From NCBI GenBank assembly GCA_000934665.2, contig KZ538102.1:1-64000 (forward strand): 64,000 nt of DNA. The letters run 5' to 3'. Made by a program: the position numbers and the translations under genes. The notes beneath the pieces are model-generated. The model searched no databases. It had not been told where the DNA came from and worked only from the letters and a program-made list of their open reading frames with translations. This DNA comes from Catajapyx aquilonaris. Taxonomy: Eukaryota. Shown piece after piece: positions 1 through 64,000 of this stretch (its first letter is position 1; each line of letters starts with the position of its first letter).

Positions 1-1781
1 CCCCCCCCCCCCATTGAAAATCTATACCTACGCCCGTGTACTCACCTATTCTCACCGGCCTGTTCCCGCCCGTGGCCCTGTACCGACAGTGCGGGGCAAT
101 ATAATAGGCTAATTCCCGTCTTTCTTTCTTTTAAATAAGCAACTCATGAAGCTGCTGTGTGAAATCAATCAGCGCACTTTTTCTTATGCGAAAATCTCAA
201 TTCTTGACAGTCTTTGAAATTTTGTAAAATTAGCAAAAGGACCATTTTTGTAATAAATACAGTACCATGCATTTTCTCTTCAGCCCTGTTAGTCATCCCA
301 TCAGACAGTGTTTATTTAGATAACTCTGTTCAAGGATCATTCTGGGACTGATTAGGGCCTATATTTGGCCCCATTGCGTACTTTCAAGGTGCACATGCGT
401 TCCTTCAAATGCAATTATTTTCCTTAAATCAAAAAACTCCTCCTGAGATTTTTTTCTATGTCAGGGAAAGGGTCTGAGTTACAACATATTTAAAAATCGG
501 ATTTTAAATTAGGCGGATTTTTTTTTTAAAAAAATTGAAATTTTGAAAATGGGACAAAATTTTCAAAAAAGTCAAAATACGAATTTTCAATCCTTAGTGA
601 GATTGGGCTATCGAATATCTTCAAAGGGAGCGGTCTACGACGTCTGTAGCTCAATTGGTTCACGAGATATGACCGATTTCTGAAACCCTACCTTCCGAAA
701 ATGACGTTTTTTTCGGTGGGCCTATCTCCGGGGAGGGGGGGTAAATCTCAAAACCGCGCAAATGGTATTTTTGAAAGACGTAATTAAAGCGATTCGCCGA
801 TTTTCGTCAAAATCTGACAACCCAAGGGTCAATTTTCCTTAAAAGCTCGGTGAATTGACATGGAATGACCCGGGTAGCAAATATTAGCAGCTGGACTATG
901 ATTTTCTAGTTACAGTACATCCTGAACGTCACCATAACAGCAATTTCATTTTGTCGTTCCGTGTCGTGCGTTTTTCAGGATAGGATTTATCAAACTAACA
1001 CCAAAAAAATCAAGCTATTTTTAAAATTTTATTTTATAAAAATTAAACATAATTAGTAAATAAATAAATGATTTAATTCTGTTTGTAACCCTCTCATTTT
1101 ATTAAGAACATTATTTGCAATCATTTATACCATTTATCCTATACAGTTATTACATTCGACAGTGTTTTCGGTACATCCTGTAGGTCTTTGTTCAAAATAA
1201 CATTGAAATCAAAATCAGTGACCGCGAAAGCATCGGGAATTGTTATTTACACCTACTTATAGTGTTCTTGTCTAGAAGTTCTTGAATTCTATGGCGACTT
1301 TTTGGTACACCCTGTATGTCTAGGTTCAAAATAACCTAAAATTCGAAATCAGCGACCCCGAAAACATGGGGAGACATGTTTTTTACGTACCTAAACGGTT
1401 TAGTTGAGGAGGTATCATTTTCGATCGTGGTTTTTCTGAAATCAAACACTGTGGGACGGCTCCCCAGAGGAGCCGCCCGTCCCGTGATCAACTCCTGAAC
1501 CCGTAAGGTCCGGAGCTCACCCCAATCTCGTCCGATAGGCCTCTCGACTTCTGCCTGGTCGCCCAGGCCTCCGTCGAGCCCCAAAGGGTAAGGTCCAGTC
1601 GGAGAAATCGGGGCCCGCTCCGGACCCCCGTCCAGTCCGATAAAGGTACCGTGCCAGATGCCCCCTGTGGGCGGTGCACTTCACCCAATTATTATTATTA
1701 TTATTATTATTATTTCTGTCGAACGTGGTGTCAGGCTACGCATGCAGAAGTGATTGAACGTGGAGGAATAATCATTATAAA

Positions 1782-2398
1782 TCATCCCCATAGAGAGCCT
1801 CGGGAGTTCGTAAGTAAGTCGGGTTGTTCGTAAACCGGGGCTTCCCGCATAACACTCTCTGTTAAAATATGAATTCGCATGTGATGTTTAAAAATATTTG
1901 GACTGCGAAATTTTTCCTGGCACACCTCACAATGAAATGGTATGAATTTGGGAGGCGGAGTGGTGCTGCGGTAATGCACGTGCCCACGGAGGTTAAGGTC
2001 CTGGGTTCGATCCCAGCCCGGGGTTCCCCCCTTCATCTCGTGCAGAGTTGGGCCATCTCTGGCTTCGTCTCGGGTGGAAATTTCCGCTACACTAATCCAC
2101 TCGGGGAGTTCACAAAATGACCAATATGCAACATTGCACTTGCACTATGCACATCTCCTCCTACTTACCCTTGGAACAATTAACATCTGGTATATACATT
2201 ATATGGTTCCAAAAATAGTGGTATTCCACTCCCCTAAAAAGGGCGCAAGGCCTGATAATGGGGTACTGTAAAAAAAAAGGGGGGGGGGGGGGGTATGAAT
2301 TTGCATGTGGGTTTTTAGTGTTTGCCAGTCTAAAATTTTTATTGCACACCTTACAATAATGAATGGCTTTTCTCCCGTATGCATTCACATGTGCTTTT
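1782..2398 (-). pseudogene. Decayed 3' C2H2 fingers of the same gene
   Basis: Fragments LKKHM*MHTGEKPF, HYCKVCNKNF, LKTHMQIHT and PFHCEVCQEKF...HMRIH lie in different frames, with an in-frame TGA and a SINE insertion. Confidence 0.75.
1951..2291 (+). mobile_element. tRNA-derived SINE
   Basis: A-box-like tggtgctgcgg, B-box ggttcgatccc (2004-2014), A/G tail, exact 12-bp TSD ggtatgaatttg (1939-1950, 2292-2303). Confidence 0.85.
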
Positions 2399-3342
2399 TC
2401 AAATAGCCTGAATCATGGACTTTCCTGGCACACCCTTTTTTTCTCTTTTTTTTTTCTGGCACCAGGCACAAACGAGTGGCTTTTTTCCTGTATGAACGTT
2501 ACGCATGTGCTTTTCCAGAGTCCATGGATCACCAAACTTTTTCATGCACACCTTACAAAAGAATGACCTTTCGCCCGTACTCCTTCTAAACTGGAGAGAT
2601 GGACTCACGCTATCCTGGCATACCTCACAATGCAGTGGTCTCTCTCCGTAATGAGTTTTCAGGTGACTAAAAAAAAAGTCGGGATCACTAAACCTTATCT
2701 CACACAACACACAAATGAATGGCTTAACTTTAGAACAACCTGGAGTAAGAAATTTGTTCTCGCATGCCACACAGTGAAATGGATTTTTCCCTGACGACCC
2801 GGAATGACTTAGCTCGTGAGTTTTCAAAGAACTCGCAGAACGAAATGTCTTCAGGCAAATCTGGCAAAAATAATGTATGTGGTGACGAGTTGACAGGTGA
2901 ATTTTGTATTCATGCCGAGTCCTAACCAATTTCTTGCATATTTCGCATGCATATGTAATTTCTTCAGTGCTTCTATCCTCCTGAGTTCTGTCCTTTCCTT
3001 CTCCATCTTCAGTGGTCTCATGCACGATCTGAAATGAGTGTATCAAGTTTAGTGCAAACTTTACATCGCAATTACAGCATGATTACTTACTGCACTAATC
3101 CTTCTGGAACCAAGAGCTAATGGGTCTTCATCTTCGGCAACACAGGCCACCACCATCTGTTCTTCCTCTTCTGGTGCCGCCTCCTCCTCCTCCTCCTCCT
3201 CCTCCTCCTCCTCCTCCTCACCCAGTGCATCACTTATGATGGAGCATGACGGAGTCTCCTCCTTCAGACGCTGATCCCGGGTCTCCTCCACCGTCACGTC
3301 TCCCTCCTCCAGGTTCTCACTCTTCACTTCCAACGAGGTCAT
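2399..3342 (-). CDS. C2H2 zinc-finger protein with acidic N-terminus (coding exons 3342-3091 and 3028-2399)
   Basis: Repeated CxxC...HxxxH fingers with TGE(R/K)P-like linkers; phase-0 GT-AG intron 3090-3029; poly-Glu from a (tcc)n tract. Confidence 0.8.
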
Positions 3343-4487
3343 GGTCCTGCAAGTCACACAATCATCTCAATCCACATCCCAATATTGCAGGATCTGTCAA
3401 GAGGAACATTCAGATGTGCCATACAGTTAAAACCAGTTAAAACACAGGCCTACTCTACATTCTCACACCTGAGTCCCAATTTACTCTCCTTGACAGTATT
3501 GAGCATGTCCTGTACCTCAACTCTAGTTACCTGGTCTCACCTTAGTGTACTACACGTTTAAAATAACGGGATAGGGATACACAATCAAAAGTGGAAGCTT
3601 CCAGAACCGCTGGCGCTGGCGGGATCAGGGCATCAGGCGAGGCGAGTAATGGCGAGCACACTGGCGAGTGCCACCTGCGCCATCGCGTAGCGGCGGCCAT
3701 GTTGCAAACTTATATTTGGAGGGAGAATCACGGACATATAATGCAGCACGTAATGGAGTAAGGAAATGTCAGCGTACATTTAAACAACTTCACCTTTCCG
3801 CCGCTAGAAGTAAGCTGCTTGGAAACGCTTGGAAATTACTTTCAGGCATTTTACTCTAATATATATGAATTAAAAATTATATTATAGATAATTTATATTT
3901 TACAGTATCTGGAAGCCTGATATTTGTGAAGTTGCATACTCCAGTGGCGTTGTAAGTAACAGCGGTTGGAAGTCACACTAGCAATGCTTTCCCCCCCCCT
4001 TCTCGAAGGGAAAGGGAAACCGACAAAAGAACAACGTGCGACAAAAACCGAAATGGCGCGGAGCCGGTTAGGTTGCTGTTGTTCCGTTGCCGTTCGCGTG
4101 AAGTGAAGTGTTTCTAGACGAGCAGGTCTGCTCCCCTTGTCCTTGTCCGCCGTTATTGCAAGTGGCGGCCCTGACACGACTCCATTCGTCAGGTCCTGCC
4201 GCAATAAGGTATGTATTTCTTGGTCATCCACATCACCACATGCAAGGCCAACCGTTTTTGTCAGGAAGGGTATCAAAGTTGTATCATGAATGGGCTGTTA
4301 CTACCAATAAGATTCGCAAATGGGCCTAGCCCAATGGGAAGTTATTTCAGATGTGGTTACACTTCTGTGGAGGATACCAGACCTGAGGTTAAGATTGCTG
4401 TCAATGTTGGGTGTCGATACCAGTGTGGAGTAAGGTGGTTGTGTGTCATGAGTTGTCATGGTCAGCTGCAGCCAGCACCACTGACTA

Positions 4488-4828
4488 CTGTCTGATTTAT
4501 TCTACTTTTGACCCACGTCACCAAGCCCCCTTCTCCTCCACCCGTCTACCCTTTCACGGACTGTGCTTATTACCGACCTAACCTCATGCACGTGGTCACC
4601 GCTGTCACCATTAATGCAATGCTGTTCCTTCCTGACCGTGACAAGGTAATATGCAGTGTCGATTAACACTCACATTATAATTTATATCACAAATGTATGC
4701 CGTGTGATTTAATTACAACATTGTCATACCACATGTGTTAAGTTAGGTTGGTAACATGTACAGTCCGTGGAGGGGTGGAGCAGAGGGGGGCTTGATGACG
4801 TGAGTCCGGAGTAGAATGAATCAGACAG
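4488..4828. mobile_element. MITE with long terminal inverted repeats
   Basis: ctgtctgatttattctact... / ...agtagaatgaatcagacag, TA on both sides, inverted arms of about 100 bp. Confidence 0.75.
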
Positions 4829-5132
4829 TAAACATCCTGTGGACTGAATGCAAATTTTTTGCAGCAAAAAAAGGCTAATAAGCATTAGTTTTATGTGAGA
4901 TGGTGTTGTAAATAATGGTTATTTCTGGCATGTGAAAACGTCACATGATGATAAGGATGCAGATCATCCTTTATATTATAGCACTGGTCTGTAAATCTAT
5001 GCCTAGATGTGTACTTGTGTTCCATATTAATATCAGATAATGCTTGGTAATACTTGATGGATTTGTTTGCTCTCCTGTGACTCAGTACAATGCCATATGG
5101 AGTCATTAGCATTTCATTTTATAATGGAACAA

Positions 5133-5605
5133 GAAAAACCCTCGCGTCGCTCACATTTTTCTATGGCTCAGGCCTAGAAAACCACTCGCTTTTTTCTAGG
5201 CCTGTAGTGTAGGCCATGTTAATGATGCTCATATGCATCATAGTCCCCTCCCTCCCTCCCGCCTGCCTCCCCCCTCCTTATATTAACCCTTTGACAGCTA
5301 CGTACATCATATTGTGATGTCCAGAGCGTTTTTTAATTTGGCGCCCTAGGATGTGCATAGAGAAGGCGAACTTTGTGGTTCCAAACACGGTTCAGTATGC
5401 TCCTGCCATCTCTTAGATGGTGACGCAACTACCATAGCAACCCCCAGATTCCCCCCTGTTCCCGCCAAGTTGAGTCGTATATGCCAAGGTCACGTTGCTC
5501 CCACATGATTGTTTATGTAAACATATATGCGCCCTTCACACAGGGTGACCCGCCCTTCACACAGGGTGACCCGCCCTTCACACAGGGTGACCCGTAAAGT
5601 CTGGA
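5133..5605. repeat. Dispersed repeat, second copy at ~13514-13961; includes a 3x 21-bp tandem (cgcccttcacacagggtgacc)
   Basis: Long collinear similarity between the two regions, e.g. ggatgtgcatagagaaggcgaactt and gagtcgtatatgccaaggtcacgttgctcccac. Confidence 0.8.
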
Positions 5606-6123
5606 TCTGTTAACTTGAAGCCATTGCAGCTTCATTTTCGTCTATGTGGCTCAATGAATGCACATGTTTCACATGTTAATAGATATACTGTATCATTTTA
5701 GGATTCACAGTGTGTTAAATGCAAGTAGTCTATAAATGGTGTGGGGATTCACCTTCTTCAGATTTACGGTTGAAATTGCTTAGAATGTGGACATGATGTT
5801 GACATTAACAATAATGATTGTGTTGAGTAATTTTGTAGTGTATTAAGTTCAAACCTCCCCTACTCCCCCATGGTATGATCCATCATGCTGGTATCAACCC
5901 TCCCCTTCCTGCAGTGTGACGGTGGCGGTTGATGCTTGACATTTTAGGGATGGCAAGCAGATTTTACCAGCAAGAAACTATCAGGAATCATTCTTGAGCT
6001 TGATTCTATGAACAATCATTATTTCCATCAGTGTCTTCAGCTTCTTTGCCCAAAGTTCTTCAGTTACAGTGGATTTACTCCAATCTGGAACAGACTGCCT
6101 TTTATTGTTAAAGTGGCTTTTGG

Positions 6124-6127
<4 letters not shown>

Positions 6128-6176
<49 letters not shown>

Positions 6177-6431
6177 GATACCCCGTGATAGGCCCCCCGG
6201 GCCTCTTAGGGGATCATCTTTTGAATAACCGACTTTAATCATTTGCCTGTAATGTGATGGATTTTGATAGTGGGAGGAAACAGGAGAACCCCGAGAAAAC
6301 CCACGTGAACACGGAGAGAACCCATCGAAACTCTATCCACATAAGTATCCTCCGTCCGACCCGGGGATCGAACTCGGGACCTTAGAGGTGGAAGGCTGCG
6401 GCGCTAACCACTCGGCCACCATGTCGCCCTA
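6128..6431 (-). mobile_element. tRNA-derived SINE with (att)n tail
   Basis: Reverse complement starts gggcgacatggtggccgagtggttagcg...gagttcgatcccc; core gtgggttttctcggggttctcctgtttcctccca; degenerate TSD gcttttggatat/gctttcagatat. Confidence 0.85.
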
Positions 6432-6664
6432 GCTTTCAGATATTTAAAAACCCTATACACAATCTATTCCTTTTCTTACCCTACTTTCGTGCATGGGACA
6501 AATTTTTATGTAGTTCCAAACATAAATATGTTGTATTTTGGGAAGTCATGTGACAAATTGAAATTGACTTATATACCCAGCACTACTTATATAATTAGCC
6601 TTGCTGTCCTTACCCATGCTTGGTAAAAGGGTACAGTTTTTCCATTGTTTTTGCAGAGAAGAGC

Positions 6665-7147
6665 ATGCGGCTGCGAGATAGGACTAACCGAATTGTCATG
6701 GCTGAGAGCTCCAGTTCCAGCCCTGAGCGGGAAATTACTCCAAAAAAAAGAAAGAGGCCTGCTAAATCCAAGGTGAAGCCAAAGGCCAGCATTATGACTT
6801 CTGAAAACAGGTTTGTGGAAAAAGAATGGACAGAAAAGCAAATGCCAAAGTCAATTCCTGAGAATACCTCTTTTATGTACAGCCCAATAGAAGCTGATGA
6901 CCCCTACGAGTTTGTCATCGATAGTGAAGATGAGAACCAAGGTTGTACTAAGAAGAAACCAGTGAAGCAGAAGCGCTCCAGGGTCAAGCGTCCCAGGGCT
7001 CCGAAAATTGGAACCAAAGTTGTTGGAAACCCAATTCAGTTTAAGAAGGAGGAAACTGGACGGAACGTTGAAAAGGTGACCCAAACGAGTACTGCTAAGC
7101 TTAACCCTCAGTTGGTTACATGGGAATTTTGTGATCAAGGCCATATA
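6665..7147 (+). CDS. Orphan Lys/Ser-rich nuclear-type ORF (NLS-like PKKRKR), interrupted by a MITE; candidate further exons at ~4100-4208 and ~9942-10132
   Basis: Acceptor ttgcag before 6658; open frame ends in the MITE TIR; donor sites at 4209 and 10133. Confidence 0.4.
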
Positions 7148-7940
7148 CAGTGAAATTTCGATATAACGCTCCTCAAGGGACCATCTAAAAGTGGCGCTAT
7201 AAGCGGGAATTCGTTATATGTGGGACATGCAATTTAATTCACCTTTTTCTCAAGAAATGAATGCCTTCAGTGTTGCTATGTACTGTACATGGATGCTTAT
7301 AAACCATGTTAACCTGAACTGACCTGCCCAGGTACCACGTAGACCCAGAAAATATCCAGTAAAGCACCCAAAACAATATTGACTAACAAGGATCATAGTT
7401 CACATAAGCTGCCTCTCCGCAACGTTGACATGTTTAACACTTGGCGCCAAGGCCCACCTCTGTACACCATCCCACAATGGCCCTCATACCTCAAAGGTGT
7501 ATGGGAAAAAAATGCCCTGCTATTCATCGCTTGTTGTCAATTGCTCATTGCTGGCATACTGCCAGCCGGCTCTCGAGTCTCCCCGCCCTTCCCCCGTTGG
7601 TCTCAGGCCATATCCCGCCACGACTCAGCAACCCTATCTGCTCATCAGAGAGTCCCTGCTGTTGCCACATATCACTCACCCACCCTAATCTAGGCATGCC
7701 CAAATCTCAGCAGGCAGGGTGAAATTCAGGCTCCGTACGTACACATGATACGCCCTTTGATGTTATATGCAGGATAATTATCTCTGGGGGCCAGGAAAAT
7801 TGAGCTGTATATGTGGGAAAGCGTTATAAGCTGAAAAATTTACCGTAGGTCCTTATGGGGATGATCAAGGGACTGGAAAATAAGGGGTGTTAAAAGCGGG
7901 AAAGCGTTATGTGCAGGAGCGTTATATCGAGATTTTACTG
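7148..7940. mobile_element. Tc1/mariner-pogo-type MITE
   Basis: TIR cagtgaaatttcgatataacgc / gcgttatatcgagattttactg with TA TSD. Confidence 0.8.
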
Positions 7941-10900
7941 TAATTGTTATAACATGGTAAATGTAGCACATTTGGGCTTCACGTTTGGGAACAAGCTTTG
8001 TTTGATTCCTCTTGTGGTTAGCGGCATTTTGTTTAAATGTTTGGAGCAAATAGCACAATCAGGAAAAAATAAACTGTGCTCCTGTGCCTACACCTCATAT
8101 CACCTTGATGGGTTGGGATATACTGTATGTGAAACAACTGAAACTGCATTCCAAGAACGATTCACATTCTGCATTCCAAGATTGATTCACATTCTGCGTT
8201 CCAGAGGGAGACCTGAGCTTATCAGTAGCCCTAGTGATGCATGCATACATGGAAATCTGAAGTTATTCTAAAATGAAGCCAACCTTCTCCACAACTTCCA
8301 AAAATTGGCAACAACTCGCTAACATGATCAGATTACCTGCTGTCCAAAGGAAAACTAATCCAGATTTGGTGACATGGGGACATTTTGGCCCCAAAATGTA
8401 TTGGTGCATAAGTTATATTTTCCAGGTCATGCTATTTGCTCAAAAAATATAAACTAAACTCCATTAATCACAGGAGGAAGGTGTTCTCAAAGGTGAAGCC
8501 CATATGTGCTTTATTTCCCATGTTATGTTATAACAAAAAATGTGGCTTGGTCACAAAATGTGCCCACGTCACCAAAGGTGGAACTTTTTGATTGCCCTTG
8601 TTGGAGAGGGTTAAAGAATCTTTTGCAGGATCAGTTTTCACATGCCTCTTGATAATATTTGGGCATGATATTTGGATTTGCAATATTTATGAACTTAAAA
8701 TGGCAGTAGCCTTCAGGCTGTCACAAATTCGTTTATTAGGAAGTTGGGTGGACAATGAGTGATTAGGAAGCAAGGCAGAAAATTGGCAATTAAGGAGAGA
8801 ATTACACATTGTGGTAATTCACACATTCCATGTTTTCTCAGCAGGTGGTGGGAGGAAGGGAAAATATTGCAGAAGTCTAGCCCATGGGGCTTTGGGCTGG
8901 CAGGGAATTTGCAGCAAAGGGATCATAACTGTTTATTGGAATGCCCTTCCTTGGGGATGGGGTTGCTAGCTCGTTCAATTCCACATTTCCACCTGCCATC
9001 CCCTTCCTAATTGCCAAAGGAGGTGTTCTAACTAGATGATCATGACAAGATGCAATTCACTCAACTCACATCATATGACGTGCAAATTATGCTCAGTAGT
9101 GTATATTATGATTGGGAGAGTAGTAAGAATTTGTGTCCCTACACAAGCAACCATAATGGGTCAACAACACAGAAGGCATTTATTTGTTCATCACAAAAGT
9201 GGAAGTGAGCTGATGTCACATACTGACAACATGGTGTTGTCCAGTCTGAAACCTGTGATTCGAACCACTTGTCAATTGCTTTGTTGGCTGCCAGATCCAG
9301 TGGTCCACCTGCTTAGCTGTTGACTGGTCCTACCTGTTGTTGTGTCTTTGGGTCTTGAATTGCCTGTGCAAAGTGGAAGACAGAAGGATTGAACTCCATG
9401 TAGTTTCTTCTGCCTTGTTGATTTCCTAATCTCTCATGATGTCAGCTCCCTCTCCAGAACAGGAAAAAACAAAGATTTCGCCTTTTCGCTTAATACTATG
9501 AACCTTGCTAAAAATTGCATGCATACCTCCCTAATACGGTAAGTTCAGTTCCAGATCACTGCCGTAAAGTGAGTCACAGGCATTATTCACTTGCTAGTTA
9601 GTGTACAAGCGTTGAAACATGTTTATACTGTCATATACTATTGTGTTATGTGTGCAATAGCGCTTGGAAAAAAGAAAAGAAAAGAAAAATCAAAAGTAAC
9701 CATGATAAATTTAAAGTGATGCTAGTTGACTCACTCAATTTGGGTTTTATTCAGCTCATTTGCATGTGCACACCAAGAGCAAGACAAGTGTTGAAAAGTA
9801 TAATAACCCATATGGCCTGAGCACGGGGTAAAATAAAAATAAAAAATAACAAAAATAAGTATAATAACTGATACAACTGACATAAAGCAAGGTATGCCTG
9901 TATCACAATATGCATGAGACCAATCCTGCAAAAGTGATCAGATGGCGAACCAGTTCCTGAACCAAATGTACTACATCCACAGGAGGGTGAGCAAGATGGA
10001 GTGGCACTTCCAGCAATTTTAGAATCCATGGATGATGGAGATGTGAACTTGACATCAAATTCACTGGTGCATCCAGAGTTATCAGTAGCAGCTTGCAGTC
10101 GTATGGAGGAGCTTGATACTGCCAATAAAGAGGTAAGATGACATTTTTGATGCTGTGTATCTTTCCTAGAAGGGTTCCAAATACCAAAAGTGCAGTGCCA
10201 TGCTTTGCAAAATGAATGATAGAGAAATTTCAGAATTGGTTATACAGGAAGTACTCATTTTACGTCGTTAATTTGTTCCAGAAAAACGCGGCGTAAAGTG
10301 AATTATAATGCAAGTAAATGAGATAAGTTCCAAAATTTCCAACAATTTTTCATAGGCAGTACTGTACTAATATTGCTGTTTTTAATGCAGAATATTTGAA
10401 ACATTGATTAACCACTTTGGTACCAGATCCAGGAGCTGAGATTCGCTTCTATTCAACTTGCACGTACTCTGAAGATACAGACAAGATATTTTACAAAATA
10501 ATAATAACAGCTATACTTACACTTTCATGCTGTGCTCTATGAATATGTTTGGAACAATTTTCCACTTCTAGAATTTGCAAAATTATTTTCCAAAAAGAGA
10601 TTCGTAACACCTGGAAATTAAATTACTACCGGCCAACTGTTAGGCTGATTTAATTATGAAATATGTTAAAATATACAGAACAACAACCTTGAGAATTGTG
10701 CTATGACAAATCTGCTGAAATCATCGTACTTTGTGAGAATTAAATTAATACTTACTGCGGCTTGCCTCTCACTTTGGAAAATGCCAAAATCTAAATTTTA
10801 ATTCTCGCAAGTACAACAGTTTCACCAGATTTGTCAGCATTATTCTCAAGGTTGTTATTCCGTATATTTTAATGTATTTCATAATTAACCCCTTCGCCAC

Positions 10901-11036
10901 CAGATAGGCCCAAACCACACAGATTTTGGCTGGCGCGTACTACGAAGATACAGACAAGATATTTTACAAATAATAACAGCTATACTTACCAGGCAGGCTA
11001 ACAATATGACCCAAGTAAAGATGAAGGACGCCTAAC

Positions 11037-11038
<2 letters not shown>

Positions 11039-11090
<52 letters not shown>

Positions 11091-11112
11091 TCATACCCTG
11101 TTATCAGCCAAT
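11039..11112 (-). mobile_element. Extremely 5'-truncated retroposon (tail plus (tta)n only)
   Basis: Reverse complement ggctgataacagggtatgata(tta)n matches the SINE tail; TSD ggacgcctaacat/ggacgcctgacat. Confidence 0.65.
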
Positions 11113-11272
11113 GGACGCCTGACATTTTGGACAAATTGTCGTCCCAGTTGTCATTATCGGTTGTTGTCCCAGTTGAGTTCTAGACAACTGTTAGAACAAC
11201 AGTGTGACCCAAGTAAATATGGCGGCTGCCTCAGCCGGGCTAATGGGAAAGGATAGGGAGTGCTCTCTCTAG

Positions 11273-11408
11273 GTATATCCTCCTGAGACCTGATGTCCAA
11301 TATATTGGACATCAGCCAAAAAAAAAGGTGTCAACTGAAATTGACGCCATTTTTTTTTTTTTTTGCTGATGTCCAATATATTGGACATCAGGTCTCAGGA
11401 AGATATAC
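11273..11408. mobile_element. Miniature inverted-repeat element
   Basis: ~43-bp TIRs, each containing the perfect 26-bp palindrome ctgatgtccaatatattggacatcag. Confidence 0.7.
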
Positions 11409-12561
11409 GTAATATACCTTACCCAAATCCCATAGTTTACGCGCACCCCAAAAAAGTGGGGGGTGGGGTAGAAAACAAATGTGATGAAAAATCTCCGTTA
11501 AGATTATCTGGACTTTAGAATTATAATATTGAAGATAATATGAATTATGAAGAGTAACACTGAAGCTAGAATGGCACCGAAGTTAAAGTTAATTTGACAG
11601 TTAACAACTGAAACAAATATTATTACACTTTGGACAGTGAATTTTTGTGGGGTCTGGTAATAATTGCTGTCACTACATTAATTTGTTACGTAGCAGGACA
11701 TTAATTTTAATATGAACCTGAGGGGCCACACAAACCTGAAGACAGCATTAAAATTAATTACAAAAAATCCACCGCGGAATTTAAAAATGTTTATCACGGC
11801 TTGCAAATGTCGAATTTTCTGTGCATTTTTGAGTGCAGGGATTTAAAAAGCCATTCACATTCATTCAATTGAAATTTTTTATCGTAGCACATTGCACTGA
11901 GGTCTAAATACACAATGTCATCACATTTTAATTTATTAATAAATAACAATGTTAAATGTAGTTCAGCAAAGTGGTAGCAAATTCTGAAAACTTAAACGAG
12001 ATATCGACATTTTTTATTCAGCGACAAATTTTTTAAAATTAATTTCAATTCAGTCTTCGGATTTGTGTGGCCCCTCAGGTTCATTATTAAGATTAATGTC
12101 CTGCTACGTAACAAATTAATGTAGTGACAGCAATTATTACCAGACCCCACAGAAATTCACTGTCCAAAGTGTAATAATATTTGTTTCAGTTGTTAACTGT
12201 CAAATGAACTTTAACTTCAGTGCCATTCTAGCTCCATTGTTACTCTTCATAATTATCAATTCTAAAGTCCAGATAATCTTCACTGGGATTTTTTGTCACA
12301 TTTTGTTTACTACCCCACCCCTCCACTTTTTGGGGGCGCACATAAACTATGGGATTTGGGTAAGGTATATATATTATGGCAGATCTCTTTGGGTATAGCC
12401 TATCTGGTAGCGAAGGGGTTAAATCAGACTAACAGTTGGTTGGCAATAATTTAATTTCGAGTTTTTACGGCAATTTTTTTGGAAATGAATTTTGCGACTT
12501 CTAGAAGTGGAAAATTATTCTAAGCATATTCATAGTGTACAGCATGAACATGTAAGTATAG

Positions 12562-12876
12562 AACCGAAGCAGTAGTGGTGGAGTGGATAGGGTGTCCGAC
12601 TGCTAATCGGGAGATCCTGGGTTCGAATCCCGGAGGCCGGCGACCCTGACCATGGTTTTCTGTGGTTTCCCATGGTCCTTGCAGGATAATTCCGGGGTCG
12701 TTACCGTAATATAGGCCACAGCCACTTCCTTCCTTCCCTTTCCCTGCTTCATTCCGATGATGAGTAAAATAGTAAAAATGGAAGAGTTCCAGACAAAAAA
12801 TTGGGAGAAATCCCCCCTTAGGAAAGCCCGGTAGGCTGATAATGGGGTATCTAATTTATTAATTAATTAATTAACC
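12562..12876 (+). mobile_element. tRNA-derived SINE
   Basis: A-box tggtggagtgg, B-box ggttcgaatcc, (aatt)n tail, TSD tgtaagtatag (12551-12561, 12877-12887). Confidence 0.85.
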
Positions 12877-13971
12877 TGTAAGTATAGCTCTCTTGTCCGT
12901 ATCTTCAGAGTACGTGCAAGTTGAACAGAAGCGAATCTCATTGCCTAGATCTGGTACTGAAGGGGTTAATGGAAAGTTTCAGGTTGATGACCATCGGGTT
13001 CTGAGGGCTCCTTTCCCTTCTCTTGGTAAGGACTGCAGTACATGTTGGGTATTTAACAACGGTTAGAGTACTTCCGGGAGTGCCTGGATCAACAATACGG
13101 GTACTGTATATGAGGATTCGGCCGCCAAAAGCGCTATCTTCACCGAACCCTATTCTGAGAAAATGCCAATTTTGTAGATTCGATTTGTATGGCTGTAAAT
13201 GCGATTTCCAGATTTCCTCTTGTTATGGCTCCCAAAAAAATCATTTTGATCTGGCTCTTTGGCCCATTAGGTGCACCTTTACATGAAGATTTTAATGGTG
13301 GTGTTAAATAAAAAAACGACAAAAATCGATGATAGACGCTTTTGGCAGCTTCCTCCTCATATATTGATAGAATCGGCCACAAGCCACCACGAAAAACAAA
13401 TCCAATGTGTAGTCCTGTAGGAAACTTATAAACACTGCCAATCTACCTCTAAATATCTATATCTATGATCATTTAGTCCCCACCCAAGTCTACACCCTTT
13501 ATATTCCCCACTAGGAAAATCCTCGCTCCGCTCGCCTTTTCCTAGGGCGCAGGCCGAGAAAACCACTCGCTTCGCTCGCTGTTTTCTAGGCCTGCGGTGT
13601 AGGCCATGTTCTTAATGATGCTCACCCAACAATTATCCTCATCATACTCCCCTTCCCCCGACCTCCCCCCTCCTTATATTAAATCTTTGACGGCTAAGTA
13701 AATCATAATGTTACGATGTACTGATGGTTTGTGAATTTAGCCCTCGAGGATGTGCATAGAGAAGGCGAACTTTTCAGTGCCAAACCCTGTTCAATATGCT
13801 CCTGCCATCTCTTGGATTGTGACTCAACTACCATGGCAATTCCAGATCCCCTCCCCCCTGTTCCCGCCAAGTCGAGTCGTATATGCCAAGGTCACGTTGC
13901 TCCCACGTGATCGCTTATGTAAACATGTTCCCTCAGTACAGGGTGCTCCGTAAAGTGTGGACTCTTGGGAG

Positions 13972-14317
13972 GGTTTTTGTTAAAGTTACCCCGTGATAAG
14001 GCAGAGCCTTCTTAGGGGGGTGGAATACCACCATTTCACTCCATTTTTCTAGATTTTAACTTCAATATCCGATGCAAGGAGTCAAGGATGTAGGGGAGGG
14101 GTAGGGATTTTTGGGGAGGAAACATAGGTGCAAGTGCAAGATCTGTAAAGGCGTCATGTTCTGTTCCCCAGGAGGTAAGGTTGCCAGACACCTCCTTGGT
14201 GCAGGTCAGAAACCCTCCTGACGCAGGTGAAAGGAAAGTTCCCCAGGCGGGGATCGAACCTGGGGCCTTTCACTCAGCAAGCCGAGACGTTACCATCTCG
14301 GCCATCTACACCTCCCC
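13972..14317 (-). mobile_element. tRNA-derived SINE
   Basis: Reverse complement ggaggtgtagatggccgagatggtaacg...ggttcgatcccc; TSD gactcttgggag/gacccttgggag. Confidence 0.8.
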
Positions 14318-14769
14318 GACCCTTGGGAGTTTATCATAGCACAGCGTTGTGGTAATATTATGTAACTATAAGAACAATGTACCATAGTCACTGAGTAAAC
14401 ATGTGAGGCCTATCGACTTTCTGAGAGCCGGACGATTCTAAAAAAGTTTATTTTGCTGGACACCCTGTATATGAATTTTTCTCCGCCATTTTACAATCAA
14501 AAGGACCACCACGAATTTAAATGATTATTTTTGGCTCAAAGTTGTTATTCATTAATATCACTCCTACATCGAATTTTGAACAAAAAGAAGGAAAGAAACG
14601 GCCCAGAAACGTGCCGAAAACTTGTGAAAGGGTTAAGGGTGCGCAATTTGAAAATACAGTTCCCATCTGTGGTTCCAATGATGCATGTGATTCAAGGTGG
14701 CGAACCGAGCCTACCCAGTGTTTATACAACAATACAGCTGGGCGACCCTACAGTCTGTACACATAGGTA

Positions 14770-15162
14770 CACTGTACTCCCGATTATTATCCAAGCTAAT
14801 GACTGCACGGGTGTTGCCAGATAATTGGGAAACTCGGACAATCGGAGAATGATCCTGGAAAGGGAGCTATTCACAGGTTGTTGATGTACTCGGATGTACT
14901 ACTGTACAAAGAGTGTGCTGCTTTGGTTAATCCAAAAAATAAAACTTACCTTAGATTTTTACTTTGCCTTCTAGAGAAAGTATGGCATATATTTTTTCGT
15001 TGGTGAGACATTGATATTGGGTGGAATTTCCTTACCACTGCTAAGTTATCAGTAAGCACTATCTAGCAGTGGGACAAAAATTCGAGACATTTTTTCGGAC
15101 GTAAATGTTTATATTATGGCGATGCACGTATTATCCGCACCCTGATAATCGGGAGTACAGTG
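14770..15162. mobile_element. MITE with TA TSD
   Basis: TIR cactgtactcccgattat / ataatcgggagtacagtg. Confidence 0.75.
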
Positions 15163-15481
15163 TAATTGGATTCTATTGTTGGTTGCCAGTTGTGCCAACT
15201 CAATAACCTGACTGTATATAAACAACCTGCCAGTTGGCACCGTCACTATGGAAGACCAACAATATAGTACGTTCCAGGCTAATCATTCGAACGCGTGATA
15301 TTTGTAACCCGGCTTCTTACGTTCGATTCTACGCATTCGACGGTAGCCAGGTTCCGACACTGGACCGAAAGAAGTGCCTCGAAGACAGTGCACTGTACTT
15401 CCCATCTGTGAAAGCACCGCGCATGGGTAGGCCTACGCGCGCACATCCAAAGCAGTCCGATCAGTAGGCCTAATGGTAAGG

Positions 15482-15510
15482 NNNNNNNNNNNNNNNNNNN
15501 NNNNNNNNNN
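15482..15510. other. Assembly gap (N run)
   Basis: 29 N bases. Confidence 1.
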
Positions 15511-15817
15511 GGGGGGGGGGGCAGGCAGACTGGGTGGGGAAGGGGTAAAGGTCCGGCAGGGGGACGACGACCGAGGCGGGAGAGACGAAAAAAAGTGACC
15601 TTCTCCCAAGGAGGTCAGTAGGCAACTGGACGTGTTCCACCCCCATTGCGCATGCTCGGAACGGGAGCCAATCGGAGGCGTCGTGGTAACAGAGTGCGTC
15701 ATGGATACGACGCAGCAACAATGGACGGGGGCCAATAGGAACAGGTGGCGGCAACAATACGGGGACGGACCAATCAGAGGGCTTATACATAGTCCGCAAG
15801 GATTTTAATATTATAGA
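15511..15817 (-). mobile_element. Helitron-like 5' end, related to the element ending at ~48206
   Basis: Reverse complement begins tctataatattaaaatcc; shares acaatggacgggg.ccaataggaa with ~48109-48133. Confidence 0.5.
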
Positions 15818-15950
15818 TTACAGGAATAATCGCCTTTATAAGTTGATTTTTATCAATTAACCGGCAAAACAAAATCGCCCTAAATTCATGACATACGGTA
15901 CTATTTCTATAGTATAGAAAGATGCGCAATTGAATACTTCTTACTTGTAG

Positions 15951-18690
15951 GTGCATCATTTATTCCCCCCATATTCAATACCATTAAGCCCTGGTTGAAT
16001 TCATCAGTCGCCAAAATTATCAATATTTACAGTTCAGACAGAAGCAAGTGGGTCCCTGCGCTATTGGAGGAAATAGACCAGAGCCAGTTGCCTAAACACT
16101 GGGGAGGAACAATGGTCGATCCAGATGGAGACCCCCGATGCCCATCTAAGGTTACTCTTAACGCGACTGACACTTTTTTACACGCTTTATATTAGCTTCA
16201 CGTTGTCTGTGAGTGTGTGTGTCCACCCCTCTCTTCGCCATTGCCCCACCATCTATCGGTAGTTATTAACGTTAGGGGTGATTTCGCGCCTTCCTACACC
16301 ATCTAGCGGTTCGTATTCACAATAGGTAGTCACGTGATTGGCTGTGTTCGCTACCTCCCTACCGTCTGGCGGTAGTAGTCACATGATGGGTGAATTTGCA
16401 ACTTCCATACCTACTAGCGGTAGTAGTCACGTGATTGCCTGTGTTCGCTACCTCCCTACCGTCTGGCGGTAGTAGTCACATGATGGGTGAATTTGCAACT
16501 TCCATACCTACTAGCGGTAGTAGTCACGTGATTGCCAGTGTTCGCTACCTCCCTACCGTCTGGCGGTAGTAGTCACATAATGGGTGAATTTGCAACTTCC
16601 ATACATACTAGCGGTAGTAGTCACGTGAGTCGGTCCCTTGCCCCACCATCTCAGATACTTCCGTCAGCTACTTCCCCCCTCTCCGCCACTTCTTGCTTTC
16701 CACCCCATTGGTGGGGAGGTTCGCTCCCCACACCATCTTGTGGTTGGTATTCGCATTAGGGGGTCACTTCGCAACTTCAACGCCAGATGGCGGAAGTAGT
16801 CAAGTGAGGTTGTCACATCGCTACACATCTCCGTCGCTACTTCCTCCACATCATGCTCCACATCATCGGGAGGTATAGTCACGTGATTTGCTGTGTTCCC
16901 TACCTCCCTACTCACATGATGGGTGAATTAGCAACTTCCATACCTACTAGCGGTAGTATGTAGTCACGTGAGTCGGTCTGTTAGCAATCTCCACGCCAGT
17001 CACCGGAGTTACTGGCTCTCAGTAACCAGTTCGCTTCCTCCAAACCACAGGGCGGGAGTAAATACTCCACACTGTTTTTTAGTGACAAAGTGAAAATATT
17101 ACAAATCACAGCCTGGCACCACATTCAACTAACTCCCCATGTACTATACATCTGTCATTCCTTCCACTTTATCACTAAAAACCAGTTAAAATAAAAATAA
17201 ATAAAAAGCCTTTTTAAGAACACGCTTTATATTTCCAAGTGCACTAAAAAGTAGAAAATAATTTTTCTTCCTCAATCTTCAGCTTTCTCTTTTACCTTGA
17301 ACTGAACAGAAGATTCATGACTTTCTTTCCGTGGAATTCAGCTACTGCAGTATTGTCTTGCTTTACTTATATTCTTATACGGCCTACATGACAAAAAATA
17401 AAGCGTGGGCACTAAATGACACATAATCGACTTCCATGGCATGAAATATAACCATGTACAGTATTAAAATTTTAGTGCCCACGCTTTATTTTTCGTCATG
17501 TAGGCCGTATAAGAATATAAGTAAAGCAAGACAATACTGCAGTAGCTGAATTCCACGGAAAGAAAGTCATGAATCTTCTGTTCAGTTCAAGGTAAAAGAG
17601 AAAGCTGAAGATTGAGGAAGAAAAATTATTTTCTACTTTTTAGTGCACTTGGAAATATAAAGCGTGTTCTTAAAAAGGTTTTTCATTTATTTTTATTTAA
17701 AAATATATTTCCTGTAATACCTCTACTCTTGTGCCAGGTGTGTGTCCACTGTGAATTTCCAAAGTCGGTCTACATGAAAAGTGTAGATGCCACAGCAAAG
17801 AAAAAGTTGAAGAAGGCCTTTGTAGACATGTGAGATATTCCAACTGGATGTTCATGTACCAGTAGATGGATCCATATTGAGGTACACTGAAGGAAGTTAC
17901 TGTAAAGGACATGGGTTAACTCCTTATGTAAAAGTTGTACAGTTGGATTTTGCTCAAACTTGGTCAGTTGATAAAGCTCGACCCCAGGGTCAATTGTTCT
18001 GAAGGACGAAGAAAATCTACCGTGCCGTTTGGCCGCTAAAGGCGCTCAAAATTCAATTTTCAATGTTGTCAAATCTTGGTGAAATTAACACATATTGTAG
18101 AGTTCGATGAGCTGATTCAAATGCGCTATGGGACCATTTTCTCTGACAAACCATTTGGTCGTTATAGTTAGTTGCAGAGCTGTACAGTGTGTAGGTTTTA
18201 CAGCAATATAAGTTGATCTACAATAGCCTCGACATAAAAGTGTATCGCATCAGGCTACATGCAAAATAATGGTCCTTATTTGGTACCCTGACAGTTGATG
18301 AATACATACACATGTCTCCTTTTTTTGGACTCTTTGACTTCATCATTGTAGGTGGATGTTCTACACGGATGGATTCGACATCGATTTCAAAATCCACTAT
18401 GAAGATGTCAATGGAACACATGAAATTGTCAGCCTTCTTCGTGAGTCGTGTTATTTCACCATGGTTGAAGGAGAAACCACCACTTTGAAATCGGGGAAAT
18501 GTAAGAACAAAGTCACTTATTGGAACACATCGAATGGGATGTCAATCATTTCTAACACTAATTTCCCCTAATTACTGTTGCAGATGTAGTAGCATTCGAC
18601 AACAGCTACTACAAACTGAAGGGCAAAACCATATCATATTCCATATCTGTAACTGCACCAAACCATTAGTGATTCTCCAGAGACCAGTTT
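15951..18690 (+). pseudogene. SEC14-like copy A: last four exons only, frameshifted
   Basis: Exons nearly identical to copy B (PKHWGGTMVDPDGDPRCPSK, WMFYTDG, FDNSYYKL); 2-bp deletion (gacatgtga vs gacatatgtgag) gives a stop at 17831-17833; two intronic insertions absent from B. Confidence 0.8.
16180..17700. mobile_element. Helentron/DINE-like insertion with 97-bp tandem repeats and a terminal foldback
   Basis: Inserted in a T-run (empty site in copy B); subterminal IR acacgcttt/aaagcgtgt; (gt)n near the 5' end; repeat units start at 16326, 16423, 16520, 16617. Confidence 0.6.
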
Positions 18691-19137
18691 GAAAGATCGT
18701 GGTACTGTATAAGTTTTAAGAACGTTCATAAGGACAAATAAAATTAAGAACTAAAGTAGCATCAAAATCTGATGTTGTATTCTTGTATATTTCTTCCGTA
18801 ATATTGATTGTTGGTGGTAGTACACCTAATGTTGGCCAGGATAAATGCTGTTGCCTACTGTCAGCAACAGAAACTCTGTTCGAAGGGGAGGCCACGACTT
18901 TAAAAATTGGACGCCATTATCTTCAAGGTAATTACTAAAATCATAAATATTGAACTTTCATGGACTCATCATATTGCGCGACGCAATCTACATGGATGCC
19001 ATCATGTGGAGCCAAATATCAATGCAACAAGTGCAGGCATATGTATACACATTATCAGTGTGCCCTTGTCTGGCCCTTTCCTTTCAGTTGATAACGAAGT
19101 ATCGCCTGATGAACATTATTTATCTTGTGCCTAAGTA

Positions 19138-21409
19138 ATGGGTGATGTTAAACTGATCGATGAACAGGATATTGCTTTTGCTAAGGTAGGTTTTGCGGAA
19201 TTTTATACAGGGGTGAATTTTGAAACCAAACATCATTCACAAAAAGGAGGCTTCAGCATTTGATGCTGAATGTTAGTTGTTTAATGTTGTAGTGTTAGAA
19301 TTTTGCTTAATGTCTGAAAAATTGTGTTTCAGTTTCGAGAGCTTGCTTCGGATTATATTCAACCACACCATGAAGACTACTATCTGCTGAAATGGCTGAC
19401 AGGTATCATAATACTGTACATGGAGACCTTATAATTATGTGAAAACGATTCGAATCACATTTTGGTCGACAATGAGTAAAGCAATACGTCATGTAGCTCA
19501 TTCCATTTTCTGACCTATATTTTTATCAGATACACTGCCCTTGAGATAATAATTATCTCGAATCCAGGCAAATTTGACGTCGATTGTTTTGCATTTCAAG
19601 GTCTTCATTTGCTTATAAATTTTTGCTTATTGTGGTTTTTTTCAACTTTCATGTGCTTTTTCATAGAAAAATGCTTCGATCCCCAAAAGGCAGCTGATAT
19701 GTTTTGTGAGGTTTGTGCAATTCAACTGTATCGTTCAACCATTGGCATTTAATATGGCCTTCTTTGGGTGGCCTGCTTACTAAACTGATCTTTCAGTCTA
19801 TGAAATGGCGAATAAAACATGGCATTGACGATATCGTGGAAACTTGGAAGCCACCCATGTCATACGGGATATTCAGCAATCGAGGAATAGTTGGACATAA
19901 CAAATTCGGATCATCAGGTACAGTATTATGTACAGTACCTTTCAATATGGAACCTGTGTGTATAACTAAAATATATTTATTTTTACATCTTTCCTGCAGT
20001 GTTACTATTCCCCGCCGGTCGATGGGACCTCAAAGGGATGCTCTCCTCGGGTCCCATTGAAGACATCGTCATGAACTTGGTGTACCATCTAGAGAAAGGA
20101 GCATTGGAGGAGAAGATGAAGAAGAAGAAATTTGGCAACGTTTCCTCAAAGCAAACTGTAATTGTTGACTTTGAAGGCCTTGATTACACTGTCGCTATTT
20201 GGAAAACTGGTAAACTGGTACTAACTTCTGTCAAAATATTTTTGTCATACTTGGAGACATTTCATATTTAAAGGCTTGCACAGTTTATGGTGTAACCAGC
20301 AAACTACAAAGTTGGTGCTCACCATGTAAGTACTTAAAATGCTGGAATTAATTTTTTGCAGCTTGGGAATTGGTTGCCCTTATTACCATTACATTTGGTT
20401 CCAATTACCCGCAGTCAATCAACTCGATGTTCGTTATTAATGGTAAGTATTAAGTTTTTGAAGCGAATATTCACATTCCTGTCATGAGAAATTACATTCC
20501 TAAGCTAATTTTATGAACCTACAAAATGAAATCGACATAAATCTATTATTGATACACTATCGAAATATAATGATGAATAATTGAACGAGTCTCTTACTTG
20601 CAGCGGCAGCATTCATTCCACCCATTTTCAATACCATTCTGCCCTGGTTGAATTCGTCAATTGTCAAAATTATCAAGATTTACAGTTCAGACAGAAGCAA
20701 GTGGGTCCCTGCTTTATTGGCTGAAATAGACCCAAGCCAGTTGCCCAAACACTGGGGAGGAACAATGGTCGATCCAGATGGAGACCCCCGATGCCCATCT
20801 AAGGTTACTCTTTAACGCGACTGACACTTTTTTTAAATATATTTCCTGTAATACCATTAGCTCTACTCTTGTGCCAGGTGTGTGTCCACTATGTATTTCC
20901 AAAATCGGTATACATGAAAAGCGTAGATGCCACAGCAAAGAAAAAGTTGAAGAAGGCCTTCGTAGACATATGTGAGATATTCCAACTGGATGTTCATGTA
21001 CCTGTAGATGGCTCCATATTGAGGTACACTGAAGGAAGTTACATGTCTCCCTTTTTTGGACTATTTGGCTTCATCATTGTAGGTGGATGTTCTACACGGA
21101 TGGATTCGACATCGATTTCAAAATCCACTATGAAGATGTCGATGGAACACATGAAATCGTCACCCTTCTTCGTGAGTCGTGTTATTTCAGCATGGTTGAA
21201 GGAGAAACCACCACTTTGAAATCGGGGAAATGTAAGAACAAAGTCACTTATTGGAACACATCGAATGGGATGTCAATCATTTCTAACACTAATTTCCCCT
21301 AATTACTGTTGCAGATGTAGTAACATTCGACAACAGCTACTACAAACTGAAGGGCAAAAACGTATCTTATTCGATATCTGTAATTTCCACCAAACCATTA
21401 GTGACTTAG
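19138..21409 (+). CDS. SEC14-like CRAL-TRIO+GOLD lipid-binding protein, copy B (10 coding exons)
   Basis: MGDVKL..., YYLLKWL, GRWDLKG, DFEG, NYPQ, PKHWGG...CPSK, WMFYTDG, FDNSYYKL; GT-AG introns in consistent phase. Confidence 0.88.
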
Positions 21410-22428
21410 TTCTAGAGATCAGTCTACTATTGTAGATTATTTCTCAGGTGGGTATAGGTGTAAAATAGTTGATCTTTATGGTATTTTTGCGTTTAATTGA
21501 TATCAATAGTGTAGGGAATACGTATGTTGTTGGTGCCACGAGAGTGAACATTCACCTCAACATTTTTCAATACTTTTGTTCTGAATAAACATGCATTATG
21601 CTGAACACATTCTTCTGGTTGTGAATAGTATTCCATCCTGTAAGTGTATTTGAGTCGTCATTGTAGAAGGCAAGTGTTTCTAGTACATATTTTTCCAAAC
21701 AATATTGTTTAGGTTTCTCACTTACCTCTCGTTGTTTTATTACGAAGATCTTACTGTTATGTACTGTACAATAGCTTTCATAATAACAAATAAAAATGAC
21801 TGACGTAGCATCAAATGCTGATGTTGTATATATCTATAATGTGCAACATTTTGCATGATTGTTGTAATTCCTTTCTTAATATTGATTGTTAGTGGCAATA
21901 CATCTAACATTATCCAGGGTAAATTCTCTATGCGTGTACAAGTGTCTATAATATGCACGTAAATCATCTACTATCAGCAGAGACCGTGCTACAGCAGAGT
22001 TGCCAACTCCATAAACGTCAGCAAAATATTTGCTGAAAGTTATCTAAAGAATTGTGTTATTGAGTGAGCTGATTGCAAAATTTCACTTACATTCAAGCCA
22101 TAGAAAGAATAAATTGCAATTTTCAGAAGCTATTGCGTATACTTGTGTTACAACCAGTCTTGCACATTACGACTATTGGTTGAGGATTCTCCCTGTAATC
22201 AAGCTTAAAAAATTGGAATCCTTGAGCCTTTCCGCCTGATGAAACGCAATAGTACTGCAGTTGCTGCAAAAGGAATTAAAACATCAACTGGAATAATTGC
22301 ATCAGTGAATTAATTATTATATTCTCATGGGTTCTGTTAGTGTATGGAGGTGTGTTGTGCTTCCCAATCATTCAGTTTAGGCTGATGTTTTATCGTCATC
22401 GGTGCCTTTGTATTTCCCAGCTGAAGTT

Positions 22429-24657
22429 ATGTCGATTCTTAATTTGACGGATGAAGAGAAAAATGCTTTTCACAAGGTAGGCTTTAGAACATGAGCAATA
22501 ACGTGTATGTTGCATAAGAACATATTTTAGGTAGTAATCTCACAGTATCTATAATATTATTGTGAATATCAAGTGTTGAAAGATTCATATTTCTCATATT
22601 TTTTCCAGTTTCGAGAGATTGCTTCAGAATACATACAACCACACCATAATGACCATTACTTGCTGAAGTGGCTTAGAGGTACCATAATAATATTATTATT
22701 ATGATAATCATGTTATGTCGAGATCATTTTTATTGCAATATTTTAATATGGTCATTTGCCTTATTCGTTTTGTTTTTATAGAAAAACACTTTGATCCTAA
22801 AAAAGCAGCTGATATGTTTTGCGAGGTCAGTGCATTATGACGATATTTTATAGAATTTTATAGAATAATAATAATATTCATAGTTGTTATAACAATGTGA
22901 TATTAATATTGTTTGCAATGTATCAATAACATCTGACAAATCATTTTCAACTATTAATAAAATAAATATGTGAATATTACAGTCTATGAAATGGAGAATC
23001 ACACATGGAATTGATCACATCGTGGAAATCTGGGATCCACCCAAGTTTTTCGAGATAATATCTTGTCGAGGAATCGTAGGATTTAACCAATTAGGTTCCT
23101 CAGGTAAGAAAAAAAATACACAAAATAGTTTTATTCATATCACTTGACAAACTTATCACTCGAGTTACACAGTGAGATATTAAATTTTCTTCCTATACCT
23201 TTTACGCTCATTTTGGCTCAAGAAGTCACCCAGTGCCCACAGCAGTATGTATAAGAAACACTCTTTATTTTGCATATAGTGTTGTTATTCCCAGTGGGCC
23301 GATGGGACATAAAAGGCATGTTGTTGTCGATTACAATAGAAGATATCGCCTTGAACTTGGTGTACCTTATTGAGAAAAGCCGGCTGAAAGTAGAGCAAGA
23401 AAGCAAACCATCTGGCGACATTTTGGAGTCAAAAGAAACTATAATTCTGGATTTTGAAGGCATAGATTACACTGTGGCCATGTGGAAAACTGGTATGAAG
23501 TTTTGTATGGGATTATTGATTTTAAAAAAATAACTCTAGTTGCAGATCCAATGTCAATGCTAAAAATATTATGTACGTATGTGATCAAAAACTGTCATTT
23601 TTTCCAGCTTGGAAATTGGTTGCACGACTCACCATTGTTCTTGGTTCCCATTACCCCCAATCTTTTACCTCTGTGTTTGTTATTAACGGTAAGCATCAGC
23701 ATTGAAACGCACATTTTATTGTCCCAATTTGGAAAAATATTATATATTATTATTATATATGACGATGATATTATAACATATGACGATGATATTATAACAT
23801 ATGACGATGATATTATAATATATGCCGATGATATGATGATATTATAATTATACATAAACGTCATATTGGATGTGATTACTGACTAATGTATCATATACTT
23901 GCAGCTGCAGGATTCATTCCCCCTATATTCAACATGATTAAGCACATGATGAATGAATCAATCTGCAAAATTATCAAGATTTACCGTTCAGACAGAAGCA
24001 AGTGGGTCCCTGCTTTATTGGATGAAATAGACCCAAGCCAGTTGCCCAAACACTGGGGAGGAACAATGGTAGATTCTGATGGTGACCCCCAATGCCCATC
24101 TAAGGTGAATCCTTCGTATTTGTAAAAATACCTGTGACGTCAGTTGTTTTTGTAACTTAGGTGTGTACTAATATGGAATTTCCAAAATCTGTGTACATGA
24201 AAAGCGTCACTGCATCTACAAAAAATATGACGATGAAGACAGCCTTTGTAGATGTGGGTGAAACTGTTCGATTGGACGTAGAAGTGAAGATTGATGACTC
24301 CAAATTAAGGTAAATATTGAGGTATTTTGTAGACATTGTCGATCTTATAAGTGTGTCGTCATAGATGGATGTTCTACACCGATGGAGTCGACATCAACTT
24401 TTTTATTCACCGTCAAGGTGTCAATGGGCTAGATGAAATTGTCAACCTTCGGCGAGAGCGATGTTACTTCACTCTGGTCGAAGGAGAGACCACCACATTG
24501 AAATCGGGGAAATGTACGTAGTCTCAAGTATAATAATACGCAATGATTAATAGTCCAAAACATTGTTACAGATGTAGTAACTTTCGACAACAGCTACTAC
24601 AGATTGAAGGGAAAGACCGTATCTTACTCAATATCTGTAATTCCACCAGGATGTTAG
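22429..24657 (+). CDS. SEC14-like protein, copy C (10 exons)
   Basis: Same motifs and intron phases; frame intact. Confidence 0.88.
23757..23848. repeat. Intronic 21-bp minisatellite (atatgacgatgatattataac), ~4 copies
   Basis: Direct tandem units visible. Confidence 0.85.
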
Positions 24658-25439
24658 GCCCAGTTAGGCCGTATACTTTCCAGTCCATTGTAATGCGATA
24701 CTGCACATAACACTAGACAACAAAATTGAAATATTTTCTGGCACATGGACTTGAATGTGAGATGCATATTGTATTTTTTGCGCTGATTTCAGAAATGCTA
24801 ACCAATATTTTCTATCACCCACAGTTTTTCAGTAATCATTTTACTGTAGCAAAGATTTTCCTTCAATGAAATAATTTGTGAGTAAGTAATGACTAATAGG
24901 GCCCAGTATGGATTAGTAGTTATGATTCCCCCATTGTAGATATACCAAAATCCTCATACGGAATAATGTTTACAAAAAATATGCATAAGGTGACAATGAG
25001 CCATGTTCAATAATTTATTCTAGAAAACAAGGTATACACTTGTTACAAGAAAATGGATGCTGATATTAAAATTCTATCTTCATATTCACAATCATCGCCT
25101 AGTAATACGTGAGAAACACCCAAAATGGTGCCTTAATCAAAACCCAATGTTGCCCAAAAAATTAATCATATTGAGCTATGCATGGGAGAGTAATGCCTCT
25201 GTTACAAGAAAATGGATACCAGAAAGCAGCACCCTGTACAGTCAGTTCATATTTTATAGCTATATACTCAATATAAGAAAATAGTTTTTGTTAACTTGCT
25301 TGGCATTGGTTTTAAAATATCCGCCACTACGTCAGATTTACGCAACTTGCATCGGATAGGCCTGTTTCTTCCAAGGTTGTATGTTGTAATTATTCTCCAA
25401 CTATCATGCGCAAACATTTATTATGGCATGATTGAGAAA

Positions 25440-28074
25440 ATGGCAACAAGAGTGCAAGACTTAAGTGAAGCTCAGAGAAAAGCATATCAGAAGGTAGGAG
25501 ACAGCATTTGTTATCTCATATTATTGTAGTGTATTGTGTGTCTGGAATCATTCTTCCAGCGTGATATAATAATAAAAAAATCGAATTCCGTATACACCAA
25601 TCTGATATGTCCCAATAGTTTGACATCTTGGCAGAATGTTACATCACACACATTTCTTTGAGTACACTTCCAAGATAACAGTATTGATATTCAGTTCACA
25701 GAACTCGTGTCAGACTGTATTCAGCCTCATCACAACGATGAGTACCTATTCAAATGGTTCAAAGGTATCGGTGTCAATTGTGAACATTCTACTCCGTCTA
25801 AAATTCTAATAACTTTAAATTTGCAGTTAAAAAATTTGACTCAAAGAAGGCGGCTGACATGTTCCGTGACGTAAGTAAGCAAGATCATCAACGCCATGAT
25901 CCCCTGCCTCTAACTGCAAGTCATTTTTTGACCCTTCCAGTCAATGAAGTGGAGAGAGAAGAACGGAGTTGACCACATTTTGGAAATGTGGGAACCACTT
26001 AAGCATCTCGAACAGCTAACCACTCATGGACATGTTGGCTATTCGAAGATCGGCTACCCAGGTTTGGAAAAAATGATGTAACTTACATATCAGTTTAAAC
26101 TACATCATCCTAATATTTCAGTGTGGTTAATTCCTCCTGGACGACTAGATGTGAAAGCTCTGTTTTCATCGGTTCCTTTAGAAGACATACTGCTCACATC
26201 AATTCATAGATTTGAAAGCATGAGGAAAGTAGAGCAGGAACAGAGCCAAAGACTGGGAAGGGATGTATCGAAAAGGATCATGATAATTGACTTGGAAGGC
26301 ATGGATTACTCACTTGCAATGAATCCAATACGTAATTATTGAATTTTTGATCTCAGGGGGGTAAATATTATTACATTTATTATAACCGAAATATTTGGAG
26401 AATTTTGTAGTTTGAGAAACAGTGAATACCGTATATATATTACGCCCCTAAATGTCAATTATCATATCACAAATATTGCCTCCAAAAATGCAGAAAGATA
26501 TCAGCAGCTTTTGCAAGCATCTGTAATTATCGCGTCCTTGAGAGAGTACATTTGTCTATGGACTTTATACTGTATTCTAAGCATTTTACTTACGTAGGAT
26601 GTGTGAATAAAAAACGTCCATAATATATGTAGGTACTGGATGACCTTCTCACGATTCAAGTGTAGGCCTACTGCAGATGAATGTGTAGTACTTTGCAGCA
26701 AGAAAAAAAAAATCTGAGTATTGCATAATTGATTAGAAAATATGTTATCATTGACTTTTTTAACGTTGACCACGTGAAGTCTGTGTCGTTTTGTCGTATG
26801 TGAATATCCCATGGTGACGGGATATTGCAATTTGCTTTTCAACCACAAGATGACGGCATGTACTCCAAGTTACATCTCGGTGGTAAATGCCATCTGGTGG
26901 AAGCTTGGAGCAGCTTGGAGCTCCACATATAAATTTCGGTATTTTTTGTGTGTCCGATCCCCTTCGATTTGATGAATCGCATAGAAATAGACACAATGTT
27001 CGAAACATGTTTATGTAGAGACATAATTTATTGCATACCTATGGTTAAGTTATTCATACTAATGTTGTTAATGAAACTGAATATTTGGGTTTATTATTCC
27101 AATTTGCAGTGTGGAAACTTGCAGTGCGACATAGCCACATAATTTCTACCAATTATCCTGATTCTCTGGAATCTGTGATATTTGTTAATTGTAAGTAAGC
27201 CTAATACAATATTTTACTGTAACATCACTTAATTAATGTCCAGCTAAAGTTATTCTGCATTCATTATGGCTTAACTTTCAGGTCCATCATTTATCACCTT
27301 GCCTTATAGAGCTATTAGACCTTTGGTGAGTGAGTGGATCATTAGCAAGGTGCATCTGTACGGTACAGACAGGTCTGTATGGGTCCCTGCTCTTCTGGAA
27401 AAGATTGATGCTGATCAATTACCAAAACACTGGGGTGGAACTTGTGTCGATGCTGATGGTGATCCTCGATGCCCTTCCAAGGTATGGCCTAAAACACTAC
27501 CATAAACCATTAATCATACTAATTTACACTTCTCCTTACAGGTTTGCGTAGGTTTTGACCTTCCAAAGTCAATTTATTTGAAGGATCCACAAATTCTGGC
27601 TCAAAAAGGGCTGAAATCAATAACAGTTGACATTTGCAGCAAAAGTCAATTAAATGTGGAGGTAACCAGAAATAATTCGGTATTGAAGTAAGTTTTTTGG
27701 CACCCAAACAATATTACATCGATTACATGATTTTATATAAGATCTAAGTCACAATATCCTATTTATATACAGGTGGATATTTTATTCGGATGGTGCAGAC
27801 ATCACATTTACGATTCATCGAAGTCATTCGAAGGGATTGATTGAAGTTGTCAGCTATCCACGGATTAAGTGCTACTTCAAATTAGTAGAGGGTGAGATTG
27901 AACTGCTGGAATCTGGACAATGTAAGAATCTCCTGACTACGCAACAAAACAATTGCAAAAAATAATGTGCATTACATTTTTTCAGATGTTGTGACGTTCG
28001 ACAATAGTTACTACAAATTAAAAGCGAAGACCATATCATATTCCGTAGTCGTCATGCCATCAGTTAAACAGTAG
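25440..28074 (+). CDS. SEC14-like protein, copy D (10 exons; alternative ATG at 25428)
   Basis: MATRVQDLSE..., PPGRLDVK, DLEG, NYPD, PKHWGGTCVDADGDPRCPSK, FDNSYYKL. Confidence 0.88.
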
Positions 28075-28988
28075 CAAAAATAATTCTGCTACTCATCCTT
28101 CATATTATAAATAAAAATTATCATATATGTCTGACATTTTTAATGATAAAGAACATACGTGTTGTATAGCATGTGTTGTTTGCAGTTATTACAAATCAAA
28201 ACATTTCCTCATACGTTTCCCTTGAATGCTTCGTGATCACGCGTGTGTTTATGAGTCAGAATACTTCAAGTAAGTGGAACAATCACCTCTGTACACATAA
28301 TCACGAGACACTCGCACTCCCAAGTCTCACCAATTTCTTTCATGATCTTTCAGCACTGAATTACCCGCGTCTTGTCACATTGCAAGCAAGTAGCAATAAA
28401 TAATACTGTTATGAAAATATGAGTAATACTGACTCTAAACATTACCTATGAAGAAATCGCTGTTCTGTACCATTGCACCTTAAACCTGTAAAACTCGAAA
28501 CACGACGAGGCTTTTCTCTTGCAGTCATAAGGCAGTTGGACAGGTTGTGTGGTCACACAAATGACGCCGTTTTGGGGGTGAAATGTGCTGTGTACATACA
28601 GCAAGAATGTCCCAAAAAAATGCAAATACATGTATATGTTAAAGAGCATTGACCTGCTCATTGTTGTGAAAATAAAATATCATTTTCAAGCTGTTTTTGT
28701 CGGGTCAACCGATGTAGGTCACAGGCACACTTTCTTCCGGCATATCCTCAACGATTTTTTTTTGTCTGACCACACGAAGTGTCAATTTAATTTTCGGATT
28801 AAACCCAATTAGAACTTTTTTTATTTAAAATATGTCATAAAATTGGGAGTGATATGGGGGGGGGGGAAATCTGGCAGCCTATAACTGAATTGTTAACTCT
28901 ATCGAAGCATCACATGATTGCTTGACCTCCTTTCTATCTGAACTAACACTATCTCTTTCGCGACTTGTGGTGAGAATAACATCGTCTG

Positions 28989-31341
28989 ATGGACAACGAG
29001 GAGCTCTGCCGACTTCAGGGAGACTCTCTGAAAAAGGTATGGAATTATTTATATGTAATAAGTCGTACTGTACCTTCAGACTGGTTCATTGTTAAGATGA
29101 GGTGCACAATAATAATTATAAGAGTAAATTAATAAAATGAGAAAAATAAACATGTTACATATTAAAGTCCACATGACAGTCTTATGTAACATGTTTATAG
29201 AGTCACAAAGGTTATTTGAAATGTCCCAATTTTGAGCTTCAATAGTCACAGATCATTTCACTAATTTAAAATTTTATCAGTAACCAGTTTAGAAAAGAAA
29301 CAATGTTGCCCTGATTGTTGTTCCCAACGGGTTTGCACTTAATACTGGTTGAGAACCGGTAATTAAAAAGAAGGTTTCTTTCAGTTTAGAGAGCTCCTGT
29401 CAGATGTATTGCAAGCGAAACACAATGACATCGTCCTCCTCAAATTTCTCAGAGGTATTGTTTTTTTGGATCCAGGAAACATTCCTAATCTACGTGCTCT
29501 ATTATCACTTTTTAATTGCAGTGCAAAGATTTGACCTACAAAAGGCAGAAAAAATGTTTCGCGAGGTTTGTACCTTTTTAATAATATTTGAATAGGCAAA
29601 CAGATTTTAATCTATGCATATTCTCAGAATCAAGATTGGCGAATTAAGTATGGAATAGACCACATCTTTGAAATGTGGGATCCTCCTGAGAAATATAAAG
29701 TGTTCGACCGTGGAAATGTAGGTAACGACAAGAAAGGAAATCCTGGTCAGTAAATATGATATTACTTTCACTTAACACTAATATAATAATATGATAATGA
29801 TGCGACCTATTATTTGTGACACGTAACAACAAAATTAGTATGTGAAATATTTTTTTCCAGTACTTATATTTCCACTTGGACGCTGGGACATGAAGGGGTT
29901 GTTATCCTCATGTCTAGTTGAAGACTATGCACTTTACATGGTAGTTATCGTTGAAAGGATGTGGCTGGAAGCAAGGAAGATGGAAGAGAAAACAGGTTAC
30001 TTCCCACAATCGAGCACTGTCATTTTGGATATGGAAGGATTTGATCACTCAACACTCTTCTGGAAACCTGGTGTGTGAAACACCATGCACTTGTTCATAT
30101 TTTGGTAATAAATCCAATCACATTACAGTTTGGCAACTGGCAATATTCCTGAGCCACATATTTAGTGCAAACTACCCACTCTCCATGAGCCGTTTATTTG
30201 CAATCAACTGTGAGTATTGTACTCTACAATTATTCATTTAACTACCTTTGATGATATTTTTCAGGTCTTCCAGTGGCACCGTATGCTTACTACATGCTGA
30301 AACCCCTCCTGAATGAAAGTGTCAGCAGTGTCTTGCAGGTATTCAGTTCAGACAAATCCAAGTGGTTGCCTGCCATACTTGAAGTGGTGGATGAAAATCA
30401 GTTGCCTAAGCACTGGGGTGGAACATGCGTGGATCCTGATGGGGATCCTTTTTGCCCTTCTAAGGTCAGTCACGATAATTGTCATACTCTAGTTCCTTAA
30501 CCAACTCTTTATCGCCAGTTGCCCATTGAGAAAAGGTCACATTTTTTTACATAAATATGATTCGTAATCAGGATGTATTTGGCCTACTTTGGTCCTATCC
30601 CAATATTTTTTGCAGATTTTTTAAAAAATGATTGATGTTGTTCACAGGTTTGTTTGTGATGTTGTTCACAGGTTTGTTTGTGATGTTGTTCACAGGTTTG
30701 TTTGTGATGTTGTTCACAGGTTTGTTTGTGATGTTGTTCACAGGTTTGTTTGTGATGTTGTTCACAGGTTTGTTTGTGATGTTGTTCACAGGTTTGTTTG
30801 TGATGTTGTTCACAGGTTTGTTTGTGATGTTGTTCACAGGTTTGTTTGGGAATAGAATTTCCTAAGGATGAATACATGGCGCATATGACAAGTCTCATTG
30901 CGCATAGATGTTCAGAAAAAGTACAGGTGCCAAATGGATCTGCTGTGGAGGTTAATGTGGAAGTGGAAGATGAAGGTGTAACACTAAGGTTTGTTTCCTG
31001 TTTGTATAGTGTGATTACAAGGTTAATATTCTGCAATTTTTTTGTGTAATAGTTGGGCGTTCTACACTGATGGATACAACATTGATTTTATGGTGCATCG
31101 AGAAGGTGACACTTATACAGAGGAAGTGATTCCGAAAAGACGAATCGAAAGCTACTTTACACTTGTGGAGGGATCAGTCTTGTGCACACAACCTGGAAAT
31201 TGTATGTCTCAAAATAGGAATTATGTGGCTTACGCATTTAATGATCTTTATTTATTTTCAGATATCGTGACATTCGACAACAGTTACTACAAATTGAGAA
31301 GCAAAAATATATGGTACTCTATGGAGATTTCGTCACCTTAG
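28989..31341 (+). CDS. SEC14-like protein, copy E (10 exons; exon-8 acceptor tandemly repeated)
   Basis: LLKFLR, GRWDMKG, NYP, PKHWGG...CPSK, VCLGIEFPK, FDNSYYKL. Confidence 0.85.
30633..30848 (+). repeat. Perfect 24-bp tandem repeat x9 (tgatgttgttcacaggtttgtttg) spanning an intron/exon boundary
   Basis: cag ends at 30647, 30671, 30695, 30719, 30743, 30767, 30791, 30815, 30839. Confidence 0.97.
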
Positions 31342-31527
31342 GTGTCTCCATACAGAATTATTAGTTGTTACAAGGTCATACTGTAGTAAGTTAGTGTGAG
31401 ATACTACAAGGTATGTCTGTAGTTGTCGTTATCTTTAAATGGTTGTATCTCATTACTTACAGTAGATTAGTGCATTATAAATCACACTGCGGTTTATTAT
31501 AATAATATCCCAATACTTCATCGTATA

Positions 31528-31824
31528 TCTATATAAATAAATCCGTTTGTGAGTCTGTCTGTATGTCTGTCCGCCTGCCAACCGTCATTTTCCAGCCATC
31601 TGTGCTCCACCCCCAGGCCGGGAGAGGATGGAGGTGTTGGAGGTTGAGTACAGATGGCAGGCAAATGACGGTTGGCGTTATACAGGCGGGAAGGTGTTGG
31701 AGTAGCAGGACCACAGATGGCATTGGTGGGCGGACACACAGAAAGACAGACAGTTGACGGGGGTACTGGCCGGTGTTTTCCCTTCATTCATTTCTTCCCG
31801 GGCAACGCCGGGTGCCGCAGCTAG
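31528..31824 (+). mobile_element. Non-autonomous Helitron
   Basis: 5' TC(tatataaat), (gtct)n, 3' hairpin cccgggcaacgccggg then CTAG, inserted between A and T. Confidence 0.85.
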
Positions 31825-33013
31825 TATAGGATAACTTTGAGGAACGTTAGTTTGGAGCAGGCGTATAGGAGTTTCTGTCGTATGTAACGGAAACCCTGTA
31901 TGGTAATTTTTAAGGAACGGACAGGTAGTTGGAACACAATGGAATGACATCTTGAAACAATAAAGTGTTGCTTCCTCTTTGAAGAGTGTTGTATTACTGA
32001 ATTCTTTGGCAAATAGAAATGAAGGCATGACATGCAGAACTAGAATGGGTTGGTGATATGATGGTTTAAGTTTTAAGATTTCATTATATCATGTCTGTGT
32101 GTAAGTATCAAGGTTTGTACAGCGACTTTCTCTCTGTCTTTTTGAATGGCAGTCGCTTAATATAAAAATATGTGTTTAATTAACCTTTATTTGTTTTGCA
32201 ATTCCTGAAAACTGGTTTTGTAAACACCGAGTTGTGACTTTCCTTTCTGTAATCCAATGTTGTTTACAGTCCACATTTTTCTTACAGTTAGTTAAAAGGC
32301 AAAATTGTGCGCATACAATATGGTACTTTCAAATGCAATTTAATGCAGTGTCATTTAGGTCAAGTACGATGCCATTAATACTGGCAAATATTTCAGGTCT
32401 GTGACTTTTTAAAGCGGTAAAGGTATTTCAGAGATGGTCAACTCCCACTTGTTCCTTACCAAACGTCTTACTATAGTGATTATGGCCTGTATCCAAGGGT
32501 AAACTTGTATCTGTACTTTGCTCATGTCACTGGTTAGCACTCCATCGTACGTTGCCCATCAGATAGACTCTAGTGACAATGACCTGGAACAGTAGCATTG
32601 GCAATGGAAACATCAAACAAGGACAAAATGATGCTCCCATTCCATCTATATTATTGAAGCACTCTCATCATCTGTGTTTCAGAATATTTCTGACAAAGTT
32701 GTAGAGTAAACCATTTACCAGAAAATCATGTTATGTAGAGTAGGCCTATTCATCCTGAAAGACTTTTGGGTGCAAATATTCTAATCATACATTTGGATGG
32801 ATTGGACTTGTCAATGGCAAGTCAATATTTACACAGCTAATCAAAGTTCATGAAGTTTGTACACAATTTCCATGTAAAGTTTCGGAATCACCGTATCAGA
32901 TTAGGAGTCTATAAAAGCTGGTGGCAACTTATCGCTGCTCCTAGACAGAAACTAAAGCGGCTAGACAGGACGTTGTTTACATATCCGACTGGCATTTGTA
33001 TATTTTTGACACT

Positions 33014-34802
33014 ATGACTGACCTGAAGGATTTAAGTATTCATCAAGCAGAGTCGCTTCAGAGGGTGAGTATCTGCGCTCACAATCAAGCACAGGATGTT
33101 CAGCCATTTTTGAACCCTTTTTCCCTCTTCAGTTACGGGAAATGGCGTCTGATATTATAAAGCCAGAACATCATGACCACTACCTTTTTCGGTGGTTGCA
33201 AGGTCAGTGTGAAATGAATTTTAAATAGCATTTAAATATATATTACAACTAAACTATTACAGCGTGTAACTTTGATCCGAACAAGACTTTATCCATGTTG
33301 CGAAAGGTTAGTAATACAATACAACTGCATTCGTGCCCTACAGTGTACTGTATATGAAAAAAATTATTGCCAATTCCGGAATTTTCTGATTTTTTTATAT
33401 ATTTCACTATTGTCAATGCCAACGTTCATTTCAGTCATTCGCTTGGAGACAAAAATTTGGTATCGATGAAATAATAGACACATATGAGGCTCCTCTTCTA
33501 TGTGACGATTGGATGAACATGTCGTCTGTTGGACAAGACAAGGACGGTTGCCCTCGTACGTATGCAGAAAATTAGCACTTCAATAATAGGATTTCAAACT
33601 CAAATTTTAAAATGCAGTATGGATCATCCCTGCTGGTAGCTGGGATCTGAAGGGACTGTTTTCATCAATACCATTGGAGGAAATTATTCTGGTTACAATA
33701 CATCACGCGGAACGTTTCCTGAAGAAAGTGGAAGAGAAATGGAGGAAAGAAGGTCGATATGTGTGGAAACAAACTGCAATTCTTGACATGGAAGGTCTAG
33801 ATTACACTCTTGCATTTTGGAAACCAGGTAAGTACACCTTTCGCACATAATTAAATCTTTTTTTGATTAAATATTGAATCATTCACAGCTTGGAAAATGA
33901 CAATCAATCTCACGCAAATGATGTCATCAAATTATCCGGATCCGCTTAACAAAGTGATCATCATCAATGGTAATGTATCGCATATAACATGTTGGCTACA
34001 GCAATAACATTTAATTACAAAAAAAATTTCAGCGCCGAATTTTCTGGCGACAATTTTTTCAATATTGAGGCCTTCTCTGGGCGAATCAATAAGAAAGAAG
34101 TTGCAGGTCTTCAATAATGACAGATCGAAATGGATACCTGCCATTATGGAAATAGCTGACCCCAATGAATTTCCAAAATACTGGGGAGGAAACTGTGTGG
34201 ATCCGGATGGCAATCCCAAGTGCCCTTCAAAAGTAAGTGTTGGCTTTGATGCTGTATAACTTAATGTTGACACTAATGCCATGTTGGATTTAGGTCCTCC
34301 TCTTAGATAAGGTGCCCTTAACAGAATACATCTCGAGAAAAACAAGTTCTTTGGGAAAGTCATTCAAAAAGGTTGTCATAAAAAATGGCGACACTTTCGA
34401 ATTGGAAGTTCGAGTGTCACGTACAGGTGTCACTCTAAAGTAAGTAACGTGCTTTGGTGTTTTCAATCATTCATATCAGGATTCCAAAATGTTTTAAAAC
34501 TGTAGGTGGATGTTCTACACTGATGGAATGAGCATTGACTTTTCTATGAATCGTCGCGATTCAGCAAACAACACTGAAGAAATCGTGCCAAACACTAGGA
34601 TGAAAAGCTTCTATACACTCCTCCAAGGAGAGGTGACATGTTCAACAGAAGGAACATGTAAGCATTATTTATACTGAATAGGTATAAATGAGACGTAGGC
34701 CTATAATATTTCCGATAAATAATTTCAGATGTGATGACATTCGACAATAGTTACTACAAACTAAGGAGCAAATTCCTGTGGTATTCAGTACAAGCAATCT
34801 GA
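33014..34802 (+). CDS. SEC14-like protein, copy F (10 exons)
   Basis: TATA-like tataaaa at ~32910; GSWDLKG, NYPD, PKYWGG...CPSK, FDNSYYKL. Confidence 0.88.
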
Positions 34803-35177
34803 GGTGAAGATGCTTGTTAGTACATGATTTGCCATTAATTAATTAGCAATTAATAAACATGTGTATCATTAAAAATCCAAATAAACAGAGCAGATGACAT
34901 GACTGTCGTATCAGTATACGTTGACCGATATTGCATGTATGAATTTCATATCACAAAATGTAGGATGTGGTGACATATTTTCAAGTCTGCCTCACATTTA
35001 CAGCAGTTTACAAACGCCAACAATACAAAGGTCGTGGCCGGGGGGTATCAATCGAATATCTTAGTTCGCGTTACAGGGAAAGAGATTAGATAAATCTCAG
35101 GTCATTCGATACCCTATATATACTGTAGCATGCCTCGTTGATGTTACTTGGCAGAACTTGGAACTGAAGTGTATACC

Positions 35178-37025
35178 ATGGTGCCTTTAACGCAACAACA
35201 GCAGAAAGCGCTGGAGAAGGTACGTGTCAATTATCTGTCATATTCAACAAAATTAGAAGTGGTAACTGATATAATCATATGAAGACCTAATATTGAGTGA
35301 GGCGAAACTAAGATTTTTTTTGTTATTTCAGTTTAAGGAATCTGTGTCTGGTTTGTTGGAATCCAGTGGTCTACTGGTCCCTGAGAAATATTATGACCAA
35401 TATCTTTTGAAATGGCTGGCAGGTACTGAACATCATTATTTTTTCTGTATTTTTCCTGTAACATGAAGTGCATCACTTGATAAAATGCAACGAATAGTGA
35501 AGAAAGTTGCATCACTTGATTTTTTTTTAAGAAAAACATTCATTTCAGTGCGCAACTATGACCCCAAGAAGACGGAGTCCAAGTTTCTCGAGGTTTGCAT
35601 AACTTGTGTCGATTTTAAGAAAATATTTTTCATCCACTTACCATTTTTTAAAATTGTGTGATAGTGTCTGGCTTGGAGAAAAGAACATGGAGTTAACAAT
35701 ATTTTCGAAACTTGGAAGCCTCCTGAAGTGCTAAAACCATATGCGACACCAATGATCGGACATGACAAAGATGGCTGTTCAGGTACAGGATACTGTACCA
35801 ATATGACGTATGCTATAGTAAATATCTATCTTACTGTAGTTTGGATATACCCTGTGGGCCAGTTGGACATCAAAGGATTCTTGATGTCGCTTGTGATCGA
35901 AGATGGGACATTGCAAGTAGTACATGACATGGAGAAATCCATGTATGACGCGAAGATGCAAAGCGAAAAGCTGGGGACTTACATATCCCACCATACGTCC
36001 ATTATTGACTTCGAAGGTTTGGATTACACCATCGCCTTTTGGAGACCAGGTAACAATACAGTGGGTTCACACAGGCATCCACATACATCAATGTCTCTTT
36101 TCACAGCTTGGAAACTGGCTATGGAAGTTTGTCACCTGATGGAATCTTACTATCCTGATTCATTTAACAAAATATTCATCATTAATGGTAAGGACAATGG
36201 TTGGTCAATAAGGCTGTTTCTGACCACAGTTACATTTTGCAGGTCCTAAATTCTTCCCAGTCGTTTATTCACTGGTAAAACCACTTCTGAGCGAATCAAT
36301 CAGTAGCAAATTCCAAGTGTTTGATTCGGATAGATCCAAGTGGGTTCCTGCTATATTGGAAGCCATAGACCCGAGCCAGTTGCCTAAACATTGGGGAGGA
36401 ACCATGGTGGACCCAGATGGTGATCCGCGATGTCCATCAAAAGTCAGTAGGCCATCCATCACACTCTGAATTATATTGTTCATCTTATTCTTTCATTTGA
36501 CTCTTCATAGATATGGACTGGCGGGAAAATACCAAAGTCAATGTACTTCAAATGCAAATCAGATCCACGTGATGTGCATCTGCGGAAGGAGGTGGTTCAA
36601 AATGGAGAAAAATTTGAAGTAGAGCTGACCTTACATGAAACTGACTCTAAAATAAAGTAGGCCTCTAGCAGAATCTGATAGTAGATGAAGGTTCTAATAC
36701 GAAACTGGGTCTCATTAGGTGGATGTTCAAGACTGATGGAAGGGACATAGGCTTTGTTATCCACTACAAAAGTCTCACTGGACCTAATGATGTGATACAT
36801 CCCTACTCTATTGTTGAATGTGATCATGAAATTGTTGAAGGAGAGATTAGTGGGTTAAAAAGTGGCAGATGTGAGTTTTCCACCACCATCTACACATACA
36901 TCATTCTCACCATCATCTCTATTTATTTACTTATTTTTATTATCGTTCCAGATATGGCGACATTTGATAACAGCTACTACAAGCTAAGGAAAAAAGTATT
37001 GTACTATTATTTAGAAATATTTTAG
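35178..37025 (+). CDS. SEC14-like protein, copy G (10 exons)
   Basis: YLLKWL, GHDKDG, DFEG, YYPD, PKHWGG...CPSK, FDNSYYKL. Confidence 0.88.
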
Positions 37026-37959
37026 TAAGCATATGATCTTTATCATGTCAGAGATGGCAATGTTGTAATTACTGCGCGTAATTTACAGCAATAAAACTGT
37101 TTTTATTACATTGGTTGCTCCCAAAAAAAAAGTATTTGTCGTTTTTACAATTACTTTCGCACAGGAAAGTTATGATGAATCACCTTCGTGTCATTCATGA
37201 CGCAACAGCTGTCCATAATTATTTTTTTGACAGTTTTTATGTGAGAATCAGCTGATAAATCACAAAATGAGTACACTGAGAAACACGCTATCTACAAATT
37301 GCAGGATTGTCAATTATTGCACTATCATTATTAAGGGGATTTTTTCCATTTATCCCCCGAGAGGGTGTTGGCCTGCAGATAAATTGCTAAGAGTGACCTC
37401 TCGGATTTCCCCCTCCCATTATAGGGATGACGTCCGAAAAGGTCATTCACAAAATGTTGTTTTTGTTTTTGAAAAAATAGTCTGAAGGTCATCTCGGTGG
37501 AGGTTCATGCTCTTGTTCATGCTCCATGTTCATGCACCATTTGGTGATGAGGATTTGATCAGGTCTGATCCTGTCCGTATTTTGGCGCGTGTTTATACCA
37601 TCGCCATTTGGTGACCCAGTATCGCCCATCATTGGCTCATTCTTGTCTGACTCACAACGTCACTCCATTTGGTGTGTCTTCCTTATATTATATTTGCAAA
37701 AAAAAAAAGTTGCTTGGTCCGACATCATGCAGCAGGACAAACAACCCCGTACCAGTGGTTGGATCATCACTTTTGTGCAACCAGCATAAGCTGTCAAGGT
37801 GATCCTCTTTCTTCCACTTTTTGTAGGTGATAATTGCGTGCTTTCAATGGTCAGTAATTAATTACGTTTGTTGCGAAAGAGGAGTTCCCCAGGGTGCTGG
37901 TACGACGGCCTGCTTAAAAGGTACCTCCAGTCCGCATAGACCCAACGTGCGAGCGAGCC

Positions 37960-40270
37960 ATGGCAGCGGAGAACCTCACCAATGACCAGCGGGCTGCTCT
38001 TGATAAGGTAACAGGTTGATTCAATCAGTAGCCGATGCTGGCTGAAACAAATGTACTTTGCCCCATGCTGCCCGTTATCTCAAATGTAGCCTTCAAATGT
38101 CGGGCGACAAACTTTTTTTATTCCTATCATTATTATTGTGATTAGGGTAAAAATTGTATTCACACAAACCTTAATCATAGATAGTAGATAAGAAAGGGCA
38201 AGTTGTGATACCGCATTTTTTGGGGGTTCGTCAGTCCGACGGGTGACAGATAATAAGGGTTCTACTGTATTTTAAACCTCCCACATTGGCCTATGTGTGT
38301 ATTGCAATTTGCGGAGTCGACACAAATGATCAGTAAAGTTGAAAAACTAGCAAACCCCGTGGAATTTTTTTTCAGCTTCGAACTGCTGCGTCGGATGTAA
38401 TCCCACCAGGGAATACTAATTATGATGACTTTTACTTCCTGGCGTGGCTGAGAGGTAAATTGTCACAGTTGAACTATATAATCTAGGATATATGATACAT
38501 TAAATATTTTTCAGAGTACAACTTTAACGCCAAAAAAGCTGAGCCACATTTACGCACAGTAAGTCACAGGCATTTAACTCTTTTGCCACAAAATGTTGAC
38601 TGATGGTTTTCCAGTCACTGGCATGGCGCAGGCAGAACAAAATTGATGAGTTGGTTGACACCTGGACGCCACCTGAAGTCCTCACCAAATACTTGACCCA
38701 TGGGATGTTTGGTCACGACAAGGAAGGCTCTCCAAGTACGTTTCAGTTATGTTTGTTTCGTCGGGATCCTTATTATCCCACAAAAAAAAGTGGCATGATG
38801 ACATGCAATCATGTTGATGAGTTTGTCAGAAAGACCAGCCTACCAGTTGTTGATGTCATTTTAATGATGCCATTTCTTCACTGCCAGTCTTGATATTCCC
38901 ACTAAAAGACTGTGACGTGAAGGGAATCATGCAGTCGGTGAGCAAGGAAGACTTCATGTACTACATCTGGTACCTGGTTGAGAAGAGCAAGAGGGACATG
39001 CGGAGTCTGAGTAAGAAGCTGGGACGCACAGTGTTGCAGCACAGTGTCATCATTGACGTTGAGGGATTTGACATGAAGTCTGTCCTGTACAAGCCAGCCA
39101 TCGACTGCATCAGAGCAGTGATTGGCCCAGCCGATGCCAACTACCCAGACATTGTCAAGAGAATATTCATAATCAATGGTGAGAGGTTATTGTGTGATCC
39201 ATTACAAATGTTTCATCTCATTAATCGTGTTAAATGAAACTTTTTTTATTACTATGACCTTGGTATATTTTTGAGTCCATCAAGTCATGTACTATTGTAC
39301 TTTCAGCTCCTCGCACGGTCACCTTTTTCTACAATCTGTTCAAGCCATTGATCAGTGCTTCATCCAAAAAGAAAGTCAAATTTTATGGCACTGATCGGAC
39401 CAAGTGGGAGGCATCTTTATTGGAAAGTATTGATTCCGACCAGCTGCCGAAGCATTGGGGTGGAAGCTGCACAGATTCAGATGGAAATGAATATTGCCAA
39501 TCTAAGGTACAAAGGAGCATGTTTTACTCTCATAAGATTCAGTTTGTCTCGGTTATTTTGTTGATGTCAATACCATTTAGTTACTGACATTGCATTCTCG
39601 CTACGATGCATAATTTGCATATATATTAAAGTGTATAGTAATGGCAATGAAATTACTTGTGACTGCAGATAGTGTTGGGGAAGAAAGTCCCTCAATCATA
39701 TTACCTCAGTGAAAAGGGGCATTTGGAAGACACAGGAGACCAAATGCTGACCGTCGAGAAGGGACAATCAGCTACACTCGAGTTCCAGGTGGAGGAAAAA
39801 CATTCCATTTTGAGGTTGGTCCGCTGACATTTCTGCTGTGGCGAAAATTACCCTTCTTTACGTCCGTCTGTTGGCTCCCCTGGGGTATACCTGCATGCTT
39901 CTACTCGCACCGTAATTTGGTCATTTTTGGAGGCTCTGATGTGATTTAATAATGCTTCCGTTGCACCCATTGACATCTAGATGGTCATTCCGCACAGACG
40001 ATTATGACATAGGATTCAAAGTGGACCACGGATCACAGGAAGTAGTGCCGTACTCCAGGGTGGACAGCCATTGTGCTCCAGTCGAAGGAGAATTCCGGTG
40101 CGAAAGTACTGGAAAATGTTAGTTGCACTTCTCTTTTCAAATTAACAAGCTAAACACCGAGTTACATTAGTCATCTTGTCCCCACAGATGTGGTGACATT
40201 TGACAACACCTTCAGCATGATGAGGAGCAAGAGTGTGTACTATTTCATTGAGGTCATTCCAGCTGATTAA
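37960..40270 (+). CDS. SEC14-like protein 2-type, copy H (9 exons; most canonical)
   Basis: DDFYFLAWLR, WTPPEVL, GHDKEGSP, ANYPD, FIINAP, PKHWGG, WSFRTDDYDIGF, FDNTFSMMRSK. Confidence 0.9.
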
Positions 40271-40426
40271 CCCGGTCGTATTATTTTATTGTTTTAAGCA
40301 ACATTGGTGTTGGAGGGCATGAATACTCAACCATTTTGTTTACATTACTCTATAGGAAATGTTTTAACGCACAATGTTGTACATGTTGTATTAAAATAAT
40401 AATTGTTGTCTGGACATGGCAATGTT

Positions 40427-41069
40427 TCATTCTTCCAGAAGCATTTCTATCAGGTCGACATTACAGCATTGCCTCTCCTCCAGGCGGAGTAGGGAGCCAC
40501 ATTTGAGCAGGGTGGGGATGACCTTCAGTCTTAGTTCCCCTGTGCGGAACTTGCACTGAGGATCCTTCCACCTAGGGGCAGGAAGAGAAAAGCATCAGCT
40601 ACAAAAGTGTTCCATATGTGATGGCAAGACACAAAACTTACGTTGGTATATCTCCTACTTCTACCTCCAGAAGGACTGTATCGTCAGAAGCTGACTTGAG
40701 TGTCGAATGGATTATGGGCTCAGCTGCAGATAGAGGGAGGCTATACAGGTGTAGGATGACAATGCTGGTGAACATTACACTTTGTCAAATGTGAATGGTA
40801 ACACTTGCCCAGGATATCCTAGATTTATAGAGCAATGATACCTGCGATGACTAGTGTCATCCTCCCACACATAAAGGTCACAACCTGCCCCATTCCGTGC
40901 CTTGAGCTCAGCACATACCTACGACGCAGTCAGGGCACCAGCTCTTCCCATCTGTCCCCTTCGATCCAGTGAAGAGGCAGAGAACGACCTTCGTCCTGTC
41001 CTCAAGCAGCTCGTCCAGCGTCGCCCGGTACGACTGGAATCCTCCCTTCACTCTTTGGATCAGCACCAT
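40427..41069 (-). CDS. TXNDC17: Thioredoxin domain-containing protein 17 (TRP14/clot-like), 3 coding exons
   Basis: FTGSK..GKSWCPDCVVAEP, VEVGD..WKDP..FR, IPTLLK; GT-AG introns. Confidence 0.92.
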
Positions 41070-42790
41070 CTTACCTGCTGCAAGTGACACACAGAAAGAG
41101 AGACAAGGTCAGACTTTCTAGGTTCCCATCCCCTGCAGTACCCTCCCAACGCTCCCAACTGATAATCACATGACAAGATATGACTGGTACGTGGCTGATA
41201 GCCTCTTCCTCCCCCAGGCAAAGTGCGGCATTATCGAACATCTGTCGCAATGCCGTCGTAGCCTGTGCCGTCGTCTTCTACTTACTTACGTTAATATTCG
41301 ACCCGGCGGAACAATGAAGCTGATGAACAATAAATTCGTGAATTATGAGCGATGATGGTATCGGCATGAACCAACACCACTATTGGTATCGCCTTGGGCC
41401 ATTTAGAAAAGAGAATAATTTAAGGATAAGTACTGCCATGAGATGCAAATGTATTTTTAAAAATAAAATACCAGGAAACATTTGAGGTCACACAGTTGCC
41501 ATTTTTACTGTAGCGATGAGCCTGGCAACACTGGTTCAGATGGCGCGAAATGGCGAAGAGGCTCATGGGAGACAGGCAGGTCGCGTCTTGTCCACTTGTC
41601 GGCTGGGGTCTGCACGGGGAAGGAGGACCATGATGGGGGATCGCGCTGGACATGCCCCGCAGTAGGACAGCACAGCCGACATGGAGGTCCCGCCTAACGT
41701 GAGCCATTTTGCAATACCAGGCCACTGGCAATCACCAAAATGCTGTGCTTCCTTCATGTTGTGGGATCCACAACTTGCACCACATTGTTGTACACTTGGA
41801 ACAATTGGAACATGTGTTCTAACGACAGTCTCAATAAGTAACCCTGTGACATTTATTAGAATAATACTTTGAGCGCAGCCGTTACTCCAAATATTTTTAT
41901 CGCCTTGTGAGGAGTGCGCTACCAGTTGAATACCACTGTTCTGAAGGAATCAGCCCTGTGAACTTAATCGACTGTCTTTATTTTTCAGCTACCTGAGCTG
42001 GAACAAGATATGGCTCAGGGTATGTTGTTGTTGTTAGCTTATGCAATTATTAGATTAGTCATTAGATACTACCTTTGCAGAGGTTGTTTACCAGACCATC
42101 AGCACATAGCATGCATTTCCATATGTTCAACAAATGAGACATTTATGTATTTATCTGCAGTGTTTATAATGATTCTCTGATCTGACACAGTGGGAAGGAA
42201 CAAAACCAGCTCAAGCGTTGCTTATTTTGTGGCATATGCAATCCCTATTTAAGAGAAAGTGATATGTTGGGAAAGTCATGCATTTTAATGGCACCTTCTG
42301 CATCTTGCTTGATAGAAATGTGTGACACGGTGACCACAGCTCTCGGAAAACTGGATGATGAAAGGCTTAATCTGATGGATGCCATAGAAGCGGTGAATAA
42401 GCGCCTAATGTATTCTGTGTCAGTGGGTGGTTTGCAATTTGGACTGACTGCTGTAGCTTTTAGTTATTCTCACATTAACAGCAGGTAGAATAAATCTGTA
42501 ACACAGAGGGTGTAGGTTAAGTGACAAAGTGTGTATTATGTGCAATCCATAACCAGTCAATTTGTTTTGTATGTTCCTGTCAGTCAGTAATTGTGTAACT
42601 GACTTAACTAATCGCATGGAAAGTTGTAAGTGTCCTTATTTGTCTCTAGCACCTGCTACTGTGATATTTTTGCACTCTGAACTTTTTCAACGTGTTTCAA
42701 GTACATATACTTATGTAACTCAACTGCCACAAGAAGTGGCAAAGATGTTTACTTTCATTTCTGGATGTATTGCATCAATTTCATTAACAA

Positions 42791-42830
42791 CTAGCAGCGG
42801 TACCCGTTCTTCGCACGGGGAAAAAAGAGC
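42791..42830 (-). mobile_element. Helitron 3' end (hairpin plus CTAG)
   Basis: Reverse complement cccgtgcgaagaacgggtaccgctgctagt. Confidence 0.55.
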
Positions 42831-43467
42831 GTGGATAATTACACCGAAAGCTTCTTAGATCTCAAGCAATATTAAATGCAAAACTGCTCATTCCCTTGGA
42901 TAATTATGTAGGCGCTGGAAGGGTGTAAAAATGCTGGTTTGTTTGCGTAATAAAGAGCCACGCAACTATGGCTATTGTGGTGATCAGAATATAAAAAGGT
43001 GGGACAGATGGATGGAGAGAGAAACAAAGAGGAAAAAGAAGAGAGGAAAGACTGGTATCTCTCTTAGTCTGTCTCCTATCCCAAAGACCTGTCCAACTTG
43101 GGCGGCCCTACCAGTAGACGAAACTACCGCCGGCATAGCTCTTCAGGATCATGGGAAAACGAAAGCTCACCACCACGGCAAGGTGGAGATACATTGAGGA
43201 GAGGGGACATAAAAAATTGGGATAAAAAAATTGGGGGAAGTGTAAAATTTGAAACCATTTACAGGCCTGTTTCTATGGTAATCACCAACAAAATTTTGTT
43301 ACCACAGGCAAACAGATGTTATTTTTTTGCCTTACATACGTAGATTATCAAAATATGTTATTACTTAATTAATTAATAGCAGCAAACCCGTGTGTAGTGT
43401 CTGGTACATATGTTGAACTTGGTGTCAGTCAACGTACACAGAAGTGATCGAAAGCGGAGGGAAAATT

Positions 43468-43920
43468 GGACAGTGTTGTGCAATAATGGGTCAACCCACA
43501 AAAATGTCAAAATTGAGCCAAGCCCAGGAACATACACCTAAAGCAGAGGTTCTTAACCTTTTAGGGCCTCCGCACCCCTTTGTAGACAATAAGTGGGTCC
43601 TTGTCGCACCCCTTATACCAGGGGTGATTGATTAAGTTCATAGTTAGACCAGTTATTAGCTCTTGGTTAGATTAAGTCCAGAGGTGCACCTTGCTCGCAC
43701 CCCCCAGGGAAGCCCATCGCACCCCCTGGAGATGCGCGGGCACCCCAGGCTAAGAACCTCTGGCCTAAAGAATCCTACTTCATTCAGTTAAAATCACGCA
43801 GGTGAAATGTGCATACTTCTGCCATAAATGACCGAAAAGAACACTGAATTAATTTCACAGGTATGACCTTTTTCAAAACTGGTCTCGCGTCGGTTGACGC
43901 ATTATTGCATAACACCGTCC
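43468..43920. mobile_element. MITE with AATT flanks hosting a nested hAT MITE
   Basis: TIR ggacagtgttgtgcaataatgggtcaacc / ggttgacgcattattgcataacaccgtcc. Confidence 0.7.
43544..43762. mobile_element. hAT-type MITE
   Basis: TIR cagaggttcttaacct / aggctaagaacctctg; 8-bp TSD acctaaag/gcctaaag. Confidence 0.8.
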
Positions 43921-45507
43921 AATTATCAAAATAATACAGTAGGTACCCGTTTTACACCCCTCCATTTTACGCCGTTCTACATTAACGCCGGTTTGAAAAT
44001 GACATCATAAAATGTTTAAATTGAAAAATTGTGATAACGTGGAAATTATGATAGCTTGCTGGTTGTGAAGTGTCCAAGAAAGATTTCCCATGCGGGAAGT
44101 ACCCGTTTTACGCAGCTCCATTTTACGCCGTTTCGCATTAACCCCGGGTTTAAAATTACAATTGAAAATTTTGTATCAGAATTTTAAACAAATATATTTG
44201 ATGATAACACAATCTGAACATGAAGGCATCACTCCAACACTTCTGAGACCAAACACACGAACGTATACCTGCTCTTCTTTCCTCTGTTTCCTGGGGCCTT
44301 GTGGCATGTTCTATCGATATGCACTGTACAGTACTGTATTGTTCGGTATTGTTGATCTCGGCACTCCCCGAAGTACTCCAACCGTTAATTGTTACGATAC
44401 CCTACGTGTCAAGGGGGTAATCACTCGACTGAAAAGTGTACACTGGAGTACCAAATTCAAGGAGTGCCACGGAGTAATAAAGAGTGAGGTGCCTGAGGAG
44501 TACCAGGGAGTACCACTCCCAGGTGTACACCAGAGTACCGAAGTGATTACCCCCTTGCTACGTGTACTGCAATTATTATTCTTGCCAACCTGCCCGTTGT
44601 TCTATTGTTTTCATTGTTGAATATGCAATGTTGATTATTGTAGAACGTGAGTGAGAGAGGCAGATCCTTCCTTTGGGCTTGTTGACAGCCATGGTTGCTA
44701 GGCAATTGCTTAATCTGCTGAAAACCCCCCTTAGACTCAAAAAAGTTCTGGTTTGAGACTTTTCCCGGGGTCAGTGATATGTAAGACATGACTCTGGGAA
44801 ATTTGAGCGCTCTCCGTGCCCGGGAAGTGGCTTAATGAGGCGTGACATACATTAATACGTACAAATATTGAGCTTTATATATATGGGGATTATTGATGAT
44901 GGTCATATGCAGTAATGCAGATGAAATTATATTGAAAATCTGGCATTAAGGATTGCAGATCAGCATACAGAATCTACAAGATATCTGTTTTTGCAGATGA
45001 TTGAGGAATCCCTAGGGCATCGGGTAATCAAAATGAATAGAGAGTACATCAAAAAGCAGTTAAAAGTGAGTTACACATAATTTGTTCCTCATTTTACATC
45101 ATTTTAAAACATGAAAGAGGGTAGTAGCTATAAATCGTACATAATTTCTGTTTCAGAGGTGTACTGCTGGGTTCAACCGATTATGCCGAGAAAATAGTGA
45201 GCCCTTTATACCTTTGTTCCCCTTTTTTATATAAGAGTGTTTGGTCAGTTTCATTTGCACACAGTGTGCTACAGTTAAACCTGCCTATAGTGAACTGTGG
45301 ACATATAGTGGAGACTTGCTAATGCGAGAAAATTTACCTGTCCAAGCAGCAAGATAGGATATCTGTTGTATTTTTACTGGATGCAGGAGAACTGTCTAGT
45401 GTGGAAATTTTAAAGTTTTACCACATTTCTCAATTCACCTCTGGGCATAAAGGGACAGTCCCATTTATTTCTAAAGTAAACTCCTTGCTTTTATAATTTG
45501 CAGATCT

Positions 45508-46135
45508 CATGCCTCCAACAGCAAAGAAGAAGGCAAAACAAGTAAGTTTCTGGGGCTGTTGCAGTCCAACTTACATAATTCAAATATCTAAAAATGGAAC
45601 CAGAAAGAAACTGAAAATTGTGAAATATATTGCAGTCAGTTGAGCAATATGATCCAGAAGCAGAGCCGATTGATATTCCGACTCTACCAAAACACTTGTT
45701 CAATAAAGCCACGTGCATCATACCAGATGATGATGATGAGATTGACAGCTCAACACAACCGCCATCACCACCACTGGACGACAATCTGCCAGAACAACCT
45801 CAGGGTGGTTCGGAAGACATCATGGAGGAAGGCCCAGCACCCACACCTCCATCCAGTCCATCCATGGCACAAAATCCACCACTCTTGCAGCATCCACCCA
45901 ACAACCCAGACATCCCAGACTCTCCTCCAGCTCCGGCAGCCTCTCTCTCGTCCCACTCAAACAAGTCCATGGAGCTGTTGACATCAGTCGTTTCATCATC
46001 ACCAAAGCAGGGCAAGCTGATGGCCAAGCATGGGACCCAGGGCTTCACACCTGGTGTCAGAACTATTCTTACTTCTTTGACTGAACACCAGGGCTATGCT
46101 AAAAGCTGTGCAAATAAGGCCCATAAGGGACTAAG
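45508..46135 (+). CDS. Uncharacterised acidic/Pro-rich exons (MPPTAKKK..., SVEQYDPEAEP...)
   Basis: Open frame with acceptor before 45636 and donor gtaag at 46136; upstream exons uncertain. Confidence 0.45.
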
Positions 46136-46949
46136 GTAAGTCTTGAGATGTAACCATGCACAAATATGCAAATTGACAGGTCAATGTGACAATATGAGCC
46201 TCATTTTTCAGATGGGGACATGCACACGTGGGACCCAGGGCAACATATACATCATAATTATATTGGGTTAATTTACAGGATGTACGAAGTTGAGTCATAT
46301 TTAATGTTTATTTGTGTGCAGGAATTTTTTGTTGGTTTTTCTATAATATTGAGGATTGAGGTTATGCAGCTCAGTGTCTGATCTTGAAAGGTGAAGGGAA
46401 TGTTGTAATAGGGTAAGGCCGTAAGTGAAGGCTAAAGTGAAGAAATAAATAATGAGGAAATGCCTAACTTTTGCATATTGAGCAGTGCAAAGGTTGCACA
46501 CAGCCAAATTTTTATTTCCTCATTTGTGCAGCTTTAAGCCATCGTATATTTGTCGAGAGAAGGGGATTGCAATGGTAAGTACAAAGCATAAGGCTGAAGT
46601 TTGTGTCATTGTCAGAGCGCAAAATGAACAGAGCCTATACCTCAAATATCCTACTCCCTCTCACAAAACATCGGGATTGTTCTATGTACTATATCTCCTC
46701 TCTCTGCTCATAAAACAGGGAGGGAAATTAACAGCACATATCTCAGTATTTGATTAGTAAAATTATGTAAGGTGCATTGGGGTATGTTAGAAATAAATAT
46801 CTAGTAATTATCAATAAATGAGTCAACTTATTATGGCATATCTCAAGAGAGAAGCAACCTCAACACACCGCAAGAATGCAGGAGAGCTAGCCCATTTCTG
46901 TAATGTGTATCTTTGGGGGGGGACATTTCGCTGGGATGCACGGAAGTAC

Positions 46950-48206
46950 AACTGGTTTCTCTCCGGAGAGAAGCAGCTTATTGGAATGACTACTCTCCGG
47001 AGAGGAGTCATTCTCGCCAGCTTAAATTACGCAGGAGAGAAGCAATCCCACTGAAATGGCCCCTGGCAACCCCTGCAACACCGCCAGAAAGGTGAGAAGC
47101 CATTCTATAGAATTACTCCTCTCCGGAGAGAAACCTATTAACGGAATTGGCCGCCCTCCGGAGAGAAACCACTTACTGAAATCGCGTCTCACCGGAGGGA
47201 AACTCAGTAAGTTGATTGCCTTCCCTCCGGAGAGAAACCGCGTGGCTGGATTGGCTCCTCTCCGGGGAGGAACACATTAACTGAAATGGCTCCTCTTCGG
47301 GAAGAAGCCCATTACCTAAACGGCTTCCCCGGGGAGAAGCCCATTAAACTGGGTTGGCTCCTCTCCGGGGAGGAACACATTACCTTAAATGGCTCCTCTC
47401 CTGAGAGAAACCCTTTATCTGAACTGGCTTATTCCCTCCGGTTTGTTTACGACGTTCCATTCGAGGAATCCTCCTTTCTCCCATGTCCGTTAACTTGGCC
47501 CAACCACTTTCGAATTTCGAAATTTCAACGATGGCAATCGTTTGTGCTGATTTGTGCTCGAATATGGGCGTTTGTGCTGGTTTAGTTTCAGAGTTATCGC
47601 GATTTCAATTTGGTTGGGCCAGGTTAACGGTAGCCCAACCACTTTCGAATTACGGAATTTTAACGGTGCCAATCGTTTGTGATACGTTTGTGCTGATTTG
47701 TGCTCGAATATGAACGTTTGTGCTGGCTTGGTTTCAGAGTTATAGCACTTTTAATTTGGTTGGGCCAAGTTAACGCTTTCGAAATAAAGCGAATTTCAAC
47801 ATTTCAACGATGTAAATCGTTTGTGCTGATTTGTGCCAGAAGATGGGGGTTTGTGCTGGAACCGTTCTCGAGATACAGCGAGGTCAATATTGTTGTGTGG
47901 CCAAGTTAACGCTGGTCACCACAGCACTATAGCTTAGCGAATTTCAAAATTTCAACTGGGCCAATCGTTTGTGCCCTGTTTGTGCTCATTTGTGCTCGAC
48001 TATGGCCGTTTGTGCTGCTTCGGTTTCAAAGATATCGCGATTTAAATTATGGCGTTCCTTATTATATGTGCTAATTGATATATTGATATTTAGAATCGCG
48101 ATCGCAGTAACAATGGACGGGGACCAATAGGAAGCGGTGGCTGCAACAACAAGCGGCGGACGAATCATAAGGCTGCTGCAAACACGTTAGGATTTTAATA
48201 TTATAG
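46950..48206 (-). mobile_element. Repeat-rich Helitron-like element: ~35-bp palindromic tandem block followed by longer gtttgtgctg-containing repeats
   Basis: Recurrent ctctccggagag at 46957-47410; terminus similar to the element at ~15817. Confidence 0.5.
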
Positions 48207-48571
48207 GTACCACAAAATATTAGCAGATGGCTGGCTTCATTATTCTAGCCTCCTGCCAACATATATTACAAAAAAACACATGATGTCAAAGCAAAACAAA
48301 CCAACTGCGTCTAGCAACTTGAGCCTGTACCAACATGGCCGAACTTTTCCTCAATTCCCGCGCGCGAATCCTTCTGCTTCCTTCCAGCCTCCTTTGTCAT
48401 CATAAGAGTAGACTGGTTGCCGCTCAAACTTTGGCAGTTGACCCAGGTTGAGCTTGTTGCAGTGGTCATCACGGTGAGTAGAGCACACTAGAACTGTGGG
48501 AGAGAGGCACTGGAGAGACTCACATGAATATATTGGTGTGACTTGTGTGCAGTGGTCGGTCACAAAGAAGC

Positions 48572-49755
48572 ATGTTGACGAACTGCTGCCTGAGAGAGAC
48601 CCATGGGAAGTGCCATCTGCAGACCCACACCAAGAAGAAGGCGCTCCTCACCCCCACAGAGAAGGAGACAACCCTGCTGGTCCTGCGCACTGGTCTGCCA
48701 CGCAGCACCTTCAACAAGGTGTGCAACCACCACCACTACCTGATCCTCAAGTGGTACTCGTGGCGTCAGAAGAAATGCTGCGACCCCATGGATTCCCATC
48801 CAGACTCTGTCCGGAAAAAGGGGATCAGGGAGATCACCCTGGGCACCTACTACCAGTACAGGCACATCGCACCCAGGCTAGTGCCGGGTGATAAAATATG
48901 CACGTCCTGTTCAGTGGAACTCAGGAAGAAGATTAAGGAAACTCCAAAGCCTCCTGGGCCAGATGAACTTCCAGATGCTCCCACTGCAGTTATAATTCCA
49001 AGCTCTTCGGAGTCTTCCGCTGCTGAATCCGACAAGGACGATGAAACGTGGGAGCCTGAAGAGCCAACTTCCAAACAGCCCAGGAAAAGTAAGTGGAAAT
49101 TTCACTAATAGGTATGTCTTAATCACGTAACAATGCGCAACTGATCTATGAAATCTGGAAACAAGGAGGCCGTCCTTCCAAGAATGGTGGTGAGAACAGC
49201 ATTGCGGAGGATGATCCACTCCAAGGCCTGAGTGACGAAGCCTTGAGGAAGAAGCTCAAAGATTTTCATCTGTATGAAAAGATGTTTGAGAAGCTGAAGG
49301 AGAAGTTCAAGTCACCAGATTGCTCCAATGCGGAAAGAATACAGATCCTCACTCTCTCACCGTTTGGGATACATAGGACTATCGCAGAATTCGGTACCAC
49401 GCACTACCTCGTTCTTCAGAGCAGGAAACTTTGTGAAGAGAAGGGCATATTAGGGGCGCCTATGAAACTACACAGGCGAAGTGTATCTGCCAAGGCTGAA
49501 GCTCTTGCAAGAATTGCTGCTAAAGCTGCAGAGAAGCAGGCGAAGAGGGAGCAAGACCTTGCCAGTGGGAAGAAGAGGCGAGTGAGGAAACCCAAACCCA
49601 AAGTCACACCCGTGGTCACACTGCAATTGGAGCAGCCATCCTTGGAAGGAGCTCCTCCTGCTGAAAACACCGTGAACGAAGGTATGGGTGAAATTAGCGA
49701 CATTGTTGCTGCAGCTCTCGATTCCTTGCTACCCATCAATCATTTTGAAAATTGA
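48572..49755 (+). CDS. Cys/His-rich + AT-hook + transposase-N-terminus-like protein (exons 48572-49088, 49166-49755)
   Basis: CCDPMDSH...KKGIREIT...LVPGDKICTSC; splicing restores PRKRGRPSK; ERIQILTLSP...EFGTTHYLV...EKGIL; aataaa at ~50137. Confidence 0.75.
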
Positions 49756-51973
49756 ATTGCAATGATGTACTGTGAGGCTAGGTACCATAATGGTAGGAAG
49801 TTTTTGTACTTCCTTTACATGTCTGATCTAGGAAGGGATCAAAGCACACTTCAAAATACCAGTGAGTGTTCAACTTGATAAATACATTTAGGTAGACCTA
49901 ATCGAGATATTAACCCGATCAGGTGCAGAGAATTTTGTGGTAGAGCAAAAGTTACCTCTTGTGTACCTACCCACAACTGAAATAACGCCTCACGCAGACG
50001 ACTTTTCATCCAAGGTCACTGAGACAGTAATTGGTAACACATTGCAAGAGGTAAAATACGAGTAATATTGATAATGTATGTAAGTTGCAATGATACTTCC
50101 TGGAATAATTTTTGTGTTTTTAAATACGTAGTTTTAAATAAATATTATTTCAGTGTATTCTGCCCCCTTATTTTGTATCTCCTTTACGTATACAATAGGC
50201 ATGCTCCTGCAATGAAACAGCTCGTAAGAACAACATAACAGTCAAGTTTTAACAGCCACTTTCGCCTCTTTTTTTATTTTCAACAAAAATAACAATATTC
50301 TTGAATACAATACATCAACTTAGTTCCTAGAGCGTTTGCGGTTTTTTCTTCCATTTTTTTTTTTTTCAAGTCCACTTCTTCCCTACTAGGGGTGACAAAA
50401 AGAAATTCTCACATGCTCACTTCACCAAGCTGTCCTGTACATAATGACCTGTTGTGAGGCCAATGGGTCTGTGAAGCACTTTTTTGGGGGGAGAAGGGTT
50501 GGGGGGAGAGTAGGCCAAAAAAAAAAGAAGGAAATAAGGGGGGAATTCAAGGGGGTCAACATGGGACAGTTTTCATCTTATTTTTTTAAAATTCACAGTC
50601 TGTGCACCTGCACATTGTACACACACAAAATTATTTACACTCGCTCACGCACACGCACGCCCCTTCCTTTCGCACTCAGTATCACTCACTCAATTTTTTT
50701 TATCCGATTCATTTTTTTTCCCCAACACATCGCTTCGCGCCAAGTGGATTACCTAAAGCCTAGGCTAAGTCTCTCCCTATGAACCTGATGAACACTGAAC
50801 TTTGCTTTTCAATGTTTAATTTTTTCAAGAAGGGTTTCCTCCCCCCCCCCACTTGCAAATAAGAGTGGTAGTTAGGTGTCGGGAGAACAGTGGAAACGCG
50901 GTAGTCCTAGGTGGGGGGTTTACGGGGGATGGGGGGGGGAAGTGGTTATACCCTACATCGCACGACTACCTGAACAGTACAATGTAGTTGTACAAGAGTA
51001 CCTGAGTATTAAGACCCACACTTTGTCACAAAGGGGAGGGAAATATTTTTTTCTCACATTAATATGCAAATGTTTTTGCTTTTTTTCGCTTTTTTCCTTT
51101 ACGAGGGACCCATTCCTATCCTATTGTGGAACCCAACTTCAGATAGGAGTTTACACCAAAAAATAACAAAAGGAAATTAAAGATTGGGAAAAGGATGTTA
51201 ATAGCTTTCCTCTTTCTGATTATCCAGATAAACATTTTTTTTTTTGTCGTGAATAAGTTACGTGACAGGTAAGAAAAAAAAAACAGGTAGTTGAGAAGAG
51301 GTAATTTCCAAATACAACTCTCCAGCAATTGCCCTTGCCTCAGATTCCAAATGAAAATGCACCCAAACAGAAACAAAATAGGGACACAGCAACTGCCGTT
51401 GCTTTCCCAGCACCACCAGCGATTAAAAAGAAAACAAATTCCACACGTTTGAACCCACTCATCCCAGACGCACACGCACTATGGAGCGTAGTCTTTTTGC
51501 CCATAGCCCCCACCCGTAGTTATGATTGGGAAACGCCACACATGCAATCAAGTAGGCTAATGGATAGGTGAAATGGGATGGGATTTCGGGGGGCGGGGCG
51601 GCAGTAACTTTATAAAAGAAACGCACTGTCATACCCACACTTACGCATCAACGAAACAAACTGCGGCAGTAATTGCTCTTTTTTTAGTCAAGCAACGTCC
51701 TATCATTGTGATACTTTTTGTCGTTTTTCAGTGGGGGAGGGGGTTAAGGTGAAAAAATGCATTGGCGAGCTGGAATGCAACAGTCACACTATGTGTAATG
51801 CATGAAAAATGGTGCCAGCATCTCGCTCGAGGGGGGCCAGGGTTCTTTTCTCAAGTGATGCAAATGCCAATATTTAAGGAGCATGCAGGTTGTGGGAACC
51901 TGCCCATATCTGCCCAGATGCATAGGTCCCTGACTTCCCTTTCCCCCCCAGAACGGACACCAAGCAAGTGCGC

Positions 51974-54900
51974 TCAGTCCTCGTCCGAAAGGGGCTCATA
52001 CTGGGAGGACATAAGCGGCGCTGGCTCTGCACTACGTGAAACACCTCCCTGCCCTGACTGCGGCCCTGCAGGTGAACCGCCCCCAGGGCCACTTCCTGGT
52101 GCCTGTATGGTGCGCACGGAGAGCGCAGAGTATGGGTATGCATATGCTGCCGAGCTCGGTGGGTATGCACCTCCAGGAGAGGCTCTGGCGTGGTATGCCC
52201 CTGGTGGTGGAGGCGGTGGTGGTGGGTACTGCCCTGGGCCAGCTGGTGGGCCACCTGGGGACAATGCTGGCTTTGCCTCGCCATTTTCGCGTGGTGGTGG
52301 GCCAGCAGATGCAGCTCGCTCGGCTGCCTTCTCGCCCTCGTCGATGACCATCTCCCCAGACTGCGGGCTGTCAGCTCCTGGATCTGCCCCAGGTCCAACT
52401 GCCTCTCCATTGGCATCATCCTTCCGCTCCTCTGTGGATGAGACCTGCAGAGACAATCTCTTAGGTCTACTGGCGCCCTAGATAGCTGCCACTCTCCCAA
52501 CAAGTACTCGCCTGGGGGGGGACATCACCATGGTGCCGCGGCGCAGTATCCATCAGCCGAGGGCGCTTGTGGTGCAGGTGGGGGTGATGAGGTGTCTCCC
52601 GCCCATTTACCCCTGCCCTTGGAGCATCTGGTGACCCTTTACGCTCAGCTGATGGAGGACGGTGCTCTCCCGCTGCCCCGTCTGATGTCCGCATTGCCTC
52701 CACAATTCGGCTGGTGAAGTACTCCAGAGGTGACATCTGGTGCTTGGCAGCTTCCTGCTGGGGGGGAGGTGGGGGTGGGGGCTGATGTTGAGGCTGGTGC
52801 GGGTAGCGGGGCGGCAGGAACCAGTGAGGCTCCCCCGGCTGACCCCCTGGAGGCGACACAGGCTCTGTTGCATAGCCTGGTGGAGTGCGTGCAGATGGTG
52901 AAGGAGCCTGTGCCACCCGGATTATTTTCCGTTCATCACTAGCCATCCGATCTGGCGGACTTTTCCGCATCTGCGCAGCAGCTGCTGCCTCTCGTTCCTG
53001 CTGCAAAGCCTTCTTCAGCTTCCAGTTGTAAGGGAAGCTTTCCTGTGGCACCGCATTGCCATCATGTGCATATTGTGGTACCCGGTAGTTTGCCCCATCA
53101 CTACTGCCCCCAAGGTCTTTGCTGATTATGGAGTTGATGTGTTCACCCAATGTGGTGGGGGTAGGGGGGCGATGCTGTGACCTGCCGGTGGGCGGATCAG
53201 GACCATCGTCAATAGTCACCACTTCCCCCACCTGGCTGGAACCTCCACTAGGACCACTCTTGCTCACAGGGATGCTGCGGTGAGGCGCCATGTGAGGAGA
53301 GACCTTGCCATCCAGAGGGGCATCCCTGTCCCCAGGGCCAGGGGCACCCCCAGATGCAGCAGCACGGTGGAAGGTGCTGAACAGGCGCTCCGACACCGCA
53401 TTTCTCGACGCTGAGCCAGACGGGGTGGGATTATTGTCTGTACTCTGTGGGAGAGAAAGTTACCTATGTAATCAAAGCTAACAAGTATACCCAACCAAGA
53501 CCAAGTATACCAAGACTTAATAAAGCAAAAACATTTTTGTGAACACTGCATCTTTTTAATTACTACAACTAAGGACAGGTTGCACCGTCACAGGTATCAG
53601 TTAGCTTGAAACCCAGGGGTTACTGGTGAAACCTGCGAAGGTGCAACCTGGTGTAGGAGTCACTTGGGGTTGGTTGTGTCAAACTGAGGAAAAAATCTCT
53701 TACTGTGTGAATGCCTTATACATAATCAATATTTTCCTTAATTTGCATTCATACAACCAACCCTGAGAAGCATTTTGACAGTTGGCTTCCAACCTGATTG
53801 ATCTGGTGGGTGATGATGGCATCTATGAGGCTGGCTGCAGTGAGAGTCGAGTCCTGCCCACTTCTAGGGGAAGGAGACGGCCTAGGTGGTTCATCCCTAT
53901 GGAAGCCAGACATGAGCATGCGGGTTGCCTCCAGCTCTACCCTGGACGACACTCCCATCATCCTCGCCCTCTCTCGCTCCCTCTGCTGCTCTCCTTCCCT
54001 CTCCCTTTGCTCCCTTTCCCTCTCCCGCTGTTCTCTCTCCCTACTTGCAGCAGCGGCGGCTGCAGCTGCTGCATACTCCTGGTGTCGTCTCATCTCCCCG
54101 CTTGGCTTTGGAGCAGGAGGGGTGAACCTCGCCCTCTCCACATCCCCTTTGCTGTACCCATCCATCATGCGCGGTGCTGGCATCCGCTTCTCGTCTTTCG
54201 ATTGTGCAGGCACCGGCAGACTAGGTTGTGCCACTGCCACATCCACCAGAGACGAGAATGCATCATGGTGTGGGTACCTCGACATTGAGCTGGGAGGTGG
54301 CGGTGATGCAGGCTTGGGAGCAGATGGCCGTGCCATTGCTGTTGCTGTCCGATGTATCACCCCCTGCCTTGCCGGCTGTGGAGGTGGCGGGGGTGGGGGT
54401 GGTGGGGTTGATGCCAACTGTGATGGTAAGAAAGCTTCTGGGGGAGGTGCATCACGGGGACCGGCTGGAGACGCATGCCTTGGGAGGGCATGGGGCAGGT
54501 ACAATGGCTGGCCAGGGAATGCAGCGGTTGGGTAGTAGTGTGGGTGGGGATGGTGTGGGGGAGGGGGTGGAGGAGGTGGATGCAACTGCTGCACATCATG
54601 TCCCCTTGGAGACAGTCTGGGCGGTGGTGCATCCTTGTCTTGCCTGCGACCATGCATCTCTCGGGAGGTGATGAAGTCATTCAGGATAATCTGATGTCGC
54701 GAGCTCAGTTGGTTCTCCGAGTAGGACGGGCGTGTTGGGAAAGCAAAGGTTGTTGGGGTTGATGGCTGAGATGGTGGGAGTGGTGGAGGGGGGTAAGCGT
54801 AATGGTGAGATGATGGAGAGAGCCGCTTGTAGTACTCCATAGAGGCGCGGTCATACAGCAATGGGATGCCTGGCTGGCGTGGGTCATACACCGACACAGG

Positions 54901-57900
54901 GGGCTCCTTTGATGGAGCACGCTTTACATCGTGGTGCACTGGTGTGCCCTGTGTTATGGACCCCCCAACACCACCCACTCCAACACCAACTCCAGCAACA
55001 ACAGACACTTCGTCTCGACGACTCAGTGGATGTATGAGTCCTTCGTAACGTGATGCTGCAAGAGGCGTCCCATGCGTTATTGAGCCCGGTGCTGCTTTGT
55101 CCTTGACAGGTAGCTTTGGTGACAGTGCTGCTGGTTTCTGCAATGGCGGTGGAGTCGGTGCAGCTGGACGCAGCTTAGCTGCAGGAGAAGACATTGATGG
55201 CGAATGTGACGGTGGCACTGCTGACACTGACACCGATGATAGCTGCAGTGGAAGCGGGATGGTACGCGTTGGCATTTGTGGAGGTGGTGCATGCGGATGC
55301 TGCATTGGTGGGTCACGCTTGAGGAGCAGGTGTGTCTGTGGGTGATACCCAACAGACTGTGGTGCCGATGGAGACTTTGCACTGGACGGGTAGTACGGCT
55401 CCCGGTTGTAGATCTCCATGACCAGCTCCGGATGCCTCAGTGTTGGCTTGGAATGTGCAGGTGGTGGTGGTGGTGCACCGCCCCCACCCCCAATGGAGTC
55501 TGGAGAGCGCTGAACCAGATATTCCCTGCCTCCAGCTGGTGACACCCTCTCCCGGTCCCTGTCAGGATCCCGCTTCTTGATGCTCAGGTCCAGTGTTTCA
55601 CACTCCGTGTCCCGCATTGCCTTCTGCACCTGCATCATCCCAAGGCCCTCCCTAGGAAGTGATGGGAAGCGGCTGTCCAAGGTCACAGGTGGGCCAGCAC
55701 TGGTGACCACTGCATGCGGATGGTGATGGGTAAGTGCGTGAGTGGTGTGTGGATGGTGGGACTGCATCTGCAGCGGGATAGGCATTGGTATTGGAAGGTG
55801 ATGGTGGGGAGGGGGTGGTGGAGGCGGGGGTGGAGGGGGATGATGCGGGTGATGCGTCTCCCTCTTTGGCTCCAGGCTCATCCGGTGCATGGGATAGTCC
55901 CTCTTCCCACTGTCTGGCAGCTTTAGGATGGACGTGATTGTAGGTGACCCTGATGGTGGTGGATGGCCAGCAGACTGGTTCACTGACACACCACCAGGTG
56001 GGGCAGTGTTCCGGCTGAGCTGACGTTCAATCACATTCTGGAGGACATCTTTTACCGTGATGTGCTCTGTGGGACTGGGCGCTCTCTGTTCTGCTTGCGA
56101 TGGAGTTGGCGTAGAAGGTGTGGCCCCACGTGGGCTAGGGGAGGCGCTCATGGTGCTGCTGCTTACCGCAGAGAAGGAGCGGGGTGGAGGGACTGGCTGG
56201 GGTCCAACACTGCCTCCTCTTGACCCACCCAAGAGATCACCACGGGCATCACGCACCTGGAGGTACTGCTTTGAGGAACCCCCAGAAACCATACCACTGC
56301 TGCTGGTAGGGGCACCCATTGAGAGGGTTTCCCCAGTTTCAGTGCTGCCACCACCTTCGTCTGCACTCATCTGCAAGCACCATACAAGAAAATTGTTAAG
56401 TCATCAGCATCACCCAAAAATGATAATAATGATGTTAAGTCAAATTAAGGCAGGTTTTAGTATTGATAGTAGCGCTGAATATTAAAAATCACTGCACTGG
56501 CTACTTAGTTTGGGCCAGTTGTATCAAAGCAAATTATAGTGGCCTGTGCACAGGTGTTCACAGTAAAAAATGACAAAATCTGTACTTTCCTTCCTTCAAT
56601 TGTGCTGAAACAACTGGCCCTTAATGATGAATAAGGTGACACTTATAAAGAGGCAATGGAAATTATAAAGAGCAATGCAAAATGTCATTGGTACTAACGG
56701 TGGCAGAACTGTCATCATCTTCTCTGTGTTGAGCAGCAGGGCCATGAGCAATTTTAGCCTCTGCCTCATTGTCCTTGACCTGGGGTGGTGGTTCTGGAGG
56801 GTCTGGTGCTGCTTCCTTCTCATTCTCACTCTTCTGCACTGGTGGCACAACCACACCAGCCACACCACCATCGGGCTTATCACCAGGATCTGCCACATCC
56901 AGCGGTGCAGGTGAGGCAGCACTAGCCGTGTCACTTGTGTCCGGGAGCATTCCTACCTCGTCACAACTGGAAGTGCTGGAACCAGACTCCTCCTCATCAG
57001 TTACAGTAGGTGGAATTTCCGAAGACTTCCTGCCCTCCCCTCCTGCTAGGCGTCCCCTCTTGTACTCGTGCACCAATTGGTCCAGGCTGAGCTTCTTCCG
57101 GTAGTTAAAATAGAAGCTCTTGCATTGGGCCTCGGTCTTCCCACCTCCAACACGTTCACACATCCTCCTCCAGTTGGTCCCGTGCTCACGAAGAGAAGCC
57201 TTGGCTGACTCCATCTCCTCCTCGGTCCACCGGGACTGGTCACTGGTGGAGCCCTCCTCAGATGATGTGTTGTCGTTGGCACTGCTCTGGCCCAGACGCC
57301 GGGCTAGCCGATTGAAGCATGCTGAGCAGCATTTGCTTACATTCGGCGGGAGTTCTAGTGACATGAAATTAACAACATATTAAAGACAATGCCATTATCT
57401 GCCAGCATGGAGAGCCTGCATCATAATTCATTAACTTTCAACTTGCAGTTACGAAAGTGATGACAATGATGTTTTTGTTTAGCTCGAATGAATTTGTTGC
57501 TTCCAATGAACACTAACACTTTGCATTAGTATTGTTCACAGGACCCACGAGATGGTGGTCACTTGGTTCAAGGTCAAGACTACAGCAGAGAGAGGAAGAT
57601 GTCAGTTTCAAGAATTCCCAGCAATAGCTTGTCATTGCATTGCAAAACTTGTGTCATGATGGGGCAGGTGATCAATATCACTGGACAGTGCCTTGAATAC
57701 TATCTAAATGTGGTGCTTCATTCCTGTGTTCAAGGTTGGTATTGTCATGTAAATTAGTTGGCCAAAAGTAACAATTTTTACTTATTGATATCTTCTCACG
57801 CACCAAAATCCAACACACGCTTTGCAAAATCATTGATTAACCTTGTCTTCATAAACAATTTGTCAGTTTGTCTTAATCACCAAATTTTTGCATAATGACG

Positions 57901-58735
57901 TCAACATCAGAGAGCGAGGAATTGGTGAGGCAGCCATTTTGAAGAAAACATGCTGCCAATGTCACCCCTGTGCAAAGCTCCTTCTCACTTGACTGACTCT
58001 CTTCCCCTCCTGCAGTGTTACATAACAGGTAATGGCATATGTCATTTCCCAAAAGGAATTTCCAAAGGATGCTTATATGCATCTATTCTGGCCCTCTATT
58101 TGCAAGAAACAGTTCCAAAAGTTTACAGCACTATTGCAAAGACGTGCAAGGGTAAAATCCCATTTAAAATAACAGCCCTGTGGCTCTGGTGCACTGTTCA
58201 TTTTTGCCAACAGAAATAGTATGCAATCCAAGCGATACTCACGTAGCTCGACAATGATTGGTTCCTTGGCTTCAGCGGAGAGCTCATTCCACTTAGATGG
58301 CAACGGCCTGAGCCTCTTCACACGACCCCTAGTGGTCGGACAGGTTGGGATCGGACACCTGGAGAGCCAGTAGTAGAGAAGAAGGAAAAAGACACTGGTA
58401 AAGCACACTTCCACCACCAAGCATCCCAAGCTTCAATTAAACTCATGAAACTTCAAATACAATCTCAAAGAGCAAAATGTCACACAAAACCAGTGTCTAA
58501 ATTAGAAGTTTCACAGAAATCAGCTTGCAAGCGTATGAGAATTCCAAATGTCCTTACTGTATGTAACGCCTTCGTACAGATTTACATCGGCAGGAAGCGC
58601 AAACCCTGGACCCAGCTGACACATCCTCTTCCCTGAGTCCATATTGAGATGCGTGAGACTTCGGCAGTGGTCGTGATTGGAGGAATGTTTCCAGCTGGGT
58701 CTTGCACACCACACATGCATGGGGCACTCCCTTTT
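51974..58735 (-). CDS. Smr: Nuclear receptor corepressor (NCoR/SMRT, SMRTER-like), 3' part: exons 58735-58558, 58358-58243, 57354-56699, 56370-53794, 53444-52512, 52444-51974
   Basis: SANT domain (SRWTEEEM...QCKSFYFNYRKK), DSSATMSADE, GSITHGTP/GSITQGTP, ILNDFITS, CoRNR-like LIDAIITHQI and LGEHINSII, C-terminal YEPLSDED; splice phases consistent. Confidence 0.93.
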
Positions 58736-61700
58736 CTGTAAAAACACAAAAGGTTCCAATAATTAGTAATCACTGCAAATGCGTAAATAGAGAGAAACCT
58801 TGCTGAATGACAGCACTAACCACACATAATTAAAACAACTTAATATTACAAGGAGCTGCTGCCTAGACATATCACTGCTGGCTACGCTTCACTTGGAAAG
58901 CTGATAGCCGTGAAGCAAAAGTGGGTCATTCCGCAGTATCTGAACTGTACAGATGAGGCAAGCAGGGTGCAGTTAGGGTGTCCTTGCTTTGCTGTCAAGT
59001 GATAGGTTTGCACTGATATATCCTATTTTTTTTAACACCCACAGTGAAATTATCAGAAAATGCAAGAGCAATGACCTGCACAAACAAAACATCCTATGCA
59101 CTTCTGTGTGCGTGGGTGTTGGCATTGGCCACACTGCCCGGGCACACTGTAATTAGCAGCCTTGACAGCACAAAGGAAACTTTCCCCATCCTCTCAATGC
59201 TCACTCTGCATATGCTCATTTACTCAACAAGGCACGCTCCAAATGGAACGACTATATCTGGTTTCCTAAATCTGCACAAGTTTTCCAATATTGTACATCT
59301 TACATTATAAACATTACTTTTAATGTTGCCTTATACCATGCATCTTAGGGTAACTAAATTATTCTCTCCTTCACCTCGGTATGCAAAATCCATACTTTAC
59401 TAGTTGTTATACAGCACATTCATTACGTATAGTAGTACAGTATAAAATAATCATTTACTAATATGAAATCTTAAAATATTGGCAAGTTCCTAAACTGATA
59501 TGAAGAAAAATGACATCCATCCTAAATGCTTTTCAGCTATAATAACTATTAAGTTGGCACAACCAGCACCAGACATCCCAAGTCATTCGCTCCTTGCTAG
59601 ACCACGCCATTAATAACGGCATAAAAAAGTTTGGCTATTAATGCGCAAAATCTCATTAAGTCATCCCCAATAGCTTCCATCTCTATGGTGGCAAAACCAC
59701 AACAAACCAAAGGCTCATTACTCTTCCTTCACCTTCGGAGCAAAACTCCTTATTAATTTTGGGCAGGGCCTCCCTTGGGAGGGCTGGCTAAGCTCTTTCT
59801 TTCTCCAACACTACTCTTATTGGTCACAAACTCGCCACATGATAGCCTCCTATCAGGCACCAGTGACTATTCAAACTCTCCATTCTGATGATTGAATTTT
59901 GCATTATTAATTAGCAGCTGTGCTTGTCACAGATACTTGCCATCATGCGAACCTACGGATGACCATAAATCGACTGGCTTCCCTGAAAACGCACAGGCTG
60001 GACTGCAAAGTGGTCTCTTATGTATTGCAGGGTATGTGATCAAAAAAAGAGTGCTTGTCCAAATGTTACGATATTAACCTGCCTCAACCATTATTTTCAT
60101 TGGGATGTGTATATGGTGACATCCAATGGGCTGAAAATCACAAAATTACCATTGATTTTCACACGTTGCAAAGATTATTAGAACTACCTTGATTTAACAA
60201 GTGTGTGCCCAAGAAGCTCCTATTACAGCTTGAACAGATGAAACAAGTTCCCTTAGCTTTGGACTAACTGGGCTGCAAGTGTAATTGCCTGTGCACACAG
60301 GCAAAAGCCATGAAATGTACAGTGTATGTCCACACCTGGAAGAGATGCCCTGCGGAGAACAGCCCAGATCCACCTGCTCTCTCCCCTCACACACACATAT
60401 GATCGCATGAAAGATTTACCAGAGACGCCTCTGGATCCATATTAACCAAGCACCTAAACAAGCAGAACCCCCTAGAACAGTGGCCATGCCGAAGCAGCGC
60501 TATTTGCCAGGGTGCTTCTGTTGACTCTATCATTTGCCAAATTACTTCGCCTCCCCCCAGTCCCCCCTACTACCTCCCCACCGAACCAGCTCCCAGCCCT
60601 CCTTTCTGCCAGCAGCCCTTGTTTGCTCAACTGCACTACCTCCGCTTTATTAGCTAGTTTCCTGAACAGCGCAGAGCAGAAGAGCCATGCCTCCCAATCA
60701 GTCGGCCCACTTTTTAAAACATGCAATGCTATTTGCAAAAGAGTGGAAGGAGAAGAAGTTAAATTCTGGATTCCGGCCTACCCACTCCCTTCATTTTCCT
60801 GATTATTGTTGGACGACAAGCCCTTGGGACAAGAAGGCTGCTCTAGGTACACACTGCACTCCGCCCCCCCTTCCCTCCTCCTAGCCGCAGTCTACGTGAC
60901 CCATTGAGTCCTCCAGGTTCCCTGTACTTCAGCAAGCAAGAATACACACGGAAAAAAAAGGGAGAAGACTGCACGAAACCTAACCATGAATAAATCATAC
61001 TCATTTGGCAAGTGGAACTTGTCCGATAAAATGGATCTCCACAAAGATAATGACAAGAGTGAGTGGGAAAGGAAGGCTCCCTTATCAGATGGTTTCCCCT
61101 AGCAAATAACACACTTGCCTTTTGATTACTTCTAACATAATTGGTGCAATCGAGCGCCCCAATAATTATACATGCGACCATTTCCGACTTTGCCCACTAC
61201 CGCAAAATCTCTGCTGCTAATTAATTAAGTGACTCACTTGAGAACATCCCTACATTGTACGAACCAAAACTGACCAAGTGACTTGCATAATTAGTGACCT
61301 CCAGCAAACACTGCTGAAGAAAACGGAGTATGAATTTTGGTTTAATTAAAAAGGTTTTTTCGGTGGGGTAGCTTGTATTGGAAAATGAAGGCTGGCAGCG
61401 GGGCATAAAATTTGGGCTGATGAACCAAGTCGTCCTCCTGGCCAAGCCTCTCGGGATCTGCCGCCGCTGCAGCCTCCCCCTCTACCCACCCCCCCTGGCC
61501 CGCCTGCCAGCAGCTTTGCTGAATCGCATGCCGAGCTCGTCCGCCCGTGCAGGGTACACAGATCAGCACCATCATATCAGCCGCTAATCGAAAGCCAACC
61601 CCTCAGCTATTTGCCTTCCTCTACCTGCCCCCCCACTGCAGCTGCTCTCCCAGTCCCACCATCCAACTACACTACATCGCCGCCTCCGCACTTCCCAGAA

Positions 61701-62619
61701 TACCAAGGATTCAAACCCCAAAAATGACACGCCGAAATATCTACATTATAAAAATACGCCGGTCGGTTCAATCGACTGACTTGATCGAATTTTCCCTTGC
61801 CCGAAAATCAGGAGCGGCGGGCCCCTCTCTCGCCGCCCGCCCGGTCCTCCACCCCCCCATCATATCATTTCTGGCTTTTTCCCAAAATTATGCATCTCAT
61901 CAGGGGGAAGAGCGGAGAAGGACGGTGTCCCCACGGGCCCTGCGCACACAGACAAGCCTTTCACCACAATTGCAGGCCCCGGCGCTGGGTAAACACGTCC
62001 AAATACGCCACGCTGATTGCAATTCATACTTGATGGCCTCCCCCCTCTCAGCAATGCGGTGTAATTGGCTAGAAGATTTCCTCCTCTTCCCCCCCACGCC
62101 CACAAACATGGCCGACCCCGCCTATATACCTCTCATCAAACATCAAACCACTGCATTGCATGTCACACACGGTCTATATGCTATGTACTACGTGGTTCCT
62201 ATATTTTGCAGGGTAAGAAAATCCCTGGCTCCCAGCACCTCCAAGACAACGTGGATGTAGCCGGGGTAGAAGAATCCATTCCGAATTGTAAATAAAGAGA
62301 GTGGTTTGCCTAGAACAGCTCCTTTCTTCTACCTGTCAAGTACTCTTCGGAGACCCGAGTCCCTCAACAGTGCCGGCCTTTTGGCCTTAGCATATTATCA
62401 ATATCAATGTCGTTGTTGATGTTGTCTAAAGAGCTGACTCCTTAATTGTTACAATCTTCGGCATCGACATTGTGGTACATCTTTCTTGTGGCAAGCCTGT
62501 GTGCTAGCGATATGTATGTTGTTCTTGTTCCCCCCAATTTCCTCCCCCGCCATGGTCCCCCCCCCCCACTCCACCCTTAGCTCCCCCTGTTCCTCCGAGG
62601 TCCCGTCCCATCCGCGGCT

Positions 62620-62767
62620 GTGACGTCACACTACCGGCTTCCCTAGGGACTTCCGGTTGCGCCAATGGCCTGCTGCCTAGCCTTACTAGTCCCCCCATCC
62701 CTTCCCATCTCCCCACCCCCTCCCCCGATCCTTCCTCCCGCTTCCCCACCTCCCTCCGATTATAAAA
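62620..62767 (+). promoter_or_regulatory. Candidate promoter of the BTB gene
   Basis: CRE tgacgtca (~62621), ETS-like acttccgg (~62649), TATA tataaaa (62761), ~375 bp upstream of the ATG. Confidence 0.5.
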
Positions 62768-63138
62768 CATAGGGTGCAAGGCAGAATTTATGATGGTCTG
62801 CTTCCCAAATCGGGCAGGTGAAGCACGGTGATTTCCCGGTGGCCGTCACCCGCAGATACGGTACCGTCAATTAGTCCCTCCCCACGTGCGGCCGTCGGGG
62901 GGCGTGGGAGTTGGGGGAAGGGTGGGGAGTGTCGAAAAGCCCCGCGAAACACGCATAGAACCCGTGTCCAGGCGACGATGGCCCACCAAGTGTGATTGGT
63001 GGACTTTTTTCTTCGACCACATATGTGAAGTGCGTGACCACCACCAGTAGTCCTCCTCACTCAGCTCGCTACCTGCCTGCCTGCCCCCTTTATTCGCCCA
63101 TCTGTCTGGCTGGCCCCGAGGTCACTTCCCGGCCAGCC

Positions 63139-64000
63139 ATGAACCCTCTCTACACCAGCGAGCTCCTCAAGGCCTGGCTGCGTGACCTGACCCCGACTGC
63201 TTTTGCGGCCTCCCCGTCCCCTTCTTCGTCCGGAACGCCTTGGTCACCCCCGACCGCCCCCGACGTTTTGGTCACCGTGGGCGACAGGGCCTTCCCAGCG
63301 CACAGGTGCGTCCTCAGGGCCCACAGCGGCTTCTTCAAGGCAGCCCTCAGCAATTCAAGCGACCACCACCACGGTGAGTTACCAGTTCTGCCCAATTATG
63401 CACACGGACCACCTTGGTTCACATGTTTCTGTCACCTGGCAGGTGTAAGCAGCTACACCCAGGTTGGCGGCCGTTCATCCCCGTCATCCCCGCCGTCCAA
63501 CGGACAGTCCCCTCCTCCCAACCCATCCAGTCCGCCCCCGGGCCGACCCACCAGCGTGGGGGTACCGCACGTGACCCCCGAGGCATTCTCGCCGCTGCTG
63601 GTCTTCATGTACTCAGGCTGGCTGGAAATCAACGCTGCCTCCGTGTACGGTGTCCTCCTGGCAGCTCAGCTCCTGCACATGCCCCACGCCCTGGAGCTGT
63701 GCCGGGCCTTCCTCCAGGGCGGCCCCAGGGCTCCCTCCCCGCCGCAGCCCCCGCCTCGGCTGGTCAAACCAATCCCCAGTCGCCGGATGCCTCCCCTGCT
63801 GGGCCTCCCCTGGGCCGCCCCTCTGGCTCCCTGGACCCCGTGGCTGGACCCCCCTTCGTATCCCCCTCCTCCTCCGGCACCGTCCTTGTGGACTCCGTTC
63901 CTTCCTCCGAGGCCACCGACACCGTCCCCGCCCTTGCTTCCCCCTCCGCTGCCCCCGCCTCCGCCCCCGCAGCAATCCACCTCGGCGCCCACCCCACCGC
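63139..64000 (+). CDS. BTB/POZ-domain protein, runs off the window (exons 63139-63373 and 63443 onward); not in the ORF track
   Basis: DVLVTVGDRAFPAHRCVLRAHSGFF...VTPEAFSPLLVFMYSGWLEI...VYGVLLAAQLLHM..ALELC; phase-1 intron 63374-63442. Confidence 0.9.
   Translation, partial: MNPLYTSELLKAWLRDLTPTAFAASPSPSSSGTPWSPPTAPDVLVTVGDRAFPAHRCVLRAHSGFFKAALSNSSDHHHGELPVLPNYAHGPPWFTCFCHLAGVSSYTQVGGRSSPSSPPSNGQSPPPNPSSPPPGRPTSVGVPHVTPEAFSPLLVFMYSGWLEINAASVYGVLLAAQLLHMPHALELCRAFLQGGPRAPSPPQPPPRLVKPIPSRRMPPLLGLPWAAPLAPWTPWLDPPSYPPPPPAPSLWTPFLPPRPPTPSPPLLPPPLPPPPPPQQSTSAPTPP

Follow-up and report, generated by a model that had tools for sequence, protein, structure and literature searches.

A tandemly repeated intron 7/exon 8 boundary of the acceptor-side 'mirage' kind in a SEC14L2-like gene

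The window (the whole 64-kb stretch of DNA analysed) carries eight tandem SEC14L2-like genes encoding CRAL-TRIO and GOLD domains, all on the + strand between approximately 15.9 and 40.3 kb and with intron positions in common. The fifth of these, gene E, contains a short tandem repeat exactly at its intron 7/exon 8 boundary, and this repeat is confined to one of the eight paralogs. The features of the locus are as follows:
28989..31341, + strand: host gene E, SEC14L2-like with CRAL-TRIO and GOLD domains, 10 exons, the fifth of the eight tandem paralogs
30265..30464, + strand: exon 7, which encodes the end of the CRAL-TRIO domain and finishes in phase 0 (..CPSK), with donor AAG/gtcagt at 30465
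30465..30632, + strand: unique part of intron 7, 168 nt, with three cryptic acceptors (30518, 30571 and 30615), each of which reads into a stop
30593..30615, + strand: cryptic acceptor 32 nt before AG1, outside the repeat, reading I-F-stop
30633..30848, + strand: array of nine identical 24-nt units, period 24
30646..30815, + strand: decoy acceptors AG1-AG8, with the G at 30647, 30671 ... 30815 (30647+24k)
30653..30840, + strand: arms of predicted RNA hairpins, in which UUUGUGA (8 copies, junction-spanning) pairs with UCACAGG around the AG (9 copies) according to a folding model
30838..30839, + strand: AG9, the last acceptor, reading VCLGIEF..
30840..30988, + strand: exon 8, 149 nt, which encodes the linker and the first part of the GOLD region, with donor CTAAG/gtttgttt

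The gene E model aligns over residues 1-379 with the full-length homologue P0007 (34% identity, E 2e-86), whose domains are CRAL_TRIO at 95-256 and GOLD-type matches at 299-387 and 336-385 (PF00650 and PF13897). On this alignment gene E has the SEC14-GOLD (SEC14L2/TAP-like) architecture of a CRAL-TRIO domain followed by a C-terminal GOLD domain. Queried as fragments, exons 5-7 match PF00650 weakly, with CRAL_TRIO ending at residue 52 of the 66 encoded by exon 7 (E 3.6e-4, below the Pfam cut-off and for a fragment query only), while exons 8 and 9 queried alone gave no Pfam match. Exon 7 also matches residues 198-257 of human SEC14L2, and the near homologues are arthropod SEC14L2-like proteins that align end to end, the named members being from Daphnia and a thrips. 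Of the 303 relatives returned by a profile search, the best reached 66% over 35 residues and none was from gene E. Searches for a transcript-derived protein across the exon 7/8 junction gave no candidate with exon 8 as query and eight candidates, none significant, with exon 5, which is weak evidence either way. No other lesion was found in the gene E frame, and no significant repeat of the unique intron 7 sequence occurs elsewhere in the 64-kb window.

Several other features of the gene array were noted. Paralog A (15951-18670) and paralog B are near copies of each other (145/149 nt identical in exon 9). Paralog A has a 2-nt deletion and a stop in exon 8 and a 1587-nt intron 7; its 5′ exons were not found before an N gap at 15482-15510, and it is probably a decayed duplicate. 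Its intron 7, the same intron as that of the gene E repeat, contains a 97-bp unit in 3.1 copies (16326-16628; 98% matches) and, by eye, a long MITE-like inverted repeat at 17330-17690 whose arms flank a centre near 17450. In paralog C, intron 6 carries a 21-bp unit in 4.5 copies (23748-23842), clear of any splice site. Paralog H, close to homologue P0007, has no intron at residue 164. Just 3′ of gene E, at 31520-31830, lies an element of ~300 nt that starts TC..TATATATAAAT and ends in a GC hairpin and CTAG, and which resembles a non-autonomous Helitron.

The repeated unit, TGATGTTGTTCACAG/GTTTGTTTG, joins the final 15 nt of intron 7 to the opening 9 nt of exon 8, and all nine units at 30633-30848 are identical. 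Each carries CAG/GTTTGT, an acceptor abutting a donor-like motif. No further match to the unit with up to three mismatches occurs elsewhere in the 64-kb window (chance expectation 0, 100 shuffles). An in-frame TGA arises at every unit junction, with the consequence that AG1-AG8 each read V-C-L-TGA and give a 260-aa product without GOLD, the stop lying 310-478 nt upstream of the last exon junction. AG9 alone among the nine acceptors completes the open 10-exon, 382-aa frame; translation of the modelled products of exon 8 skipping and of intron 7 retention ends in early stops in both cases. These results bear out the anatomy given in an earlier note made from the sequence, which had described nine copies of an intron end joined to an exon-8 start, a phase 0 end of exon 7 (CPSK), full-length protein from the last acceptor only (30839) and a stop between the CRAL-TRIO and GOLD domains. 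The decoy stop maps in the alignment to about residue 273 of P0007, between its CRAL_TRIO (95-256) and the start of its GOLD-type matches at 299. The in-frame stop is no sign of design, since it also appears in 15/60 like-sized hypothetical duplications placed at other junctions of the gene array. A coding role for the units was considered and rejected: every unit carries a stop in the exon-8 frame, and the two other + frames and two − frames that are open join nothing.

Three of the four listed DNA runs, all from one sample that is possibly the source of the assembly, were compared over the region 30801-31520 (the last two units and exons 8-10). All three contained a contig forming a 54-nt cycle at a depth of 164-203, together with a flank contig at a depth of 32-37 starting at 30819. 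In a graph simulation the flank starts at 30819 with at least three units, at 30801 with two, and at 30825 with one unit or with one plus nine. The observed start and the cycle contig together indicate that the repeat is real and has at least three units, with no single-unit allele seen. As the runs are from one sample, this verifies the assembly rather than the species. The earlier note had allowed that raw reads might hold a single unit; the cycle and flank contigs of the three DNA runs refute this version of an assembly artefact. The broader view that the assembler invented the repeat could appeal to the perfect units and to a depth suggesting fewer than nine of them, but with the cycle at 4.5-6.0 times the flank depth in 3/3 DNA runs and a flank start that fits at least three units, we give it almost no credence.

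Copy number is less well matched. The cycle/flank depth ratios of 5.13, 5.95 and 4.54 correspond to 6.4, 7.2 and 5.8 units, and all three lie below the 95% range simulated for a 9/9 genotype (6.1-9.2) and within the ranges for 7/7 or 9/4 (60 simulations per genotype, assuming 100-nt reads and leaving out sequencing bias). Depth therefore fits about 6-7 units rather than nine. Nine may be an overcount, the two alleles may be unequal, or the depth may be biased.

Splice signals were scored with weight matrices built from 58 of the 70 modelled introns of the gene array, the other 12 being dropped as mis-modelled or as the intron in question. These introns are short (shortest 55 nt, median 70.5 nt). 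Intron 7 measures 56-74 nt in four of the six other paralogs modelled, and 162 and 1587 nt in the remaining two. AG2-AG9 have one common weak score, above 3/58 of the array acceptors, and AG1 scores above 11/58, while the acceptor at 30615 outscores all 58. No NTRAY branch motif occurs within 50 nt of the 30615 acceptor; YTRAY is found at −45 to −6 in only 32/58 array introns, and branch motifs are thus uninformative here. The score of AG9 is no higher than that of the decoys, so that it is favoured only by the downstream exon and not by the sequence itself. The 30615 acceptor would compete even in a single-unit allele.

The unit also scores well as a donor. Its GT (CAG/GTTTGTTT) ranks above 41/58 array donors, and GTTTGT is the donor of 3/58 modelled introns, two of them in gene E and one of these, that of intron 8, seen spliced in RNA, in agreement with the earlier statement that this motif serves as a donor elsewhere in the array. 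Joining exon 7 to any unit gives CTAAG/GTTTGTTT, identical over 13 nt to the intron-8 donor used in RNA run X5. CTAAG closes exon 7 (30460-30464) as well as exon 8 (junction 30988-30996), and GTTTGTTT opens exon 8 as well as intron 8, so that the normal mRNA junction itself copies the next donor. The units might consequently be AG/GT ratchet points from which the full frame is regained by nested or recursive splicing, with a product equal to that of direct AG9 use: either an inner intron from a unit GT to AG9 (72-192 nt) would be cut out first, restoring one unit, or the donor formed by exon 7 and a decoy would be respliced to AG9. We regard this as unlikely. The donor score and the RNA-proven sequence of the regenerated junction argue for it, as do spans of 3-8 units that exceed the 55 nt of the shortest array intron and the splicing of a duplicated AGGT segment in 6-16% of mRNA in human cells (PMC3265369). 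Yet the same latent donor is present in normal mRNA, and in 4/6 of the other paralogs modelled at this junction the first letters of exon 8 are GT, which suggests that such a donor is normally silent; the score of the regenerated donor is, moreover, inflated by the identical intron-8 donor in the training set. Splicing intermediates were not seen among the assembled contigs, and in the available part of PMC8184009 the exon junction complex represses regenerated donors in Drosophila. Compared with known ratchet points, the unit has the acceptor directly followed by a donor motif, but the host intron, at 375 nt, is not very long.

The units are also predicted to fold on one another. In the folding model UUUGUGA pairs with UCACAGG either upstream (−5.7 kcal/mol) or downstream (−4.0 kcal/mol), and the more stable of these local hairpins would mask AG2-AG9 and leave AG1 free. 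Over 24 settings of temperature and span, AG2-AG8 are predicted to be unpaired at ≤ 0.12 in every setting, and the most open acceptor is AG9 in 13, AG1 in nine and AG3 (near zero) in two. When hairpins are limited to 30 nt, AG1 is predicted to be open (0.67-0.74) and AG9 masked (0.01-0.07). The model has the last AG more open at odd copy numbers when the temperature is 15-25 °C and the span 45-60 nt (at span 60, 0.67-0.94 at odd numbers with n ≥ 3 vs 0.26-0.48 at even numbers). At 37 °C this effect weakens as copies are added, and spans of 30 and 150 nt do not show it. We considered whether the array is unusually stable as RNA and rejected the idea: a z of −2.57 against plain shuffles was gone against a shuffled unit repeated nine times, of which 117/300 were as stable. 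The folding was matched by 21/60 control junctions, and in the model it would be an accident of sequence rather than evidence of selection. A long shot built on the same model is a self-masking acceptor array, in which n acceptors would compete for n−1 arms and one would be left free, the register set by copy-number parity and body temperature picking AG9 or AG1, and AG/GT ratchets could rescue part of the mis-spliced RNA. If true, one slippage step would flip the output, a VNTR-encoded, odd/even and temperature-sensitive splice switch in an ectotherm.

It is against this background that the proposal of the earlier note may be judged, namely that repeat number could tune the output between full-length protein and a form that lacks GOLD or is targeted by NMD. 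As a selected rheostat, copy number, or temperature acting through folding, would govern how much full-length product is made relative to GOLD-less or degraded product. In its favour, the stop lies neatly between the CRAL-TRIO and GOLD domains, the structure of a 278-residue SEC14L2 chain has been solved (4omj), a depth lower than nine copies predict may reflect unequal alleles, odd copy numbers open the last AG further under part of the modelled conditions (15-25 °C, spans of 45-60 nt), and, in the excerpted text of PMC1557585, extra sites are used at the donor-side VNTRs of human CBS and 6-16. These points are opposed by the lack of conservation, the repeat being found in 1/8 paralogs with units 100% identical and so young, by folding no stronger than chance (117/300 unit shuffles, 21/60 control junctions), and by an odd/even effect restricted to some temperatures and spans. 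Furthermore, the 260-aa form would lose a conserved linker found in homologues, RNA joining exon 7 to any AG was not seen in the region compared, variation in copy number is hinted at by depth only, and acceptor-side repeats of the same kind are reported without splicing disturbance in the accessible parts of PMC3087553 and PMC3902484. The one review found on GOLD-less SEC14L2 function says nothing on truncation in the part available. We consider a selected rheostat very unlikely. The earlier interpretation thus stands in its anatomy and coding outcomes, but it overlooked the known 'mirage' kind of repeat, the stronger decoy at 30615 and the AG/GT route back to the full frame.

RNA evidence came from one run, X5, made from a second sample and compared over the region 30801-31520; it is not recorded as RNA but proved to be spliced. 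Gene E is transcribed. A single X5 contig was found at the gene (672 nt, depth 7.36), with introns 8 and 9 removed at GT..AG; it starts at 30829 and extends ~104 nt beyond 31520, into the region of the ~300-nt element. The contig begins with 11 nt of acceptor-side sequence, matched without mismatch, from which the end of exon 7 differs at five places. Splicing at AG9 would give a match ending at 30838 and running on into exon 7, which differs from what was found, and use of AG1 in a long array would give a start at 30819 and a cycle, of which X5 has neither. As the contig fits neither prediction, its end is most simply a coverage drop-out: depth at the contig end may be 2-3, where it is common to miss a junction (20-41%). 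No weight is given to the gap in X5 cover at 30801-30828. Some X5 molecules are unspliced at AG9, as pre-mRNA, retained intron, decoy product or DNA. The contig leans slightly against harmlessness of the repeat, in a single low-depth run.

A rival reading, close to the simple inactivation that the earlier note had also allowed, is that the repeat knocks gene E down or out, the exon 7 donor being joined mostly to AG1 or 30615, or intron 7 being retained, in an incipient pseudogene of a birth-and-death array. An acceptor-side sequence with no exon 7 junction, as in the X5 contig, is what such a gene might yield, although ~339/561 upstream exon words appear to be present in X5 (a rough estimate from a share of 0.31). 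The scores of AG1 and 30615 above that of AG9 point the same way, as does the stabler hairpin of the model, predicted to mask AG2-AG9 and leave AG1 free, and the 2-nt deletion and exon 8 stop of paralog A indicate that the array tolerates decay. On the other hand, gene E has no other lesion, and X5 lacks the periodic cycle contig expected from abundant AG1-spliced or retained RNA with many units. Missed junctions are common at such depth (20-41% at an end depth of 2-3), the 11 nt may derive from pre-mRNA or DNA, and the published mirages are harmless as far as the sections available of PMC3087553 and PMC3902484 go. We hold a knocked-down gene to be possible, if doubtful.

The reading that we favour, tentatively and at somewhat less than an even chance, is that of an acceptor-side mirage that is unselected and tolerated with some loss of output, and not a regulated switch. 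The repeat is young, its units being 100% identical and present in 1/8 paralogs. Slippage or unequal crossing-over would recently have expanded the intron 7/exon 8 boundary, free of selection, in a redundant array. Full-length protein would need AG9, which is probably reached because it alone is backed by a true 149-nt exon 8 and its donor, the inner decoys being weak and, in the model, self-folded. Splicing to AG1 or 30615, or failed splicing, would give stop-containing RNA that is probably degraded, and nonsense-mediated decay would degrade the products that do not use AG9. The net effect would be neutral to a mildly lowered output. Identical units in 1/8 paralogs, a frame that is otherwise intact, the weakness of AG2-AG9 and the pairing of AG2-AG8 in the folding model are consistent with this tolerated mirage. 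It is countered by the acceptor-side start of the X5 contig, by AG1 and 30615 outscoring AG9 and by AG9 being the most open acceptor in 13/24 settings only. A preference for AG9 is further countered by the short introns of the array, as short introns favour intron definition and the nearest acceptor, and by the gamma-globin case cited in the portion available of PMC1557585, in which, of tandemly duplicated acceptors, the proximal copy was the one spliced.

In kind, the gene E repeat is an acceptor-side 'mirage' minisatellite, already known from amphioxus and with human relatives (F7, CBS). As in a mirage, the tandem unit spans an intron–exon boundary (15 nt + 9 nt, nine units), a splice signal is reiterated (nine CAG acceptors, of which the last alone keeps the conserved frame) and the repeat is real in DNA (3/3 DNA runs of one sample). 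For length instability, depth gives 5.8-7.2 units vs nine assembled, with bias and unequal alleles indistinguishable; for undisturbed splicing, there is one X5 contig (depth 7.36) starting in the last unit. Searches of a partial literature library returned no arthropod case. As a by-product, the repeat extends mirages to an arthropod-like genome with short introns. It also offers a clean natural test of 3′ splice-site choice: a 375-nt intron contains nine acceptors that share a core, eight of which are fatal, and the junction to be expected differs between scanning, exon definition, RNA folding and recursive splicing. Were the parity or ratchet reading true, one slippage step could switch the gene, and AG/GT intron birth would have been caught in progress.

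The human relatives differ in the side or the make-up of the repeat. In the accessible text of PMC2630376, CBS 844ins68 is a duplication of an intron 7/exon 8 junction in which splicing uses the distal copy and yields normal mRNA; gene E shares the position of the duplication and the competing sites at the acceptor end. However, CBS 844ins68 consists of two 68-bp copies with a point change in the proximal one, whereas gene E has nine identical 24-bp copies, the distal one marked only by the downstream exon. The 37-bp VNTR of human F7 IVS7 and the repeats of CBS IVS13, 6-16, LMNB2 and PDGF are donor-side junction minisatellites (PMC1557585, as excerpted). There too the end unit spans an exon–intron boundary, and of 5-9 identical sites the exon-adjacent one is authentic, but that site is transcribed first, whereas the authentic acceptor of gene E comes last. 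Judging by the parts available of PMC3265369 and PMC8184009, AGGT proto-splice duplications and Drosophila recursive sites resemble the array in their AG/GT units, a usable donor score and, at three or more units, a length above that of a minimal intron. Unlike in AGGT intron birth, the gene E duplication straddles an existing acceptor and would add a zero-length exon, with no new intron position.

Closest are the amphioxus mirages of the globin gene BflGb6, Adh3, troponin C and PGBD5, for which we follow the available portions of PMC3087553 and PMC3902484. BflGb6 has tandem copies of an intron 3′ end and the 5′ part of an exon (PMC3087553), and Adh3 mirage units measure 10-72 bp, a range that includes the 24 nt of gene E; mirages show length instability (PMC3087553). 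Head-to-tail copies, AG/GT signals within the units and an authentic copy in last place are common to both systems. Splicing was undisturbed by RT-PCR (PMC3087553), and likewise for Adh and troponin C (PMC3902484). Harmlessness in amphioxus thus rests on RT-PCR, whereas the gene E array is known from its DNA anatomy and one RNA contig. Unlike those of BflGb6 (81-100% identical), the gene E units are 100% identical and include only 9 exonic nt, and, in contrast to the amphioxus mirages as described in these portions, they lie in an arthropod-like genome with short introns, where every decoy leads to an immediate in-frame stop.
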